Shown here: positions 1-64,000 of the stretch, in pieces
How positions within the stretch are numbered: the first letter of the stretch is position 1
Layout of the letters: the number at the start of each line of letters is the position of its first letter
Source: Escherichia coli
GTDB taxonomy: Bacteria; Pseudomonadota; Gammaproteobacteria; Enterobacterales; Enterobacteriaceae
Strand: one strand, 5' to 3'
Assembly: GCF_030013205.1 (NCBI RefSeq)
Contig: NZ_CP122648.1
Length of the DNA: 64,000 nucleotides
Notes under the pieces: generated by a model
What the model was told of the DNA's origin: nothing
Database searches by the model: none
The model's input: the letters and a program-made list of their open reading frames with translations, nothing else
Made by a program: the position numbers and the translations under genes

Positions 1-63
1 AGTTCCGGCCAGCAGGTTATAAATTTTTACAGTACGTGATTGTTCACTCATTCTGAATGCCAT
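1..63 (-). CDS. tfa: Tail fibre assembly protein Tfa, N-terminal 21 codons only (gene runs off window start)
   Basis: Reverse complement of 1-63 translates [21 protein letters not shown], matching lambda-type Tfa N-terminus; ATG overlaps stf stop (TAATG). Confidence 0.7.
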   Translation of the reverse strand, partial: MAFRMSEQSRTVKIYNLLAGT

Positions 64-1724
64 TATGCAAGCCTCACAATATAATTAAATGCGATGTTTT
101 TAACGGTGTTTTCCGCGTTACCAGCAGCGTTAACGGTGATGGTGTGTCCATGTGAACCAATCGCAACAGAGTGCGTATGAGCGCCAATACCAACAGTGTG
201 TGCATGTGCCCCAGCACTTGTAGCGGTACCTGATACTGAGTGGGTATGTGCGCCAGAAGAAGGCACAGTTCCATTCCCCACCACCGTGCCACTTGATGCA
301 CCATCAAGCCAGTCGAAATTCATACCTCCACTGTTTGGTCTCCTTAATGGAACGGTATGTGTATGTGCGCCAGCACTATTTGCAGTACCAGATACATTGT
401 GGGTATGTGCACCAGTGTTATTCGTTGATTTAGTACCGTAATCAAACGACGATGTGGTTTTCGTACCCAAATCCGTACTGGATGCGCTGGCACTGTGGGT
501 GTGCGATTTAATGCCATCCTGTTCCTGAGACAATACGGCCCGACCACTGGCGGGTTTGCCCTTGATTGTCCAGCCGCGCATATCTGGAATAACACCAGAA
601 GGATAGGCAATAGCCAGTTTCGGATATGCTGCCTTATCAAACGTCTGCCCCTGCATGATTGCATAACCTGCAGGTGGCGTATCTGATGGCCACGGCAGCG
701 GAACACCTGGCGGAAACGCTTCAATATTTGCCGAGCCGTCAAATTTTACGCCGTTAATTGTCCTTGCCGTTTTCAGCTTTGTTGCTGTAGCAGCATTGCC
801 GGATAGTTCGCCAGAAAGACCACCGCTGAATGTCTGTTTCGCCGCCCATGTCTGAGCTTCGTCGATAATTGGCACACGTCTTGTCGTAATCGTGCGGCTT
901 CCCGGATTTCCTGAAATGCGAACCATAAAAAAGCGGTAATTCGCTTTACTTGCAGTGCTGCGCCATACATGCATTGAGCGCCCCGTACCGAAATCATCAC
1001 TCGGACCAACTGCGATGTTTATCAGGTTGCCATCAATGACGCCCCAGTCCATACCGTCGGGAATATTGGTCATGTTATCAAGCCGAACGGTTATCAGACT
1101 GCCCGGCACAAAATCGTAGGTCTGCCAGTCCAGGCTGGTGAGTTTTGCCACTGCGCCACCGATCCCCATATTCAGGGGCAACGAAAAGGAGTTATACACT
1201 TCTCGCCATTCGGTCCATGTGCTCCCGGCGTAGACGCGCTCAAAAGTGCGCCCCTGTGTGGTTTCTGATTTCCCTGTGGTTGTGTAACGCTGCCAGACAG
1301 ATACACCATCAAAACGCCTGATTACTTCCAGTATCCCAAGCAATGTCGCCCCAGCAGCGTCCAGCATCGGACCGTTTGTCGCCTTTCCTGTAACACTGTA
1401 AATACCGGGGTCGGTTAGAACATTCAAATCACCTTCGTAATAACGGCTCTCTGACTGATGACCGACTCTTAACCACGGTTCCCACTGCGGATTTGATGCA
1501 TCCCAGCTTGCCGCAAGGCAGCGAACGTACATATTCCCACGACGAGTGGTATAACGTTGCGTTCTTCCATAATTCCCGCCTTCGAGGATCTCAAGCGTCC
1601 CCTGAGCAAAGCCGCCTTCCTCTGGATAATTGCGTTCATATGAAGCTATAGCCGAGCTACTGTTACGCCATAAACCAAGATGCTCAGCGGCTCCAAGCGT
1701 ATTCAGGTCTATAGTCGTACTCAA
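63..1724 (-). CDS. Side tail fibre protein, lambda Stf-like C-terminal region
   Basis: 553-aa ORF; C-terminal half has [52 protein letters not shown], His-rich GAHTH/GAHAH boxes and ends NYIVRLA; followed by tfa. Confidence 0.8.
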
Positions 1725-2000
1725 AGGGCGGGTAGTTCAAGAAGCTGTTCCGGAGCGTTTGTTGATGATCCCGATCTGCATAAAAATATTCTTATTTGCT
1801 ATCCGTATGGTAACTATGAATATGACAATATTATCTATGTTGAAAAGAAAACTAATGCATTGGGCGTTGTTGTGACGTATGCACAGACTGCACGAGACGA
1901 TGCTGAATAAGATACTACAGAGATAGTCCACTTTTTTGTTTATTTGTCGGGATAAAAACAAATTACCCCGACTCACCATGTATTAATCTTCCGCTTTAAG

Positions 2001-2384
2001 TTAGTCTTGTAGCTGCGCTGTCCTGCTATGCAGCAAAGCGGCGTACTTTAATGCGTCCTGTGCTTTCTGGAATTTAAGTGCATAGTCAGTGGCGATTTTT
2101 TCCAGTTCAGCGATTCGGTTGTCTTTGGTTTCCAGCCAATCAAGTAGCGCCAATACTTCAGGATCCCCGACATCCAACACTGTTACGCGTGATTTTTCAT
2201 AATGTTCGTCGGCAAGAGTTCGACCAATTTTGAAATCTCCATCATCACCATAACCGGAGCAGCCATAAACAACCTGTGCTCCAGATATTCGCTGAATTGA
2301 CATTTCTTCGCCGCAAATAGGGCATTTTGGTACTGGTGCAGGTGAATAACGTTCACGTAATGCCTGATAGTTGATTTTGCTCAT
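2001..2384 (-). CDS. Hypothetical protein, CPxCG zinc-ribbon-like motif plus predicted C-terminal coiled coil
   Basis: 127-aa ORF with ATG start, same strand as stf; no recognisable family. Confidence 0.4.
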   Translation of the reverse strand: MSKINYQALRERYSPAPVPKCPICGEEMSIQRISGAQVVYGCSGYGDDGDFKIGRTLADEHYEKSRVTVLDVGDPEVLALLDWLETKDNRIAELEKIATDYALKFQKAQDALKYAALLHSRTAQLQD

Positions 2385-2447
2385 TAAGTCGCTCTTCTTG
2401 TTTATGTTCTGAGATGGAGATCAGGGCGAACTCGCCCTGACGTTGTG

Positions 2448-2876
2448 TTATTCAGGAAATAACGCCCTGATATTTCCGGCCATCTGACTGGTTATCTGTG
2501 CGGTTGGTACTGGCTGTGACAGGGGGCGTTCTGTCCTGGTTTGTGTCACTGATAACGCCTCATCGTCAGCCCATGCAGCCAGTCGGTAAGCCTCTGCCGG
2601 ATTCATTTTCAGAAGTGCCAGCCCGGCCAGAAAAGCCACGCGTTGGCCGCTTTTGCGGGCTTCCGGTGTAAGGCTGTCCAGCCAGGCGCATGCTTCGCTT
2701 TCGTTCTTGACGGCCGCAGGCTTCAGATAGAAACTTATCTGAGTAAGTCTGAATGTGTTCAGTTGCTGGATGCACTGGCTGAAAATCCCGATGAACGGCT
2801 GGCTGTCGAAATCCTTCTGTCGACCGGGGCGCGATGGGGCGAGGTAGCGGTACTGGAGCAGCGCCGTGTTCTTCAT
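2448..2876 (-). CDS. Hypothetical ORF, possibly an orphan 3' gene fragment; 5' part is antisense to integrase fragment
   Basis: 142-aa ORF; only the part below ~2700 lies outside the integrase fragment; no convincing RBS for internal starts. Confidence 0.2.
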   Translation of the reverse strand: MKNTALLQYRYLAPSRPGRQKDFDSQPFIGIFSQCIQQLNTFRLTQISFYLKPAAVKNESEACAWLDSLTPEARKSGQRVAFLAGLALLKMNPAEAYRLAAWADDEALSVTQTRTERPLSQPVPTAQITSQMAGNIRALFPE

Positions 2877-3221
2877 TGTCGAATCACTTTTTCAAAAACG
2901 AAGAACAGCAAAAACCGTACCGTTCCTATTTCTGAAAGCCTGTTTGAAAAGATCAAAAAACGGGGCGGGAAACTGGTGTTTCCGACGCTGGATTATCCAT
3001 TGGTTCGCGATGTCATCAAAACGGTCGCATCTGATGTTCCTGACGGCCAGGCTGTTCATGCGCTGCGCCACACCTTCGCCAGTCATTTCATGATGAACGG
3101 CGGCAATATTCTGACGCTCCAGAAAATTCTGGGGCACGCAAAGATTCAGACAACGATGATTTATGCCCATCTTGCGCCGGATTACTTGCAGGATGCGGTG
3201 AGATTTAATCCAATAGCTTGA
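2730..3221 (+). pseudogene. Tyrosine recombinase (P2 Int family), C-terminal catalytic domain only; N-terminal half absent
   Basis: Motifs LSTGARWGE, HALRHTFASHFM, LGHAKIQTTMIYAHL resemble P2 integrase C-terminal half; frames upstream of ~2700 show no integrase-like sequence. Confidence 0.65.
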
Positions 3222-3231
3222 AGGTAGGAAA

Positions 3232-3615
3232 ATGAAAGATATTGAACATTCAGGGGAAATGGAAAAGAAAAAACGGGAGTTTATTAAAAAACTGGAATCG
3301 ATAACGCCAAGAGAATTCTTCCGTTTTTTAAATGAAAAAAACGTCACTGTGGTTTGCCTTGGGTGCGGACTGAAAGATACCCAGATAACTGCCACTACAG
3401 GTAAGTTAAATCTCCAACAACTCCTGGATGGTGAAAAAGGGGAAGAGTTTATGACGTACTTCAGGCTTGAACCAGGTCACCCAGGTGATAGTGATGCGAA
3501 TTATTACTACAAATCTTTTTGTGAGAACTGCGGTTATATAACTATGCATGCAGTGACTCCGGTATTGAACTGGTTGGGATCGCAAAAAAACCAGGAAGGG
3601 TCAGGTGATGAATGA
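3232..3615 (+). CDS. Hypothetical protein with two CxxC pairs (zinc-ribbon-like), low-GC cargo gene
   Basis: 127-aa ORF, AGGTAGGA RBS 5-12 nt upstream of ATG, 10 nt after integrase stop; CLGC and CENC motifs. Confidence 0.55.
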   Translation: MKDIEHSGEMEKKKREFIKKLESITPREFFRFLNEKNVTVVCLGCGLKDTQITATTGKLNLQQLLDGEKGEEFMTYFRLEPGHPGDSDANYYYKSFCENCGYITMHAVTPVLNWLGSQKNQEGSGDE

Positions 3616-3907
3616 GTATACTTATATCACGGGTTTTTCCATTCCGTATCCAGGAGGAATTCAGGTGAGCAATCGCAGAAGTCAGGCAAGTCGTGATGAG
3701 TTCGCTCTTGATAGCCGTGTTGCACGAATGGAGTCTGATATCTCATACATCAAGAGAGATATTGAAGAGCTGAAGAGCGATCTCAAGGATGTGAGAGGCG
3801 ATATTGATAAGATACGCACAACAGATTTCAGGCTCATGTTTGGTGCGTTGATTACTACAGCCTTGGGGTTAGCTGGCTTAATGGCGAGAGGTTTTCACTG
3901 GATTTAA
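3605..3907 (+). CDS. Hypothetical small membrane protein: coiled coil plus C-terminal transmembrane anchor
   Basis: 99-100-aa ORF (GTG 3605 or ATG 3608) overlapping upstream stop (ATGAATGA); AGGAAGG RBS; hydrophobic C-terminus FGALITTALGLAGLMARGF. Confidence 0.55.
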   Translation: MMNEYTYITGFSIPYPGGIQVSNRRSQASRDEFALDSRVARMESDISYIKRDIEELKSDLKDVRGDIDKIRTTDFRLMFGALITTALGLAGLMARGFHWI

Positions 3908-4015
3908 GATCCACAAAGTGACCACATCTCTGTTATTTGTTGTGGTTGGCTGTGTTTTTGTGTGTCTGTAAGTCTTTGATAATTATCTAACTTATTGATT
4001 TTTGTTTGTGTTTAT

Positions 4016-4040
4016 GGCCGCTCTGCGGCCTTTTTTCTTT
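4016..4040 (+). terminator. Rho-independent terminator-like hairpin upstream of btuC
   Basis: GGCCGC-TCTG-CGGCC stem-loop followed by TTTTTTCTTTT. Confidence 0.45.
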
Positions 4041-4098
4041 TCACTGTCGAAGAGTCACCGTAAAATCAACGCCATGACACTTCAGCAGAACGGATACC

Positions 4099-5079
4099 AT
4101 GCTGACACTTGCCCGCCAACAACAGCGACAAAATATTCGCTGGTTATTATGCCTGTCAGTTTTGATGCTGCTGGCGCTTCTCTTAAGCCTTTGCGCCGGT
4201 GAACAATGGATCTCGCCAGGTGACTGGTTTTCTCCTCGAGGCGAACTGTTCGTCTGGCAGATTCGCCTGCCACGTACGCTGGCTGTATTGCTGGTTGGTG
4301 CGGCGTTGGCTATATCCGGCGCTGTAATGCAGGCGTTATTTGAAAATCCTCTGGCAGAACCTGGACTACTTGGCGTCTCTAATGGCGCAGGCGTGGGGCT
4401 TATCGCCGCGGTATTGCTTGGGCAAGGGCAACTCCCCAACTGGGCGCTGGGGCTGTGTGCGATTGCTGGCGCGCTTATCATCACTTTAATACTCTTACGT
4501 TTCGCCCGTCGTCATCTTTCGACCAGTCGGTTATTGCTGGCTGGCGTTGCATTAGGGATTATCTGTAGCGCACTAATGACGTGGGCTATCTACTTTTCCA
4601 CCTCTGTTGATTTACGTCAGCTGATGTACTGGATGATGGGCGGTTTTGGCGGCGTAGACTGGCGGCAAAGCTGGCTGATGCTGGCATTGATCCCCGTGTT
4701 GTTGTGGATCTGTTGTCAGTCCAGACCGATGAATATGTTAGCACTTGGCGAGATCTCGGCGCGGCAACTGGGTTTACCCCTGTGGTTCTGGCGCAATGTG
4801 CTGGTGGCAGCGACCGGCTGGATGGTTGGCGTCAGTGTGGCGTTGGCGGGTGCTATCGGCTTTATTGGTCTGGTGATCCCACATATTCTCCGGTTATGTG
4901 GTTTGACCGATCATCGCGTATTACTTCCCGGCTGCGCGCTGGCAGGGGCGAGCGCATTGCTGCTGGCCGATGTTGTAGCGCGCCTGGCATTAGCTGCTGC
5001 AGAGCTGCCTATTGGCGTGGTCACCGCAACGTTGGGTGCGCCGGTGTTTATCTGGTTATTGTTAAAAGCAGGACGTTAG
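4099..5079 (+). CDS. btuC: Vitamin B12 ABC transporter permease
   Basis: 326-aa ORF matching K-12 BtuC; btuCED order. Confidence 0.95.
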
Positions 5080-5141
5080 CCGCAAAAAGACGGTCTATGA
5101 TTAAAAGCTAAGATTTTTACTGACCACACCCAGGAGAAACG

Positions 5142-5693
5142 ATGCAAGATTCCATTCTGACGACCGTAGTGAAAGATATCGACGGTGAAGTGACCACGCT
5201 GGAGAAGTACGCCGGTAATGTGCTGTTGATTGTCAATGTCGCCTCAAAGTGTGGCTTAACGCCGCAATATGAGCAGTTGGAGAATATTCAGAAAGCCTGG
5301 GCCGATCGTGGTTTTGTGGTGCTGGGATTCCCGTGCAACCAGTTTCTGGAGCAAGAACCGGGCAGCGATGAAGAGATTAAAACTTACTGCACCACTACAT
5401 GGGGGGTGACGTTCCCGATGTTCAGTAAGATTGAAGTTAATGGTGAAGGACGCCATCCGCTGTATCAAAAATTGATTGCCGCAGCGCCGACCGCAGTCGC
5501 GCCGGAAGAGAGCGGATTCTATGCCCGTATGGTCAGCAAAGGTCGTGCACCGCTGTACCCTGATGATATCTTATGGAATTTTGAGAAATTTTTAGTTGGC
5601 AGGGACGGATTGGTCATCCAGCGTTTTTCCCCGGATATGACGCCGGAAGATCCCATTGTGATGGAAAGCATTAAACTGGCGTTGGCAAAATAA
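5142..5693 (+). CDS. btuE: Thioredoxin/glutathione peroxidase
   Basis: 183-aa ORF, glutathione peroxidase family, between btuC and btuD. Confidence 0.95.
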
Positions 5694-6442
5694 TGTCTAT
5701 TGTGATGCAGTTACAGGATGTTGCGGAGTCTACCCGCCTGGGGCCGCTTTCTGGCGAGGTTCGGGCTGGGGAGATCCTGCACCTGGTGGGGCCGAATGGC
5801 GCGGGTAAGAGTACCTTACTGGCGCGAATGGCCGGAATGACCAGCGGTAAGGGAAGCATTCAGTTCGCGGGGCAACCACTGGAAGCATGGTCCGCAACAA
5901 AACTCGCGCTGCATCGCGCCTATCTTTCACAACAACAGACGCCACCGTTTGCAATGCCGGTCTGGCACTACCTGACACTGCATCAGCACGATAAAACGCG
6001 TACCGAACTACTGAATGATGTCGCAGGGGCGCTGGCTCTTGATGACAAACTCGGACGTAGCACCAAGCAACTTTCCGGCGGCGAATGGCAACGCGTACGT
6101 CTTGCTGCGGTGGTGCTGCAAATCACACCACAAGCCAATCCCGCAGGCCAATTGCTGCTTCTTGATGAGCCGATGAACAGTCTTGATGTTGCGCAACAAA
6201 GTGCATTAGACAAAATTCTGAGCGCGCTGTGTCAGCAAGGACTGGCGATTGTGATGAGCAGTCACGATCTCAACCATACATTGCGTCATGCGCATCGGGC
6301 GTGGTTGCTAAAAGGTGGAAAAATGCTGGCCAGTGGACGCAGGGAAGAGGTGCTCACGCCGCCAAATCTGGCGCAGGCCTATGGGATGAATTTTCGCCGT
6401 CTGGATATCGAAGGTCACAGAATGCTGATTTCGACCATCTGA
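5693..6442 (+). CDS. btuD: Vitamin B12 ABC transporter ATP-binding protein
   Basis: 249-aa ORF with Walker [10 protein letters not shown]; start overlaps btuE stop. Confidence 0.95.
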
Positions 6443-6519
6443 TTTCATTAGTATCTTGAAAATCGGGTAATTACGACGCTAAATTAATGCAAGAATAAAA
6501 AACAGAGGAACCGTACGGA

Positions 6520-6984
6520 ATGCGTTTCTGCCTTATTTTGATCACAGCACTGTTTCTGGCCGGGTGTAGCCACCATAAAGCACCGCCGCCAAATGCCAGA
6601 CTTTCTGATTCGATTACCGTTATTGCCGGTTTGAACGACCAGCTACAGAGCTGGCATGGCACGCCGTATCGTTATGGTGGCATGACGCGGCGCGGTGTGG
6701 ACTGTTCGGGGTTTGTGGTTGTGACGATGCGCGATCGTTTCGATTTGCAGCTGCCCCGAGAAACTAAAGAACAAGCCTCTATCGGCACGCAAATTGATAA
6801 AGACGAGTTGCTGCCAGGTGACCTGGTCTTTTTCAAAACGGGCTCCGGACAAAATGGTTTGCATGTAGGTATTTACGATACCAACAACCAATTTATCCAC
6901 GCCTCTACCAGCAAGGGAGTGATGCGTTCCTCACTTGATAATGTCTATTGGCAGAAAAATTTCTGGCAGGCGAGACGAATCTAG
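6520..6984 (+). CDS. nlpC: NlpC/P60 family lipoprotein (putative peptidoglycan endopeptidase)
   Basis: 154-aa ORF, lipobox LAGC, NlpC/P60 Cys motif. Confidence 0.9.
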   Translation: MRFCLILITALFLAGCSHHKAPPPNARLSDSITVIAGLNDQLQSWHGTPYRYGGMTRRGVDCSGFVVVTMRDRFDLQLPRETKEQASIGTQIDKDELLPGDLVFFKTGSGQNGLHVGIYDTNNQFIHASTSKGVMRSSLDNVYWQKNFWQARRI

Positions 6985-7230
6985 TATGTCGAAAAATTGA
7001 CGGCGATGATACATCGCCGTCAATTTACTCCAGAATACGGTAGTATTTTGCAGACAAAAATTCCGTAAATGGATTATTCGTTTATAATCAGGATAATCTA
7101 AAAAAAGGACCCCTGAAAAAGTGGTTAACATGGAACAAATGAAAGTTACTCCTTCTGTAATTGTTATGTCTTATGGCCTCATCCCTTTTAGCCGGATACT
7201 GAAAAACATCCTTCGAGAGGGACGGTTACC

Positions 7231-7944
7231 ATGAAGATTTTTTTGGAGAATCTTTATCATTCTGATTGCTATTTCCTGCCGATAAGAGATAACCAGCAAG
7301 ACCTTGTCGGCGTTGAGTTAATTACCCATTTCTCCAGTGAAGATGGTACGGTTCGTATCCCGACGAGTCGGGTTATAGCGCAACTTACCGAGGAGCAACA
7401 TTGGCAATTATTTTCAGAGCAGTTGGAATTACTAAAATCATGCCAACACTTTTTTATTCAACATAAACTCTTTGCCTGGCTTAATTTAACGCCACAAGTG
7501 GCTACTTTATTATTAGACAGGGATAATTACGCAGGCGAACTATTAAAATATCCGTTTATTGAACTGTTGATTAATGAGAATTACCCGCATCTCGATGAAG
7601 GAAAAGATAATCGCGATCTTTTTTCCTTATCGCAAATGTATCCCCTTGTGTTAGGTAATTTGGGCGCAGGCAATAGCACAATGAAAGCGGTTTTTGATGG
7701 TCTTTTCACCCGCGTCATGCTGGATAAAAGTTTTATTCAGCAACAAATCACGCATCGCTCCTTCGAACCGTTTATTCGTGCGATCCAGGCGCAAATTTCC
7801 CCATGTTGCAATTGCATCATCGCGGGGGGCATTGATACGCCAGAAATAATGGCACAGATTACCCCCTTTGATTTCCATGCTCTCCAGGGATGCCTGTGGC
7901 CTGCCGTTCCCATAAATCAGATAACGACGTTGGTTCAGCGATAA
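7231..7944 (+). CDS. ydiV: Anti-FlhD4C2 factor, degenerate EAL-like protein
   Basis: 237-aa ORF matching K-12 YdiV; synteny. Confidence 0.9.
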   Translation: MKIFLENLYHSDCYFLPIRDNQQDLVGVELITHFSSEDGTVRIPTSRVIAQLTEEQHWQLFSEQLELLKSCQHFFIQHKLFAWLNLTPQVATLLLDRDNYAGELLKYPFIELLINENYPHLDEGKDNRDLFSLSQMYPLVLGNLGAGNSTMKAVFDGLFTRVMLDKSFIQQQITHRSFEPFIRAIQAQISPCCNCIIAGGIDTPEIMAQITPFDFHALQGCLWPAVPINQITTLVQR

Positions 7945-7967
7945 CCCTCCTGTTTGCTGGTGTTTAA

Positions 7968-9443
<1,476 letters not shown>

Positions 9444-9446
9444 AGG

Positions 9447-9638
9447 CTACTTGGTCAACAGCAGCTTGCCAGCCTGAGTTTTACGGAGCAGATATTCTTG
9501 CCCGTCATGATCGATAATCAGTTTGCCATCCGGACCTAACAGTGTCTGGCTGGTAATTCGCCGAATGGGCTGTGGGGAAGCGGTCTTGTGATTGGCATCC
9601 GTTTCAGGCGTGAGTTTTCTGCTATCCGTATAACGCAT
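9447..9638 (-). CDS. ydiE: HemP-like small protein
   Basis: 63-aa protein from internal ATG of 72-aa ORF (MRYTDSRK...), matches K-12 YdiE. Confidence 0.8.
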
Positions 9639-9769
9639 AAAGATTAATAATAATTGATATAACAATGATTCTTATTATCAATATTATGGCGGGCCAGAGC
9701 AAGCAGTAATTTGTTGAGAAGACAACAAGTTGCGCAGAAATGCCCATTCCGTCAGGAATGGGCACGCAT

Positions 9770-10816
9770 TCAGAAACGGGTATCAACTGCAGAGGCGAGT
9801 TTTTCGACCAGGCGTTCGGTATCTTCCCAGCCCAGACACGGGTCGGTAATCGATTGACCGTAAGTGAGCGGCTGACCGCCGGCGATTTTTTGCGTTCCTT
9901 CGCGCAGGAAACTTTCCGCCATAATTCCAGCAATCGCCGTAGAGCCATTGCGGATTTGCTGACAAATATCCTCACAAACTTCTAACTGGCGACGGTGCTG
10001 CTTCTGGCAGTTACCGTGGCTGAAATCCACCACCAGATGTTCAGGTAAATCAAACTCGTGCAGCGTATCGCAGGCTGCGGCGATATCATCGGCATGATAA
10101 TTCGGTTTTTTGCCGCCACGCATAATAATGTGGCCATACGGGTTGCCGCTGGTCTGATAGATGGTCATCTGACCATTTTTGTCTGGCGAGAGGAACATAT
10201 GGCTGGCGCGGGCTGCGCGGATAGCATCCACGGCAATCCGCGTGTTGCCATCGGTACCATTTTTAAAACCTACCGGACAGGAGAGTGCCGAAGCCATTTC
10301 ACGGTGGATCTGACTTTCGGTAGTACGTGCGCCAATCGCACCCCAACTGATTAAATCAGCAATAAACTGACCGGTCACCATATCGAGGAACTCAGTCGCG
10401 GTAGGGACGCCCAGCTCATTTACCTGTAAAAGTAATTTGCGCGCCAGCTCCAGACCGTGATTTACCCGATAGCTGCCGTTTAAATCTGGATCGGAGATTA
10501 GCCCTTTCCAGCCGACAACAGTTCGTGGTTTTTCAAAATAGGTGCGCATTACGATTTCCAGCCGTGACTGGTACTGGTTGCGCAGCGACTGCAGACGGGT
10601 GGCGTACTCCATTGCAGCGGTGAGATCGTGGATCGAGCAGGGGCCAATAATGACCAACAGTCGCTTATCTTCACCATTCAGTATTTTTTCAATTCTGCGG
10701 CGGGAGTCGGTGACATGGGTGGCGACGCCAGGCGTTACGGGATACCGTAGCGCGAGTTCGGCGGGCGTTACCAGGCTCTCAATACGCGCAGTACGGAGTT
10801 CGTCAGTTCTGTTCAT
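9770..10816 (-). CDS. aroH: DAHP synthase, Trp-sensitive
   Basis: 348-aa ORF matching K-12 AroH. Confidence 0.95.
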   Translation of the reverse strand: MNRTDELRTARIESLVTPAELALRYPVTPGVATHVTDSRRRIEKILNGEDKRLLVIIGPCSIHDLTAAMEYATRLQSLRNQYQSRLEIVMRTYFEKPRTVVGWKGLISDPDLNGSYRVNHGLELARKLLLQVNELGVPTATEFLDMVTGQFIADLISWGAIGARTTESQIHREMASALSCPVGFKNGTDGNTRIAVDAIRAARASHMFLSPDKNGQMTIYQTSGNPYGHIIMRGGKKPNYHADDIAAACDTLHEFDLPEHLVVDFSHGNCQKQHRRQLEVCEDICQQIRNGSTAIAGIMAESFLREGTQKIAGGQPLTYGQSITDPCLGWEDTERLVEKLASAVDTRF

Positions 10817-10961
10817 TACAAGTCTCAGAAATTTGTTGCTTCTACGGCAGGACTACCGGGAAGTGATGCGCATCACGATAAACCAATCGCAGCTGATTTC
10901 AAGTGCGAGGTGTGTCACACCTCGCCGGGTGGTTAGCATGATAACAAAAAAACAAGCTAAT

Positions 10962-10979
10962 GCACTAGTTCTCTAGTAC
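10962..10979. promoter_or_regulatory. TrpR operator-like palindrome in aroH upstream region
   Basis: GCACTAGTTCTCTAGTAC, near-perfect inverted repeat of TrpR-box type upstream of aroH. Confidence 0.5.
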
Positions 10980-11806
10980 ATTCGACGGCTAAGGCCCATG
11001 ATATCGAGGATCTTGGTGGCAATCTCTTCTACCGAATAATTGGTACTGTTAATCCACGGGATCTGATTTTTACGGTACAAGGCTTCTACTTCCGCGACTT
11101 CCATCCTGCACTGACGAAGCGAGGCATAGCGACTGTTCTCCCGACGTTCTTCGCGAATCGCCGCCAGACGTTCCGGGTCGATAGTCAGGCCGAACAATTT
11201 ATGCTGAAGCGGTTTGAGCGACGCGGGTAGCACAAGATTATCCATATCGTCGGCAATAAAGGGGTAGTTTGCCGCGCGGATACCAAATTGCATTGCCAGA
11301 TACAGACTGGTGGGGGTTTTACCACAGCGAGAAACGCCGAGCAGGATCACCTGAGCCTGGTCCAGATTGCGTAACGAAATGCCATCATCGTGGGCGAGGG
11401 TGTAATCAATCGCAGCAATGCGCGCATCATATTTATTGAGATTATTAGGGTTAAGGCCATGGGTACGATGAGCAATCGGCGTTGGATCCAGTTTCATCTC
11501 TTGTTGTAGCGGGGCAACCAGCGCCTGAACGATATCCTGGCAAAAGCCTTCACTTTGCAAGATGATGGCGCGAATCTCCGGCAACACGATGGAGTAGAAG
11601 ACCAGCGGGCGCACACCTGTCTGGTGATAAATTGCGTCAATCTGATCCTTCACTGCCCGTGCACGGCTCTCATTTTCGACAAACGGCAGCGTAATGCTGC
11701 TGATAGTGACGGGAAATTGTGACATTACTGCGTGTCCTAATACCTCCGCAGTTATTGCCGTACCATCAGAAATATAAAAAACGTGGCGATCAACAGCATT
11801 ATCCAT
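10973..11806 (-). CDS. ppsR: PEP synthetase regulatory protein (bifunctional kinase/phosphotransferase)
   Basis: 277-aa ORF matching K-12 PpsR/YdiA; divergent from ppsA. Confidence 0.93.
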
Positions 11807-12138
11807 TTTGTTCTTCCCGTGATGCAGACATAATTCTATGAAAGCATAAATTAAAAACGCACAGAAGCGTAGAACGTTATGTCTGGTTTATAAAATGAAC
11901 CTTCAATTTTATTTTTTATGAAAACAGTATTTCATTTTTACGGTTTCGTTTATACCGATGGTTTATGTGGAAATTGTCGAAGAGAGCAGATTTGCGCAAC
12001 GCTGGGATCAGTCTTAAAAAGTAAAAAAATATATTTGCTTGAACGATTCACCGTTTTTTTCATCCGGTTAAATATGCAAAGATAAATGCGCAGAAATGTG
12101 TTTCTCAAACCGTTCATTTATCACAAAAGGATTGTTCG

Positions 12139-14517
12139 ATGTCCAACAATGGCTCGTCACCGCTGGTGCTTTGGTATAACCAACTCGGCATGAATGATGT
12201 AGACAGGGTTGGGGGCAAAAATGCCTCCCTGGGTGAAATGATTACTAACCTTTCCGGAATGGGTGTTTCCGTTCCGAATGGTTTCGCCACAACCGCCGAC
12301 GCGTTTAACCAGTTTCTGGACCAAAGCGGCGTAAACCAGCGCATTTATGAACTGCTGGATAAAACGGATATTGACGATGTTACCCAGCTTGCGAAAGCGG
12401 GCGCGCAAATCCGCCAGTGGATTATCGACACTCCCTTCCAGCCTGAGCTGGAAAACGCCATCCGCGAAGCCTATGCACAGCTTTCCGCCGATGACGAAAA
12501 CGCCTCGTTTGCGGTGCGTTCCTCCGCTACTGCAGAAGATATGCCGGACGCTTCTTTTGCCGGTCAGCAGGAAACTTTCCTCAACGTTCAGGGTTTTGAC
12601 GCCGTTCTCGTGGCAGTGAAACATGTATTTGCTTCTCTGTTTAACGATCGCGCCATCTCTTATCGTATGCACCAGGGTTACGATCACCGTGGCGTGGCGC
12701 TCTCCGCCGGTGTTCAGCGGATGGTGCGCTCCGACCTCGCATCTTCTGGCGTGATGTTCTCCATTGATACCGAATCCGGCTTTGACCAGGTGGTGTTTAT
12801 CACTTCCGCATGGGGCCTTGGTGAAATGGTCGTGCAGGGCGCGGTTAACCCGGATGAGTTTTACGTGCATAAACCGACACTGGCGGCGAATCGCCCGGCT
12901 ATCGTGCGCCGCACCATGGGGTCGAAAAAAATCCGCATGGTTTACGCGCCGACCCAGGAGCACGGCAAGCAGGTTAAAATCGAAGACGTACCGCAGGAAC
13001 AGCGTGACATCTTCTCGCTGACCAACGAAGAAGTGCAGGAACTGGCAAAACAGGCCGTACAAATTGAGAAACACTACGGTCGCCCAATGGATATTGAGTG
13101 GGCGAAAGATGGCCACACCGGCAAACTGTTCATTGTGCAGGCGCGTCCGGAAACCGTGCGCTCACGCGGTCAGGTCATGGAGCGTTATACGCTGCATTCA
13201 CAGGGTAAGATTATCGCCGAAGGCCGTGCTATCGGTCATCGCATCGGCGCGGGTCCGGTGAAAGTCATCCATGACATCAGCGAAATGAACCGCATCGAAC
13301 CTGGCGACGTGCTGGTTACTGACATGACCGACCCGGACTGGGAACCGATCATGAAGAAAGCATCTGCCATCGTCACCAACCGTGGGGGGCGTACCTGTCA
13401 CGCGGCGATCATCGCTCGTGAACTCGGCATTCCGGCGGTAGTGGGCTGTGGTGATGCAACAGAACGGATGAAAGACGGTGAGAACGTCACTGTTTCTTGT
13501 GCCGAAGGTGATACCGGTTATGTCTATGCGGAGTTGCTGGAATTTAGCGTGAAAAGCTCCAGCGTAGAAACGATGCCGGATCTGCCGTTGAAAGTAATGA
13601 TGAACGTCGGTAACCCGGACCGTGCTTTCGACTTCGCCTGCCTGCCGAACGAAGGCGTGGGCCTTGCACGTCTGGAATTTATCATCAACCGTATGATTGG
13701 CGTCCACCCACGCGCACTGCTTGAGTTTGACGATCAGGAACCGCAGTTGCAAAACGAAATCCGCGAGATGATGAAAGGTTTTGATTCTCCGCGTGAATTT
13801 TACGTTGGTCGTCTGACTGAAGGGATCGCGACGCTGGGTGCCGCGTTTTATCCGAAGCGCGTCATTGTCCGTCTCTCTGATTTTAAATCGAACGAATATG
13901 CCAACCTGGTCGGTGGTGAGCGTTACGAGCCAGATGAAGAGAACCCGATGCTCGGCTTCCGTGGCGCGGGCCGCTATGTTTCCGACAGCTTCCGCGACTG
14001 CTTCGCGCTGGAGTGTGAAGCAGTGAAACGTGTGCGCAACGATATGGGGCTGACCAACGTTGAGATCATGATCCCGTTCGTGCGTACCGTAGATCAGGCG
14101 AAAGCGGTGGTTGACGAATTGGCGCGTCAGGGGCTGAAACGTGGTGAGAACGGGCTGAAAATCATCATGATGTGTGAAATTCCGTCCAACGCCTTGCTGG
14201 CAGAGCAGTTCCTCGAATATTTCGACGGCTTCTCAATTGGCTCAAACGACATGACACAGCTGGCGCTCGGTCTGGACCGTGACTCTGGCGTGGTGTCTGA
14301 ACTGTTCGATGAGCGCAACGATGCGGTGAAAGCACTGCTGTCGATGGCGATTCGTGCCGCGAAGAAACAGGGCAAATATGTCGGGATTTGCGGTCAGGGT
14401 CCATCCGACCACGAAGACTTTGCTGCATGGTTGATGGAAGAGGGGATCGATAGCCTGTCTCTGAACCCGGACACCGTGGTGCAAACCTGGTTAAGCCTAG
14501 CTGAACTGAAGAAATAA
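12139..14517 (+). CDS. ppsA: Phosphoenolpyruvate synthase
   Basis: 792-aa ORF matching K-12 PpsA. Confidence 0.97.
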
Positions 14518-14525
14518 AATAAATA

Positions 14526-14548
14526 CCCGGCGGCGTTTTGTCGCCGGG
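14526..14548. terminator. Hairpin between convergent ppsA and fadK (possible bidirectional terminator)
   Basis: CCCGGCG-GCGTTTTGT-CGCCGGG followed by TTTAT. Confidence 0.5.
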
Positions 14549-14573
14549 TTTATGTGATCCCCGAAGATGAAAC

Positions 14574-16274
14574 TTATTCAATCTCTTCACAGACATCCTG
14601 AGTTAATCGCAGCATAATATCTTTCCTTAACAAAAACTTTTGTATTTTACCTGAGGCAGTGCGAGGTAGTTTTTCGATTACCACGATATGTTCAGGATAT
14701 TTATATTTCGCGACCCGTTTACGGCTAAAAAAAGTCACCACGTCTTCCAGCGATAATGAATGATGCGGGGCTTTCAGCACGACATAAGCGCATGAGCGTT
14801 CACCTAAACGTTCATCGGGCATCGCAACCACACAGGCATCGTGAATTTTAGGATGCTGCAATAAAATATCTTCTACTTCACGGCTGCTAATATTTTCGCC
14901 ACCGCGGACAATAATATCTTTCTTGCGCCCGGTTATTTTTATATAGCCAGCTTCATCCATGCGGCAGAGATCGCCGCTGTAATACCAGCCTTCTTCATCC
15001 AGCGCACGGGCGGTTAATTCAGGTTCATCAAAATACCCCATAAACACATTGGGGCCACGCGAGGCTTCTTCACCTTCGCAACCTGGCGGTAAGGTCTTGC
15101 GTGCGTCATCGACCACTTTAATCTCAACACCTGCGGCAGCGTAACCATCGGTGTGCATAAAGCGCGACAAAGGATCGTCGAGATTCACCACTGCGTGCGG
15201 CGAACTTTCTGTGGAACCATAAACACTTAATAATTTAATGCCGCGCTGCTGGCATTCACGCGCCACTTTTTTGGGGATTGTGGTCCCGCCGCAAAGAAAG
15301 AAGCGCAGCGCTGAAAGGTCAGCGGGTTGTTTCTCCAGTAAATTCAAAAGATCATAGACAAACGGCGTTGCGCCGAGCATACAGGTGCAACGCTGCTGCT
15401 CAAGCAACGCGAGACACGCATCAGGAGTGAAAATATCTAACAACACGCTGCGAGCGCCAATTAAGAATGGTGCCGTTACGCCATGCAGAAAGCCCGTTGC
15501 ATGACCAAGTGGCGCAGGCATCATAAAGACATCCTGCCAGGTCAGATTCAACCGCGCGCAATAAGCCCGCTCACTGGCGAGAATATTGTTATGCGTTAGC
15601 ATCACGCCCTTTGGCAGACCCTCGGTTCCGGAGGTAAACAGCACCGCGGCTAATTCATCGCCGTGGACCGTTATCGCCGTGGTCAGAGGAGTATTGTCGG
15701 CGATAATCTGACTTAATGAGAGGGAAGAGGTGGCGGGAGCCAGTTTGTCCACGCCGACAATTTGTTGTAGTTGTAGAAGCTGATTTTGCAGCGGCAGGAT
15801 TAAATCTACCGGACGCGTTTGTTTAAACAACGTCGGTGCAAAGAACATTTTTGCCTGACACTTATTGAGTACCCATACCAGTTCTGCTTCCCGCCAGGAA
15901 GGCAACAGCGGTACGGAAACCGCACCGATTTTCAGGCAGGCAAGATAGATAACGGTAAATTCACACCAGCCAGGCAGTTGAAATGCGATGCGATCGCCTG
16001 ATTCAATACCCTTCGTCAACATCCAGTTTGCCAGACAGCTCGCGGCGTGATCGAGCGCGCTATAGGTGTACGATGCTCCATGATTATCGACCACGGCAAT
16101 TTTGTCTGGCATCGCACGAGCGGTCTGCTGCCAGTAATCGGCCAGCGAAGCATCGCCCCATAGCCCTTGCTGACGATACGCCGCACGACGTTGTTCGTTA
16201 AACGTTAATGTCACTTTCATTTTGAACTCTCGAGACAGAACATCAGGCCCGAGATGCGGGCCTGTGGGATGCAT
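14574..16274 (-). CDS. fadK: Short-chain acyl-CoA synthetase (anaerobic)
   Basis: 566-aa ORF, AMP-binding family; alternative start at 16220 (MKVTLTF) would give 548 aa. Confidence 0.9.
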   Translation of the reverse strand: MHPTGPHLGPDVLSREFKMKVTLTFNEQRRAAYRQQGLWGDASLADYWQQTARAMPDKIAVVDNHGASYTYSALDHAASCLANWMLTKGIESGDRIAFQLPGWCEFTVIYLACLKIGAVSVPLLPSWREAELVWVLNKCQAKMFFAPTLFKQTRPVDLILPLQNQLLQLQQIVGVDKLAPATSSLSLSQIIADNTPLTTAITVHGDELAAVLFTSGTEGLPKGVMLTHNNILASERAYCARLNLTWQDVFMMPAPLGHATGFLHGVTAPFLIGARSVLLDIFTPDACLALLEQQRCTCMLGATPFVYDLLNLLEKQPADLSALRFFLCGGTTIPKKVARECQQRGIKLLSVYGSTESSPHAVVNLDDPLSRFMHTDGYAAAGVEIKVVDDARKTLPPGCEGEEASRGPNVFMGYFDEPELTARALDEEGWYYSGDLCRMDEAGYIKITGRKKDIIVRGGENISSREVEDILLQHPKIHDACVVAMPDERLGERSCAYVVLKAPHHSLSLEDVVTFFSRKRVAKYKYPEHIVVIEKLPRTASGKIQKFLLRKDIMLRLTQDVCEEIE

Positions 16275-16276
16275 GA

Positions 16277-16570
16277 TTAGCCGTAGCGAAAATCAATACC
16301 GAAGGTGCCTGCGGGATATTGCCACTGTTCGAGAATAGTGTTGCCGCACAGCACCCGACAGGTGCCGCATTCCAGACAACCGGCGGGATCGAAATGAATG
16401 TTTCCTGCGTCATCCTGCTTATAAAGTCCGGCAGGGCAGGCTTTCATTAATTTACGGAATTCATTGATATCGGGATTTGCCGCCAAAATGATATGCGGGT
16501 GGCCCTCATCAACATGGAATTTATTGACGCCTAATTTGATGTCGACGTTAACCGTAGCGTTCTGGCTCAT
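16277..16570 (-). CDS. ydiT: Ferredoxin-like protein (FixX-like)
   Basis: 97-aa ORF with Cys cluster; overlaps ydiS stop. Confidence 0.9.
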   Translation of the reverse strand: MSQNATVNVDIKLGVNKFHVDEGHPHIILAANPDINEFRKLMKACPAGLYKQDDAGNIHFDPAGCLECGTCRVLCGNTILEQWQYPAGTFGIDFRYG

Positions 16571-17856
16571 AGCGCGGTTGCTCCCTTAATGCCATCTTTC
16601 AGCAAGTTGATCAGCCCAATTTTCTTCGCGTGTCCCATGATCATTTTGCGTACCGGCTGGTTTGGTTTGCCGTCAATGGTGAACATCTCGTTCATGATGT
16701 CGGCTACCATTCGTGGATATTGGCTAAACAGGCGCGGGTTTTCCATGAGCGCCGGGATCTTGCGAAAATGCTGCATATCACGCATGACGCAGCTTTGTTC
16801 CAGCTCACGTTTGTATTGCGCAAGACTGCTGGCGGAGAAATCCGCGCGTTCTTTGGCGGCGATCACCGTTGTGGCGGCAGCCTGAGCCGATGCAATGGCT
16901 AAATCCATGCCGCGAACTGTAAAACCCAAATTCAGGCAGAAGCCTGCGGCGTCACCAACGATCATCACGCCATCGTTAACCAGCTGCGGCACCATTGCCA
17001 GACCGCCTTCCGGCACCATATGCGCGGAATATTCAAGCAGTTTGCCGCCGCTAATCAGCGGGCGAATGGCGGGGTGTTGTTTAAAATCTTCCAGCATTTG
17101 CGGCACGCTTTTTTGCGCATGGGCGATATCACCCAATCCACAAACCAGCCCCAACGATATGGAATCCTTATTGGTATAGAGAAATCCGCCGCCCATCAGG
17201 CCGTCAGAAGGGGAACCGGCAAACAGCCAGGCGGCACCTTCCTCGCCCGTAATATTAAAGCGATCGTTGATCTGTTCTGGTGTGAGGCCAATAACCTCTT
17301 TAACACCAACAGCGTAATGATGCGGATCGGAAGCGGGAACCATTCCCAGCGAGCGGCCAAGCATCGAGTTAACGCCATCAGCCAGAATCACCACATTCGC
17401 TTCGAGAATATCATCCCCGGCCTGGACGCCAGTGACCTTGTTTCCTTCACGAACCAGCGCATCGACGCGAACGCCCGGGATAAACTGTGCGCCCGCCTGC
17501 TCGGCTTGTTCCATCAACCACGGGTCCAGACGATTACGCAATACGGTATAAGATGCGTGTTGCGGAACATCTGGTTGCTCGCGGTGAAAATCGAGGGTAA
17601 CGGCGCTCTCTTCGGTTAAGAAAGAGATTTTCTCGCGTGTGACCTTGCGTTCTACCGGCGCTGATGCTGCAAAGCCTGGAATAATCGCTTCAAGTGTGTG
17701 GGCATAAAGACGCCCGCCGGTCATGTTTTTACATCCGGCACTGTCGCCGCGTTCTATCACCAGGACATCCAGCCCGGCTCGCGCCATGACCTGTGCGGCA
17801 ACGCTACCGGCAACGCCCGCACCGACCACAATGGCATCAAATTTGTCATCCGACAT
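16567..17856 (-). CDS. ydiS: ETF-quinone oxidoreductase-like flavoprotein (FixC-like)
   Basis: 429-aa ORF with FAD-binding GxGxxG N-terminus. Confidence 0.92.
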   Translation of the reverse strand: MSDDKFDAIVVGAGVAGSVAAQVMARAGLDVLVIERGDSAGCKNMTGGRLYAHTLEAIIPGFAASAPVERKVTREKISFLTEESAVTLDFHREQPDVPQHASYTVLRNRLDPWLMEQAEQAGAQFIPGVRVDALVREGNKVTGVQAGDDILEANVVILADGVNSMLGRSLGMVPASDPHHYAVGVKEVIGLTPEQINDRFNITGEEGAAWLFAGSPSDGLMGGGFLYTNKDSISLGLVCGLGDIAHAQKSVPQMLEDFKQHPAIRPLISGGKLLEYSAHMVPEGGLAMVPQLVNDGVMIVGDAAGFCLNLGFTVRGMDLAIASAQAAATTVIAAKERADFSASSLAQYKRELEQSCVMRDMQHFRKIPALMENPRLFSQYPRMVADIMNEMFTIDGKPNQPVRKMIMGHAKKIGLINLLKDGIKGATAL

Positions 17857-17911
17857 GCGTTATGCTCCCTTCCCGCTGCGTTTACAGCGGGAGATGTGGT
17901 TGAAAGGGGAA

Positions 17912-18850
17912 TTAGCTGCTCAACTGGCTAATCAGGGCAGGGACGACTTTGTAGATATCGCCCACCAGACCGTAGTCGGCATAGTTGAAGATTGGCGCAT
18001 TTTTATCTTTATTGATGGCGACAATCACTTTTGCGCCGTTGCCGCCAACCATATGCTGGATCTGCCCGGAAATCCCCAGCGTCAGGTAGAGATCGGATTT
18101 CAGCAACACGCCGGAGACACCGATATAACGTTCACGCTCCATCCAGTTCTCGCCTTCGGCAATTGGACGTGAACAGCCGACTTCAGCATTCAGCACCGCC
18201 GCCAGTTCGTGGACCATTTTCAGGTCATCCTGCGCCGCCAGACCACGACCGACGCCAACCACACGTTTTGCTTTGCTCAGGTCCACGCTGCTTGCGGCTT
18301 TCGCACGGCGTTCGCGACAGAGAATTTCATGACGCGGAGCAACATAAGGTACCGTTTCTGTCGGGCACTGATGAGCGGTATCACTGGTGCACGGTTCCTG
18401 AACACCGGGTGCAAGGGTAATGATCGCCAGCGGGCTGTTGATCTTTTCCTGTGCGAACGCTAACCCGCCATACATCCGGTGTTCGGCGCAAATGTGACCA
18501 TCGACAATATCCACCGCAGTGGCATCGTTCACCAGCGCCGCATTCAGTTGCACACTTAACCGTGCTGCCAGAGCTTTACCACGTTTCGTCGCGGCCAGCA
18601 GCAACATAGAAGGGTGTTTATCTTTCAGCAGGGCAGCAATGCTTTCGGCGTAATTTTCAGTACGTTGCAGCGCATCATTTTGCTCAAGAACATAAATACA
18701 TTTTGGACCATAAGGCATAACTGCCTGCGCCTGGTCGGTATTTTGTACAATGGCATACACCTGTTGGCCCCATTGCTGCGCGCCGCCAAACAGTTCAGCA
18801 TAACGTTCAGGATTATCGCTAAAGACCCAGACGCTGTTTAATTGACTCAT
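17912..18850 (-). CDS. ydiR: Electron transfer flavoprotein alpha subunit (FixB-like)
   Basis: 312-aa ORF matching K-12 YdiR. Confidence 0.92.
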   Translation of the reverse strand: MSQLNSVWVFSDNPERYAELFGGAQQWGQQVYAIVQNTDQAQAVMPYGPKCIYVLEQNDALQRTENYAESIAALLKDKHPSMLLLAATKRGKALAARLSVQLNAALVNDATAVDIVDGHICAEHRMYGGLAFAQEKINSPLAIITLAPGVQEPCTSDTAHQCPTETVPYVAPRHEILCRERRAKAASSVDLSKAKRVVGVGRGLAAQDDLKMVHELAAVLNAEVGCSRPIAEGENWMERERYIGVSGVLLKSDLYLTLGISGQIQHMVGGNGAKVIVAINKDKNAPIFNYADYGLVGDIYKVVPALISQLSS

Positions 18851-18869
18851 CGTTTCTTCTCCGTAGGCT

Positions 18870-19634
18870 TCAGTTCAGGGCTTTCTTCAGATGTTCCGCC
18901 AGCTCGGCAATGGCCTCCGGCGAATCGTTATCGAGAATGATGTGCTTACGTTCTGTTTGCGGCGGTACGCGAATGCCGGTCAGTTCAGCAAGCGGCGCGC
19001 TCTGGCTCCAGCCAATGTCACTTGCCTGCCACTGATTTACCGGTTTTTTACCCGCGCCGAGAATGGCTTTCATCGAAGGAATGCGTGGCATGTTAATATC
19101 GGAGGTGACGCAGAGCACGGCTGGAACAGAGAGCTCAATAACTTCAACATCATCTTCAAGCGTGCGTTCAATCACCAGTGTATTGCCCTGACGCTGAATA
19201 GCACTCACTGCATTAATCACCGGAAGTTGCAGAATTTCTCCGACCAGCAAGCCAACCTGCTGGGCATAAAGGTCGCCGGAACCTTCACCAAAGATCAGTA
19301 AATCGAAGCCGATTTTTTCAACTGCTGCCGCCAGCGCCTTTGCGGTATCGAGAGGCAGTGCATGTTCAAGTTGCGCATCCTGCACCAAATACAGGCTATG
19401 CGGCCCGCGGGATAGCACGTCTTTACGCACTTTCGAGTTCTGCAACAATGAGCCGCCAATGGTCAGCGCGGCTATCTCATCGTCATCTGTTGCAATCTGG
19501 CTTGCAGCTTCAATGGCATTGAGATCGAACTGGCTGATTTTGGCGTCGGCATTGTCGAAATTCAGGGTATATTCTGGAGTGACAACAATGTCCTGTTCTT
19601 CAGGCACCAGCTTAAAGCAGGTTATTATTTTCAT
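18870..19634 (-). CDS. ydiQ: Electron transfer flavoprotein beta subunit (FixA-like)
   Basis: 254-aa protein from internal ATG (MKIITCF) of 287-aa ORF. Confidence 0.9.
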   Translation of the reverse strand: MKIITCFKLVPEEQDIVVTPEYTLNFDNADAKISQFDLNAIEAASQIATDDDEIAALTIGGSLLQNSKVRKDVLSRGPHSLYLVQDAQLEHALPLDTAKALAAAVEKIGFDLLIFGEGSGDLYAQQVGLLVGEILQLPVINAVSAIQRQGNTLVIERTLEDDVEVIELSVPAVLCVTSDINMPRIPSMKAILGAGKKPVNQWQASDIGWSQSAPLAELTGIRVPPQTERKHIILDNDSPEAIAELAEHLKKALN

Positions 19635-19948
19635 GATTTCTCCTGTGAGTCGCATACGGAACCATCTCCGATGGAAGGTAAAAATGGCCTGAAAATAGTG
19701 TGCGATAGCAGGGCGGGGGGTTCGACGGAGCAAGCTGTTTTCCTTGCCAACAATCTTGCAAAAAAATGCGATCGCTAAAACAAAAGTGCAATTTGCGGCA
19801 ATATAGTTATTCCATGACCGTACAATCTTGCATTCAGTGTAAATAATCTTGTTTAGCTCTCGCTAAACGCGGTTGTATAACCGCAATACACGCCGTATTT
19901 TATCCGGCATATATTGTTTTTGCTTGCTCATGGAATAGGGAGGTTGTC

Positions 19949-20860
19949 ATGTATCAACGCTGTTTTGATAACGCCAGCGAAACGCTGTTTGTTGCCGGTA
20001 AAACGCCACGGCTTTCACGTTTTGCATTTAGCGATGATCCAAAATGGGAGTCCGGACATCACGTTCATGACAATGAAACCGAGTTGATTTACGTCAAGAA
20101 AGGGGTAGCAAGGTTTACCATCGATTCTTCGTTATATGTCGCGCACGCCGATGACATTGTGGTGATAGAACGTGGCAGGCTGCATGCGGTGGCCTCTGAC
20201 GTTAACGATCCGGCAACGACGTGTACCTGTGCGCTGTACGGCTTTCAGTTTCAGGGGGCTGAGGAAAATCAGCTACTGCAACCGCATTCTTGCCCGGTAA
20301 TTGCCGCAGGGCAGGGAAAAGAAGTCATTAAAACCTTATTTAATGAGCTAAGTGTGATTTTGCCGCAAAGTAAAAATAGCCAAACATCTTCGTTATGGGA
20401 CGCCTTTGCCTATACGTTAGCAATTCTTTACTATGAAAACTTTAAAAATGCTTATCGTTCGGAGCAGGGATATATTAAAAAAGATGTTCTGATAAAAGAT
20501 ATTCTTTTCTATCTGAATAATAACTATCGCGAAAAAATCACTTTAGAGCAGTTATCGAAAAAGTTTCGTGCCAGCGTCAGTTATATTTGCCATGAATTTA
20601 CCAAAGAGTATCGTATTTCCCCTATTAACTATGTTATTCAACGGCGTATGACGGAAGCGAAATGGTCACTCACTAATACTGAATTATCACAGGCAGAGAT
20701 CTCCTGGCGTGTGGGTTATGAAAATGTCGATCACTTTGCCAAACTGTTTTTGCGCCATGTCGGCTGTTCGCCCAGCGATTACCGCAGGCAATTTAAAAAC
20801 TGTTTTGCGGAACAAGAAATCTTATCTGAATTTCCTCAACCGGTAAGTCTTGCCGGATAA
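19949..20860 (+). CDS. ydiP: AraC-family transcriptional regulator
   Basis: 303-aa ORF with C-terminal AraC-type HTH. Confidence 0.9.
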   Translation: MYQRCFDNASETLFVAGKTPRLSRFAFSDDPKWESGHHVHDNETELIYVKKGVARFTIDSSLYVAHADDIVVIERGRLHAVASDVNDPATTCTCALYGFQFQGAEENQLLQPHSCPVIAAGQGKEVIKTLFNELSVILPQSKNSQTSSLWDAFAYTLAILYYENFKNAYRSEQGYIKKDVLIKDILFYLNNNYREKITLEQLSKKFRASVSYICHEFTKEYRISPINYVIQRRMTEAKWSLTNTELSQAEISWRVGYENVDHFAKLFLRHVGCSPSDYRRQFKNCFAEQEILSEFPQPVSLAG

Positions 20861-20902
20861 ATCTGGCGGCGCAGTTTGTTAAGAAGCTGCGCCGCCTGCA
20901 GA

Positions 20903-22054
20903 TTATTTGTTCTGATAATCTTTCAGGATCTGCCGACCCGCTACGTAAATCATAATTTCGTCTGTACCGCCGCCGATACGTTCACAACGGACATCACGCC
21001 AGAAGCGAGAGACGCGCGCCTCATCGGTATAGCCCAGACCGCCCATGATTTGAATCGCATCATCAATAACTTCCATTGCGGTACGTGCGCAGTACAGTTT
21101 TGCCAGCGCCGCGCTGGTGCGCAGTGACTGATGCTGATCGGCTTGCCATGCCACTTTCAACACCATGTTGCGCATGTTGTCGATCTTAATCGCCATCAGC
21201 GCCAGTTTTTCCTGGATCATCTGGTTATGACCAATGGGCTTACCAAAAGCGATACGTTGGTTGGCATAGCGGGCGGCATCTTCAAAGGCACACTCGGCAA
21301 AGCCGGTGCTGCGCGCGGCGTTGATCAGGCGCTCCATCTCAAAGTTGTACATCACATTGAGGAAACCCATTCCTTCTTCGCCCACCATGTCGCTCTCTTC
21401 AACTTCCACGTTGTCGAGATAGACTTCGCAGGTGCTGAGCATATGCCAGCCGATTTTATGCAGCGGGTTAATCTTAATGCCGGGCTTACTGGAGTCGACC
21501 CACCACAGGGTGAAGGCTTTTTGGGGATCTTTCGGTTCTGGATCGCGCGCCAGCACCAGCATATACGGGTACTCTTTCGCGCCGGTAATAAAGGTTTTCT
21601 GGCCGTTGATGTAAACCTTGCCGTTTTTACGCGTGTAAGTGGTGGTGGCGCTGTTGTTATCTGAGCCTGCGCCTGGTTCCGTCAATGCCAGGGCATAGGC
21701 GGGATCACCCGTTTCCAGGGTGCTCTCTGCCGTTTTACGTAGCTGCTCTGCAGAACCGAAACGGCGCATACTGTGAATACATTGACCGTTGGTGATCAAA
21801 AATGCCGGGGCACCGCATTTTGACACTTCCATCAGCGCCAGCATTTGGGTGACGTAATCCGCAGGGATACCACCAAATTCTTCCGGCACGCCAAGCATGG
21901 AAATACCGTTATCCGCCAGTGCCCGCATAAATTCACGCGGGTATGTCCCGTTTTGATCGCAGGTGCGGAAATACTCTTCCGGAAAGTTAGTCGTAATCAG
22001 TTCGCGAATACTGGCCAGCAGCAGTTCTTGTTCTTCAGTTAAAGAAAAATCCAT
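20903..22054 (-). CDS. ydiO: Acyl-CoA dehydrogenase family protein
   Basis: 383-aa protein from internal ATG (MDFSLTEEQ) of 401-aa ORF. Confidence 0.9.
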   Translation of the reverse strand: MDFSLTEEQELLLASIRELITTNFPEEYFRTCDQNGTYPREFMRALADNGISMLGVPEEFGGIPADYVTQMLALMEVSKCGAPAFLITNGQCIHSMRRFGSAEQLRKTAESTLETGDPAYALALTEPGAGSDNNSATTTYTRKNGKVYINGQKTFITGAKEYPYMLVLARDPEPKDPQKAFTLWWVDSSKPGIKINPLHKIGWHMLSTCEVYLDNVEVEESDMVGEEGMGFLNVMYNFEMERLINAARSTGFAECAFEDAARYANQRIAFGKPIGHNQMIQEKLALMAIKIDNMRNMVLKVAWQADQHQSLRTSAALAKLYCARTAMEVIDDAIQIMGGLGYTDEARVSRFWRDVRCERIGGGTDEIMIYVAGRQILKDYQNK

Positions 22055-22067
22055 CGTGATACTCCTG

Positions 22068-23663
22068 TTAATGAGCCGCTTCAGGCAGGACAAAACCCAT
22101 CGCCGCATCGATAAATAATCTTTCGTCCATCAGTTTGAGTTCTGGCGAAATCACTGGGGTGAAATCCATTTTGTCGAGAATATCTTTTTGTAAATCGACG
22201 CCAGGGGCGATTTCGATTAAATGCAGGCCGTCTTCTTTCAGCGTGAATACTGCGCGCTCAGTGATATAACGAACATCCAGCCCTCGCTCGAGAGCGATTT
22301 TTCCGCTGAAAGTAATTTCCGGTAGTTCCCGAATAAATTTCTTCACCCGTCCTTCCTGGACGATATTTAATTTGCCGTCGGTAATTTCTGTTTTTAAACT
22401 GCCCGCAGTTAATGTGCCGCAGAAAACGATTTTCTTCGAAGTGGCACTGATATCAATAAATCCACCGGTGCCCATGATTTTACCATTGAATTTATGCACG
22501 CCGACGTTACCGTGCTGGTCGACTTCAGCAAAACTCAAATAACAAACATCCAGACCGCCACCGTGATAAAAATCAAACTGGGACGTCATATCCAGAATGG
22601 CACGGGTATTCACGTTCGCGCCAAAGGCGATCCCCTGTGAAGTAATTCCGCCAATCGGACCTGTTTCTACCGTCAGAATAAAGTCATCAGCACAACCTTC
22701 TTCTCGGGCGACCAGGCCAATGCCGTCAGCAATACCGACGCCGACATTCCCCACCGCGCCTTTACGCATTTCGAATAATGCGCGCCGCGCAACTAATTTA
22801 CGTTGGTTTAGGGGCAGGCTAAGTTTGGTACTGTCATCAAGGGTGAAGTCACCAGAAATAAAGCGGTTAACCGGTGCACCGCCATACAGTTGGGTTTGAT
22901 CCGGATCGACCACCACAATATCCACCAGATAACCCGGAATACGGACAGATTTAGGATGCAGCGTGGCTTTCTTAACCATTTTCTGCACCTGCATCATCAC
23001 AATACCGCCGTTATTGTGCACCGCCTGGGCAATAACCAATGCGTCGAGATACATCACCTCATCTTCAAAAGTGGCGTAGCCTTCGCTGTCGCAGGTGGTA
23101 GCGCGAATGAAGGCGATATCTGGCGCAATCGCTTTGTAATAGAGATATTCTTTGTTATCAAACTCGACCAGTTTAATCAGGTCTTCTTTAGTGACTTCAT
23201 TCAGTTTGCCGCCATGCTGGCGTGGATCGACAAATGTCCCGATGCCAATATCACTAATAATACCAGGCTGGTGGGCTGCGGCGGCGCGTAAGGTTTGTGT
23301 AAGTACACCTTGTGGATAGTTATAAGCAATAATTTTATTTTGTTCTGCGAGATCAGAAATACGCGGCGATTGTCCCCAGTGACCGCATAATGCCCATTTC
23401 ACCAGACCTTCTTGCGCCAGCGGACTAATACCACGGTCGGCGCGATCGCCAAGCCCTGTCGGACTAATAATCGATAAATTACGTGGCGTTTGAGTCTGTT
23501 TATATTTATCAGCAAGAGCAGTAATTAACGTGGTGGCTTCCAGAATACCGCCGCCAGCGCCTAACACACAAAGTGTTGCTTCGTCGGGAATATAATTCAC
23601 CGCTTCCTGTGCCGACAGGACCGGCACTCGTCCATTAATACGAGGTGGTTTTATAGGTTTCAT
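22068..23663 (-). CDS. ydiF: Acyl-CoA:acetate CoA-transferase (fused alpha/beta)
   Basis: 531-aa ORF matching K-12 YdiF. Confidence 0.92.
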   Translation of the reverse strand: MKPIKPPRINGRVPVLSAQEAVNYIPDEATLCVLGAGGGILEATTLITALADKYKQTQTPRNLSIISPTGLGDRADRGISPLAQEGLVKWALCGHWGQSPRISDLAEQNKIIAYNYPQGVLTQTLRAAAAHQPGIISDIGIGTFVDPRQHGGKLNEVTKEDLIKLVEFDNKEYLYYKAIAPDIAFIRATTCDSEGYATFEDEVMYLDALVIAQAVHNNGGIVMMQVQKMVKKATLHPKSVRIPGYLVDIVVVDPDQTQLYGGAPVNRFISGDFTLDDSTKLSLPLNQRKLVARRALFEMRKGAVGNVGVGIADGIGLVAREEGCADDFILTVETGPIGGITSQGIAFGANVNTRAILDMTSQFDFYHGGGLDVCYLSFAEVDQHGNVGVHKFNGKIMGTGGFIDISATSKKIVFCGTLTAGSLKTEITDGKLNIVQEGRVKKFIRELPEITFSGKIALERGLDVRYITERAVFTLKEDGLHLIEIAPGVDLQKDILDKMDFTPVISPELKLMDERLFIDAAMGFVLPEAAH

Positions 23664-23807
23664 TGTTAATTCCTGATTCAGGTGTGATTTTCCCTACGCC
23701 AGATGGAGAATTAGCGCACAGAGACTCACGAAATATTTTTATTAAATACGGTTAAATATATTTTTTTAGTTCGGCGGGGGAGGATATTCCCGCCGAAATA
23801 TTATTGC

Positions 23808-24566
23808 TTATGCCTGATGTAAAATAGTTAACACTGTGCGCAAATCATTTACCGAGATTTGCCCTGGTGCAGAGGCTTTTTTTACCGCACCAAAAGTTGC
23901 CGCCGAGCCAAATACTTCACCAGCCAGACGAGAAATTACGCCAGTTTTTGCCATTGACATCGTGATGATTGGACGATCGGCATACTGCTCCTGCATCTCC
24001 AGGGTCGCGGCAAGCAACGTCAGCACATCGCTGGTACTTTGCGGCATCAGCGCAATCTTAGGAATATCGGCGTCGAAGGATTGCATTTTGCGCAGACGGG
24101 CAATGATTTCTTCGGCTTCCGGCGTTTTATGGAAGTCATGGTTGGACATGACAACTTTCACATCATGCGCGTGGGCGTAGGCGACGGTTTCTTTAACCTG
24201 ATCATCGCCGGTAAATAACTCCAGATCGATCATATCAACCAGGCCACTATCGATGGCTGCACGATTGAGTGCAATATATGCCTCGGTGGAAATCGCCTGC
24301 TCGCCGCCTTCTTTGGCACTGCGGAAGGTAAACAGCAGCGGTTTTTCTGGCATGGTTTCACGGAGAATTTTTGCTGCCGCCATGACAGACTCCACATTGG
24401 AGAGATCGGCATAGTGGTCCACACGCCATTCCAGAATATCAAAGTCCGCTTCACGATAGGCGAGAGCTTCGGATTTCACGCTGGCGATATCTTTCGCCAT
24501 CAGCGAGACGATGATTTTAGGTGCGCCCGTACCAATGACGAGATCTTTTACAGTTACGGTTTTCAT
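23808..24566 (-). CDS. aroD: 3-dehydroquinate dehydratase type I
   Basis: 252-aa ORF matching K-12 AroD. Confidence 0.95.
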
Positions 24567-24596
24567 TTTTTACCCTTTCTGCACGCGGTCAGCCTG

Positions 24597-25463
24597 TCAG
24601 GCACCGAACCCCATGACCTGTTTAACATATTCCAGAGGGAAATCTTTGCCAGTCCATAACGTGAACTGTTCAGCCCCTTGCCACAACAACATGCCGTATC
24701 CATCAATCGTTTTGCAACCAGCTTGTTGCGCCTGCTGCAATAACTTCGTCATATGCGGGTTATACACGCATTCAGTGACCAGAAGTCCCGGATGTAACAG
24801 ACTGATATCATTAACCAATGATTCATTCTCAAGGGGTTTCATGCCCACTTTTGTGCCATTGGTTAAAATGTCGGCGGAAGCCAGGGCTTCAGCAAAGGCT
24901 TGCTGATCGGCGAGATCGGTAACCGTGACGACACAATCGGTGTTTTCGTTAACCCGCTGCGCGAAGGCGAGGGCTTTATCGAAGAACTCATCCCGACGGT
25001 TAAAGAGTTTAATTTCTTTTAAACCTTCAATTGCCCCCTGCGCGCCAATCGCCGTTGAGGCACCTCCGGCCCCTAACAGCACCATCGTTTTGCCTTTGAT
25101 ATCAAAACCGCTCTCTTTAATGGCGCGAATATGGCCCGTGCCGTCGGTGTTATAGCCACGCAGATAGCCATCATCATTAACGATGGTGTTGATGGCCCCC
25201 ACCAGTTTGGCCGCTGGCGTTAATTCATCAACATATTCACACGCCAGTTGTTTGTTCGGCATTGATACACCAGTTCCGCGCATTTTGAGGGCTTTTAATC
25301 CTTCAATTGCTCCGGGAAAACTATCGTTATCCACTTCAAAGGCCATATAGGTAAATGGCAATCCCGCTTTTTCTAAGGCTTTATTCTGCATTTCAGGCGA
25401 TAAACTGTGGCGGATAGGATAAGCCATCAGCCCAATCAATTCGTATTTTGCGGTAACATCCAT
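24597..25463 (-). CDS. ydiB: Quinate/shikimate dehydrogenase
   Basis: 288-aa ORF matching K-12 YdiB. Confidence 0.95.
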
Positions 25464-25474
25464 AATTAACTCCT

Positions 25475-26740
25475 TTAACCTCTATGCTTAATTGTGTTTA
25501 ACCGGGTGCTAAATTTACGCTCGCCAAACCGCACATCATTTTCAGGAATAATGAAAACGCGGTAATAGCGGATAAAGACAATAATTGCGGTAATCAGGGC
25601 CAGCAGCGAGAAAGTAAAATCGAGAGCAATGATATATTGCAGGCCGATGTTCGACAGATAACCGGTAATCAGCGGAATAACAAAGTTAGCCAGTCCACCC
25701 ATCATCATATAAATACTGGTGACTTTGGCTTTGCTTTTGGGGAAAAACTCTGACATGACCGAAACGCCGAGCTGTAAAATGCCGCCAGCTGCTGAGAAAC
25801 CGATAACAAAGGCTCCGGCATTACACACCAGTGGAGAAGGGTACAGGTAGATAATGGCTGCTGTTATTGTTGCCAGTGCAGAGTTAAATACATTAGCCCA
25901 GATGGGCCGGACCATTTTTTTCAGTAGTGCGGCAAAAATAAAGACACAGACCAACGAGCCCATACTGTAATAAGAGATGGTTTTTAATGCTTCAGCTTCT
26001 GACATACCAGCAAAAGCCATCGCATATTTGGGCATCCACACCACAATCACATAAAAGGTCGAGAATGCGGCTACACCGAACAGTACCGATGAAACACCTT
26101 CCAGCCAGACTAACGGTTTGCTGTTCATTTGCGGTAATTCATGAGCTACGCTGGCGTCCACCAACTGGCTGGGGAATTTGCTTTTCAACAGCATCAGTGT
26201 GATCAGTACAAACAGAATACCCGGAATAATCAGCCCATAGCCGTACCAGATGTTATTGAGCAACATATAGCTCACCAGCATTGGGTAGAACATTTGCCCG
26301 AATGACACCATCGCTTTAACCAGTATGACCGCCGAACCAGAGGCTTTCGGAAAGCATTCCATGAGCGCGGGGTAGCCACCCGTATCCAGCGCTGAGTTAG
26401 CGATACCTACGCACACTGCCAGACAGTAGGCGAGAGTTAAATTCGGGCAAGCAGGGATACCAAAGAAGAATAGCAGATACATTATTACTGCCATTAATAT
26501 TACCGCCCGACGACCAAACTTATCGGAGAACACACCGAAGAATAAAATACTGATCAATCGCCCCAAACCGATACCGGAAATTAAATAGGCAATGCCCGCG
26601 TTGTCAGTGGAAAACTTTTCTGCCAGAGATGACATATTTTGGGCAAGCGTAATAACACTAATGCCGTGCAGGAAATAGCTGAAGTAAATACAAAGAACAG
26701 CCAGGATAAATGGCGTGCTGAAAGCCTTATTTTGAGACAT
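25475..26740 (-). CDS. ydiN: MFS transporter
   Basis: 421-aa protein (ORF extends 2 codons further to 26746); polytopic membrane protein. Confidence 0.9.
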
Positions 26741-26966
26741 TTTCACAGCTCCTTGCTGAAAGATAATTTCGTTACCGTACGTATTGTTCTCCGACGGTTT
26801 ACATAATTACTATACTGAAGATGATTTTCCCTGGGTACATGGCATAAAGTTTATGTTTCCAGGAATATTGCATGTCATAGTTTGTTTTTTATCGCGATTT
26901 TCCTTAGTTGGTGCAGAAAGAGTTATTTATCCGTAAGATCTTGCATGACCTGAAAAGAATATTGCA

Positions 26967-28181
26967 TTACCCACCCGGAGCGACATTTTCCTTTAGCGAG
27001 TGATGCTGCGTTTCTTTGCGGCTGCGTAAGCCGATAAACAGTGCCAGTAAAAAGCCGATGGCAGCGATGGCGGTATCGAACCACATAATATCGGCAATAC
27101 TTCTTTGGGACAGATGAGCCGTAATCAACGGAATAGTAAAGGTCGCAATACTGCCCGCACTGTAATAGATCCCTGTAGCTTTACCTTTAGCGTAGGGGAA
27201 ACGTTCAGCCATTAATGTCAGGTCAATTTGCACAACACCTCCAGCAGAGGTAAAACCAATGACAAAAGCAAATATTATCACCACATAAAATGTGGGATGC
27301 AGACAGACGGTAAACAGAGCAATAAATGAGATAAAAGTGTACAGCATCAGTAATGTTGTTGGGCGAACGGTATTACGAATGAGTGGAGCGGTAATAAATA
27401 CACAAAGCAGCGAACCCACGGTGTAGATACTGAGTAGTTTGATCGACATGGTGTATGACATGCCTGCAACAAATTGTCCGTACTGTGCCAGCCACTGGCT
27501 AACCAGATAAAAGGTTGCCATTGAGATATAACCATATAAGGTATAACTGGCTAAATCGATAATTGAACAGCGATGTTCCGTAGAGTTGGTGGTTTTCTTT
27601 ATGACAGGTAAGCGACGACCCGGATGGGGTGGGAACGTACAACGGTATAAAAACAGAGCGTTAATAAACATAATGCCTGCGGCAATCATAAAGGACCAAC
27701 CGAACCACAGTTCAGCCCACACTAACAGGCTAATGATTAGCGGTAATAAAAATTGCCCGCTGGAAACAAATGCTTTAATTAAAATATTGGCTGTACCCGG
27801 TGAGCGTGGAAAAGCTTCCATCAAACTGGGATAGGTGCCTGCATCGAGAAAACTGTTTGCCATTCCCGCCAGAAAGCCAAAAACATAAGCGATAATGATG
27901 TTATTGGTGTGCAGGATGCCAAAAAAGAAGGCCATATAGCAGCACATCCCGAGCATGATAAAAGGGCGGCGACCAAAGCGATCGGATAATAATCCTGCAA
28001 AAAGCAAGACACTTAATCGACCAATGCCCAGTGATGAGATAACTATCGAGACGCCCGCGGCATTAGTCTGCCAAAGCGTCTCCAGCGAGGCCATATTCAG
28101 GCTCATCAAAATGACGCCCATACCATGCACCAGGTAATTAAAATACAACCCCAGTGCGGTAGGGTAATAGGGATTTTTCAT
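26967..28181 (-). CDS. ydiM: MFS transporter
   Basis: 404-aa ORF matching K-12 YdiM. Confidence 0.9.
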   Translation of the reverse strand: MKNPYYPTALGLYFNYLVHGMGVILMSLNMASLETLWQTNAAGVSIVISSLGIGRLSVLLFAGLLSDRFGRRPFIMLGMCCYMAFFFGILHTNNIIIAYVFGFLAGMANSFLDAGTYPSLMEAFPRSPGTANILIKAFVSSGQFLLPLIISLLVWAELWFGWSFMIAAGIMFINALFLYRCTFPPHPGRRLPVIKKTTNSTEHRCSIIDLASYTLYGYISMATFYLVSQWLAQYGQFVAGMSYTMSIKLLSIYTVGSLLCVFITAPLIRNTVRPTTLLMLYTFISFIALFTVCLHPTFYVVIIFAFVIGFTSAGGVVQIDLTLMAERFPYAKGKATGIYYSAGSIATFTIPLITAHLSQRSIADIMWFDTAIAAIGFLLALFIGLRSRKETQHHSLKENVAPGG

Positions 28182-28279
28182 AGGTTCTACTTAGCAAAGG
28201 TGCTTTAAAAAGTGAAGCGATGTTGTGTCAGCATCCGTTCATTATTGTTGTAACAACGACAATTCCTTTCTTTGGAAAA

Positions 28280-28636
28280 TTAACAAAGGCGCTCCAGATC
28301 GTGTGCATATAATTCAGCGGCTACCGATTGATAGATCTTCCAGTCAATAAAATTGCCATCAGGGTAGACTTGTTGAAACGCGGTTAAGTCGGGGAAAAAA
28401 CGCATGGTGTTGTTGCCGATGCGGTTATTTATTTTCTCTATGATGGCATGAAGATGTTTTTTTCTTTGCTGACGCATAGCCAACAGTTGCTCGACTACAC
28501 GATCAGGAATGGCGTATTTGCCATTTTCCCATTGACGCCAGCTTTCACTGTCACCGGTCTGGGCAATCCAGGTCGCGCATTCATCAATAGTCATGGCAAA
28601 AATATGGCGGAGTGCCTGGAGTTCATAAGCGTTCAT
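28280..28636 (-). CDS. ydiL: Uncharacterised protein YdiL
   Basis: 118-aa protein from internal ATG (MNAYELQ) of 127-aa ORF. Confidence 0.85.
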   Translation of the reverse strand: MNAYELQALRHIFAMTIDECATWIAQTGDSESWRQWENGKYAIPDRVVEQLLAMRQQRKKHLHAIIEKINNRIGNNTMRFFPDLTAFQQVYPDGNFIDWKIYQSVAAELYAHDLERLC

Positions 28637-28773
28637 CGTGTAATGGCTGCATGAAATAAACAATAAAATATAAATAACATTATCAGCCTGCTGACGGCTT
28701 GAAGAGAGTCACAGTATCTTGTGCAACATTATTGGAAAGCGTGAGGGGCGAGGTAGCGAAGCGGAAAAATGTT

Positions 28774-28879
28774 AAAAAAAAGCCCATCGTGGGAGATGGG
28801 CAAAGACTACACACAGCAATTCGTTGTTTCACTCAGGGGATTTCCATGCTTATAAATCAATATGTTGATTTATAACCGT
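28774..28879 (-). ncRNA. rprA: Small regulatory RNA RprA
   Basis: Reverse complement matches RprA (ACGGTTATAAATCAACATATTGATTTATAAGCATGG ... GCCCATCTCCCACGATGGGCTTTTTTTT), between ydiK and ydiL. Confidence 0.85.
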
Positions 28880-29064
28880 GAGCTAATAGTAGGCATACGG
28901 ACTTTTTGCGTCGATCAGATTCGTCTCATTAGTTTAAAAACTGTAAAGAATTTGCGACAGGTACTACCAGCTGAATGGCGGTAAGCAGGAAAATATGGGG
29001 AAGAGCAAGCAAATATCAATTAGCGGTGGTTAACAATCAGGCGGCAGAGCCGCCTGATGAGAAA

Positions 29065-30177
29065 TTACTTATTCGGTTTCTCGGTTTCGCCAAGTTCTTC
29101 GAGAATTTCTTCCGGTTGGTCCGTCGGCGGTGGGACCTCTTCCACCCACGCGGCAAACAGACGCCAGGAAACGGCTAAAAGAACCGGACCAATAAATAGA
29201 CCGATCATCCCGAAAGCAATCAAACCACCAATAACACCAGAGAGGATCAGGATCAGCGGTAAATCGGCACCCATGCGAATTAACATTGGGCGGATGACGT
29301 TATCCAGCGTGCCAACCACACCGCTCCACACTAACAATACCGTTCCCCAGGTGGTATCACCGGTCCAGTAGAGCCAGATAATCGCCGGAATCAGTACCGG
29401 CAACGGTCCAAGCTGGACAAGGCAGGAGAGGATCATTAACACCGTGAGCAACGTTGCATAAGGTACGCCGGATACGGCGAGGCCGATACCGCCAAGCACT
29501 GCCTGTACTAACGCTGTCACCACAACACCCAGCGCCACCGCGCGGATAGCTTGTGCCGCTAGCAGCACGGCGGCATCTCCACGAACGCCTGCCAGACGGG
29601 TTGCAAAATGGCGAATGCCTTGCCCCACTTGTTCACCGCGCCAGTACAGCAGGGCGCTGAAGAGAAGCATCAGCGCACAATGCACCATAAAGCGCCCGAT
29701 ATGCGCCGCCTGCCCAACGAACCAGGTGGTGGTGGTGCCAATATAAGGACGGACTTTTGCCATGATCGCCGTCCCCCCCATATCCAGCAAGTTGTGCCAG
29801 CCTGCATACAGCTTCGCGCCAATCACCGGAATGGTATTAAGCCACGCCAGATCGGGTAACGTCATGTCACCGCTGGAAATGGCTTTAATTAGCGGGCCGC
29901 TGCCGTCGACGATACTGTTAACCAGCAAAGCAATAGGGATGATAAACACCATCACTAATAACAGCGTCATCACCAGAACGGCGAGAGAGCGGCGGCCAAA
30001 CATGATCTTTTGCAAACGTAACAATACCGGCCAGGTGGCGATAACCACCGTACCGGCCCATGCAAAGCCGAGAATAAAGGGTTGAACAATCCACAGACAT
30101 GCCACAATCATGATGGCTAAAAACAGCACCGAAAGCAGAATTTGTGCGACATCCCTGGGCTGACGAACATTTACCAT
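29065..30177 (-). CDS. ydiK: AI-2E family transporter
   Basis: 370-aa ORF matching K-12 YdiK. Confidence 0.92.
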   Translation of the reverse strand: MVNVRQPRDVAQILLSVLFLAIMIVACLWIVQPFILGFAWAGTVVIATWPVLLRLQKIMFGRRSLAVLVMTLLLVMVFIIPIALLVNSIVDGSGPLIKAISSGDMTLPDLAWLNTIPVIGAKLYAGWHNLLDMGGTAIMAKVRPYIGTTTTWFVGQAAHIGRFMVHCALMLLFSALLYWRGEQVGQGIRHFATRLAGVRGDAAVLLAAQAIRAVALGVVVTALVQAVLGGIGLAVSGVPYATLLTVLMILSCLVQLGPLPVLIPAIIWLYWTGDTTWGTVLLVWSGVVGTLDNVIRPMLIRMGADLPLILILSGVIGGLIAFGMIGLFIGPVLLAVSWRLFAAWVEEVPPPTDQPEEILEELGETEKPNK

Positions 30178-30565
30178 AACAACTTTTCACCTTTTTTGTG
30201 CGTCAAATCGTCGACGCGACGTGAACACGCGAAACTCACCTGCATAATGATGAGCAATTTCAGCGGTTTTTAACAGGCCGATTCTGCCCTTAATTCTGAT
30301 GGGCGTGTTAGAAAAAAATGTGGTACAACAACTCAGGCAACACGCAAACGATTTACTCGTCGTATTTCAAGTTGCATGTGCTGCGGCTACGTTCGTTCAC
30401 CCCAGTCACTTACTATTGTAAGCTCCTGGAGTTCACTCGCTTGCCGCCTTTCTGCAACACGAAATCCATAGAGTAAACAAACATCACCTTTCAGTGCGCT
30501 ATTGCAGCAGCCTGAAAGAATAGTGTATCGACCTACATCACAGACCGCAGGAAAGGGTCAATATA

Positions 30566-33500
30566 ATGATTCCACAGATTTCCCAGGCACCCGGCGTCGT
30601 TCAACTGGTGCTTAATTTTTTGCAAGAGCTGGAGCAACAGGGGTTTACCGGCGATACGGCGACAAGTTATGCCGATCGTCTGACAATGTCGACCGACAAC
30701 AGTATTTACCAACTTCTCCCCGATGCGGTGGTATTTCCGCGTTCAACCGCAGATGTGGCGCTGATCGCCCGTCTTGCCGCGCAGGAACGCTATTCATCGC
30801 TGATCTTTACCCCCCGCGGCGGCGGCACCGGCACTAACGGTCAGGCGCTCAACCAGGGGATTATTGTTGATATGTCCCGCCATATGAACCGCATCATCGA
30901 AATTAACCCTGAAGAGGGCTGGGTGCGCGTTGAGGCCGGGGTGATAAAAGATCAACTCAATCAGTACCTGAAACCGTTCGGCTACTTTTTTGCGCCGGAA
31001 CTTTCGACCAGCAACCGGGCAACGCTCGGTGGGATGATCAATACCGATGCATCCGGTCAGGGATCGCTGGTCTATGGCAAAACGTCAGATCACGTACTTG
31101 GCGTACGCGCGGTGTTGTTGGGGGGCGATATTCTCGATACGCAACCTTTACCCGTCGAGCTGGCGGAAACGCTGGGTAAATCCAATACCACAATCGGGCG
31201 AATTTATAACACGGTTTATCAACGTTGCCGTCAGCAACGCCAGTTAATCATCGACAACTTCCCCAAACTTAACCGCTTTCTTACCGGTTACGATCTGCGT
31301 CATGTCTTTAACGACGAGATGACCGAGTTTGACCTGACGCGCATTCTGACGGGTTCAGAAGGGACGCTGGCCTTTATTACCGAAGCGCGGCTGGATATTA
31401 CGCCCTTGCCTAAAGTGCGCCGTCTGGTGAACGTCAAATATGACTCTTTTGACTCCGCGCTGCGTAACGCGCCGTTTATGGTTGAGGCGCGGGCGCTTTC
31501 GGTAGAGACGGTGGACTCAAAAGTGCTGAATCTGGCGCGGGAAGATATTGTCTGGCATTCCGTCAGCGAGTTGATTACCGATGTGCCTGACAAAGAAATG
31601 CTCGGGCTGAACATTGTGGAATTTGCTGGTGATGATGAGACGCTGATTGATGAGCGAGTAAATGCACTCTGTGCGCGGCTGGATGAACTTATCGCCAGTC
31701 AGCAAGCAGGTGTGATCGGCTGGCAGGTATGCAGTGAGCTGGCAGGTGTTGAGCGTATTTATGCGATGCGCAAAAAAGCTGTCGGCCTGCTCGGTAATGC
31801 CAAAGGAGCAGCCAAGCCAATTCCGTTTGCTGAGGATACCTGCGTACCGCCGGAACATCTGGCAGATTATATTGCTGAATTTCGCGCGCTGCTCGACAGC
31901 CACGGCTTAAGCTACGGTATGTTTGGTCACGTCGATGCAGGTGTCCTGCACGTCCGTCCGGCACTGGATATGTGCGATCCGCAACAAGAGATTTTGATGA
32001 AGCAAATCTCTGATGATGTAGTGGCGCTTACCGCGAAATACGGTGGTTTGTTGTGGGGCGAGCACGGCAAAGGTTTTCGCGCCGAATACAGCCCGGCGTT
32101 TTTCGGTGAGGAACTTTTTGCAGAACTGCGTAAAGTGAAAGCGGCATTTGACCCGCATAACCGACTCAACCCAGGGAAGATTTGCCCGCCAGAAGGTCTC
32201 GATGCACCGATGATGAAAGTGGACGCGGTGAAGCGTGGCACATATGATCGACAGATCCCCATTGCGGTACGCCAGCAGTGGCGTGGTGCGATGGAGTGTA
32301 ACGGCAACGGTTTATGCTTCAACTTTGATGCCCGCAGTCCGATGTGCCCGTCGATGAAGATTACCCAGAACCGGATTCATTCACCGAAAGGGCGCGCAAC
32401 GCTGGTGCGTGAATGGCTGCGTTTGTTGGCAGATCGCGGTGTTGACCCAGTCAAACTGGAACAAGAGCTGCCTGAATCAGGCGTCAGTTTGCGGACGTTA
32501 ATTGCCCGCACGCGCAATAGCTGGCATGCGAATAAAGGCGAATATGACTTCTCCCACGAAGTCAAAGAGGCGATGTCGGGCTGTCTGGCCTGTAAAGCTT
32601 GTTCGACCCAGTGCCCAATCAAAATTGACGTGCCTGAGTTTCGTTCTCGCTTTCTGCAACTCTATCACACCCGTTATTTGCGCCCGCTGCGCGACCACCT
32701 CGTCGCCACGGTCGAGAGCTACGCACCGCTGATGGCACGCGCGCCGAAAACCTTTAACTTCTTCATTAACCAGCCGCTGGTGCGCAAACTCTCGGAAAAA
32801 CATATCGGCATGGTTGATTTGCCGCTGCTGTCGGTCCCCTCGCTACAACAACAAATGGTGGGGCATCGCTCGGCAAACATGACGCTGGAACAGCTTGAAG
32901 CTCTCAGTGCAGAGCAGAAAGCGCGCACGGTGCTGGTGGTGCAGGACCCCTTTACCAGCTATTACGATGCGCAAGTGGTGGCGGATTTTGTCCGTCTGGT
33001 CGAAAAATTAGGTTTCCAGCCGGTGTTACTGCCATTTTCGCCAAATGGCAAAGCCCAGCATATCAAAGGCTTTCTTAATCGTTTTGCGAAGACGGCGAAA
33101 AAGACGGCGGATTTCCTCAACCGTGTGGCGAAGCTGGGGATGCCAATGGTGGGCGTCGATCCGGCGCTGGTACTTTGTTATCGCGATGAATATAAACTGG
33201 CGCTGGGCGAGGAACGTGGCGAGTTTAACGTCTTACTGGCGAATGAATGGCTGGCAAGCGCACTTGACTCACAGCCAGTGGCTACAGTCAGCGGTGAATC
33301 ATGGTATTTCTTTGGTCACTGTACCGAAGTTACCGCTTTGCCGGGCGCGCCAGCACAATGGGCCGCGATATTTGCCCGTTTTGGCGCGAAACTGGAAAAT
33401 GTCAGCGTGGGTTGCTGCGGCATGGCAGGGACTTACGGACATGAAGCGAAAAACCATAAAAATTCGCTCGGGATCTATGAGTTATCCTGGCATCAGGCGA

Positions 33501-33622
33501 TGCAGCGACTGCCGCGTAACCGCTGTCTGGCGACCGGATATTCCTGCCGTAGTCAGGTCAAACGGGTTGAAGGCACGGGGGTACGCCATCCTGTGCAGGC
33601 TTTACTGGAGATTATTAAATGA
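30566..33622 (+). CDS. ydiJ: FAD-linked oxidase with Fe-S domain (reported D-2-hydroxyglutarate dehydrogenase)
   Basis: 1018-aa ORF; N-terminal FAD-binding domain, C-terminal Cys clusters. Confidence 0.93.
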   Translation: MIPQISQAPGVVQLVLNFLQELEQQGFTGDTATSYADRLTMSTDNSIYQLLPDAVVFPRSTADVALIARLAAQERYSSLIFTPRGGGTGTNGQALNQGIIVDMSRHMNRIIEINPEEGWVRVEAGVIKDQLNQYLKPFGYFFAPELSTSNRATLGGMINTDASGQGSLVYGKTSDHVLGVRAVLLGGDILDTQPLPVELAETLGKSNTTIGRIYNTVYQRCRQQRQLIIDNFPKLNRFLTGYDLRHVFNDEMTEFDLTRILTGSEGTLAFITEARLDITPLPKVRRLVNVKYDSFDSALRNAPFMVEARALSVETVDSKVLNLAREDIVWHSVSELITDVPDKEMLGLNIVEFAGDDETLIDERVNALCARLDELIASQQAGVIGWQVCSELAGVERIYAMRKKAVGLLGNAKGAAKPIPFAEDTCVPPEHLADYIAEFRALLDSHGLSYGMFGHVDAGVLHVRPALDMCDPQQEILMKQISDDVVALTAKYGGLLWGEHGKGFRAEYSPAFFGEELFAELRKVKAAFDPHNRLNPGKICPPEGLDAPMMKVDAVKRGTYDRQIPIAVRQQWRGAMECNGNGLCFNFDARSPMCPSMKITQNRIHSPKGRATLVREWLRLLADRGVDPVKLEQELPESGVSLRTLIARTRNSWHANKGEYDFSHEVKEAMSGCLACKACSTQCPIKIDVPEFRSRFLQLYHTRYLRPLRDHLVATVESYAPLMARAPKTFNFFINQPLVRKLSEKHIGMVDLPLLSVPSLQQQMVGHRSANMTLEQLEALSAEQKARTVLVVQDPFTSYYDAQVVADFVRLVEKLGFQPVLLPFSPNGKAQHIKGFLNRFAKTAKKTADFLNRVAKLGMPMVGVDPALVLCYRDEYKLALGEERGEFNVLLANEWLASALDSQPVATVSGESWYFFGHCTEVTALPGAPAQWAAIFARFGAKLENVSVGCCGMAGTYGHEAKNHKNSLGIYELSWHQAMQRLPRNRCLATGYSCRSQVKRVEGTGVRHPVQALLEIIK

Positions 33623-34029
33623 TATGGAAACGAAAAATCACCCTGGAAGCACTGAATGCTATGGGTGAAGGAAACATGGTGGGGTTGCTGGATATTCGCT
33701 TTGAACATATTGGTGATGACACCCTTGAAGCGACAATGCCAGTAGACTCGCGGACAAAGCAGCCTTTCGGGTTGCTGCATGGAGGAGCATCCGTGGTACT
33801 GGCCGAAAGTATCGGTTCCGTTGCCGGTTATTTATGTACCGAAGGTGAGCAAAAAGTGGTTGGTCTGGAAATCAATGCTAACCACGTCCGCTCGGCACGA
33901 GAAGGGCGGGTGCGCGGCGTATGCAAACCGTTGCATCTCGGTTCGCGTCACCAGGTCTGGCAGATTGAAATCTTCGATGAGAAAGGGCGTTTGTGCTGTT
34001 CGTCACGATTAACGACCGCCATTTTGTGA
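33619..34029 (+). CDS. menI: 1,4-dihydroxy-2-naphthoyl-CoA thioesterase (hotdog fold)
   Basis: 136-aa ORF; start overlaps ydiJ stop. Confidence 0.92.
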   Translation: MIWKRKITLEALNAMGEGNMVGLLDIRFEHIGDDTLEATMPVDSRTKQPFGLLHGGASVVLAESIGSVAGYLCTEGEQKVVGLEINANHVRSAREGRVRGVCKPLHLGSRHQVWQIEIFDEKGRLCCSSRLTTAIL

Positions 34030-34128
34030 CGTTGTCACCAGAAAAGTGTGACGCATATTGCTTTTGGTCATTATCTGCACAGTAAACGGTGGTATACTGT
34101 GCAGGTCTTGTCTAAAAGCGAGGATGCT

Positions 34129-34317
34129 ATGTCTACTCAACTTGATCCCACCCAGCTGGCCATTGAATTTTTACGCCGTGACCAGAGCAATCTTTCACCT
34201 GCCCAATATCTCAAACGTCTGAAACAACTAGAACTTGAATTTGCTGACCTGCTTACTCTCTCTTCTGCTGAATTAAAAGAAGAAATCTACTTTGCCTGGC
34301 GTCTGGGCGTGCATTGA
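34129..34317 (+). CDS. ydiH: Uncharacterised small protein YdiH
   Basis: 62-aa protein from internal ATG (MSTQLDPTQ) of 89-aa ORF. Confidence 0.8.
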   Translation: MSTQLDPTQLAIEFLRRDQSNLSPAQYLKRLKQLELEFADLLTLSSAELKEEIYFAWRLGVH

Positions 34318-34510
34318 TTCTGACTTAATGCCGCAATTTCGCCAAATCGACCTGGATTAACCTCCGTCCAGGTTCGATAACCTTCTTAATACTGCTTATC
34401 TACCCGCCTGATATTGTTCAAAAATAATACTAATCGCAGTTTGTGTTAAAACGGCGGGTTAGCTTTATGAGATTATTCTTATCGCCCCTTCAAGAGCTAA
34501 GCCACTGAGA

Positions 34511-34583
34511 GTGCCGGAGATAAGCGCCGGATGGGGTAGAAACCCTTAAGCCTGTGTCGCACAGACTTAAGGGTTTTCTTATT
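34511..34583 (+). ncRNA. rydB: Candidate small RNA (position and structure consistent with RydB)
   Basis: Structured segment ending in CCCTTAAG...CTTAAGGG hairpin plus TTTTCTT, between ydiH and sufA; RydB sequence not recalled, ends approximate. Confidence 0.4.
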
Positions 34584-34670
34584 TCTGAACGCTGCACTTT
34601 TTTACCTATCTCTTAAATAGTCATTTTCAATACAACTTTTTCTTTTTCATCACAGCCTTAATGCTCCTTA

Positions 34671-34686
34671 GATAATAATCATTATC
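34671..34686. promoter_or_regulatory. Fur-box-like palindrome, distal, suf upstream region
   Basis: GATAATAATCATTATC resembles Fur consensus GATAATGATAATCATTATC. Confidence 0.45.
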
Positions 34687-34803
34687 TAACAATGAGATAC
34701 CTAATTCTTAGCGTGCCTGTTAACCCACACATCAGGGTCTATGCTTATTAAAAGCAGGAAAAAAGCATGTTTTACGGTAAAGCCCCTGCGTTTGCTGGGT
34801 TGA

Positions 34804-34820
34804 ACTGATAATCATTATCA
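34804..34820. promoter_or_regulatory. Fur box at the sufA promoter
   Basis: CTGATAATCATTATCAC about 50 bp upstream of sufA ATG; suf operon is Fur-repressed. Confidence 0.6.
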
Positions 34821-34865
34821 CTAACATGCTGTTATACGCTGAAAGCGATGAAGTGAGGTAAATCG

Positions 34866-35234
34866 ATGGACATGCATTCAGGAACCTTTAATCCACAGGA
34901 TTTCGCCTGGCAGGGCTTAACGCTGACACCCGCAGCCGCTGTCCACATACGCGAGCTGGTGGCAAAGCAGCCGGGTATGGTCGGCGTGCGCTTAGGCGTG
35001 AAGCAAACGGGCTGCGCGGGCTTTGGCTATGTGCTCGACAGTGTTAGCGAGCCGGACAAAGACGATCTGCTGTTTGAACACGACGGCGCGAAGCTGTTTG
35101 TCCCGCTGCAAGCGATGCCGTTTATTGATGGCACGGAAGTCGATTTCGTTCGTGAAGGACTTAATCAGATATTCAAATTTCACAACCCTAAAGCCCAGAA
35201 TGAATGTGGCTGTGGCGAAAGCTTTGGGGTATAG
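34866..35234 (+). CDS. sufA: Fe-S cluster assembly A-type carrier
   Basis: 122-aa ORF with C-terminal CGCGESF motif. Confidence 0.95.
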
Positions 35235-35242
35235 GCGGTACT

Positions 35243-36730
35243 ATGTCTCGTAATACTGAAGCAACTGACGATGTCAAAACCTGGACCGGCGGCCCACTGA
35301 ATTATAAAGAAGGATTCTTCACCCAGTTAGCCACCGATGAGCTGGCAAAGGGGATAAACGAAGAGGTGGTGCGCGCAATTTCGGCGAAGCGTAATGAGCC
35401 GGAGTGGATGCTGGAGTTTCGTCTCAACGCCTATCGCGCATGGCTGGAGATGGAAGAACCGCACTGGTTGAAAGCGCACTACGACAAGCTGAATTATCAG
35501 GATTACAGCTACTACTCAGCACCATCGTGCGGTAATTGTGACGACAACTGCGCGTCTGAACCCGGCGTGGTGCAGCAAACTGGCGCGAACGCCTTTTTAA
35601 GTAAAGAGGTGGAGGCGGCGTTTGAGCAGTTGGGCGTTCCCGTGCGGGAAGGCAAAGAGGTGGCGGTGGATGCCATTTTCGACTCTGTTTCGGTTGCCAC
35701 CACTTATCGCGAAAAACTGGCGGAGCAGGGAATTATTTTCTGTTCCTTTGGCGAGGCGATCCACGATCACCCGGAACTGGTGCGTAAATATCTCGGCACC
35801 GTGGTGCCGGGGAATGACAACTTCTTTGCCGCACTTAATGCGGCGGTAGCCTCTGACGGTACGTTTATTTATGTGCCTAAAGGCGTGCGCTGCCCGATGG
35901 AACTTTCCACCTATTTTCGTATTAACGCGGAAAAAACCGGGCAGTTTGAGCGCACCATTCTGGTGGCCGACGAAGACAGCTACGTTAGCTACATTGAAGG
36001 CTGTTCCGCTCCGGTGCGTGACAGCTATCAGTTACACGCGGCGGTGGTGGAAGTCATCATCCATAAAAACGCCGAGGTGAAATATTCCACGGTACAAAAC
36101 TGGTTCCCTGGCGATAACAACACCGGCGGTATTCTCAACTTCGTCACCAAGCGTGCTTTGTGCGAAGGCGAAAACAGCAAAATGTCATGGACGCAATCAG
36201 AAACCGGGTCAGCGATTACGTGGAAATATCCCAGCTGTATTTTGCGCGGCGATAACTCCATTGGTGAGTTTTACTCAGTGGCGCTGACCAGCGGTCATCA
36301 GCAAGCGGATACCGGCACCAAGATGATCCACATCGGTAAAAACACTAAATCGACCATTATCTCGAAAGGGATCTCTGCCGGACATAGTCAGAACAGTTAT
36401 CGCGGCTTAGTGAAAATCATGCCGACGGCAACCAATGCGCGCAATTTCACTCAGTGCGACTCAATGCTGATTGGCGCTAATTGTGGGGCGCATACCTTCC
36501 CGTATGTCGAATGTCGCAATAACAGCGCACAACTGGAGCACGAGGCAACGACATCACGTATTGGTGAAGATCAACTGTTTTACTGCCTGCAACGCGGGAT
36601 CAGCGAAGAAGACGCCATCTCGATGATTGTTAACGGTTTCTGCAAAGACGTGTTCTCAGAACTGCCGCTGGAATTTGCCGTTGAAGCACAAAAACTCCTC
36701 GCCATCAGTCTTGAACACAGCGTCGGATAA
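35243..36730 (+). CDS. sufB: Fe-S cluster assembly scaffold SufB
   Basis: 495-aa protein from ATG at 35243 ([10 protein letters not shown]); ORF track extends 13 codons upstream. Confidence 0.95.
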
Positions 36731-36739
36731 GGAATAAAC

Positions 36740-37486
36740 ATGTTAAGTATTAAAGATTTACACGTCAGCGTGGAAGATAAAGCTATCCTGCGTGGATTAA
36801 GCCTCGACGTTCGTCCCGGCGAAGTTCACGCCATTATGGGGCCAAACGGTTCTGGCAAAAGTACCTTATCGGCAACGCTTGCCGGGCGAGAAGATTATGA
36901 GGTGACGGGCGGCACGGTTGAGTTCAAAGGCAAAGATTTGCTTGCGCTGTCGCCGGAAGATCGTGCAGGTGAAGGCATCTTTATGGCCTTCCAGTATCCG
37001 GTGGAAATTCCCGGCGTCAGTAACCAGTTTTTCCTGCAAACGGCACTTAATGCGGTGCGCAGCTATCGCGGCCAGGAAACGCTCGACCGCTTTGATTTTC
37101 AGGATTTGATGGAAGAGAAAATCGCTCTCCTGAAGATGCCGGAAGATTTATTAACCCGTTCGGTAAACGTTGGTTTTTCCGGCGGCGAGAAAAAGCGCAA
37201 CGATATTTTGCAAATGGCGGTGCTGGAACCGGAGTTATGTATTCTTGATGAGTCGGACTCCGGGCTGGATATTGACGCATTAAAAGTGGTTGCCGATGGC
37301 GTGAACTCGCTGCGTGACGGCAAGCGCTCATTCATCATTGTTACGCACTACCAACGCATTCTCGACTACATCAAGCCTGATTACGTCCATGTACTATATC
37401 AGGGACGAATTGTGAAATCCGGCGATTTCACGTTGGTCAAACAACTGGAGGAGCAGGGTTATGGCTGGCTTACCGAACAGCAGTAA
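36740..37486 (+). CDS. sufC: Fe-S cluster assembly ATPase SufC
   Basis: 248-aa ORF with Walker A GPNGSGKST. Confidence 0.96.
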   Translation: MLSIKDLHVSVEDKAILRGLSLDVRPGEVHAIMGPNGSGKSTLSATLAGREDYEVTGGTVEFKGKDLLALSPEDRAGEGIFMAFQYPVEIPGVSNQFFLQTALNAVRSYRGQETLDRFDFQDLMEEKIALLKMPEDLLTRSVNVGFSGGEKKRNDILQMAVLEPELCILDESDSGLDIDALKVVADGVNSLRDGKRSFIIVTHYQRILDYIKPDYVHVLYQGRIVKSGDFTLVKQLEEQGYGWLTEQQ

Positions 37487-38732
37487 CGCGCTGCAACAGT
37501 GGCATCACTTGTTTGAAGCTGAAGGGACAAAACGCTCACCGCAAGCACAGCAGCATTTACAACAATTGCTGCGTACCGGACTGCCGACACGGAAACATGA
37601 AAACTGGAAATATACGCCGCTGGAAGGGCTGACCAATAGCCAGTTTGTCAGCATTGCGGGAGAGATATCCCCACAGCAGCGTGATGCCTTAGCGTTAACG
37701 TTAGACGCCGTGCGGCTGGTGTTTGTTGATGGACGTTACGTGCCCGCGCTGAGCGATGCAACTGAAGGCAGCGGATATGAAGTGAGCATTAACGACGACC
37801 GTCAGGGGTTACCCGACGCTATTCAGGCGGAAGTGTTTCTGCATTTGACGGAAAGCCTGGCACAAAGCGTGACGCATATCGCCGTGAAGCGCGGTCAACG
37901 ACCGGCAAAGCGATTGCTGTTAATGCATATAACCCAGGGCGTGGCAGGTGAAGAGGTGAACACTGCCCATTACCGACATCATCTGGATCTGGCGGAAGGT
38001 GCCGAAGCAACGGTGATCGAACATTTTGTCAGCCTTAATGATGCTCGTCATTTTACTGGGGCACGGTTCACTATCAATGTCGCAGCGAACGCCCACTTGC
38101 AGCATATCAAGCTGGCGTTTGAAAACCCGCTCAGTCACCACTTTGCCCATAACGATTTGTTGCTGGCAGACGATGCCACCGCATTTAGCCACAGTTTCCT
38201 GCTGGGTGGCGCAGTGTTACGACACAACACCAGTTCGCAACTCAATGGCGAAAACAGCACGCTGCGGATCAATAGCCTGGCGATGCCGGTGAAAAACGAG
38301 GTGTGTGATACCCGTACCTGGCTGGAACACAATAAAGGTTTTTGTAACAGCCGACAGTTGCACAAAACTATCGTCAGCGACAAAGGCCGCGCGGTATTTA
38401 ACGGTTTGATCAACGTCGCGCAGCACGCCATCAAAACGGATGGTCAGATGACCAACAATAATCTGCTGATGGGCAAACTGGCGGAAGTGGATACGAAACC
38501 ACAGCTGGAAATCTATGCAGATGATGTGAAATGCAGCCACGGCGCGACGGTGGGGCGTATTGATGACGAACAGATGTTTTATCTGCGCTCGCGCGGGATC
38601 AATCAGCAAGATGCCCAGCAGATGATCATCTACGCCTTTGCTGCTGAACTGACGGAAGCACTGCGTGATGAGGGGCTTAAACAGCAGGTGCTGGCCCGAA
38701 TCGGTCAACGACTGCCAGGAGGTGCAAGATGA
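37461..38732 (+). CDS. sufD: Fe-S cluster assembly protein SufD
   Basis: 423-aa ORF; 26-nt overlap with sufC. Confidence 0.95.
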
Positions 38733-39949
38733 CTTTTTCCGTCGACAAAGTGCGGGCCGACTTTCCGGTGCTTTCTCGTGAGGTAAACGGTTTGCCGCTG
38801 GCTTATCTCGACAGCGCCGCCAGTGCGCAGAAACCGAGCCAGGTAATTGACGCCGAGGCCGAGTTTTATCGTCACGGCTACGCCGCGGTGCATCGCGGTA
38901 TTCATACCTTAAGCGCCCAGGCGACCGAGAAAATGGAGAACGTGCGCAAGCGGGCATCGCTGTTTATTAATGCCCGTTCGGCGGAAGAGCTGGTGTTCGT
39001 CCGCGGCACGACGGAAGGGATCAATCTGGTCGCCAATAGCTGGGGCAACAGCAATGTGCGGGCGGGCGATAACATCATCATCAGTCAGATGGAGCACCAC
39101 GCTAACATTGTCCCCTGGCAGATGCTTTGCGCACGCGTTGGCGCAGAGCTGCGTGTGATCCCGCTCAATCCCGACGGTACGTTGCAACTGGAGACGCTAC
39201 CTACGCTGTTTGATGAGAAAACTCGCCTGCTGGCAATTACTCATGTCTCCAACGTGCTGGGAACGGAAAATCCGCTGGCGGAAATGATCACGCTTGCGCA
39301 TCAGCATGGCGCAAAAGTACTGGTGGATGGCGCTCAGGCGGTGATGCATCATCCGGTGGACGTTCAGGCGCTGGATTGCGATTTTTACGTGTTCTCCGGG
39401 CATAAACTGTATGGCCCCACTGGGATTGGCATTCTTTATGTCAAAGAAGCCTTGCTACAGGAGATGCCGCCGTGGGAAGGGGGCGGTTCTATGATCGCCA
39501 CCGTCAGCCTGAGTGAAGGCACTACCTGGACCAAAGCACCATGGCGGTTTGAAGCCGGTACACCCAATACCGGGGGCATCATTGGTCTTGGCGCGGCGCT
39601 GGAGTATGTGTCGGCGCTGGGGCTTAATAACATAGCCGAGTATGAACAGAATCTGATGCACTACGCGCTATCACAGCTGGAATCTGTACCGGATCTCACT
39701 CTCTATGGCCCGCAGAACAGGCTTGGCGTTATTGCTTTTAATCTCGGTAAACACCACGCCTATGATGTTGGCAGTTTTCTCGATAACTACGGCATTGCTG
39801 TGCGTACCGGACATCACTGCGCTATGCCATTAATGGCCTATTACAACGTTCCTGCTATGTGTCGGGCGTCGCTGGCCATGTATAACACCCATGAAGAAGT
39901 GGATCGTCTGGTGACCGGCCTGCAACGAATTCACCGTTTGCTGGGATAA
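38729..39949 (+). CDS. sufS: Cysteine desulfurase SufS
   Basis: 406-aa ORF, PLP aminotransferase class V; 4-nt overlap with sufD. Confidence 0.96.
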
Positions 39950-39961
39950 CAGGGAGGCACT

Positions 39962-40378
39962 ATGGCTTTATTGCCGGATAAAGAAAAATTGCTGCGTAAT
40001 TTTTTACGCTGCGCCAACTGGGAAGAGAAATATCTCTACATTATTGAGCTGGGCCAGCGTCTGCCAGAATTACGCGACGAAGACCGAAGCCCACAAAATA
40101 GCATTCAGGGTTGCCAGAGTCAGGTGTGGATTGTGATGCGTCAGAATGCCCAGGGAATTATTGAATTACAGGGCGACAGCGATGCGGCGATTGTGAAAGG
40201 GCTTATTGCGGTCGTCTTTATTCTCTATGATCAAATGACGCCGCAGGATATTGTCAATTTCGATGTGCGTCCGTGGTTTGAAAAAATGGCGCTCACCCAA
40301 CATCTCACCCCATCTCGTTCACAAGGTCTGGAAGCGATGATTCGCGCAATTCGCGCCAAAGCCGCTGCACTTAGCTAA
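39962..40378 (+). CDS. sufE: Sulfur acceptor SufE
   Basis: 138-aa ORF matching K-12 SufE. Confidence 0.95.
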
Positions 40379-40526
40379 ACTAAAGGGACAGCTTTCATCC
40401 GGTTGGCTCACATTGCCGGATGGTCAATGTTTACACTGACCTGCACAGGAGTGTTTCGGTTTCAGGTGAACATAAGTGCCATCCGACGTTTCAGCGTGAG
40501 TCTCCGGCAAATACAGGAGGTTTACA

Positions 40527-41531
40527 ATGAAACGCGCGTCTTTGCTTACACTCACGCTTATCGGCGCTTTTAGCGCCATCCAGGCTGCCTGGGCGGTTGA
40601 TTATCCGCTACCTCCAACCGGAAGCCGACTGGTTGGGCAAAATCAAACGTATACGGTGCAAGAAGGGGATAAAAACCTTCAGGCCATCGCCCGACGTTTT
40701 GATACTGCGGCAATGTTGATCCTTGAAGCCAATAACACTATCGCCCCGGTGCCAAAACCTGGTACGACGATAACTATTCCTTCGCAACTGTTATTACCTG
40801 ATGCGCCGCGTCAGGGGATTATCGTTAACCTGGCAGAGCTGCGCCTTTATTATTATCCGCCGGGAGAAAATATCGTGCAGGTCTATCCGATAGGTATTGG
40901 TTTGCAGGGGCTGGAAACGCCAGTGATGGAAACGCGTGTGGGGCAGAAAATCCCTAACCCAACCTGGACGCCTACGGCGGGCATTCGTCAGCGTTCGTTG
41001 GAGCGTGGCATTAAATTACCGCCAGTCGTTCCTGCCGGGCCAAATAACCCACTAGGACGTTACGCACTGCGCCTCGCGCATGGTAATGGCGAATACCTCA
41101 TTCATGGCACCAGTGCGCAGGACAGCGTCGGTTTGCGCGTCAGTTCGGGCTGTATTCGCATGAATGCGCCGGATATTAAAGCCTTATTCTCCAGCGTGCG
41201 GACGGGAACGCCGGTGAAAGTGATCAACGAACCGGTGAAATATTCCGTGGAACCGAACGGGATGCGTTATGTTGAAGTACATCGACCACTATCAGCAGAA
41301 GAACAGCAGAACGTTCAGACAATGCCATACACACTGCCAGCAGGCTTTACGCAATTTAAAGACAATAAGGGTGTAGATCAGAAATTAGTCGATAAAGCGT
41401 TGTATCGTCGGGCAGGGTATCCGGTTGCGGTGAGCAGTGGAGCAACTCCCGCAGCCAGCAATGCGCCTTCAGTAGAGTCAGCGCAGAATGGTGAACCAGA
41501 GCAAGGGAATATGTTACGCGCGACGCAGTAG
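40527..41531 (+). CDS. ldtE: L,D-transpeptidase (YkuD family)
   Basis: 334-aa ORF with signal peptide and LHGT..SSGCIRM catalytic motif. Confidence 0.93.
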
Positions 41532-41546
41532 CGGTAAATGGCAGGC

Positions 41547-41578
41547 AAAAAAAATGGCGCACAATGTGCGCCATTTTT
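41547..41578. terminator. Bidirectional rho-independent terminator shared by convergent ldtE and lpp
   Basis: AAAAAAA-ATGGCGCACAATGTGCGCCAT-TTTTT, symmetric A/T-flanked hairpin. Confidence 0.85.
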
Positions 41579-41594
41579 CACTTCACAGGTACTA

Positions 41595-41843
<249 letters not shown>

Positions 41844-42141
41844 CTAGATTGAGTTAATCTCCATGTAGCGTTACAAGTATTACACAAACTTTTTTATGTT
41901 GAGAATATTTTTTTGATGGGAAGGCACTTATTTTTGATCGTTCGCTCAAAGAAGCATCGAACGCTGGGTTTTAGATAAAAAAATTGAGAGAAAACAGGAT
42001 GCTTCCATCGGATTCATCTTAGATAAAGTGAGATTATATAGTGAAATCCGATTTGATTTTTTATTGCTTCTGGTTATCGATTAAATAAAAAAAGCGCCCA
42101 TCAGGGCGCTTCGATATACAAATTAATTCACAAAAGCAATA

Positions 42142-43554
42142 TTACAGGACGTGAACAGATGCTGTGTTAGTAGTGCCGCTCGGTACCAGTGCACCAGAAA
42201 CCATAACTACAACGTCACCTTTGTGTGCCAGACCGCTCTGCAGAGCCAGTTCTTTACCCAGACGGTAGAAATCATCAGTAGAAGTGATCTCTTTAACCAG
42301 TTGCGGTACAACGCCTTTGCTCAGTACCAACTGATGAGCCGTTTTTTCGTTGGTGGTCAGTGCCAGGATGGTGGCATCCGGGAAGTATTTACGTACTGCG
42401 CGAGCAGATTTACCGCCCTGGGTAGCAACCACGATCAGCGGGGCATCCAGTTTTTCAGCAGTTTCAACGGCACCACGGCATACCGCTTCGGTAATGCGCA
42501 GTTTACGGTTGTCATTGTTGAACTCGAGACGGCTGTTCATCACGCGGTCGGTACGTTCGCAGATGGTCGCCATGATAGAAACCGCTTCCAGCGGGTATTT
42601 ACCTTTTGCGGATTCACCAGACAGCATCACTGCGTCAGTACCGTCGAGGATGGCGTTTGCAACGTCACCGGCTTCTGCGCGAGTCGGGCGTGGGTTTTTG
42701 ATCATGGAATCCAGCATCTGGGTCGCAGTGATAACGACTTTACGTGCACGGATACATTTTTCGATCATCATCTTCTGGGCGAAGATAACTTCTTCTACCG
42801 GGATTTCTACACCCAGGTCGCCACGCGCAACCATGATGCCGTCAGAGGCTTCGAGGATTTCGTCGAAGTTGTTGAGGCCTTCCTGGTTTTCGATTTTGGA
42901 GATGATGTGGATGTTTTCGCCGCCGTGCGCTTTCAGGTGCTCACGGATTTCGATAACGTCAGAACGCTTACGAATAAAGGAAGCAGCGACAAAGTCTACG
43001 CCTTGTTCGCAACCAAAGATCAGGTCCTGTTTGTCTTTTTCAGCCAGTGCTGGCAGGGCAATGGAAACGCCAGGCAGGTTCACACCTTTGTTTTCACCCA
43101 GGTCGCCGTTGTTCAGCACTTTACAGATAACTTTGTTACCTTCAATGGCAGTAACTTCCATACCGATCAGACCATCGTCAACCAGTACGGTGTTGCCAAC
43201 AGACAGGTCAGTTGTGAAACCTTCATACGTTACCGCAACCATTTCGCTGTTGCCGATAACAGATTTATCAGTGGTGAAAGTAAAGGTCTGACCCGCTTTC
43301 AGAGAAACGTCGTTACCGCCTTCCAGTTTCATGGTGCGGATTTCCGGACCTTTGGTATCAAGCAGGATAGCGGCGGTTTTACCAGTTTTGCTCATCACGT
43401 TGCGCAGATTCTGAATGCGCTGACCGTGTTCTGCATAGTCACCATGAGAGAAGTTCAGACGCATAACGTTCATGCCAGCGTCCAGCATTTTAGCTAACAT
43501 CTCTTCAGATTCGGTTTTCGGTCCGATGGTGCAAACAATTTTGGTCTTTTTCAT
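42142..43554 (-). CDS. pykF: Pyruvate kinase I
   Basis: 470-aa protein from ATG at 43554 ([16 protein letters not shown]); ORF track extends 72 codons upstream. Confidence 0.97.
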
Positions 43555-44110
43555 GACAGTCTTAGTCTTTAAGTTGAGAAGGATGGGAGAAACTTGCTTT
43601 CTGGGCGCACTGCCGGAAAGCGAATCCGGTATTACGAAAGTGGTGGTGCCTCGCTCTAAGGATAGGTGACATCGAAAAAGCGTGCAGAGGAATGTGTGCT
43701 TGTGTCTCAGCCCAACGTGAGTGCCTGTTTTTGAGTCGTTGAGTTCTACAGTCCAAAGTGCTGAAACCATTCAAGAGTCAATTGGCGCGCATTATACGCT
43801 GAAATTAATCCAAAAGGAAAACAAAAACAGCGTTTCAAAAAATATACAACTTGTTAGACAATAAATTGTTATCAAAGATTTAACGTTCCAGGGAAAAGGT
43901 TACGCAAAAACTTCGCTGTTTGCGCAACGTCTGGTGCCGGGGTTGTCACTGTGAAGATAAGTGAAAGTTCATCCGGTGTATAAATACATCATCGCTCAAT
44001 TGCTACAGTTAAAATAATTTATCGCGTTATTTGTCTGATTTTGTTTGATTTTTGTCTAATTGGTTAGATTGATATATGCTGATAGTTGGCATGATAAATA
44101 GGTATAAAGA

Positions 44111-44320
44111 ATGGGAAACCGGACAAAAGAGGATGAACTGTACCGAGAAATGTGCAGAGTTGTCGGTAAAGTTGTGCTGGAAATGCGCGATCTGGGGCAG
44201 GAACCAAAGCATATTGTTATCGCAGGCGTATTACGTACAGCATTAGCCAATAAACGCATTCAGCGCAGTGAGCTGGAAAAGCAGGCGATGGAAACCGTCA
44301 TTAACGCACTGGTAAAATGA
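44111..44320 (+). CDS. fumD: Small fumarase-like protein FumD (YdhZ)
   Basis: 69-aa ORF matching K-12 YdhZ. Confidence 0.85.
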   Translation: MGNRTKEDELYREMCRVVGKVVLEMRDLGQEPKHIVIAGVLRTALANKRIQRSELEKQAMETVINALVK

Positions 44321-44560
44321 CCATTCAGGATGAGGCGATAAGCTTCATCCTGATATTCTTGCTTCAGTTGCGGTCCAGTTAATCATTCTAAATAACAACT
44401 GCTGAAATTATACGAATTTCGGTATGTATTTTAATTTATAACGATAATGTTATTTTTATTTTCTGCAATGAACGTCACAAATAATTGTCGTTTAAGTTAA
44501 ATTTATTTCAAATGATAATAAATATCAGTTCACTTATAATTTCTTGCTTTGTGATTTTAA

Positions 44561-44574
44561 TTGATAACGATCAA
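44561..44574. promoter_or_regulatory. FNR-binding site upstream of ydhY
   Basis: TTGATAACGATCAA, perfect match to FNR consensus TTGAT-N4-ATCAA, about 200 bp upstream of ydhY. Confidence 0.6.
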
Positions 44575-44776
44575 TGTTAAGAGCTCAGAATAATCACATT
44601 ATTTTTTTCTCCTAACCATAAAGGATTAGTTTATCAGCGTTAAGTTTTTTCTCATACACTATCGGGTTAGGGAAAATATCTGGTGTTGGGGACAGAGTCA
44701 GCAGCGTATTAGTTGAATGCTTAATATCAGTCTGCTGAATTGTCAGCACTGTGTTTGCGAAGAGGATGCGAAATAA

Positions 44777-47526
<2,750 letters not shown>

Positions 47527-47529
47527 GGA

Positions 47530-48177
47530 ATGGGTGAGATGAACCATCAGGATGAATTGCCGTTAGCGAAAGTCAGCGAAGTTGATGAGGCGAAGCGGCA
47601 ATGGTTGCAGGGGATGCGTCACCCCGTTGATACGGTAACCGAACCAGAACCTGCTGAAATCCTGGCAGAGTTCATTCGTCAGCATTCTGCGGCTGGGCAG
47701 CTGGTGGCGCGCGCCGTGTTTCTCTCGCCACCCTATTCGGTTGCAGAAGAGGAACTGTCAGTTTTGCTGGAAAGCATTAAGCAGAACGGAGACCACGCGG
47801 ATATCGCTTGTTTGACGGGAAGCCAGGATGATTACTATTACTCAACTCAGGCCATGAGTGAAAACTACGCGGCGATGTCTTTGCAAGTTGTGGAGCAGGA
47901 CATTTGTCGCGCCATTGCACACGCCGTTCGTTTTGAGTGCCAGACGTATCCTCGTCCTTACAAAGTCGCCATGCTGATGCAAGCGCCATATTACTTCCAG
48001 GAAGCGCAGATCGAATCCGCGATCGCCGCGATGGATATTGCACCTGAATATGCTGATATACGGCAGGTGGAGTCATCGACGGCGGTGTTGTACTTGTTTA
48101 GCGAGCGATTTATGACCTATGGCAAGGCGTATGGCTTATGCGAATGGTTCGAGGTAGAGCAGTTTCAGAACCCCTGA
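47530..48177 (+). CDS. ydhW: Uncharacterised protein YdhW
   Basis: 215-aa ORF matching K-12 YdhW. Confidence 0.88.
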   Translation: MGEMNHQDELPLAKVSEVDEAKRQWLQGMRHPVDTVTEPEPAEILAEFIRQHSAAGQLVARAVFLSPPYSVAEEELSVLLESIKQNGDHADIACLTGSQDDYYYSTQAMSENYAAMSLQVVEQDICRAIAHAVRFECQTYPRPYKVAMLMQAPYYFQEAQIESAIAAMDIAPEYADIRQVESSTAVLYLFSERFMTYGKAYGLCEWFEVEQFQNP

Positions 48178-48240
48178 AATTTCAGGGAGATGTCATGGAT
48201 AGGGTGGACAGTTGCAGCCACTGCATTAGGGGATAATCAG

Positions 48241-48909
48241 ATGTCCTTCACTCGACGCAAATTTGTTCTGGGGATGGGAACAGTAATCTTTTTTACTGGT
48301 TCTGCGTCTTCTCTGTTAGCGAACACGAGGCAAGAAAAGGAAGTTCGGTATGCCATGATTCATGACGAGTCACGGTGCAATGGCTGTAATATTTGCGCCC
48401 GCGCATGCCGTAAAACTAACCACGTCCCCGCTCAGGGAAGCCGTTTATCGATAGCACACATTCCAGTCACCGATAACGACAACGAAACGCAGTATCACTA
48501 TTTTCGCCAGTCATGCCAGCACTGTGAAGATGCTCCTTGCATCGATGTTTGCCCGACAGGGGCGTCGTGGCGTGATGAGCAGGGGATCGTGCGGGTAGAA
48601 AAATCGCAGTGCATCGGCTGCAGTTATTGCATTGGCGCTTGCCCGTACCAGGTTCGCTACCTTAACCCTGTCACTAAAGTGGCAGATAAATGTGATTTCT
48701 GCGCTGAGTCCCGACTGGCAAAAGGCTTTCCGCCCATTTGCGTCAGCGCCTGCCCGGAACACGCCTTGATCTTTGGTCGCGAAGATAGCCCAGAAATTCA
48801 GGCGTGGTTGCAGGAAAATAAATACTATCAATATCAGCTACCTGGTGCCGGGAAACCGCATCTGTATCGCCGATTCGGTCAACATTTGATTAAAAAGGAA
48901 AATGTATGA
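48241..48909 (+). CDS. ydhX: Tat-signal ferredoxin-like 4Fe-4S protein
   Basis: 222-aa protein from ATG at 48241 (MSFTRRKFVLG twin-arginine signal); four Cys clusters. Confidence 0.9.
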   Translation: MSFTRRKFVLGMGTVIFFTGSASSLLANTRQEKEVRYAMIHDESRCNGCNICARACRKTNHVPAQGSRLSIAHIPVTDNDNETQYHYFRQSCQHCEDAPCIDVCPTGASWRDEQGIVRVEKSQCIGCSYCIGACPYQVRYLNPVTKVADKCDFCAESRLAKGFPPICVSACPEHALIFGREDSPEIQAWLQENKYYQYQLPGAGKPHLYRRFGQHLIKKENV

Positions 48910-49691
48910 ACCCGTCGCAACATGCTGAACAGTTTCAGAGCCTGTTGGCGAACTATGTGCCACAGTTCACTCCCGAATTTTGGCCGGTGTGGTTGATCAT
49001 TGCCGGACTATTGCTGGTTGGGATGTGCTTGGTGCTGGGGCTGCATGCCTTGCTTCGTGCTCGTGGCGTGAAGAAATCAGCCACCGATCATGGTGAGAAG
49101 ATTTATCTTTACAGCAAAGCGGTCAGATTATGGCACTGGTCGAATGCGTTACTCTTTGTATTGTTGCTGGCAAGTGGGCTGATAAATCACTTTGCGCTGG
49201 TGGGCGCAACTGCGGTTAAAAGTCTGGTTGCGGTGCATGAAGTTTGCGGATTTTTGTTACTGGCATGCTGGCTTGGCTTTGTTCTGATCAATGCCGTTGG
49301 GGGTAATGGTCACCACTATCGCATTCGTCGTCAGGGTTGGCTGGAGCGAGCGGCAAAACAAACGCGATTTTATTTGTTTGGTATTATGCAGGGGGAAGAA
49401 CATCCTTTCCCGGCAACAACACAGTCTAAATTTAATCCCTTACAGCAGGTCGCCTATGTTGGTGTCATGTATGGATTGCTGCCGTTGTTACTATTGACGG
49501 GGCTGCTGTGTCTCTATCCGCAAGCCGTGGGAGATGTGTTTCCTGGCGTAAGATACTGGTTATTGCAGGCGCATTTTGCTCTGGCATTTATAAGCCTCTT
49601 TTTTATCTTCGGTCATCTTTATCTTTGCACCACGGGGCGTACGCCACACGAAACCTTTAAAAGCATGGTCGATGGCTATCACCGGCACTAA
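48906..49691 (+). CDS. ydhU: Membrane cytochrome b-type subunit (PhsC-like)
   Basis: 261-aa polytopic ORF; 4-nt overlap with ydhX. Confidence 0.9.
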   Translation: MNPSQHAEQFQSLLANYVPQFTPEFWPVWLIIAGLLLVGMCLVLGLHALLRARGVKKSATDHGEKIYLYSKAVRLWHWSNALLFVLLLASGLINHFALVGATAVKSLVAVHEVCGFLLLACWLGFVLINAVGGNGHHYRIRRQGWLERAAKQTRFYLFGIMQGEEHPFPATTQSKFNPLQQVAYVGVMYGLLPLLLLTGLLCLYPQAVGDVFPGVRYWLLQAHFALAFISLFFIFGHLYLCTTGRTPHETFKSMVDGYHRH

Positions 49692-49694
49692 CGA

Positions 49695-50507
49695 ATGATC
49701 ATTACACGAGCAGACCTGCGAGAATGGCGTATCGGAGCGGTGATGTATCGCTGGTTCCTGCGCCATTTCCCACGCGGCGGTAGTTATGCCGATATTCATC
49801 ATGCACTGATTGAGGAAGGATATACGGACTGGGCGGAGAGTCTGGTTGAGTATGCGTGGAAAAAATGGCTGGCGGATGAAAACTTCGCGCATCAGGAAGT
49901 TTCCTCTATGCAAAAATTGGCCACAGATCCCGGAGAGAGAGCATTTTGTAGTCAGTTTGCCCGCAGCGACGATCATGCTCGCATCGGCTGTTGTGACGAT
50001 AACGCCAGAATCGCAACCGCTGGGTATGCTGCACAAATTGCCAGTATGGGTTATAGCGTGCGGATTGGAAGTGTCGGCTTTAACAGTCACATTGGCAGCT
50101 CCGGTGAGCGTGCACGGGTTGCTGTAACCGGCAATTCTTCGCGGATAAGCAGCGCTGGAGATAGTAGTCGGATTGCGAATACCGGAATGCGAGTACGCGT
50201 TTGTACATTGGGTGAACGGTGTCATGTCGCCAGTAATGGTGACCTGGTGCAAATCGCCAGCTTTGGCGCAAACGCCAGAATTGCCAACAGCGGCGACAAT
50301 GTATACATCATTGCCAGCGGTGAAGATTCAACAGTAGTGAGCACGGGCGTGGTCGACTCAATTATTCTCGGGCCAGGGGGAAGCGCCGCACTGGCATATC
50401 ATGACGGCGAAAGAGTTCGCTTCGCCGTCGCCATTGAAGGTGAAAACAATATTCGAGCCGGAGTCCGCTATCGCCTTAATGAACAGCATCAGTTTGTTGA
50501 GTGCTGA
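49695..50507 (+). CDS. ydhT: Uncharacterised protein YdhT with tandem nonapeptide repeats
   Basis: 270-aa ORF; residues ~93-227 show 9-residue periodicity (xxxR[IV]xxxG). Confidence 0.9.
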   Translation: MIITRADLREWRIGAVMYRWFLRHFPRGGSYADIHHALIEEGYTDWAESLVEYAWKKWLADENFAHQEVSSMQKLATDPGERAFCSQFARSDDHARIGCCDDNARIATAGYAAQIASMGYSVRIGSVGFNSHIGSSGERARVAVTGNSSRISSAGDSSRIANTGMRVRVCTLGERCHVASNGDLVQIASFGANARIANSGDNVYIIASGEDSTVVSTGVVDSIILGPGGSAALAYHDGERVRFAVAIEGENNIRAGVRYRLNEQHQFVEC

Positions 50508-50512
50508 TAGCT

Positions 50513-52123
50513 TTACATTTGATTAAACGAAAGACGCTGACGAGCACGGGATGCAGGCTTTACGACCGCCTGAGCCATCGCCTCACCAATTTCTGCACAT
50601 GCCGTAAGTCCCTGTACGAATGGCTGGTCGTGCATCAACCAGGGCAACGCGCCGAACGCTACGCGCCCACGAATTTCTTCGGGTTGCTGTAGCGTATAAT
50701 CTTCGCCAACATCAGGGATTTCATCCCCTGTTTTCTGTAATTGTTCGCGTAGTCCAGGGAAAGGAATATCTTTCACTTTAAGCGGACGCTGCCCGCGGGC
50801 ATCAATAAAAACGTCAAACGAGTAGCTGTTGTCTTCCGTTTTCAGGACGGTGCGCGACTCATTAATTTCCATTTCGTAGTCTTCACCGAGGGCGAGAATA
50901 TGAATGATTCCCGCTTCACGTAAGGCCAGCAGCCGACGAATAGACTCTGAAGGGATTGCCGCATAATTATCGATGAAAACCCGGGCAAGGCTTTTACTGA
51001 ACCGTTTATGGTCGAGTTCATTCAGATGAGGAACAATTTCCTGTACGGCTTCATGCAGGCGCAGAATGACATAACGCCAGGGAACAGTATGTTTTTCTCG
51101 TTTATTGCGTTCGACTTCCTGGAGATTTTTTTCTGCCCAGTCGAACGGGTCGCGTTGTTTGCGCTCGGCAAACCAGGCTTGAGCAAAGGAATCGACATTC
51201 AGGCTTTCTAAGGCTATGCGTTGGCTCCAGTCTGGATCAGCAAATTTGATTTCCTCTACTATCAATCTAAATACCCGATCCAAAAGGCCCTCTTCGCCTT
51301 TTTGAATCTCAGCATTTAATGCTTGATCAGTGACGATGTGTAAGGGCTCGTAGGGAATAGGGCAATAGAAATCGGCTTCGGGTAGAATACCTGTGCGCGA
51401 CATTAACGTAATATTTAGCTTTTCACTTGCGTTATCGCGGTGAAAAATGACGTGTTGTTTATCATCTTCAATGAACGAACCATGCTGAATAGCCACTGCC
51501 ATTGCCGCATCTAGTCCGCTCAAGGATGTTCCCATAATACCCACGTTACACGCATCGACCTTTGCTTCCATCAGGCCTGACCACGGGCTGGGAAAATACG
51601 TTCTGGTTGCTTCTTCTTCATCAGGCCAGACGTGACCCGTCGCGATCACTGCTAAATCAAACGTCTCGCTGGGTAAATCCTGATTTGTAGCGAGCATGAC
51701 GCCAGCATTTATAATTTGCAGATCGGTAACCTGGCATGATTCATAAACAGCCACTGCAAATTTTTGCTGTCGTGCCTGGTCTACTAATCGTAAAAATTGA
51801 TCGCGGAAATATTCGCCCAGCAGAATTCGCGGTAAAAACTGACGATCGTGCAAGGTTTCTTTTTTAACGCCATAACGCTGGAGATGGCTGGCTTCTTGCT
51901 TTTGTAGCCATTCGAGATACGTACAATAAATCGGCGGTATTTCAATACTGGCAATATTTGCCAGCATCATTTTTGAGTTTTCCTCATCACTGTATGGCAT
52001 CCCGACACCGGCTTCATCAGCCTGCTCGAAGATAGAAATAGAAAGTGGAGTTTGTTGCTGTAGAAGCGAGAATAAGGTGTAGATCCCCGTAGGCCCGGCA
52101 CCCACAATAGCAATTTTTTTCAT
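50513..52123 (-). CDS. ydhS: FAD/NAD(P)-binding protein of unknown function
   Basis: 536-aa ORF with N-terminal GAGPTG dinucleotide-binding motif. Confidence 0.9.
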   Translation of the reverse strand: MKKIAIVGAGPTGIYTLFSLLQQQTPLSISIFEQADEAGVGMPYSDEENSKMMLANIASIEIPPIYCTYLEWLQKQEASHLQRYGVKKETLHDRQFLPRILLGEYFRDQFLRLVDQARQQKFAVAVYESCQVTDLQIINAGVMLATNQDLPSETFDLAVIATGHVWPDEEEATRTYFPSPWSGLMEAKVDACNVGIMGTSLSGLDAAMAVAIQHGSFIEDDKQHVIFHRDNASEKLNITLMSRTGILPEADFYCPIPYEPLHIVTDQALNAEIQKGEEGLLDRVFRLIVEEIKFADPDWSQRIALESLNVDSFAQAWFAERKQRDPFDWAEKNLQEVERNKREKHTVPWRYVILRLHEAVQEIVPHLNELDHKRFSKSLARVFIDNYAAIPSESIRRLLALREAGIIHILALGEDYEMEINESRTVLKTEDNSYSFDVFIDARGQRPLKVKDIPFPGLREQLQKTGDEIPDVGEDYTLQQPEEIRGRVAFGALPWLMHDQPFVQGLTACAEIGEAMAQAVVKPASRARQRLSFNQM

Positions 52124-52248
52124 TGTTACTTACCTGTACGCATTCTTTCGAATTTAGTGTTATCAGATAAGTTTGGTTGAGATTTTTAGAATTTGAGAAA
52201 TTTCAGACAGGGATGAAAAGGGCGCTAACCGCCCTTGATTAAATTCTG

Positions 52249-52554
52249 TCAGGCGAGTTTTGCCTGACTGATTTGACTAAGTGGCTCATTGACATCGAAA
52301 ACTTTGGCGACAACTTCCTCAACGCCGAGATTTTTCAGTCGGGCAGTATGTTTTTCCAGATAGGCAAGGGCGTTTTTTTCATCAGTAAAAAGGTAGATCC
52401 CACCGGCTTCGTGGTTCTTTTCACTTTCTGTCCATACCTTCCACAGAAAACCAGGTTCCTGATTAATCGACTCAGCAAGCGGTTTAAGCTGCTCAGCCAT
52501 TGCGTCGCCAAATGGGCCATTGAAAGAAAAATGAAGTTGTAACAAAGTTGCCAT
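52249..52554 (-). CDS. ydhR: Putative monooxygenase YdhR
   Basis: 101-aa ORF matching K-12 YdhR. Confidence 0.88.
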
Positions 52555-52662
52555 AGCGATTCTCCTTCTGATAACGCATACGAAGACAGTGTAAATCTTT
52601 TAACGTATTGGATACAGAGAAGAAACAGAGGGAAAAAAGGAGAAGACCAGATTAAGAAAATC

Positions 52663-52739
52663 TGGTGCGTCCGAGTGGACTCGAACCACCGACCCCCACC
52701 ATGTCAAGGTGGTGCTCTAACCAACTGAGCTACGGACGC
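52663..52739 (-). tRNA. valW: tRNA-Val (anticodon GAC)
   Basis: Reverse complement reads GCGTCCGTAGCTCAGTTGGTTAGAGCACCACCTTGACATGGTGGGGGTCGGTGGTTCGAGTCCACTCGGACGCACCA; valV/valW label by synteny. Confidence 0.93.
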
Positions 52740-52743
52740 AGGA

Positions 52744-52820
52744 TGGTGCGTTCAATTGGACTCGAACCAACGACCCCCACCATGTCAAGGTGGTGCTCTA
52801 ACCAACTGAGCTATGAACGC
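52744..52820 (-). tRNA. valV: tRNA-Val (anticodon GAC)
   Basis: Reverse complement reads GCGTTCATAGCTCAGTTGGTTAGAGCACCACCTTGACATGGTGGGGGTCGTTGGTTCGAGTCCAATTGAACGCACCA; 4-nt spacer to neighbour. Confidence 0.93.
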
Positions 52821-53128
52821 AACGTTGTAGGTGACAACGGGGACGAATATTAGCGGCAGAGTGGGAAGGTGGCAAGAGGCAAAACGTAATTTTCTGCGCT
52901 ATTTCGACCGTTTGCAGAGCTTTTAAGCAAATTGGCTATATTTTGTTGATTTGCAAGGGCGATTTTTATTCAGGATCGCATTTACATCTGACACAACCCA
53001 ATAATCTGTGTATCAGAGTTTAAACAGAGTTGTTTGCCACCATCTCAAAATCTGTCGTGGATAAATCCTCCGTAGCCTTTACACTTAGGTAGCAATAAAG
53101 GCACACAGATGCAGCAAAGGAATAAATC

Positions 53129-54385
53129 ATGGGATCTGATGCGAAAAACTTGATGAGCGACGGGAACGTGCAAATTGTTAAGACCGGCGAGGTCATTGGC
53201 GCGACGCAACTTACTGAAGGTGAGTTAATTGTTGAAGCTGGCGCAAGAGCCGAAAATACCGTGGTCACGGGGGCTGGCTGGTTGAAAGTGGCAACCGGTG
53301 GGATCGCCAAATGTACACAGTACGGCAACAATGGCACGCTATCGGTCAGTGACGGTGCCATTGCCACAGATATTGTTCAGTCAGAGGGAGGCGCAATTAG
53401 TCTCTCTACGCTCGCTACGGTTAATGGCCGCCATCCCGAAGGTGAATTTAGCGTTGATCAGGGTTATGCCTGCGGTTTGTTGCTGGAAAATGGCGGTAAC
53501 CTGCGTGTACTGGAAGGCCATCGCGCGGAAAAAATCATTCTCGATCAAGAGGGCGGCCTGTTGGTCAATGGGACAACCTCAGCGGTCGTGGTAGATGAAG
53601 GTGGTGAATTGTTGGTGTATCCAGGTGGGGAAGCCAGCAATTGTGAGATTAATCAGGGCGGCGTTTTTATGCTGGCCGGGAAAGCCAGTGATACGTTGCT
53701 TGCTGGTGGTACCATGAATAATCTCGGTGGTGAAGACTCTGACACTATTGTTGAGAATGGAGCCATTTATCGTCTGGGGACGGATGGCCTTCAGCTCTAT
53801 AGTTCCGGTAAGACGCAAAACCTGTCCGTTAATGTGGGTGGTCGGGCTGAAGTGCATGCCGGTACGCTGGAAAACGCGGTAATACAAGGTGGGACAGTGA
53901 TCTTGTTGTCACCCACCAGCGCGGACGAAAATTTTGTCGTAGAGGAAGATCGCGCACCGGTTGAACTGACCGGGAGTGTTGCATTACTGGACGGCGCTTC
54001 AATGATTATTGGCTATGGCGCAGATCTGCAACAATCAACGATTACTGTACAGCAGGGCGGTGTGTTGATTCTCGACGGCAGTACGGTAAAAGGTGACAGT
54101 GTCACTTTCAGTGTTGGTAACATCAATCTGAATGGCGGAAAACTGTGGCTGATCACTGATGCGGCAACGCAGGTGCATCTGAAAGTGAAACGCCTGCGTG
54201 GAGAGGGAGCGATTTGCCTGCAAACCAGTGCGAAAGAAATTTCACCTGACTTCATCAATGTGAAAGGGGAAGTTACTGGTGATATACACGTTGAGATAAC
54301 AGATGCCAGTCGGCAAACTCTGTGTAACGCACTGAAACTACAGCCAGACGAAGACGGGATTGGCGCAACGCTCCAGCCTGCGTAA
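53129..54385 (+). CDS. ydhQ: Autotransporter passenger-like beta-helical repeat protein (no signal peptide or barrel evident)
   Basis: 418-aa ORF rich in Gly-containing beta-helix-type repeats. Confidence 0.9.
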   Translation: MGSDAKNLMSDGNVQIVKTGEVIGATQLTEGELIVEAGARAENTVVTGAGWLKVATGGIAKCTQYGNNGTLSVSDGAIATDIVQSEGGAISLSTLATVNGRHPEGEFSVDQGYACGLLLENGGNLRVLEGHRAEKIILDQEGGLLVNGTTSAVVVDEGGELLVYPGGEASNCEINQGGVFMLAGKASDTLLAGGTMNNLGGEDSDTIVENGAIYRLGTDGLQLYSSGKTQNLSVNVGGRAEVHAGTLENAVIQGGTVILLSPTSADENFVVEEDRAPVELTGSVALLDGASMIIGYGADLQQSTITVQQGGVLILDGSTVKGDSVTFSVGNINLNGGKLWLITDAATQVHLKVKRLRGEGAICLQTSAKEISPDFINVKGEVTGDIHVEITDASRQTLCNALKLQPDEDGIGATLQPA

Positions 54386-54425
54386 AAACACAGGCGCAAC
54401 CCGTGAAGGTTGCGCCTTGTCTTTA

Positions 54426-55820
<1,395 letters not shown>

Positions 55821-56013
55821 TTATATGAGAGACTAAAAAGCCGCCTGAATGGGCAGCAAAAAGAAGAAGCAGGGGAAATTCAGTCTATTGTAGCGAGGAT
55901 TTATTAATTCTCCAGTGAAAAAATAGTCATTCTTACCCCTTCACTGGTAAGGGCGTTTGCCACCTGCTATTGTGCTGAACAGAATGTCTTAACTGATTTC
56001 AGGAGTTGTAAGT

Positions 56014-56655
56014 ATGTTTACGGGGATTGTACAGGGCACCGCAAAACTGGTGTCGATTGACGAGAAACCAAATTTTCGCACGCATGTGGTGGAGTTACCC
56101 GACCACATGCTGGACGGCCTGGAAACCGGTGCGTCCGTGGCGCATAACGGTTGCTGCCTGACCGTGACGGAAATTAACGGCAACCATGTCAGTTTTGACC
56201 TGATGAAAGAAACGTTACGCATTACTAATCTTGGCGATTTAAAAGTGGGGGATTGGGTAAACGTTGAGCGTGCGGCGAAATTCAGTGATGAAATTGGCGG
56301 ACACTTAATGTCAGGTCATATTATGACCACCGCTGAAGTGGCGAAAATATTAACCTCGGAAAATAATCGCCAGATCTGGTTTAAAGTCCAGGATAGTCAG
56401 TTGATGAAATATATTCTGTACAAAGGATTTATTGGCATCGACGGTATTAGCCTGACCGTCGGCGAAGTCACGCCAACGCGTTTTTGCGTCCATTTAATTC
56501 CGGAAACACTGGAACGCACGACTCTTGGGAAGAAAAAACTTGGCGCACGCGTCAACATTGAAATCGATCCACAAACTCAGGCAGTGGTAGATACGGTAGA
56601 ACGAGTGCTGGCGGCACGAGAAAATGCCATGAATCAACCAGGTACAGAAGCCTGA
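56014..56655 (+). CDS. ribC: Riboflavin synthase
   Basis: 213-aa [16 protein letters not shown]..., lumazine-binding repeats. Confidence 0.95.
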
Positions 56656-56694
56656 TCTGAAATCGCCCCCGGAGAGGGGGCGATAGAATAGCCT

Positions 56695-57843
56695 TTAGCG
56701 AGCCACTCGAAGGCCGTTTTCAACACCGCGTGAGAACACGACCTGCCAGAGCTGAATATCACGGGCGCGGAAAGCACCTGCACAGGCATTCAGATAATAG
56801 GTAAACATCCGTTTAAAGCGTTCACTGTAGTTATCTGCAATTTCTGGCCATGCGGCGAGGAATCGTTCATACCACGCCATCAAGGTAGTATCGTAATCAG
56901 CACCGAAGTTATGCCAGTCTTCCATCACAAAGTGGGGTTCGCTGGACTGAGCAATCTGGCGTACAGAGGGCAGGCAACCGTTCGGAAAAATATATTTATT
57001 AATCCAGGGATCAACATTCAGATCGGTTTTTTTCGAACCGATAGTATGGAGCAGGAATATGCCTTCCGGTTTCAAATTACGATCCACCACCGCAAAATAA
57101 GTATCGTAATTTTTCGGTCCGACGTGCTCGAACATCCCCACAGAAACAATACGATCAAACTGGTCGTTCAGGTCACGATAATCTTGCAGCAAAATGGTGA
57201 CATCCAGGCCTTCGCAGCGTTCCTGAGCCATTTTTTGCTGTTCGGCAGAAATGGTGACGCCAACCACGCTTACGTCATAATTAGATGCCATGTAGTGCGC
57301 CAGTCCGCCCCAGCCGCAGCCAATATCCAGTACGCGCATCCCTGGTTTTAACTGCAATTTTTCACAAATCATTTTGAGCTTCGCCTGCTGGGCAGATTCC
57401 AGATTATCGGCATCTTTCCAGTAAGCGCAGGAATATTGCATGAAGGGATCAAGCATGCGGCTGAACAAGTCATTACCCAAATCGTAATGCTCTTTGCCGA
57501 CTATCCAGGCACGTTTTTTACTCTGCAGATTGAAGAGACGAGCGCCGGCAATACGCAGCGTGTCTTTGAAATGATGGGGGAGTTGGTTCTCGAGACCTGC
57601 GCGTAAGACTTTGCTAAAAAACATATCCAGTCGGTCACATTCCCACCAGCCATCCATATAACTTTCGCCTAACCCCAACGATCCTTCCTGCAGAACGCGT
57701 TTAAAAAAATCGGGGTTTTTCACATGAATATCCGCCGGGGCAGAACCGTTAATGGCTATACCGGCACGGCTAAGTAATTCGTTGGCGATACGGTACCAGT
57801 TGTCATCCGGTACACTGACTTCTTCTATACACGATGAACTCAT
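56695..57843 (-). CDS. cfa: Cyclopropane fatty acyl phospholipid synthase
   Basis: 382-aa ORF with SAM-binding VLDIGCGWG motif. Confidence 0.96.
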   Translation of the reverse strand: MSSSCIEEVSVPDDNWYRIANELLSRAGIAINGSAPADIHVKNPDFFKRVLQEGSLGLGESYMDGWWECDRLDMFFSKVLRAGLENQLPHHFKDTLRIAGARLFNLQSKKRAWIVGKEHYDLGNDLFSRMLDPFMQYSCAYWKDADNLESAQQAKLKMICEKLQLKPGMRVLDIGCGWGGLAHYMASNYDVSVVGVTISAEQQKMAQERCEGLDVTILLQDYRDLNDQFDRIVSVGMFEHVGPKNYDTYFAVVDRNLKPEGIFLLHTIGSKKTDLNVDPWINKYIFPNGCLPSVRQIAQSSEPHFVMEDWHNFGADYDTTLMAWYERFLAAWPEIADNYSERFKRMFTYYLNACAGAFRARDIQLWQVVFSRGVENGLRVAR

Positions 57844-58133
57844 AGTTTCTCCATCACTGGTCGGTGATCAGAACCTTAAAACAGCGTAGACGCTTTTTGG
57901 GCTTTGTGAGAAATCTCGCAGAAAAAACCGCGAGTCTATAATCCGACGTAGAACAGAGGGAAAGGAGGAACCCTTGCCGAAATGACCATCCATAGCGAGT
58001 CGGGAACGATCCTGTCCCCGTAAAAACATAATATTTATCGTAGCTTTAACAACTCGAAATTAGTATAGGCCGCTAATTTCAATCATACAACAAAATTTTG
58101 TTAGCAGCCTAAGTATAATCATATCGATATAGA

Positions 58134-59345
58134 TCAGTGTGATTCGCTATGAGCGACTTCGGCATTGCCATGATTCTGACAGTCTACTTCTTCACAACGT
58201 TGCATCATGTAACCCAGAGCAACCAGCACTACTGTTGATAACATCACGCTGGTGGTGGTGAGCAATGGCGTGCTGATACTGATAAGCCAGGAAACTACCA
58301 GACTTGCGAGGAAGCACAGACCCAGTTGTAGAGTGTTCTGCAACGCTGCGGCGCGACCAGTTGCATGTGGGAAGGGACGCAGCGCCTGGGCGACAACAAT
58401 CGGGTAGATCGCGCCATTGGCAATCGCCATCACACAGAATGGGATCAGGATTTCGACTAGCGACACATGGCTAATGAAGCCCGCAGCCCAGGTCGCAATG
58501 ACGCTGACAGCAAACAGTACCAGCAACCACGGTAATAACTGCTTGCCTTGCCATTTCTGCAGTGCGGCGCGACAGCCATAACCACCAATCAGAAACGCGA
58601 TAGTTTGCGGGACATAACTTAAACCAATAACTGCCGGGCTGTAGCCCATTTCACTAAGGATGAACGGTGAGCCGGTCAGCCATGCAAAAAAACTGGCTGA
58701 ACAGGCCGCATATATCAGCACGTTGCCGCGATAGGTTTTAGAACGTAGCAGGTCGGTAAAGGTCAGACCATCCTGACTATTGTTACGGGCCTTCGTCGTG
58801 GGTTTGAGCCAGAAAATAGGCAGAATCAGCACCACGGTAATGGCAAACAGGGTGGCGAAAATCGCCTGCCAGGAAAAATGGACCAGCAGCCAGCTTCCTA
58901 ACAGAGGAGCCAGTGCCGGAGATAGACCCACCAGCGGCATGATGGTCGCAAAAATACGGTTAACTTTCTGTGAAGGATAATAATCCGTCACTAACGCTTG
59001 CCAGATAACCGCCGCGGCGCAGACACCCACAGCCTGTACAAAACGCAATACCAGCAGCGTAGCGGCGTTTTCTACCCACAGCATCCCCAGACTACCTAAC
59101 GCAAAAATTGTCAGGCCGATTAATAATACCGGTTTACGACCATAACGGTCGGAGAGCGGCCCCCACAGAAGCTGGGCTGCGGCAAAACCGGCAAGGAACA
59201 GACTAAGGCTGGCACTGACAGCAGACGCAGGCGTTTGCAGGTCGGCCTGTATGGCGGCGAAAGCAGGCAGATACATATCGGTTGCCAGAAAACCGAGTAC
59301 GCTCAAACCCGCCAGCCAGACTAAAAATCTTTTCCCAGGTTGCAT
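58134..59345 (-). CDS. ydhC: MFS transporter (purine nucleoside transporter)
   Basis: 403-aa polytopic ORF, divergent from punR. Confidence 0.92.
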
Positions 59346-59457
59346 GTATATTCTCTAAATCTCTCAATTAAACACCGCCGCAAAGTGTAGGGAGTGAAAT
59401 TAGTGTTGTGAAACGGTAATATTTGATGACTGGTTTCAAAAATTTTGCAGGCAGACT

Positions 59458-60390
59458 ATGTGGTCAGAATATTCACTCGAAGTTGTTGATGCGGTAGCGC
59501 GTAATGGTAGTTTTAGCGCTGCGGCACAGGAGTTGCATCGCGTTCCTTCTGCGGTCAGCTATACCGTGCGTCAGCTGGAAGAGTGGCTGGCGGTGCCGCT
59601 GTTTGAACGACGTCACCGTGATGTGGAACTGACCGCTGCCGGGGCGTGGTTTCTCAAAGAAGGGCGCTCTGTTGTCAAAAAAATGCAGATCACCCGGCAG
59701 CAATGTCAGCAGATAGCGAACGGCTGGCGCGGTCAGTTAGCTATCGCAGTGGATAATATTGTCAGGCCAGAACGTACACGGCAGATGATCGTTGATTTTT
59801 ATCGCCATTTTGATGATGTCGAACTTCTTGTCTTTCAGGAAGTGTTCAACGGTGTCTGGGATGCGCTTTCCGACGGGCGCGTGGAACTGGCGATTGGCGC
59901 AACACGCGCGATTCCGGTAGGCGGTCGTTATGCCTTCCGCGATATGGGGATGCTAAGCTGGAGTTGCGTTGTTGCCAGTCACCACCCGCTGGCGTTGATG
60001 GATGGCCCGTTCAGCGATGATACGTTGCGCAACTGGCCCTCGTTGGTGCGCGAAGACACCTCGCGAACGCTACCTAAACGTATTACCTGGTTGCTGGATA
60101 ACCAAAAAAGACTTGTCGTGCCTGACTGGGAATCATCGGCAACCTGTATCTCGGCAGGATTATGCATAGGGATGGTGCCAACACATTTCGCCAAACCGTG
60201 GCTTAATGAGGGGAAGTGGGTGGCACTAGAACTGGAAAACCCCTTCCCGGATTCGGCATGTTGTCTGACATGGCAGCAAAATGATATGTCGCCTGCGTTA
60301 ACCTGGTTGCTTGAGTATCTCGGCGATAGTGAGACGCTGAATAAGGAGTGGCTGCGGGAGCCGGAAGAGACTCCCGCAACGGGTGATTAA
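59458..60390 (+). CDS. punR: LysR-family transcriptional regulator
   Basis: 310-aa ORF with N-terminal LysR HTH. Confidence 0.92.
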
Positions 60391-61412
60391 CGACGATAGT
60401 CGCGGAACGGGCCGTCAGCCACGGAGCGGCGTTCAATCAACCGCGGATGCACTTCAATGGATTGCGGTTCTTCGCGTTTATTGACGATACGATCCAACAG
60501 CATGTTGAACGCCGTTTCGCCCAGCGAATCTTTTGGCTGATGGATCGTGGTCAGCGCCGGCGTAAAATAGCGGGCGTTGCGCACGTTATCATACCCGATC
60601 AGCGAAACATCCTGCGGGACGCGCAGACCCATTTCATCAGCAGCACAAAGTGCGCCCATTGCCATGATATCGCCACCACAGAAGACGGCAGTAGGGCGAT
60701 GCGGCTGCGACAGGATTTGCTGCATGGCGCGATAACCAGATTCGGGTTCAAAGTCACCCTGCACAATCCAGCTTTCCGGCACCTTGATCATCGCTTCTTC
60801 CATCGCCTTCATAAAACCGGCAAGGCGGCCTGCGCCGGTGTTACGTTCCAGCGGGCCGGGGATAACGCCGATTTCGCGGTGACCGCGTTCAATCAGATAA
60901 CGCCCGGCCATGTAGCCGCCTTCGAACGCGTTATCAATGACCGCATCGGTGAAGTCAGCTTTTGCTTCACCCCAGTCCATCACTACCATTGGGATATGGC
61001 GATACTCTTCCAGCATCGCCAGCAACGGCTCTGGGTACTCAGAACACATCACCAGCAGACCATCGACGCGTTTTTGCGCCATCATCGACAGATAAGCCCG
61101 CTGTTTCTCAAGATTGTTCCACGCATTGCCCAGAATCAGGGTGTAACCTTTCTGGAAGCAATTTTTTTCAACCGCTTCAATGATCTCGGCAAAATAGGCC
61201 GCTTCGCTGCTGGTCGCCAGCAAACCGATAGACTTGGTGTGGTTAACCTTCAGACTACGCGCCACCGCGCTAGGGGAGTAGTGTAATTCTTTGATCGCTG
61301 CCCACACGGCGTTGCGCGTTTCTTCAGCGACGAAACGTGTTTTGTTGATCACGTGTGACACAGTTGTAGTGGAAACGTTTGCTCGTTTCGCTACATCTTT
61401 TATTGTTGCCAT
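60387..61412 (-). CDS. purR: Purine repressor (LacI family)
   Basis: 341-aa [26 protein letters not shown]... Confidence 0.97.
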
Positions 61413-61710
61413 TCCATTTCACTCCAGACCCTAACTTCAGCTCCTGCAAAATCGCAAGGTAAACGTTTGCCTTTACACACCTTACGCACAACAAAAGTGT
61501 TGCGGTACGCCGGAAAAACGACACGGAGCGTCAGGAAGGGGTCAATGGCCAGTACGCAAATAGTGTAAGCGTGGAATTTTGGCCGATCTTGACGAAAAGG
61601 GGAAGTGGTAAAAACACTTATCATTATAAATGACGGGAGATTTTTTCATCACAGTGTGTAAAAATGCGTAATATCACTTTTTGTGTGGTAATAAAAAAGG
61701 AGAAAACTTG

Positions 61711-61800
61711 ATGAGCACCGACCTTAAATTTTCACTGGTAACAACGATTATCGTCCTCGGTTTGATCGTGGCCGTGGGTTTGACTGCCGCGCTGCACTGA
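61711..61800 (+). CDS. ynhF: Small membrane protein YnhF (29 aa)
   Basis: ATG at 61711 after GGAGAAAA RBS encodes MSTDLKFSLVTTIIVLGLIVAVGLTAALH; below ORF-track size cutoff. Confidence 0.7.
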   Translation: MSTDLKFSLVTTIIVLGLIVAVGLTAALH

Positions 61801-61965
61801 TTTCCTCTCGAGGGAGCGCGTTCTCCCTCGCATCTCCTTCCTGTTTGTTAGCAAAATGGCAAAAGTGTTTTCTCTTTTTGTTATTTTCATTTTTTTGTGA
61901 TTGCTGTCATGCTTTCGCCACTTTAATGAATATCGCGTAATGACGCGAAGAGGTGGAGATAAGGC

Positions 61966-63135
61966 ATGAAAATTAACTATCCGTTGCTGGCGCTGGCGAT
62001 TGGTGCGTTTGGTATTGGGACAACGGAGTTCTCGCCAATGGGCTTATTGCCCGTCATTGCGCGCGGTGTGGATGTCTCGATTCCCGCTGCCGGAATGTTA
62101 ATCAGTGCCTATGCAGTTGGCGTAATGGTTGGCGCGCCGCTGATGACGCTTCTACTTTCTCATCGTGCTCGCCGCAGTGCGTTGATTTTCCTAATGGCGA
62201 TTTTCACGCTCGGCAACGTACTTTCCGCCATCGCGCCGGATTATATGACCCTGATGCTTTCTCGCATTTTGACCAGCCTGAATCACGGAGCATTTTTTGG
62301 TTTGGGTTCAGTCGTGGCCGCAAGCGTGGTGCCAAAACATAAACAGGCCAGCGCAGTTGCCACTATGTTTATGGGGTTAACCCTGGCAAATATCGGTGGC
62401 GTGCCGGCGGCGACCTGGTTGGGTGAAACCATCGGCTGGCGGATGTCATTTCTGGCAACGGCGGTGCTGGGAGTGATTTCAATGGTAAGTCTGTTCTTCT
62501 CATTACCTAAAGGTGGTGCAGGGGCACGACCTGAAGTGAAAAAAGAGCTGGCGGTATTAATGCGTCCGCAGGTGCTGTCTGCATTGCTGACGACGGTACT
62601 GGGAGCTGGTGCAATGTTTACCCTCTACACCTATATCTCTCCGGTACTGCAAAGTATTACCCACGCAACGCCGGTGTTCGTCACAGCAATGCTGGTGCTG
62701 ATTGGTGTCGGATTCTCTATCGGTAACTATCTCGGCGGCAAACTGGCAGATCGTTCAGTTAACGGCACGTTGAAAGGCTTTTTGTTGCTGCTGATGGTGA
62801 TTATGCTGGCAATCCCGTTCCTGGCCCGCAATGAGTTCGGCGCAGCTATTAGCATGGTGGTGTGGGGCGCTGCAACCTTTGCGGTCGTACCGCCGTTACA
62901 GATGCGCGTGATGCGTGTCGCCAGTGAAGCGCCAGGTCTGTCTTCATCAGTCAATATTGGTGCCTTTAATCTTGGAAATGCGCTGGGAGCAGCTGCTGGT
63001 GGTGCGGTAATTTCCGCTGGGCTGGGATACAGCTTTGTGCCGGTGATGGGGGCGATTGTCGCGGGACTGGCATTATTGCTGGTGTTTATGTCAGCCAGAA
63101 AACAACCTGAAACAGTTTGCGTTGCCAACAGCTAA
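61966..63135 (+). CDS. ydhP: MFS transporter
   Basis: 389-aa polytopic ORF matching K-12 YdhP. Confidence 0.92.
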   Translation: MKINYPLLALAIGAFGIGTTEFSPMGLLPVIARGVDVSIPAAGMLISAYAVGVMVGAPLMTLLLSHRARRSALIFLMAIFTLGNVLSAIAPDYMTLMLSRILTSLNHGAFFGLGSVVAASVVPKHKQASAVATMFMGLTLANIGGVPAATWLGETIGWRMSFLATAVLGVISMVSLFFSLPKGGAGARPEVKKELAVLMRPQVLSALLTTVLGAGAMFTLYTYISPVLQSITHATPVFVTAMLVLIGVGFSIGNYLGGKLADRSVNGTLKGFLLLLMVIMLAIPFLARNEFGAAISMVVWGAATFAVVPPLQMRVMRVASEAPGLSSSVNIGAFNLGNALGAAAGGAVISAGLGYSFVPVMGAIVAGLALLLVFMSARKQPETVCVANS

Positions 63136-63280
63136 TTAAACAAAAACGCAGAAGGATAACCTTCTGCGTTACAGTTGCTGACAACGTGCGATTTATCTTG
63201 CCGGATGCGGTGTTAACGACTCATCCGTGTTGGCATGGTAAGCGAAGCGCATCAGGCAATGCTGCATTTGCCATCAGTTA

Positions 63281-63862
63281 TTATGCAGCGAGATTTTTCG
63301 CTACGAATTCCCAGTTCACCAGCGCCCAGAAGTGCTCCAGATAGCCAGGACGTGCATTGCGATAGTCGATGTAATAAGCGTGTTCCCAGACATCAACGGT
63401 CAGCAGCGGAGTCGCATCGGTGGTCAGTGGAGTACCCGCGTTAGAGGTTGAAACGATAGCCAGTTTGCCATCGCTGTTTTTCACCAGCCAGGTCCAGCCA
63501 GAACCAAAGTTTTTGATCGCTGCATCAGTAAACTGAGCTTTGAAATCGGCAAAGCTGCCAAAAGATGCGGCGATAGCTTCAGCGACTTTTCCAGTCGGTT
63601 CGCCACCCGCGTTCGGTGCCAGGCAGTTCCAGTAGAAAGTATGGTTCCAGACCTGAGCTGCGTTGTTGAATACGCCACCTTCAGAGCTGCGAATAATCTC
63701 TTCCAGTGATTTACCTTCAAACGCGGTACCTTTAATCAGGTTGTTCAGGTTAGTCACATAAGTCTGATGATGCTTGCCGTAGTGATACTCGATGGTTTCC
63801 GCAGAAATGTGCGGTGCCAGAGCATCTTTAGCATATGGTAGTGCAGGTAATTCGAATGACAT
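63281..63862 (-). CDS. sodB: Superoxide dismutase [Fe]
   Basis: 193-aa [35 protein letters not shown]... Confidence 0.98.
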
Positions 63863-64000
63863 TGCTACTCTCCTTTATTATTAATTTGCATACGTACAAT
63901 AGCCTTATTGTGCGTATGGATAGGGTAGCAAATTAAAAGGTGAGACAAAAGATGAACTTACCCTGTTGCCGTAACAACAGGGTAAAGTTTTAGCGAAGTG

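Follow-up and report, generated by a model that had tools for sequence, protein, structure and literature searches.

The ydhT gene and its operon

The window analysed here, a stretch of 64,000 nucleotides from Escherichia coli (contig NZ_CP122648.1), carries ydhT co-located and co-oriented with ydhY, ydhV, ydhW, ydhX and ydhU (Table 1). The open reading frame is 100% identical to genes named ydhT in complete E. coli genomes, and its product matches the NCBIfam equivalog NF007410 with 487.1 bits, residues 2-270 falling on profile positions 1-269 (curated cut-off 300 bits). Counting matches that span at least 80% of its length, ydhT occurs in 5412 of the 5426 complete E. coli genomes. One of 5421 matches is located on a plasmid, and a few genomes contain two copies. 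The product of ydhV, the pyranopterin subunit, has 700 aa and is 100% identical to protein cluster P0195.

Table 1. Window coordinates of ydhT, its protein regions and neighbouring features
Feature	Position	Strand	Assignment
ydhY, ferredoxin-like, first gene of the operon	44777..45403	+	NCBIfam NF007382, 436 bits
ydhV, aldehyde:ferredoxin oxidoreductase-family pyranopterin subunit	45424..47526	+	Pfam AFOR_N, AFOR_C
ydhW	47530..48177	+	NCBIfam NF007411, 393 bits
ydhX, NrfC-like 4Fe-4S ferredoxin	48190..48909	+	best NCBIfam matches NrfC, DsrO, TtrB-type Fe-S
ydhU, PhsC-like b-type cytochrome membrane subunit	48906..49691	+	NCBIfam NF011582, 456 bits
ydhT coding sequence, 270 codons plus stop	49695..50507	+	NCBIfam NF007410, E. 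coli annotation
YdhT N-terminal five-helix domain, residues 1-76	49695..49922	+	Pfam PF27195, YdhT_N
YdhT flexible non-conserved linker, residues 77-83	49923..49943	+	
YdhT nonapeptide tract, residues 84-227, 16 units, predicted beta-solenoid	49944..50375	+	
YdhT conserved C-terminal beta cap, residues 228-270	50376..50504	+	
ydhS, convergent FAD-NAD(P)-binding protein	50513..52123	-	NCBIfam NF007381, 1108 bits
tandem tRNA-Val(GAC), two genes	52663..52820	-	
mechanically called open reading frame opposite the tRNA pair	52665..52853	+	artefact of the tRNAs
ydhQ, Ag43/AIDA-like autotransporter beta-helix repeats	53129..54385	+	NCBIfam NF007409

The start of ydhT lies 3 nt past the stop of ydhU, and a sigma-70-like site was not found on the + strand from ydhY to ydhT, which hints at a single operon comprising these six genes. 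At its other end, ydhT converges with ydhS, and the two stops are only 5 bp apart (window 50505-50515), so that the transcripts must overlap; the pair has been described as an E. coli 'excludon' (PMC12288877). Other published work refers to YdhWXUT merely as 'other genes' of the operon and describes the physiological role of the E. coli AOR-family (Class V WOR) pyranopterin enzyme as unknown (PMC13328260).

Several observations concern the surroundings and the name of the gene. Beyond ydhS lie the two tRNA-Val(GAC) genes with their spurious opposite-strand reading frame, and 2.6 kb downstream ydhQ encodes a second solenoid-type protein, which bears no relation to YdhT. A copy of ydhT with 97.8% identity is found in GenBank entry CP025887.1 (18751-19560), a 23-kb unannotated 'Escherichia phage 503046', which probably represents either a piece of chromosome deposited under a phage name or a transducing fragment. 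The synthetic-lethal 'ydhT' of PMC5120140 is a misprint for yhdT, and most other literature matches for the name are unrelated strings or the ydhT of B. subtilis, a mannanase.

A nonapeptide tract with a predicted beta-solenoid fold

We found a strictly periodic repeat pattern in the central part of YdhT. A first-pass annotation of this DNA had claimed about 15 tandem nonapeptides here, and the limits it gave are in frame: codon 93 begins at position 49971 and codon 227 ends at position 50375. The strings it listed as examples (DHARIGCCD and others) are all present in the protein. One further, degenerate unit, FCSQFARSD at residues 84-92, precedes the 15 that begin at 49971 and is a strand in the structural model, which brings the tract to 16 units. 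In residues 93-227, BLOSUM62 autocorrelation reached z = 11.3 at lag 9 and z = 9.8, 10.0 and 9.8 at lags 18, 27 and 36, with z <= 1.1 at every other lag from 1 to 39, as measured against 1000 composition-preserving shuffles. Because only the multiples of nine stand out in this way, the periodicity is not a composition artefact, the objection which the annotation itself had raised. The unit consensus is [D/E/N]-x-[A/S/V]-[R/Q/H]-[I/V]-[A/G]-[S/T]-x-G. It bears out the proposed pattern of a basic or polar residue followed by I/V (R, Q or H at position 4 in 13 of 16 units, I or V at position 5 in 15 of 16) and of a Gly near the repeat end (position 9, 13 of 16). An [ILV]xxxG motif occurs 13 times at a spacing of exactly 9 residues between positions 106 and 214, and the final unit (219-227) has a GP ending. 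The nucleotide sequence retains an identity of 0.43 at lag 27, compared with 0.28 for codon-shuffled sequence (z 6.9), and of 0.46 at lag 54, and Tandem Repeats Finder detects no 27-bp array in ydhT. This excess of positional identity without a detectable array makes 'degenerate 27-bp periodicity', the term chosen by the annotation, an accurate one.

The tract is framed by two conserved domains. Precomputed annotation assigns PF27195 (YdhT_N) to all orthologues and to cluster P0001, which is 98% identical to YdhT, and YdhT itself very likely belongs to this family by sequence. The cap, with the consensus GGxAALAYHDGERxRFAVAxEGENxIRAGVxYRLN, is the most conserved region of the protein: orthologues share 60-98% identity with E. 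coli YdhT in the cap, 43-83% in the N-domain and 34-86% in the repeats, and the cap is conserved across the wider phage family as well. The level of identity in the repeats argues that these are individually constrained and not just generically repetitive. In the linker between N-domain and tract, identity to E. coli YdhT is 0% for 11 of the 13 orthologues and does not exceed 29% in any. The Pfam-A copy searched, which predates PF27195, returned only noise for YdhT (DUF6876 with E 0.04, and EF-Tu domain 2), and nothing for 31 cap sequences. The PDB gave only a spurious lipase match by sequence (E 0.2), and profile searches of it with the N-domain and with the cap detected no relative; no functional analogy for these two domains emerged from the searches.

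An AlphaFold2 model computed on an alignment of 14 orthologues reached a pLDDT of 91.7 and a pTM of 0.87, repeat proteins being open to over-confident modelling; the remaining four models are less confident (pLDDT 74.7-82.2). This model comprises five helices within residues 5-76, disorder at residues 78-82 (pLDDT < 50), one 4-residue strand per 9 residues from 87 to 216, and longer strands from 220 to 269, of which those at 230-236, 241-247, 258-261 and 267-269 build the cap. Independent AFDB models of orthologues match it in Foldseek (TM 0.93 with the Citrobacter model). The predicted structure is therefore repetitive, in keeping with the regular solenoid-like fold that the annotation had expected, and its short tandem repeats with a strand in each agree with the beta-solenoid class, in which such strands stack into parallel sheets about a shared axis. 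We thus regard a beta-solenoid as the highly probable fold of the tract.

Almost the entire tract superposes on known solenoids. Structure comparisons gave 15.3 / 171 / 3.6 Å for region IV of the Marinomonas primoryensis antifreeze protein (MpAFP; 3p4g), 14.0 / 175 / 9.0 Å and 12.9 / 93 / 8.1 Å for curli CsgA (8c50 and 8enq), 12.2 / 112 / 8.3 Å for the ryegrass ice-binding protein (3ult), and 11.9 / 110 / 5.4 Å and 10.6 / 141 / 2.5 Å for RTX blocks (7usl and 7rah). The superposing solenoids have 18-19 residues per coil, from which we infer two nonapeptides per coil, and the YdhT rod modelled in this way is probably about 8 coils and about 35-40 Å long. The repeat pattern suggests how such a rod could be built: R-I-A-S at positions 4-7 of each unit would form one short strand, Ile/Val at position 5 and the small residues at positions 3 and 7 may pack a thin core, the Gly at position 9 could make the arc, and stacked Arg/Gln/His residues at position 4 may run as ladders along the outer faces. 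MpAFP region IV, CsgA and the ryegrass protein are thin beta-solenoids like the YdhT model, with repeats of about 19, about 20-23 and about 14-15 residues, respectively. They share no sequence similarity with YdhT (7-18% identity in the alignments) and, unlike YdhT, are extracellular and calcium-dependent or amyloid-forming.

YdhT contains no hydrophobic segment (maximum KD(19) 1.23), and neither a signal peptide nor a hydrophobic N-terminal segment was detected. Conserved Cys or His clusters are absent from YdhT and its orthologues, and no nucleotide- or metal-binding Pfam domain matches the protein. Since a hydrophobic segment, an RTX, hexapeptide or collagen motif and a conserved Cys pattern are all lacking, YdhT is, judging from its sequence, most likely soluble, cytoplasmic and cofactor-less.

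It would be very surprising if the repeats were instead an RTX calcium beta-roll or an ice-binding, ice-nucleation or collagen-like surface. The RTX motif GGxGxDxUx is missing even in the relaxed form GxxGxD (regular expression), and there is no significant HemolysinCabind match in Pfam. Compared with the beta-rolls of CyaA and HlyA, the hydrophobic residue of the YdhT unit stands in another register relative to the Gly, and the protein is cytoplasmic, with no type-1 secretion signal. Because this Gly-rich, Asp-containing calcium-binding motif is absent, the solenoid is probably not calcium-dependent. 'Collagen-like' is the database label of gp55 of Edwardsiella phage GF-2 and of some other homologues, but YdhT has no run of at least four G-X-Y triplets, the signal at lag 3 is z = -0.5, and Collagen matches among 40 diverse family members are marginal, with none at E <= 0.001. 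Other homologues are labelled as ice-nucleation proteins. The InaZ type of these proteins has a periodicity of 8, 16 or 48 residues, and YdhT gives z = -2.2 at lag 8 and z = -0.6 at lag 16. A left-handed beta-helix of [LIV]-[GAED]-X4 hexapeptides was likewise rejected, as there is no motif run and lag 6 yields z = -0.05.

Orthologues, operon linkage and phage relatives

The number of repeats is fixed within Escherichia and Citrobacter. Close Citrobacter orthologues have 269-270 aa and about 15 units, and length variants by multiples of 9 residues are not evident among the E. coli protein clusters. Three longer orthologues, P0037, P0040 (Edwardsiella) and P0041, have 18-19 units by count, and other long orthologues, including that of Leminorella, reach 317-333 aa with about 50 additional alignment columns in the repeat region. 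One 123-aa variant (P0058) joins the N-domain, to about residue 68, directly to the tract end from about residue 217; this nearly repeatless form may stem from a natural in-frame deletion or from faulty assembly.

In all five enterobacterial-type lineages examined, E. coli among them, ydhT is the terminal gene of a ydhY-V-W-X-(U)-T operon. The other four, Edwardsiella tarda, Leminorella and two metagenomic lineages, encode YdhT proteins of 33-48% identity; in each of them ydhT abuts or overlaps the upstream gene, and the chromosomal flanks differ every time. The Edwardsiella tarda operon (CP100802.1; L001 3690-8954) is ydhY-V-W-X-T without ydhU and lies beside the nap operon, so that this lineage keeps YdhT though the membrane anchor YdhU is lost. 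In one metagenomic lineage, an AbiEi/AbiEii abortive-infection toxin-antitoxin pair directly follows ydhYVWXUT (L010 8273-10037). Three further ydhYVWXU loci, from Telmatospirillum, a Rhodospirillaceae bacterium and one unassigned contig, encode YdhV proteins of 79%, 71% and 68% identity and contain no ydhT within 7 kb; tblastn with YdhT returned nothing at E <= 1 in these loci. YdhT is thus not a constant component of Ydh (Class V WOR) operons, but an accessory addition to a five-gene core.

Most relatives of YdhT are found elsewhere, largely in phages. When 1.84 billion representative proteins were searched with a profile, 1178 clusters (defined at 50% identity) reached E <= 1e-3, 494 of them E <= 1e-10, and most of the 1178 align over repeats and cap only, with differing N-termini. 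In 40 diverse members, Pfam recognizes DUF7666 in 17, PcfJ in 1-4 and Macro in 1-2. Interchangeable heads on the module include YdhT_N, DUF7666, PcfJ, a DarG-like macro domain (P0067) and the 'A1S_2505 phage non-structural protein' (P0082). The giant relatives P0185 (3263 aa) and P0194 (1655 aa) contain no further recognizable domains. Among the PHROGs, YdhT matches phrog_4433 (E 2e-6) and, weakly, phrog_18079 (E 0.004), and its relatives strongly match these two and phrog_27197, all three being families of unassigned function. With PADLOC defence models, the macro head of P0067 (DarG) gave the sole match.

Full-length homologues, with the YdhT_N head, also occur in phages. That of Edwardsiella phage GF-2, gp55 ('putative collagen-like protein', 33% identity across its entire length), is encoded directly after an N-like antiterminator in the early leftward operon; that of Komagataeibacter phage phiKX1 follows an antirepressor, and another lies on a metagenomic phage-like contig. 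A scan of IMG/VR with gp55 revealed 224 relatives, and among the best 80 of these the head is present in about 25. Recurrent neighbours of the viral homologues encode SSB, an Erf-like annealing protein, RecE-like and SbcC-like nucleases and repressors, and no neighbour family is present in more than 10 of 80 loci. The phage relatives are accessory genes of the early, non-structural kind and have no obligate partner. Two full-length YdhT-like genes lie on one 66.6-kb viral contig (L018, L019; IMGVR_UViG_2870083564_000001), separated by about 9 kb, which recalls the numbered annotation 'ydhT_1' in Serratia symbiotica. A 54-bp deletion, corresponding to two units, arose in this 1413-nt gene in an evolution experiment (PMC12505973).

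The phage copies (PHROGs 4433, 18079 and 27197, DUF7666) share nonapeptide tract and C-terminal cap with YdhT by sequence, and some share YdhT_N. They differ from it in their setting, early regions and variable heads in place of a respiratory operon, and in the state of their repeats: the 27-bp repeats of phage copies are 89-96% identical in 15-21 copies and recently homogenized, whereas those of E. coli ydhT are old and diverged, so that the E. coli gene looks like an old, frozen copy. Across relatives, most unit counts are 8-23, with a maximum of 54. Altogether, we are confident that solenoid and cap constitute a phage-related modular family. Our searches found no literature on PF27195, DUF7666 or the PHROG families, and a nonapeptide beta-solenoid that is free of calcium motifs and ends in a conserved cap is undescribed in the literature searched.

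A putative accessory role in the Ydh system

Our data lead us, on balance, to favour the reading that YdhT is a phage-derived, non-catalytic rod or scaffold which serves the Ydh oxidoreductase as an accessory factor. An enterobacterial ancestor may have captured a portable solenoid-cap module of the phage type as a 3' addition to ydhYVWXU. The direction from phage to operon is suggested by the far greater diversity of the family in phages and by gp55, which at 33% identity is as similar to YdhT as the most distant operon-linked orthologue. YdhT could then act as an assembly or tethering factor for the YdhV-YdhY/X-YdhU oxidoreductase, and its head and cap might provide the binding surfaces. The role as accessory factor of the Ydh complex, taken by itself, is put forward tentatively. 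By way of analogy, small soluble cofactor-less proteins of the TorD, DmsD and NapD type come from respiratory operons, too, and such accessory proteins are encoded alongside a Tat-dependent molybdoenzyme; they are all-helical or ferredoxin-like, have no solenoid and resemble YdhT neither in sequence nor in fold.

As the main alternative, the gene might have no link to Ydh at all, being a phage-derived 'moron' at the operon end with a role in conflict, such as phage exclusion or anti-defence. We consider this unlikely, although several observations would suit it: most of the family resides in phage early regions, some heads resemble anti-defence proteins (for example the DarG-type macro domain), ydhYVWXU operons outside the Enterobacterales do without ydhT, and one metagenomic orthologue adjoins AbiE genes. 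The third of these points does not discriminate, as the absence of ydhT from ydhYVWXU operons fits an accessory role and a hitch-hiking gene equally well. It is the tight, repeated synteny, that is, the same position and close coupling to the upstream gene in five lineages (33-48% identity) with different flanks, which makes us prefer the accessory reading over a hitch-hiker. In addition, the window contains no phage genes around ydhT, the DNA repeats of ydhT are old and diverged with a fixed repeat number in Escherichia and Citrobacter, and YdhT itself has no PADLOC match.

Membership in the operon, and relatives named 'oxidoreductase subunit', as in UniProt, could also be taken to mean that YdhT is a true redox or cofactor-binding subunit, but these names derive from context only. 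There is little to recommend this interpretation, given that YdhT shows neither conserved Cys or His clusters nor a nucleotide or metal Pfam match, that otherwise complete operons lack it, and that the solenoid-cap module exists in phages with no redox genes nearby. Operons without ydhT, whose YdhV is 68-79% identical, indicate that the enzyme does not need YdhT, and a core redox subunit is probably not what the gene encodes. Polymerization of the solenoid into a cytoplasmic filament that clusters the Ydh complex, in the manner of bactofilin or curli, appears improbable, since the globular head at the N-terminal end and the non-repeat cap at the C-terminal end would block head-to-tail stacking. 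Moreover, neither Bactofilin nor Curlin_rpt matches YdhT in Pfam, and the Sec signal peptide that curli requires is absent. A more far-reaching idea, which we regard as speculative and rather doubtful, is that solenoid and cap are a hitherto undescribed portable phage 'handle' bringing diverse early effector heads to a conserved host structure or anchoring them there. If this were true, the YdhT of Enterobacterales would show the host-side use or target of the handle, namely a respiratory complex in the membrane with a cytochrome b of the YdhU/PhsC type.

The repeat and cap family comprises more than 1000 clusters and has no relative in the PDB or in the Pfam-A copy searched, and would be well suited for a new domain definition. 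Among its members are early phage proteins joined to enzymes of the anti-defence type, and the family corrects the database names 'collagen-like', 'ice nucleation protein' and 'hemolysin'. In E. coli, YdhT is among the remaining y-genes without a described fold or function, and it belongs to the only operon of this species that encodes an AOR-family (Class V WOR) pyranopterin enzyme. As a rod that lacks cofactors and has a putative binding domain at either end, YdhT points to assembly, tethering or localization of this system rather than to catalysis, and comparable operons that lack YdhT point in the same direction.

What the first reader, a model, noticed from the sequence alone, without database searches (positions are those of the whole stretch)
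52663..52820. Tandem tRNA-Val(GAC) genes separated by 4 nt, differing in acceptor and T-stems
Two 77-nt tRNA-Val genes sit head-to-tail with a 4-nt spacer. They share the anticodon arm but differ at several stem positions, so they are distinct isodecoders. tRNA loci are common integration sites, yet no integrase or repeat is associated here.
Basis: seen in the sequence. Interest (0 to 1): 0.15.

Follow-up and report, generated by a model that had tools for sequence, protein, structure and literature searches.

The report
E. coli valV-valW valine tRNA operon
These are the well-known paired valine tRNA genes valV and valW of Escherichia coli, an ordinary and already well-studied core-genome operon, not a mobile-element insertion site.

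Summary
Two 77-nt tRNA-Val(GAC) genes lie head to tail on the minus strand (52820..52744 and 52739..52663), separated by 4 nt (UCCU). They are 100% identical to valV (b1665) and valW (b1666) of E. coli K-12, including promoter, leader and spacer. The same 1-kb stretch is present in 5401 of 5426 complete E. coli genomes.

The six differences are three compensatory base-pair swaps: 5:68 and 7:66 in the acceptor stem, and 50:64 in the T stem. These are the classical Val2A/Val2B isodecoders. The valV-type then valW-type order recurs across many Enterobacteriaceae genera, and the valW sequence is identical in all 109 copies sampled.

Published work shows one dicistronic transcript that RNase P alone separates.

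There is no integrase, att-like repeat or island. The flanks are syntenic with K-12.

Two side observations:
- A hairpin that pairs the ACCA end of valW, followed by a U-rich tract, is conserved with covariation in several genera. It fits the published precursor of about +35 nt, although the literature calls termination Rho-dependent.
- An Rfam "HPnc0260" antisense match overlaps valW. It probably reflects the antisense-tRNA content of that model.

Verdict: already known, low interest.

The parts
52870..52875 (-). -35 hexamer TTGCCA of the valV valW promoter
   Evidence: Consensus scan. The sequence is identical to K-12. It is consistent with the promoter drawn in PMC2190699.
52847..52852 (-). 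-10 hexamer TAATAT with a 17-nt spacer, followed by a G+C-rich discriminator TCGTCC (52846..52841)
   Evidence: and the sequence. Reading the G+C-rich discriminator as a stable-RNA, stringently controlled promoter feature is inference from general knowledge.
52821..52840 (-). 5' leader. Transcription starts in the C run at about 52840/52839. A 6-bp leader hairpin is predicted at 52839..52823.
   Evidence: Primer extension in K-12 maps two starts at C residues 18 and 19 nt upstream of mature valV (PMC2190699). By my count the nearest C residues are 19-20 nt upstream. The leader hairpin comes from the fold.
52744..52820 (-). valV, tRNA-Val(GAC), the A-U-rich-stem isodecoder (U5-A68, A7-U66, U50-A64)
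   Evidence: 100% identical to K-12 b1665.
52740..52743 (-). 4-nt intergenic spacer UCCU
   Evidence: The same spacer is described in PMC2190699 and PMC4176162.
52663..52739 (-). valW, tRNA-Val(GAC), the G-C-rich-stem isodecoder (C5-G68, G7-C66, G50-C64)
   Evidence: 100% identical to K-12 b1666. The sequence is identical in 109 copies from many Enterobacterales genera.
52646..52666 (-). Hairpin ACCAGAUU-UUCUU-AAUCUGGU. Its 5' arm is the ACCA 3' end of valW.
   Evidence: Terminator-like scan. Folds. Conserved with compensatory changes in other genera.
52633..52645 (-). Pyrimidine/U-rich tract CUUCUCCUUUUUU after the hairpin, the likely 3' end region of the primary transcript
   Evidence: Sequence. 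The 60 nt downstream of valW hold 16 C and 6 G. The published full-length precursor VWT is about 35 nt longer than the species lacking the trailer.
52538..52701 (+). Rfam RF02194 (HPnc0260 antisense RNA) match, antisense to the ydhR start, the valW-ydhR spacer and the 3' 39 nt of valW. Probably not a gene.
   Evidence: 112 bits against a gathering score of 59. Model positions 117-156 are the reverse complement of a tRNA T arm and acceptor strand. The model gives similar hits in 10 of 13 other genera. There is no plus-strand promoter-like site.

Best explanation
The feature is the valV valW operon of Escherichia coli. It holds two tandem genes for tRNA-Val with anticodon GAC, the species known as Val2A and Val2B, which read GUC and GUU codons. 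A sigma-70 promoter (TTGCCA, 17 nt, TAATAT, then a G+C-rich discriminator) starts transcription about 19-20 nt upstream of valV. One dicistronic precursor is made. The 4-nt UCCU spacer offers no A/U-rich RNase E site, so RNase P alone separates the two tRNAs by cutting at each mature 5' end. 3'-to-5' exonucleases (PNPase and RNase II, then the tRNA-trimming exonucleases) remove the trailer of about 30-35 nt and the 4-nt spacer down to the encoded CCA. The two genes are ancient, separately conserved isodecoders. They differ only by three compensatory base pairs that leave the anticodon, the discriminator base and the loops unchanged. The locus is core genome and is not a site of island integration. 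Shown by sequence here: gene identity, structure, promoter match, synteny and conservation. Shown by published experiments on the identical K-12 sequence: transcription starts, the dicistronic transcript, RNase P dependence and exonucleolytic trailer removal. Inferred: equal decoding function of the two isodecoders, and selection keeping both.
For: - tRNA calls come from two independent programs.
- The sequence is 100% identical to K-12 valV/valW across promoter, leader, genes and spacer.
- All six differences fall into three Watson-Crick pairs.
- The promoter-like site sits where primer extension places the starts (PMC2190699).
- RNase P-only separation, the UCCU spacer and lack of ydhR co-transcription are published (PMC2190699; PMC4176162; PMC7049720).
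- Val2A and Val2B are recognised as separate RNA species with the same anticodon (PMC7568582; PMC6895100).
- 5401 of 5426 E. coli genomes hold the same 1-kb stretch at 95% identity or more.
- The valV-type then valW-type order is found in 45 arrays from many Enterobacteriaceae genera, with spacers of 3-17 nt. The valW sequence is identical in 109 of 109 copies and the E. coli valV sequence in 52 copies.
Against: Nothing contradicts the identification. Three caveats apply. Processing was not tested in this strain and is only inferred from sequence identity to K-12. Which gene corresponds to Val2A and which to Val2B was not verified here.
Confidence: 0.97

Rival explanations
1. The pair is a recent tandem duplication whose copies are drifting apart, so one copy may be decaying rather than being a maintained isodecoder.
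For: The copies are 92% identical and only 4 nt apart. In one E. coli strain, CEC96047, valV has been lost next to an IS3-family element while valW remains, so valV can be dispensed with.
Against: All six differences are compensatory and keep 7/7 acceptor pairs in both copies. Both exact sequences, in the same order, recur in many genera of Enterobacteriaceae. Both RNAs are known expressed species.
Confidence: 0.02
2. The tRNA pair marks a genomic-island or prophage integration site, current or former.
For: tRNA 3' ends are common integrase targets (general knowledge). A short inverted copy of the tRNA 3' end (TGGT, or TGGTGC in other genera) lies 13 nt downstream of valW.
Against: The flanking genes are the same as in K-12, with ydhR 108 nt downstream. 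No second copy of the tRNA 3' end exists in the 64-kb window at up to 3 mismatches. No flanking direct repeats were found. The locus is contiguous in 5401 of 5426 genomes. The one disrupted example examined is an IS insertion with deletion, not an integrase-borne island. The downstream TGGT is inverted and not direct, and it covaries as an RNA stem.
Confidence: 0.01
3. The plus strand encodes an antisense small RNA of Rfam family HPnc0260, running from inside the ydhR start through the spacer into the 3' half of valW, which could act on ydhR or on the tRNA precursor.
For: The full-length match to RF02194 scores 112 bits, well above the gathering score of 59. Matches in the equivalent place occur in 10 of 13 other genera tested.
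Against: The last 40 model positions are simply the reverse complement of a tRNA T arm and acceptor strand. They alone give 36.6 bits on valV as well. In other genera the scores sit just above threshold (61-82 bits), although the spacers differ in sequence and length. This suggests the model rewards an antisense tRNA-Val plus an A-rich flank. No plus-strand promoter-like site exists in 52200-53400. The papers that mention the family outside Helicobacter only list it as an automatic Rfam annotation.
Confidence: 0.1

Closest known systems
valV (b1665) and valW (b1666) of Escherichia coli K-12 MG1655, tRNA-Val(GAC) species Val2A/Val2B
   Same: The sequence is 100% identical over both genes, the UCCU spacer, the leader and the promoter. 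The neighbours are the same: ydhQ upstream and divergent, ydhR downstream.
   Different: There are only strain-level differences outside the genes: one extra T in the downstream T tract, plus four substitutions and one 1-nt indel in the ydhQ-valV intergenic region.
RNase P-dependent polycistronic tRNA operons of E. coli (valV valW, leuQ leuP leuV, secG leuU, valU and lysT operons; Mohanty and Kushner 2007, Agrawal et al. 2014)
   Same: This is the founding example of the class. It has a very short pyrimidine spacer that is not A/U-rich, and separation is by RNase P at the mature 5' ends.
   Different: The valU and lysT operons end in clear Rho-independent terminators that RNase P removes first. 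For valV valW the literature reports no recognisable terminator structure and exonucleolytic trailer removal.
Tandem tRNA-Val(GAC) arrays of other Gammaproteobacteria (Citrobacter, Enterobacter, Klebsiella, Serratia, Pantoea, Aeromonas and others)
   Same: The anticodon and 77-nt architecture are the same. In Enterobacteriaceae the two isodecoders appear in the same order.
   Different: Spacer length varies from 2 to 53 nt. Serratia, Rahnella, Proteus and Xenorhabdus carry two or three identical copies. Pantoea, Erwinia and Tatumella have a different upstream isodecoder and often a third copy. Aeromonas has 3-5 copies and G+C-rich intrinsic terminators.

Membership tests
Bacterial tRNA (Rfam RF00005) | Cloverleaf-compatible sequence scoring above the family gathering score, with a 7-nt anticodon loop | tested here: met
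   70.1 and 69.6 bits against a gathering score of 29. ARAGORN calls both genes. All 7 acceptor pairs are intact in both.
tRNA-Val(GAC), orthologues of E. coli valV and valW | Anticodon GAC and sequence identity to K-12 b1665/b1666 in the same genomic context | tested here: met
   Anticodon gac. 100% identity to K-12 valV and valW and the same neighbours.
tRNA-Val(GAC), orthologues of E. coli valV and valW | The nucleotides I recall as the main valyl-tRNA synthetase identity elements (A35, C36, discriminator A73) are present in both copies | tested here: met
   Both sequences read ..UUGACAU.. in the anticodon loop and ..GCACCA at the 3' end. That these are the identity elements is from memory and was not checked here. 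Charging itself cannot be tested with these tools, though the literature reports aminoacylated Val2.
RNase P-dependent, RNase E-independent polycistronic tRNA operon | Short intergenic spacer without an A/U-rich RNase E site | tested here: met
   The spacer is UCCU, identical to that described in PMC2190699.
RNase P-dependent, RNase E-independent polycistronic tRNA operon | The dicistronic precursor accumulates when RNase P is inactivated and not when RNase E is | not testable with these tools
   Shown experimentally for the identical K-12 sequence (PMC2190699, PMC7049720).
tRNA-associated genomic island or prophage integration site | Integrase gene next to the tRNA 3' end, and a direct repeat of the tRNA 3' end at the far boundary | tested here: not met
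   ydhR follows valW after 108 nt, as in K-12. There is no further copy of the 25-nt 3' end at up to 3 mismatches in 64 kb. No flanking repeats were found.
Rho-independent (intrinsic) terminator | G+C-rich stem-loop immediately followed by a run of U | tested here: inconclusive
   The stem has 8 bp, of which only 3 are G-C, at -8.9 kcal/mol. The U run is interrupted (CUUCUCCUUUUUU). The scan's hit count is no higher than in shuffles: 2 found against 1.3 expected. However, the stem covaries across genera and matches the published precursor of about +35 nt.
Rfam RF02194 HPnc0260 antisense RNA | Score above gathering threshold | tested here: met
   112 bits against 59.
Rfam RF02194 HPnc0260 antisense RNA | An actual antisense transcript with its own promoter | tested here: inconclusive
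   No plus-strand promoter-like site lies in 52200-53400. Transcription cannot be tested here.

The most novel reading that the evidence does not exclude
The valV valW operon may not end at an unstructured Rho-dependent site, as published. It may instead end at a conserved, atypical hairpin whose 5' arm is the ACCA end of valW itself (52666..52646), followed by a U-rich tract. In that reading the hairpin would stack on the acceptor stem, hide the CCA, stop or pause transcription about 30 nt past the tRNA, and have to be removed before RNase P and the synthetase can use the 3' end. A stem of this kind that starts exactly at ACCA is kept, with compensatory changes, in Escherichia, Citrobacter, Enterobacter, Lelliottia, Kluyvera, Pseudescherichia, Trabulsiella and Silvania.
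Probability: 0.4. Interest if true: 0.25.

Novelty: already known. Interest (0 to 1): 0.07.

Why it matters
It matters little as a discovery. valV and valW have been named, mapped and biochemically studied for decades, and they are the textbook example of an RNase P-only polycistronic tRNA operon. This check removes a candidate from the list: there is no island, integrase or unusual element here. It also records three modest points. The two isodecoders are kept unchanged and in the same order across many enterobacterial genera. A CCA-pairing hairpin downstream of valW covaries and may refine the published view of how the operon terminates. The Rfam HPnc0260 model fires on the antisense strand of tRNA-Val loci in many genera, which annotators should treat with caution.

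Tried and rejected
- **Integration site:** I searched the window for further copies of the tRNA 3' end and for direct or inverted repeats within 18 kb, compared gene order with K-12 and with a strain 100% identical over the 1-kb query, and surveyed 5426 E. coli genomes. No island was found. The weakest-matching genome had an IS3 insertion with deletion of valV.
- **Recent duplication or pseudogene:** rejected by cross-genus conservation.
- **Antisense RNA gene (HPnc0260):** I examined the alignment, other genera and the literature. It is judged most likely a property of the model, but it is not excluded.
- **Sub-threshold Rfam hits (Plastid-ycf2, YrlA, ceN61):** dismissed. All score below half of their gathering scores. 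The first two overlie the tRNA genes, and I take them to be tRNA cross-matches.
- **Literature on Rho or bicyclomycin at valW:** nothing was found beyond the 2007 paper.
- **The remaining roughly 24 E. coli genomes with under 80% coverage:** the tool lists only selected rows, so I could not enumerate them and saw only one.

Full report
**Observation**

ARAGORN reports exactly two tRNA genes in the 64-kb window. Both are tRNA-Val with anticodon GAC and both lie on the minus strand, at 52663-52739 and 52744-52820. Rfam's tRNA model scores them 69.6 and 70.1 bits against a gathering score of 29.

Each gene is 77 nt with an encoded CCA. The four bases between them (52740-52743) read UCCU on the coding strand.

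**The differences between the copies**

The pairwise alignment shows six differences, at linear positions 5, 7, 51, 65, 67 and 69. Allowing for U20a, these are Sprinzl positions 5, 7, 50, 64, 66 and 68. They form three base pairs, each changed on both sides.

| Pair | Stem | Upstream copy | Downstream copy |
|---|---|---|---|
| 5:68 | acceptor | U-A | C-G |
| 7:66 | acceptor | A-U | G-C |
| 50:64 | T | U-A | G-C |

Everything else is identical: the D arm, anticodon arm, variable loop, T loop, discriminator A73 and CCA. Both copies keep all seven acceptor pairs.

**Identity**

A 1-kb query around the pair matches 5425 of 5426 complete E. coli genomes. In 5401 of them it matches as one contiguous stretch at 95% identity or more, and the features underneath are annotated ydhR, two tRNA-Val genes and ydhQ. 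The 100% matches listed are all pig isolates, several named ETEC and two O139:H1.

In K-12 MG1655 the two genes are valV (b1665) and valW (b1666). They sit between ydhQ, which is divergent, and ydhR. An alignment of about 600 nt shows the window to be identical to K-12 from 140 nt upstream of valV through both genes and the spacer, to 25 nt past valW. The nearest differences are one substitution 141 nt upstream of valV and one extra T in the downstream T tract. Further upstream, in the ydhQ-valV intergenic region, there are three more substitutions and one 1-nt indel. The window's ORFs reproduce the K-12 order ribC, mdtK, ydhQ | valV valW ydhR ydhS | ydhT ydhU.

**How it works**

A sigma-70-like site lies upstream of valV: TTGCCA (52875..52870), a 17-nt spacer, then TAATAT (52852..52847). 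It is followed by the G+C-rich stretch TCGTCC and a run of C.

Mohanty and Kushner mapped two transcription starts at C residues by primer extension, which they number 18 and 19 nt upstream of mature valV. By my count the nearest C residues are 19 and 20 nt upstream, at 52839 and 52840 (PMC2190699; sequence).

The same paper makes four further points:
- The 4-nt UCCU spacer has no A/U-rich RNase E site.
- The dicistronic precursor accumulates only when RNase P is inactivated.
- ydhR is not co-transcribed.
- The 3' trailer is removed by PNPase and RNase II.

Later papers confirm that all seven valine tRNAs depend on RNase P for separation (PMC4176162). They also show that mature tRNA from valV valW falls to about 10% of the wild-type level without RNase P (PMC7049720).

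The two RNAs are known as separate species, Val2A and Val2B, with the same anticodon (PMC7568582). Both carry acp3U47 (PMC6895100). These experimental points apply here by sequence identity. They were not tested on this strain.

**Conservation beyond E. coli**

One scan of the species-representative genome collection looked for two Val(GAC) genes 0-30 nt apart.

The arrays were classified by the three variable pairs.

| Pattern | Where found |
|---|---|
| valV-type then valW-type, spacer 3-17 nt (45 arrays) | Escherichia, Citrobacter, Enterobacter, Lelliottia, Kosakonia, Cedecea, Mangrovibacter, Siccibacter, Shimwellia, Phytobacter, Silvania, Superficieibacter, Pseudescherichia, Pseudenterobacter |
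| V, V, W | Klebsiella oxytoca, Trabulsiella, Pluralibacter |
| Two or three copies identical or nearly so (valW-type in Serratia marcescens, Rahnella and Xenorhabdus) | Serratia, Rahnella, Proteus, Morganella, Xenorhabdus |
| Different upstream isodecoder, often a third copy | Pantoea, Erwinia, Tatumella |
| 3-5 copies, the first with the same U5-A68, A7-U66, U50-A64 pairs | Aeromonas |

The valW sequence is identical in all 109 copies found. The exact E. coli valV sequence occurs in 52 copies. The pair is therefore an old, separately conserved pair of isodecoders. It is not a recent duplicate that is drifting.

**Integration-site question**

No evidence supports an integration site:
- The 25-nt 3' end of valW occurs only at the two genes, allowing up to 3 mismatches in 64 kb.
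- The only substantial repeat within 18 kb is the tRNA pair itself.
- Synteny with K-12 is unbroken.

The weakest of the 5425 matches is strain CEC96047. It has an IS3-family element inserted just after the -10 box, and valV and its leader are deleted up to the last three bases of valV. valW is intact. That is IS-mediated damage and not an integrase-borne island. It does show that valV can be lost.

**A side observation: the CCA hairpin**

The terminator-like scan flagged a hairpin at 52666..52646, ACCAGAUU-UUCUU-AAUCUGGU. Its 5' arm is the ACCA end of valW, and it is followed by CUUCUCCUUUUUU. The scan as a whole found no more hits than shuffled sequence would give (2 against 1.3), so the hit alone means little.

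Three further results make it more than a chance hit:
- **Folding:** the hairpin folds at -8.9 kcal/mol. In folds of valW plus trailer and of the whole predicted precursor, it coexists with both cloverleaves and abuts the valW acceptor stem.
- **Recurrence:** an uninterrupted stem of 8-11 bp starting exactly at ACCA is found downstream of the last Val(GAC) gene in 22 of about 105 arrays. For 21 of these none of 500 shuffles reached the observed stem length, and for the other one shuffle did. They come from Escherichia, Citrobacter, Enterobacter, Lelliottia, Kluyvera, Pseudescherichia, Trabulsiella and Silvania. Interrupted versions occur in Klebsiella and some Citrobacter.
- **Covariation:** the inner stem differs between genera but stays complementary. 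RNAalifold gives a 10-bp consensus stem in which three pairs have changes on both sides. Pair counting gives 95.9% of cells paired against 32-42% when the partner is slid. It also gives 12 doubly changed cells against 4.3 in shuffles, with 0 of 500 shuffles reaching the observed value.

The sequences in that alignment were chosen because they have the hairpin, and they are related. The percentage paired is therefore inflated. The compensatory changes are the informative part.

The 2007 paper states that no recognisable Rho-independent terminator exists and infers Rho-dependent termination. It also reports that the full-length precursor is only about 35 nt longer than the trimmed one. That places its 3' end at or just after this U tract.

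The U tract is not well kept in all genera. After the stem Enterobacter has GCAAAUUUCC, for example. The stem is A/U-rich, and the region is C-rich and G-poor (16 C and 6 G in 60 nt), as expected for a Rho site. I therefore leave the hairpin's role open. It could be a weak intrinsic terminator, a pause element or a 3'-processing element.

**A second side observation: the HPnc0260 match**

Rfam family RF02194, the HPnc0260 antisense RNA first described in Helicobacter, matches the plus strand at 52538-52701 with 112 bits against a gathering score of 59.

The last 40 model positions are the reverse complement of a tRNA T arm and acceptor strand. They alone give 36.6 bits on valV as well. The same model hits the strand antisense to the last Val(GAC) gene plus its trailer in 10 of 13 other genera. 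Scores there run from 61 to 103 bits, although those trailers differ in sequence and length.

No plus-strand promoter-like site lies within 52200-53400. The two papers read that mention the family outside Helicobacter only list it as an automatic annotation. I consider it most likely a property of the model. Only strand-specific transcript mapping can settle it.

**Verdict**

Novelty is "already known" and interest is low. The only loose thread worth an experiment is the covarying CCA hairpin set against the published Rho-dependent description.

Noticed in passing
window 52633-52666 (minus strand): A hairpin whose 5' arm is the ACCA end of valW is followed by a U-rich tract. It is conserved with compensatory changes in Escherichia, Citrobacter, Enterobacter, Kluyvera and other genera. 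The literature says there is no terminator structure here, yet it reports a precursor only about 35 nt longer than the CCA end.
   Followed up: partly
window 52538-52701 (plus strand): An Rfam RF02194 HPnc0260 antisense-RNA match scores 112 bits against a gathering score of 59. It overlaps the ydhR start, the spacer and the 3' half of valW. The same model hits the equivalent antisense position in 10 of 13 other genera at 61-103 bits. It is probably driven by the antisense-tRNA part of the model.
   Followed up: partly
L003 12440-13760 (E. coli CEC96047, NZ_AP026104.1): An IS3-family element is inserted right after the valV -10 box. valV and its leader are deleted up to the last 3 nt of valV, and valW is left intact. 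This is a natural valV-less strain.
   Followed up: yes
window 52823-52839 (minus strand): [quoted passage not shown]
   Followed up: no
window 52633-52638: The T tract after the hairpin is T6 here and T5 in K-12 MG1655. This is the only difference from K-12 between the promoter and ydhR.
   Followed up: no
window 61413-61803 (+), 34484-34544 (+), 28772-28879 (-): Rfam matches above gathering score to the enterobacterial small RNAs STnc550 (396 bits), rydB (81.6 bits) and RprA (118.5 bits).
   Followed up: no
window 50513-52123 (minus strand): The ydhS ORF is intact here at 536 aa. RefSeq annotates ydhS as frameshifted in strain K_EC180, whose 1-kb valVW region is 100% identical to the window. 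K-12 ydhS is 1605 nt.
   Followed up: no
L010, L030, L034, L038, L039, L048, L123 (Aeromonas species): Aeromonas carries arrays of 3-5 Val(GAC) genes that alternate two or three isodecoder types. They end in classical G+C-rich intrinsic terminators (AAGCCCGC...GCGGGCUUUU), unlike the enterobacterial trailers.
   Followed up: no

Follow-up and report, generated by a model that had tools for sequence, protein, structure and literature searches.

The ydhQ locus

Within the 64-kb window, meaning the whole stretch of E. coli DNA that was analysed, ydhQ is divergent from two tandem tRNA genes and convergent with mdtK. The features immediately around the gene are as follows.

53129..54385, plus strand: ydhQ coding sequence, 418 amino acids plus stop (open reading frame list; NCBIfam NF007409; RefSeq annotation; nine intact Escherichia orthologues; dN/dS ~0.10)
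53117..53121, plus strand: Shine-Dalgarno sequence AAGGA, 7 nt before the ATG (from the sequence; invariant in six Escherichia leaders)
54392..54417, either strand: bidirectional intrinsic-terminator hairpin common to the convergent genes ydhQ and mdtK (terminator scan of both strands)
52663..52739 and 52744..52820, minus strand: tandem tRNA-Val(GAC) genes valV and valW, divergent from ydhQ (ARAGORN; Rfam tRNA)

The gene starts with ATG and its product begins with MGSDAKNLMSDG. The NF007409 equivalog (PRK09945) covers the protein completely (1-418 of 418) with a score of 938.3 bits, the cutoff being 830, and there is no difference of substance between YdhQ here and the protein described by NF007409 and by RefSeq, where it is labelled 'AIDA repeat-containing protein'. 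ydhQ is a known Escherichia core gene, and its odd architecture has already been documented. The DNA stretch matches porcine E. coli strains at 100% identity. The protein shares 97% identity with the main E. coli/Shigella cluster; the allele is a minority one, and only about 20 of 5425 genomes have a copy that is at least 99% identical. Glycine accounts for 62 of the 418 residues, the pI is 4.38 and the net charge is about -28. A foreign base composition was rejected because the G+C content (0.49-0.535) equals that of the neighbouring mdtK, and an origin from a defence system or phage was rejected as well, PADLOC giving no match and PHROG matching only two families, both of unknown function.

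The terminator has 10-11 base pairs, 7 of them G-C, and begins 6 nt past the ydhQ stop codon. On the other side, the tRNA-Val genes are 308 bp from the ydhQ start, in keeping with an earlier sequence-only reading of this DNA that had placed the gene directly beside them. The tRNA-Val flank is a variable chromosomal spot, occupied by SPI-2 in Salmonella and by a T6SS in Enterobacter, and the vicinity of ydhQ to these genes reflects the variable spot, without a demonstrable functional link.

Domain architecture and predicted fold

Four regions of the coding sequence were distinguished.

53165..53908, plus strand: AIDA / strand-loop-strand repeat region, approximately aa 13-260, predicted right-handed beta-helix (four Pfam AIDA stretches, TIGR04415, AlphaFold2, Foldseek, phmmer)
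53408..53533, plus strand: most conserved block of the protein, aa 94-135, TLATVNGRHPEGEFSVDQGYACGLLLENGGNLRVLEGHRAEK, with many invariant charged or polar residues (alignment, local dN/dS)
53909..53968, plus strand: conserved acidic loop, aa 261-280, SPTSADENFVVEEDRAPVEL (invariant alignment columns; low pLDDT)
54113..54337, plus strand: truncated Pertactin/autochaperone-type domain, aa 329-403, profile positions 1-78 of 121 (Pfam PF03212)

The sequence-only reading had described the 418-residue product as dominated by Gly-rich beta-helix repeats of the AIDA/pertactin type, and Pfam, TIGR04415, AlphaFold2 and Foldseek all agree with this. Pfam AIDA (PF16168) matches in four stretches (E 4e-29) and the TIGR04415 repeat reaches 42.6 bits (cutoff 30). 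The AlphaFold2 model is all-beta with a mean pLDDT of 83.6, and its best Foldseek matches are Ag43 (7koh, 7ko9, 4kh3) and TibA (4q1q); phmmer aligns YdhQ residues 27-142 to residues 202-317 of Ag43. YdhQ has the repeats (PF16168, TIGR04415) of the AIDA-I/Ag43/TibA (SAAT) passenger family, and it scores far below the cutoff of 1200 for the Ag43 equivalog (85.7 bits) and for the AIDA-I equivalog (54.5 bits, same cutoff). In a BLASTP comparison, YdhQ residues 2-392 are colinear with residues 72-486 of P0082 (29% identity, E 8e-28), the alignment ending at an 'FVTD' motif. P0082, which from its N-terminal sequence we take to be the E. coli YcgV-type autotransporter, has a whole Pertactin domain followed by the Autotransporter beta-domain PF03797, and a whole Pertactin domain is also found in P0026, another relative. 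The C-terminus of YdhQ lies 15 residues past the Pertactin match that ends at aa 403.

The aa 94-135 block has a local dN/dS of 0.035-0.08 and includes a stretch (aa 101-120) with zero amino-acid variants across eight YdhQ orthologues; we infer that it is a candidate binding surface. In the acidic loop, residues 263-274 have a pLDDT below 50, and the loop is longer than its counterpart in P0082, where BLASTP opens a 7-residue gap. The first 12 residues of the protein are predicted to be disordered and are nearly invariant.

Signal peptide and barrel

Neither an obvious signal peptide nor a translocator barrel had been seen in the sequence-only reading, and both absences were borne out. The hydropathy peak (Kyte-Doolittle, 10 residues, first 60 aa) is 1.19 in YdhQ versus 2.36 in the signal region of P0026, a full-length relative that served as the reference. 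The N-terminus of YdhQ is hydrophilic and acidic, and it gave no match to the ESPR, one of which is present in P0026. SignalP 6 is also reported to find no signal peptide in YdhQ (PMC13101318). No in-frame start lies upstream of the ATG by the definition of the open reading frame tool, this being the first start codon to follow a stop in the frame; with the Shine-Dalgarno sequence in place, an alternative upstream start with a hidden signal peptide was rejected. The Autotransporter beta-domain PF03797 was not found in YdhQ by Pfam even at E<=1. A tblastn search across the 64 kb in any frame for barrel, ESPR or Pertactin-end remnants returned nothing below E = 0.6, and a partner translocator, for which the sequence-only reading had suggested a search, was not found in the window. 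Because the terminator begins 6 nt after the stop codon, there is also no space for a lost barrel-coding part. Of the features of a classical type Va autotransporter, YdhQ thus has the beta-helical passenger and lacks the Sec signal peptide and the C-terminal barrel.

The cysteine content of YdhQ, 1.2%, was considered as a cytoplasmic signature because 96 long relatives have a median of only 0.49%; this argument is weak, since the relatives are a heterogeneous set in which nine proteins have more than 1%.

Selection, distribution and origin

Of 5426 complete E. coli genomes, 5424 carry ydhQ, as a single copy. Its orthologues in E. albertii, E. marmotae, E. ruysiae, E. whittamii and a relative of 71% identity encode 418 residues (419 in one case) and begin and end at the same positions, and all nine orthologous coding sequences examined are intact, with no internal stop. 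The dN/dS ratio is about 0.10 (0.09-0.13) at a dS of about 1 (0.8-1.7), and falls to 0.035-0.04 in the N-terminal half. Synonymous sites of ydhQ are near saturation at these dS values. Judged from these sequence comparisons, ydhQ is under purifying selection and is no decaying pseudogene.

The sequence-only reading had named proof of a pseudogene remnant as something that would overturn it. On this explanation ydhQ would be a non-functional autotransporter remnant that lost both ends and persists for lack of time to disappear or by hitch-hiking, as might be suggested by the alignment of YdhQ to an internal passenger segment, ending within the Pertactin domain, and by the use of a ydhQ deletion mutant as a neutral control (PMC6962156). 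The dN/dS of about 0.1 and the nine intact orthologous coding sequences rule it out in our judgement, and we regard it as very improbable: the low ratio holds at a near-saturated dS, length and termini are kept between E. coli and E. albertii, and in the 71% relative as well, almost no genome lacks the gene, and ydhQ owns a Shine-Dalgarno sequence, leader and terminator. The protein has, moreover, been seen by mass spectrometry (PMC11066096, PMC6561319).

When GTDB species were scanned with two peptide patterns, five ydhQ loci were returned, all in Escherichia; the patterns were very specific, and absence beyond Escherichia is therefore not proven by the scan. Among 1.84 billion representatives, the other matches at least 50% identical to YdhQ were short fragments only, and the best longer one was 38% identical. 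Comparison with outgroup loci delimits the segment that carries the gene.

52941..54425, plus strand: Escherichia-specific insertion comprising the ydhQ leader, coding sequence and terminator, ~1.5 kb, approximate extent, the left boundary (52941) being approximate (outgroup loci; alignment)

It is flanked by the conserved promoter region of valVW on one side and by the stop codon of mdtK on the other. In three outgroup genera, Salmonella, Enterobacter and Pseudenterobacter, ydhQ is absent between mdtK and tRNA-Val. The distance from mdtK to the two tRNA-Val genes is about 150 bp in Salmonella and Enterobacter and about 410 bp in Pseudenterobacter, and alignment of the spacer with the outgroups finds homology only over the ~110-120 bp adjoining the tRNA. 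Decay in situ of a full-length autotransporter was rejected because the three outgroup genera have no gene there at all. Probably an ancestor of the genus Escherichia acquired or created the ~1.5-kb insertion in the gap that separates the mdtK terminator from the valVW promoter, the ancestral slice already being without signal peptide and barrel, and purifying selection has since held it at 418 residues.

The precise placement of ydhQ, with a terminator on one side and a tRNA promoter on the other, together with a nearly invariant 60-bp spacer block, could also suggest that the locus is selected as a spacer or insulator between mdtK and valVW, or as a regulatory transcript, and not for a protein. 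However, it is the amino acids that are under selection, synonymous change in ydhQ running at about ten times the non-synonymous rate, and Salmonella and Enterobacter function although mdtK is only ~150 bp away from valV. The fold of the leader RNA is no better than that of shuffled sequences (z = +1.6) and Rfam has no match in the leader, and a structured leader RNA was rejected on these grounds. We consider selection on the DNA or RNA alone extremely improbable.

Expression and regulation

A motif scan of the leader predicted a heat-shock-type promoter.

53018..53045, plus strand: candidate sigma-32 promoter GTTTAAA-N13-CACCATCT, ending 83 bp upstream of the ATG (motif scan)

The candidate is imperfect, agreeing at 11 of 14 positions with the sigma-32 consensus CTTGAAA / CCCCATNT that Nonaka and colleagues reportedly gave in 2006. 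Its position has the best or joint-best score in five of seven orthologous ydhQ leaders and ranks within the top four candidates of the other E. coli-like leader, L007; the leader of the 71% relative (L004) has no candidate at that position. We infer the exact position of the promoter from these leader sequences; it would put the transcription start near 53052. Regulation by sigma-32 itself is consistent with published work, in which a sigma-32 ChIP signal of 1.4 was assigned to ydhQ, in agreement with earlier studies, the gene being listed with the targets that other methods confirm as well as ChIP (PMC2996942, Table 2), and ydhQ co-varies with the sigma-32 genes yciS, ycjF, ycjX, yhdN and ybeD (PMC2868799).

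The GGA of the Shine-Dalgarno sequence and a second GGA at codon 2 are candidate CsrA sites, and the first 12 codons have reduced synonymous variation. CsrA targets, both predicted and observed, include ydhQ (PMC5389547), and CsrA probably acts on the GGA motifs at the ribosome-binding site. An FlhDC site was found by gSELEX in the ydhQ-valV spacer (PMC9962212); in the window it lies at about 52871-52912, where it overlaps the valVW promoter and is outside the ydhQ leader.

Localisation and function

How, or whether, YdhQ is exported was a question of the sequence-only reading that published fusions answer in part. A YdhQ-pFAST fusion without leader, an over-expressed reporter, was fluorescent, folded and cytoplasmic, a leaderless YdhQ-agarase fusion gave no external agarase activity, and addition of a signal peptide led to surface display (PMC13101318, 2026). 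YdhQ was recovered in an OOPS RNA-interactome, where matches are candidates only (PMC11066096), was co-purified with EF-Tu, itself a common co-purification contaminant (PMC2672614), and has been quantified by mass spectrometry (PMC6561319). As an acidic protein (pI 4.4), it is an unlikely direct RNA binder. The ydhQ knock-out has no known phenotype, and no cytoplasmic enzymatic role of YdhQ has been demonstrated; proof of such a role is what the sequence-only reading had listed as speaking against it.

These data bear on an explanation in which YdhQ reaches the surface or the medium independently of Sec or in trans, by a partner translocator elsewhere, by flagellar type III export via the disordered N-terminal tail or in outer-membrane vesicles, and aids early adhesion or biofilm formation. 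It is homologous to self-associating adhesin passengers, its first 12 residues are near-invariant in spite of their predicted disorder, the spacer has the FlhDC site, and display follows once a signal peptide is given. The name YDHQ also appears among the COG3468 proteins of vesicle proteomes (PMC10458587), and another paper says second-hand, citing Roux et al. 2005, that early adhesion needs ydhQ (PMC9110714). However, YdhQ lacks a barrel and every class of signal peptide, the window has no partner or remnant, and the leaderless fusions did not leave the cytoplasm. The FlhDC site belongs by position to the valVW promoter rather than to the ydhQ leader. In the conserved N-terminal codons synonymous change is suppressed as well, which indicates a constraint at the RNA level and not a peptide signal, and regulation by sigma-32 and CsrA, like the OOPS and EF-Tu associations, is cytoplasmic in character. 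We regard an exported adhesin as unlikely.

We consider it reasonably probable that YdhQ is a passenger slice reused as a cytoplasmic, stress-regulated beta-helix binding protein. It would be soluble and acidic, about 43 kDa in size and folded as a right-handed beta-helix, derived from an AIDA-I/Ag43/YcgV-type passenger from the repeats through the first two-thirds of the autochaperone domain, and it would stay cytoplasmic because the Sec/type V pathway is closed to it. Expression would be tuned to stress by sigma-32 RNA polymerase upstream and probably by CsrA at the ribosome-binding site. The role might be that of a non-enzymatic binding scaffold, with three candidate binding elements, namely the conserved N-terminal tail, the invariant polar hairpin at aa 94-135 and the acidic loop at aa 261-280, and with components of the translation/RNA or proteostasis machinery as possible contacts; the gene is dispensable in laboratory conditions. 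A narrower proposal, that the captured adhesin slice became a sigma-32/CsrA-controlled acidic cytoplasmic beta-helix acting on the translation/RNA machinery under stress, for example as a nucleic-acid mimic or as a binder of EF-Tu or RNP, would account for the OOPS recovery and the EF-Tu co-purification, and we offer it as an unlikely speculation. If it were true, it would be a tidy case of a passenger domain of a secretion system reused intracellularly.

YdhQ belongs to the E. coli core genes that are still uncharacterised, and papers routinely call it an adhesin or autotransporter, a class of which it lacks two of the three defining features. Caution is warranted where it is used as an 'autotransporter' scaffold or counted as a biofilm adhesin. 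Selection on ydhQ, its confinement to Escherichia and its co-regulation with cytoplasmic stress genes redirect the search for its function from the surface to the cytoplasm.

Comparison with known systems

The pentapeptide-repeat proteins MfpA and Qnr are acidic, repeat-built beta-helices that are cytoplasmic and act by binding rather than catalysis. They are an analogy to YdhQ only, the repeat family and the helix geometry being unrelated. Neither sequence nor fold gave a match to them; a single pentapeptide-repeat chain, at E 0.07, appears among the Foldseek results for YdhQ.

With the passengers of Ag43 (Flu), AIDA-I and TibA, YdhQ shares the PF16168 and TIGR04415 repeat family, the predicted right-handed beta-helix and the hairpin unit 'NG..G.F.V..G.A.G..LE.GG.L.VLEGH.A'. 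Unlike them, it has no signal peptide, ESPR, alpha-helical linker or 12-stranded barrel, and its autochaperone domain covers only 78 of 121 positions; the identity is about 30% at best, and the published fusion data are those of a cytoplasmic protein. The YcgV-type P0082 gives the sole one-to-one colinear alignment that spans nearly all of YdhQ. P0082 runs on into the remainder of the Pertactin domain and the PF03797 barrel, whereas YdhQ stops after an 'ITDAS' motif and has an extra acidic loop at aa 266-273. In this alignment YdhQ corresponds to an internal slice of an adhesin-type autotransporter passenger.

The ydhQ gene and its setting

Each ORF was counted from the first start codon past a stop, so no in-frame extension of ydhQ is possible. 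The gene lies among the following elements:

53129-54385, +: ydhQ ORF, ATG start, 418 aa, N-terminus MGSDAKNLMSDG
7 nt before the ydhQ ATG, +: Shine-Dalgarno sequence AAGGA
52663-52739 and 52744-52820, divergent from ydhQ: two tRNA-Val(GAC) genes
54392-54417: bidirectional terminator hairpin common to ydhQ and the convergent mdtK, beginning 6 nt past the ydhQ stop

Over 1.9 kb surrounding ydhQ the stretch is 100% identical to porcine ETEC/O139 strains, where the annotation runs tRNA-Val x2, "ydhQ: AIDA repeat-containing protein", mdtK. The product is a full-length equivalog of NCBIfam NF007409 (938 bits, cutoff 830), and its matches to the models for Ag43, AIDA-I and the heptosylation-target repeat are partial or far under cutoff. 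It contains 15% Gly and has a pI of 4.38 and a net charge of about -28. The gene, the model of its family, its content of repeats and the missing signal peptide were already on record. The test for selection, the insertion as reconstructed here and the tying of the architecture to cytoplasmic stress-regulon data are new in this work, and the question of function for this conserved core gene is now more sharply framed.

The ydhQ allele of the window is a minority one, with 19-20 of 5425 genomes at least 99% identical and all others at 95-99%; nearly all of the listed 100% matches come from pigs, several being labelled ETEC or O139:H1. In the window, ydhS (50513-52123, -) is an unbroken ORF of 536 aa; it is marked "frameshifted" (1610 bp) in NZ_CP062203, a reference with 100% identity across the ydhQ stretch. 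Either the strains differ here by 1 bp or that record contains an assembly error.

Conservation and selection

The ydhQ coding sequence is single-copy and ungapped in 5424 of 5426 complete E. coli genomes, and in 59 of 60 records sampled across the ranking it was fully covered and normally annotated. Orthologues of 418 aa occur in E. ruysiae (90%), Escherichia sp. E4742 (87%), E. whittamii and E1V33 (87%), E. marmotae (83%) and E. albertii (80%). Another, of 419 aa and 71% identity, lies at 320-1579 of locus L004 (Logan SRR31578456), and upstream of it stands the same tRNA-Val promoter region; this orthologue was not recovered among GTDB species representatives, and the family therefore reaches past the named Escherichia species.

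Both protein ends are conserved among orthologues (MGSDAKNL... and ...KLQPDEDGIGATLQPA), the terminal stop is the only one in all nine orthologous coding sequences examined, and E. albertii and E. marmotae keep the order ydhR, tRNA-Val x2, ydhQ, mdtK, ribE, cfa. The Nei-Gojobori dN/dS of ydhQ is 0.09-0.13 at dS 0.77-1.7, similar to that of ydhR (0.07-0.10) and higher than those of mdtK and ribE (0.01-0.03). It is 0.035-0.08 in the N-terminal half and reaches 0.17-0.28 in the C-terminal third, which is compatible with a published site-model scan reporting some positively selected sites (PMC9110714). From its presence, intact frame and termini, dN/dS and synteny, the YdhQ protein is therefore under purifying selection in its present form. 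The same observations argue against a pure remnant of an autotransporter, a very improbable reading, and the pseudogene that the sequence-only reading had allowed for does not agree with the dN/dS values or the nine intact frames. A decaying remnant was rejected on presence, intact orthologues, selection and synteny.

Fold and homology

Pfam searches found AIDA repeats (PF16168) in four stretches (E 4e-29) and a partial Pertactin domain (PF03212) at residues 329-403, covering profile positions 1-78 of 121. No Autotransporter beta-domain was found by Pfam even at E<=1. The N-terminus has no hydrophobic stretch. An AlphaFold2 model built from ten Escherichia orthologues is all-beta (mean pLDDT 83.6, pTM 0.77), with low confidence only at residues 1-10, 220-223 and 263-274. 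Foldseek against the PDB matched this model to Ag43 structures (7koh, 7ko9, 7kob and 4kh3, E 1e-10 to 1e-12) and glycosylated TibA (4q1q), with UpaB, IgA1 protease and pertactin lower in the list. The sequence-only reading, which had described Gly-rich passenger-like repeats, no signal peptide, no translocator barrel and a position beside the tandem tRNA-Val genes, is borne out in every respect, and matches the databases and a 2026 paper.

When 1.84 billion cluster representatives were searched exhaustively with HMMER, one near-full-length match was recovered (P0002, 99% identical), and the remaining matches of at least 50% identity were fragments of 51-175 aa. Next best was P0026, a 1534-aa autotransporter with ESPR, eleven AIDA repeats and an autochaperone/Pertactin domain, 38% identical within the repeats; the bulk of the others were 1000-6000 aa long and about 30% identical. 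In sequence alignment, Ag43 202-317 pairs with YdhQ 27-142. Residues 72-486 of P0082, a relative with AIDA, complete Pertactin and Autotransporter barrel domains, are colinear with YdhQ 2-392 (29% identity, E 8e-28), and the alignment stops mid-Pertactin at the "FVTD/EITD" motif. Judged from this alignment, YdhQ is a homologue of an internal slice of an autotransporter passenger.

Origin beside the tRNA-Val genes

Outgroup loci were retrieved through MdtK orthologues. In Salmonella and Enterobacter two tRNA-Val genes follow mdtK after about 150 bp, in Pseudenterobacter they do so after about 410 bp, and no gene lies between mdtK and tRNA-Val in the loci examined from these three genera. Across genera the spacers align only over about the 110-120 bp adjoining the tRNA, that is, the valVW promoter region. 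It follows that about 1.5 kb, comprising the leader (about 190 bp), the coding sequence and a different mdtK terminator, is an Escherichia-specific insertion on the promoter side of the tRNA operon. A pattern scan of GTDB (about 100,000 species) found ydhQ in Escherichia only, the narrow patterns making this a limited test of the restriction. The G+C content is unremarkable and no sign of a full-length autotransporter ancestor was found at the site; the truncations of YdhQ are older than the diversification of the genus.

Acquired DNA has a hot spot at the tRNA-Val(GAC) pair that adjoins mdtK. On the far side of the tRNAs, a Salmonella locus (L012, 7514-13362) carries SPI-2 type III secretion genes (SsaU/T/S/R/Q/P/O/N-type Pfam families) and an Enterobacter locus (L013, 7528-13374) carries type VI secretion genes. 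The same side in Escherichia carries ydhR-ydhS and the ydhV-ydhT oxidoreductase genes, with ydhQ on the opposite, promoter side.

Regulation

A motif scan of the leader gave one candidate:

53018-53045: candidate sigma-32 promoter, GTTTAAA-N13-CACCATCT

The scan used what we take to be the sigma-32 consensus, and this stretch would presumably be the promoter. Of seven orthologous leaders, five have their best or joint-best score at this position, in that of locus L007 it ranks within the top four candidates, and no candidate was found at the matching position of the 71% relative's leader. In published work, ydhQ is among the 34 of 38 sigma-32 targets, backed by ChIP and other methods, that were re-detected by improved ChIP-chip (PMC2996942, Table 2), and a microarray study places it in lists with the sigma-32 genes yciS, ycjF, ycjX, yhdN, ybeD and ybeZ (PMC2868799).

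Not only are the first 12 residues conserved, but their codons carry fewer synonymous changes and the nucleotides of the ATGGGATCTGA start hardly vary, which suggests that the translation-initiation region is under constraint. Such a constraint would be consistent with GGA motifs in the Shine-Dalgarno sequence and codon 2 and with the listing of ydhQ among CsrA targets (PMC5389547). That the locus functions at the DNA or RNA level is scarcely credible beside the selection on its protein.

A reported FlhDC gSELEX site (PMC9962212) at about 52871-52912 overlaps the valVW promoter and lies outside the ydhQ leader. Between ydhQ and valV, the spacer contains a block of about 60 bp (52908-52968, CGTTTGCAGAGCTTTTAAGCAAATTGGCTATATTTTGTTGATTTGCAAGGGCGATTTTT) that hardly varies across all Escherichia species, the 71% orthologue included. 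Its distal half, starting at about 52941, lacks an equivalent in Salmonella or Enterobacter; the block could activate the tRNA promoter from upstream or be a regulatory site of ydhQ. Rfam RF02194, "HPnc0260 bacterial antisense RNA", matches in full length at 52538-52701 (+) with 112 bits (gathering score 59), antisense to the second tRNA-Val and the ydhR 5' end, and may simply reflect tRNA-containing seed sequences of that family.

Location, partners and function

Published data on location come from PMC13101318, in which SignalP 6 gave no signal peptide, YdhQ-pFAST without an added signal peptide was fluorescent and cytoplasmic by microscopy, a leaderless YdhQ-agarase fusion had no external activity, and "display" was reported solely with an exogenous signal peptide. 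We regard the display claim as mechanistically unexplained and, since the barrel is missing, consider the word autotransporter in the authors' term "leaderless autotransporter" unjustified. A need for ydhQ in early adhesion is stated second-hand in PMC9110714, a deletion mutant served as neutral control (PMC6962156), and ydhQ has also been an integration site. Export of YdhQ, a rival reading, is unlikely.

As for partners, YdhQ was one of 17 uncharacterised proteins recovered by OOPS RNA-interactome, in class Q3, defined in supplement file 7 as "stoichiometric" RBP (PMC11066096), and it co-purified with EF-Tu (PMC2672614). Its level fell 5.5-fold with vanillin by label-free proteomics (PMC6561319). 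A further reading, that an exapted passenger slice works on the translation or RNA machinery, perhaps by acidic mimicry, would accommodate the RNA and EF-Tu associations and seems unlikely to us.

We think YdhQ is probably a cytoplasmic scaffold. Its role would be that of a non-enzymatic, beta-helical binding protein within the cell, with a level tied to stress. Candidate functional features are residues 94-135, a nearly unvarying segment with many charged and polar side chains in which eight orthologues show no amino-acid variant at 101-120, and an acidic loop (residues 261-280) that is invariant though 263-274 are predicted disordered.

Compared with a full autotransporter, YdhQ has no signal peptide before the slice and no autochaperone end, linker or barrel after it, and tblastn of these parts against every frame of the 64-kb window returned nothing. 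Its acidic loop is longer than the one in the autotransporter P0082.

Follow-up and report, generated by a model that had tools for sequence, protein, structure and literature searches.

Overlapping stop codons of punR and purR in Escherichia coli: a probable by-product of stop-codon loss within a conserved hairpin at the 3' end of purR mRNA

The convergent genes punR and purR of Escherichia coli end on the same four nucleotides. A comparison of this junction across the Enterobacteriaceae leads us to regard the overlap as genuine and as likely to be an ordinary by-product of the loss of a punR stop codon from a hairpin loop, with a backup stop codon nearby, the hairpin being the selected element. 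The locus lies in a 64,000-nt stretch of sequence (contig NZ_CP122648.1), here called the window, which is a piece of the E. coli chromosome that is inverted with respect to K-12 and carries prophage remnants, btuCED, selO, the suf genes, the ydh genes, punC-punR-purR, and ydhP. Window coordinates are obtained by subtracting the K-12 coordinate from 1799256, a conversion that was confirmed by an exact sequence match. The two genes and the nucleotides that they share are as follows.

59458-60390, + strand: punR (ydhB) coding sequence, 310 amino acids, a LysR-type activator of punC (open reading frame and RefSeq; function from PMC8376909)
60387-61412, - strand: purR coding sequence, 341 amino acids, the purine repressor (open reading frame and RefSeq)
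60387-60390, no strand assigned: shared tetramer TTAA, with the punR stop codon at 60388-60390 and the purR stop codon formed by the complement of 60387-60389

The sequence at 60385-60392 reads GAT-TAA-CG, in the context GGT GAT TAA CGA CG on the + strand. The TTAA at 60387-60390 is common to both stop codons, and base 60390 pairs with the third position of the last Arg codon (CGT) of purR. An earlier sequence-only reading of this DNA had proposed a 4-nt stop-codon overlap at exactly this position, and the sequence and the RefSeq annotation agree on it: the same 4-nt overlap is annotated in K_EC180 and in MG1655, where purR occupies 1737844..1738869 (+) and punR occupies 1738866..1739798 (-). 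Both genes are annotated and have been characterized experimentally, which makes the pair a member of the YTAR class of 4-bp convergent overlaps. Of 5423 complete E. coli genomes, 5393 match the 101 nt spanning the junction with an identity of at least 99%.

Overlaps of this kind are well documented. In E. coli, 58 convergent overlaps were counted by Lillo and Krakauer (2007; PMC2174442), who gave 4 bp as the modal length, listed TTAA, TTAG, CTAA, and CTAG as the tetramers in which two opposite-strand genes can end, and discussed stop-codon mutation as an origin of convergent overlaps. The 4-bp class is expected because the complement of TAA is TTA, which, when shifted by one base to the right, reads TAN, and TAN is a stop codon whenever the last sense codon of the neighboring gene ends in T or C. 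The last sense codon of purR is Arg CGT in the window and is CGT or CGC in every related locus. Within approximately 73 kb of annotated K_EC180 sequence overlapping the window, there are ten convergent gene pairs, three of which have stop codons no more than 5 nt apart, namely, selO/hemP (3 nt), ydhT/ydhS (5 nt), and punR/purR (-4 nt), with distances of 39 to 145 nt for the other pairs. The selO/hemP stops, at 9441-9449, make up a third tight pair in the window that the earlier reading had not listed. The punR/purR overlap is no more than chance would give; it is real, ordinary, and already catalogued. Like the overlaps described by Lillo and Krakauer, it belongs to the TTAA/TTAG/CTAA/CTAG class, but here, unlike in that study (PMC2174442), 78 species reveal where the presumed ancestral stop lay, which stop serves as the backup, and how the two have switched repeatedly.

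For this comparison, punR-purR junctions were taken from 80 species-level Enterobacteriaceae genomes, 78 of which could be measured, and stop-to-stop distances were derived from retranslation starting at the start codon. The distance is +14 to +22 nt at 45 of the 78 loci and -4 nt at 27; three further loci have a distance of +1 nt, and distances of +3, +5, and +45 nt were found at one locus each. The gene order punC-punR-purR is conserved, and PurR has 341 amino acids at all 78 loci. PunR has 310 amino acids at each of the 27 overlapping loci and 303 amino acids at 50 of the 78; every one of the 45 loci with a distance of +14 to +22 nt belongs to these 50, and so does the +45 locus. Apparent overlaps of 53 to 702 nt in Pluralibacter, Kosakonia, Phytobacter, and Klebsiella were rejected as a tblastn artefact, as the alignments had run past an in-frame stop codon, and they were gone upon retranslation. 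At a few loci whose spacers measure 16, 18, or 19 nt, the next stop codon past that of punR lies 53 to 702 nt inside the purR antisense sequence, a rough indication that was taken in the frame of the tblastn match. Stops lying that far inside purR fit the absence of intermediate overlaps.

The longer form of PunR differs from the 303-residue form by a short C-terminal extension.

60367-60387, + strand: punR codons 304 to 310 (E-T-P-A-T-G-D), the seven-codon tail

Codon 304 is GAG (60367-60369) in the window and TAA, TAG, or TGA at the 50 loci with a 303-residue PunR, where the stop codon sits in the loop of a hairpin, as in CGGGAGCCAG-CGTAG-CTGGCTCCCG. All of the 27 overlapping loci agree in geometry with the 17-nt class; the shared tetramer is TTAA at 22 of them and TTAG at 5. 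The seven-residue tail is poorly conserved among these loci (TPATGD, APAQQA, VPAGEA, APDSAD, PAPGRD, and others). In the course of events that we propose, punR would have started out as it is found in most genera, with 303 codons, its stop codon in the hairpin loop, and 14 to 22 nt between the punR and purR stops. The loop stop codon would then have turned into a sense codon in Escherichia, Salmonella, most of Citrobacter, and several further lineages, and with a spacing as in the 17-nt class, the punR frame would run seven codons further. The extended frame would meet a TAA or TAG composed of the complement of the purR TAA and the complement of the third base of the Arg codon (CGT or CGC), and this would create the 4-nt overlap.

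A neighbor-joining tree built from punR and purR implies at least eight changes between the stop and sense states at codon 304. The -4 overlap is common to Escherichia, Salmonella, and most Citrobacter; within Citrobacter, there are reversals in the C. gillenii group (+17 nt) and in Citrobacter sp. MGH106 (+5 nt), and separate occurrences of the overlap are found in Trabulsiella, Pluralibacter, Pseudocitrobacter, and Silvania/Leclercia. Judging from these sequence comparisons, the overlap is recurrent and probably derived, and it is probably a neutral result of stop-codon loss. Midpoint rooting assigns a stop codon to position 304 at the root of this two-gene tree, which covers the Enterobacteriaceae only. 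We infer that the direction of change was stop loss rather than stop gain, and the overlapping state could be older than this rooting suggests.

The element that surrounds codon 304 was delineated by folding and by conservation.

60351-60380, - strand: GC-rich hairpin in the purR 3' untranslated region, inside punR codons 298 to 308

In the purR sense, a 5' arm (60380-60369), a loop (60368-60363), and a 3' arm (60362-60351) form a stem of 12 bp, including G-U pairs, that lies about 10 nt downstream of the purR stop codon, as at all of the Enterobacteriaceae loci compared, and within the last 40 nt of punR. Its predicted folding energy in E. coli is -23.8 kcal/mol (z = -5.45), and none of 200 shuffled sequences folded as well. 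On the + strand, a shorter 8-bp version can form between 60353-60360 and 60371-60378, and in E. coli, this version is the weaker of the two (-15.9 versus -23.2 kcal/mol; z = -1.6). The hairpin was present at all 77 loci that were folded over a uniform segment, whatever their spacing class, with a mean of about -20 kcal/mol on either strand (two-strand means across species of -19.3 versus -20.1 kcal/mol). The purR sense was favored at 45 loci versus 32, with a P value of 0.07 for loci that are not phylogenetically independent.

Covariation argues that the base pairing itself has been maintained. It was counted on the 27-sequence subset with identical geometry because a MAFFT alignment of all 78 junctions, in which the loop length varies, was out of structural register. 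Compensatory double changes were found at 3 of 10 pairs, one of which is seen as C-G, A-U, and U-A. There were 21 compensated cells versus 7.6 ± 1.7 when partners were shuffled, none of 500 shuffles giving as many, and controls in which the partner was slid by one to three columns gave no more than three. The stems of other genera are made of other sequences, such as GGACGCC/GGCGTCC, GGACACCC/GGGTGTCC, GGGAGCAG/CTGCTCCC, and GCGAACGC/GCGTTCGC. Several of the changes replace the Glu of PunR codon 301 by Ala, Val, or Thr, with a matching change in the opposite arm. That amino-acid-altering changes in the stem are compensated shows that the structure is conserved in preference to the peptide. A search of Rfam with both strands of 60000-60800 gave no match at an E value of ≤1. 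The PunR operator, a 23-bp palindrome (TsttwTCAAwAwwwTTGaaGGCA), has no match at the punR/purR junction, and the window contains a single match, which is the known site upstream of punC and punR (59431-59453).

In the purR transcript, the hairpin coincides with a 3' end that has been mapped by two independent methods.

61569, - strand: purR transcription start (K-12 1737687; SMRT-Cappable-seq)
60348-60349, - strand: steady-state purR mRNA 3' end (K-12 1738908 and 1738907; Term-seq and SMRT-Cappable-seq)

The Term-seq data of Adams et al. (2021; PMC7815308, Supplementary file 1) contain a 3' end at 1738907 in LB at an OD of 0.4, classed as "primary (purR), antisense (ydhB)," and a second entry at 1738908 on a later sheet, which we take to be the M63 condition. 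The sequence strings given there consist of 50 nt, the 3' end, and 10 nt, a layout that was confirmed on sgrS. SMRT-Cappable-seq (Yan et al. 2018; PMC6131387, Supplementary Data 1) reports a primary transcript running from a start site at 1737687 to a termination site at 1738908 in both M9 and rich medium. In M9, 266 reads were recorded at the start site, 120 ended at the termination site, and 24 passed through it with a median read-through of 36.5 nt; the corresponding values in rich medium were 143, 92, and 15 reads and 30.5 nt (PMC6131387). The 3' end is therewith located 2 to 3 nt past the stem, 38 to 39 nt past the purR stop codon, and 42 to 43 nt inside the punR coding sequence.

The 12-bp stem is of the GC-rich kind found in intrinsic terminators, but the U tract of 7 to 8 nt that should come after such a stem is missing, the sequence at this position being CACUCCUUAUUC, and a scan of the - strand at the junction with a terminator consensus found none. 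With no U tract behind its stem, the hairpin cannot be classed as a canonical intrinsic terminator. What characterizes a protective stem-loop is a steady-state 3' end that is precise and lies just past a stable stem-loop without a U tract. As described by Dar and Sorek (2018; PMC6061677), Rho-dependent transcripts acquire precise ends right after stable stem-loops that lack a U tract, sometimes inside the next gene, through trimming by exonucleases. The purR end resembles those ends in its GC-rich stem-loop, its precision, the missing U tract, and a location that may be within the coding sequence of the next gene. However, those transcripts are Rho dependent, whereas purR is likened to them by its structure and 3' end, and the Rho termination regions listed by Adams et al. 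(PMC7815308, Supplementary file 2) include none near 17386xx-17389xx. A C>G bias downstream of the purR 3' end was considered as evidence for a rut site and rejected, as it merely mirrors the antisense composition of punR. We infer a role for the hairpin in forming or protecting the purR 3' end. Most likely, purR mRNA would terminate shortly downstream of the hairpin and would then be trimmed back to the stem by exonucleases; termination that depends on the hairpin and is assisted by collision would be the less likely mechanism. The sequence-only reading had concluded that the two genes leave no room for a terminator. This is correct for the intergenic space, which is nil, but it overlooks the end of the punR coding sequence, which harbors a conserved hairpin marking the 3' end of purR.

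The short median read-through (30 to 37 nt) would also fit termination at the hairpin itself, and the hairpin could then be a true bidirectional terminator, at which both polymerases pause, head-on and trailing collisions finish termination, and the transcripts overlap only across the stem-loop of about 30 nt. One described class of hairpins found between convergent genes belongs neither to the canonical intrinsic terminators nor to the Rho-dependent ones (bioRxiv 10.1101/2022.10.23.513370). Like the elements reported by Ju et al. (2019) and Wang et al. (bioRxiv 10.1101/2022.10.23.513370), the purR hairpin is a noncanonical palindrome between convergent genes that folds in both transcripts, with similar energy on the two strands across species; unlike them, it lies inside one of the coding sequences, and of the two 3' ends, only that of purR is mapped. 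The missing U tract, the absence of a listed Rho region at this place, and a read-through of purR that is both rare and short (in M9, 24 of 266 reads with a median of 36.5 nt) are all in keeping with such a terminator. However, the punR stop codon lies 10 nt beyond the + strand stem in E. coli, and a punR transcript ending at that stem (about 60380) would be without its stop codon (60388-60390), so that read-through is needed. In addition, the + strand hairpin of E. coli is the weaker one, collisions should be rare given the low expression of punR, and a 3' end 2 to 3 nt from the stem fits exonuclease trimming equally well. In our view, bidirectional termination is rather unlikely.

Whichever way the purR 3' end is formed, its position has a consequence for the pairing of the two mRNAs.

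60349-60390, no strand assigned: minimum complementary region of the punR and purR mRNAs, 42 nt (from the mapped purR 3' end and the punR stop codon)

Since purR mRNA reaches 60349 and a complete punR mRNA must reach 60390, the two transcripts would be complementary over at least 42 nt, which is a lower bound. The Term-seq and SMRT-Cappable-seq tables contain no punR 3' end, punR transcripts being too scarce (PMC7815308, PMC6131387), and the + strand downstream of punR offers only weak terminator-like hairpins, at 60463-60476 and 60516-60528. Table 1 of the ExcludonFinder paper (Sanmartin et al. 2025; PMC12288877) names purR-punR, ydhS-ydhT, and ydiE(hemP)-selO, which belong to the 165 convergent excludons found in MG1655, and in most convergent excludon pairs, the terminator is situated inside the neighbor's transcription unit (PMC12288877). 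The earlier claim that the transcripts at these tight junctions must overlap is thus borne out, for purR by a 3' end 42 to 43 nt inside the punR coding sequence and for both purR-punR and ydhS-ydhT by the ExcludonFinder listing. With its published purR 3' end and its place in the MG1655 excludome, the punR/purR pair has the overlapping transcripts that are one mark of a convergent excludon. While the ExcludonFinder catalogue (PMC12288877) names this same pair as a case of convergent overlapping transcription, it was derived from RNA-seq coverage, and the conserved hairpin and the switching stop codon are not described there.

The antisense interference for which the sequence-only reading took this overlap to allow is unsupported. 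It is conceivable that the pair forms a functional excludon, in which the 3' ends of purR and punR pair or the polymerases collide and the expression of the repressor and that of the uptake activator inhibit each other in cis. Besides the entry in the E. coli excludome list (PMC12288877), the overlap of at least 42 nt that the mapped purR 3' end enforces and the conserved order of punC, punR, and purR would agree with this, as would the shared physiology of the genes, since adenosine changes purR mRNA by a log2 value of -1.37 and punC by +1.58. However, this inverse response is explained by known regulation, the drop of purR with purines by PurR autoregulation and the induction of punC by PunR/Nac activation (PMC8376909). 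Furthermore, RNA-seq of an MG1655 punR deletion, in one comparison under one condition, revealed a change in punC mRNA only (PMC8376909), the coding overlap is absent from 51 of the 78 related loci and has switched at least eight times, punR transcripts were too few for the Term-seq or SMRT-Cappable-seq tables to include a 3' end, and the ExcludonFinder listing rests on RNA-seq coverage, with no test of regulation. We consider a functional excludon quite unlikely. The sense/antisense overlap of at least 42 nt would be expected to have little regulatory effect, and a meaningful cis-antisense effect of the purR/punR overlap is improbable. We give very little credence to a further reading, according to which the hairpin is a 3'-end element shared by both regulators whose working is altered by the stop state of punR, linking PunR output and possibly purR mRNA stability in cis. 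If this were true, ribosomes in Escherichia could complete punR only by passing through the hairpin and unfolding it, any punR mRNA that had been trimmed to the hairpin would be without a stop codon, and the duplex of at least 42 nt might affect the stability of purR mRNA. Purine repression and purine-nucleoside uptake would then be adjusted against each other through their RNAs in the Escherichia/Salmonella/Citrobacter lineage and not in Klebsiella or Enterobacter. Least credible of all is selection for the 4-nt overlap itself, be it for genome compaction or for coupled termination of punR and purR, which we regard as extremely improbable. The junction is almost invariant within E. coli, and the -4 state is common to the Escherichia/Salmonella/Citrobacter clade; however, invariance within the species is expected given the low divergence of the region, the overlap has reverted inside Citrobacter (+17 and +5 nt) and was gained independently elsewhere, the seven added residues are unconserved, and the tetramer class is expected from the complementarity of stop codons. 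Selection seems to act on the hairpin and not on the overlap as such.

The overlap of the punR and purR transcripts has been catalogued and is already known, short convergent overlaps like that of this pair number in the dozens in E. coli, and the biological importance of the overlap is small. The locus provides a clean, small example of a convergent overlap that would have arisen from stop-codon loss with a backup stop and of an RNA hairpin that is kept in preference to the encoded amino acids. The practical implications weigh more heavily, as purR mRNA has its 3'-end hairpin encoded within the final 40 nt of punR and the two stop codons share bases. Since the 3' ends are interleaved, some standard manipulations of punR would be expected to alter the purR 3' untranslated region or stop codon, and such alterations could confound phenotypes credited to PunR. 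Keio-type deletions leave only the last six codons plus the stop codon, and a deletion of this type in punR would be expected to remove the 3' arm of the purR hairpin. A C-terminal punR tag at the native locus, as in the strain used for PunR ChIP-exo, inserts sequence at the shared stop codon. It is of note that purR is the nearest gene of one peak, given without coordinates, in the PunR ChIP-exo table.

The second tight junction to which the sequence-only reading had drawn attention, with the ydhT and ydhS stop codons 5 nt apart, is found as claimed.

49695-50507, + strand: ydhT coding sequence
50513-52123, - strand: ydhS coding sequence, 536 amino acids in the window and 534 in K-12
50508-50512, no strand assigned: spacer of 5 nt between the ydhT and ydhS stop codons, 11 nt in K-12

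The ydhT gene ends at 50507, and the ydhS stop codon begins at 50513. The spacer of K-12 measures 11 nt because point substitutions place the ydhS stop codon two codons earlier (..SFD-stop versus ..SFNQM-stop). The junction allele of the window is rare, with 26 of 5379 genomes being at least 99% identical to it and most genomes, at 94.5%, being K-12-like. Folding of the ydhS/ydhT junction gave nothing beyond shuffled controls (z = 0.07 and -1.14), and the Term-seq and SMRT-Cappable-seq tables (PMC7815308, PMC6131387) contain no 3' ends at this junction. Within ydhS, 206 nt beyond the ydhT stop codon, the + strand carries a terminator-like hairpin followed by a U run (50713-50730).

Opposite purR, on the punR strand, lies a long open frame.

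60447-61286, plus strand, long open frame of 279 codons, antisense to purR

In relatives with spacers of 16, 18 or 19 nt, read-on beyond the punR stop could extend 53 to 702 nt antisense into purR. The overlap is confined to the 17-nt spacing class, and the long antisense read-on in the 16-, 18- and 19-nt classes may be the reason. In Enterobacter sp. kpr-6 (L036:3910-3960, one of the loci compared), the two stops are 45 nt apart, and the spacer holds an additional GC-rich inverted repeat, GCAGGCCTGCAGCG...CGCAGGCC, which appears to be an insertion adjoining the usual hairpin, i.e., the conserved one in the purR 3' UTR.

Term-seq (Adams et al. 2021) lists further 3' ends on the purR strand, at K-12 positions 1737833 and 1737952.

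61423 (K-12 1737833), minus strand, Term-seq 3' end in the purR leader, 11 nt ahead of the start codon
61304 (K-12 1737952), minus strand, Term-seq 3' end 108 nt inside the purR open reading frame

These ends suggest that purR transcripts are terminated early or processed in the leader and the first part of the coding sequence, close to the known autoregulatory operators. With regard to PunR itself, the strain used for ChIP-exo carries an 8-myc tag recombined onto the C terminus of punR (PMC8376909, methods), at the stop common to punR and purR (60387-60390). One PunR ChIP-exo peak has purR as its nearest gene, in a table that is without coordinates (PMC8376909, Supplementary Table 1); no PunR motif was found near purR within the window.

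At the convergent ydhT/ydhS pair, a terminator-like hairpin is located within the ydhS coding sequence, 206 nt downstream of the ydhT stop, and is a candidate for a ydhT operon terminator embedded in the convergent gene.

50713-50730, plus strand, terminator-like hairpin, CAGGGATTTCATCCCCTG then TTTTCTGT

The junction allele of this pair (50470-50560) is rare in E. coli, with at least 99% identity in 26 of 5379 genomes; the majority are K-12-like, with 94.5% identity to it. The ydhS stop in the window is located two codons beyond the K-12 position. The ydhS open reading frame is unbroken here. The best-matching strain, K_EC180, lacks one base at the position corresponding to 51860, and its annotation treats ydhS as a frameshifted gene.

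The stops of selO/hemP, the third closely spaced convergent pair within the window, are separated by only 3 nt (TAA-agg-CTA, 9441-9449); ydiE-selO is also among the listed excludons, convergent pairs with overlapping transcripts (PMC12288877).

8007-9443, plus strand, selO
about 9447-9638, minus strand, hemP/ydiE

Going by how the near-identical strain K_EC180 is annotated, about 1-3900 carries prophage remnants adjoining btuC, among them the following.

Within about 1-3900, tail fibre assembly and phage tail protein fragments (K_EC180 annotation)
Within about 1-3900, Ea22-like fragment (K_EC180 annotation)
Within about 1-3900, short integrase-family open reading frame (K_EC180 annotation)
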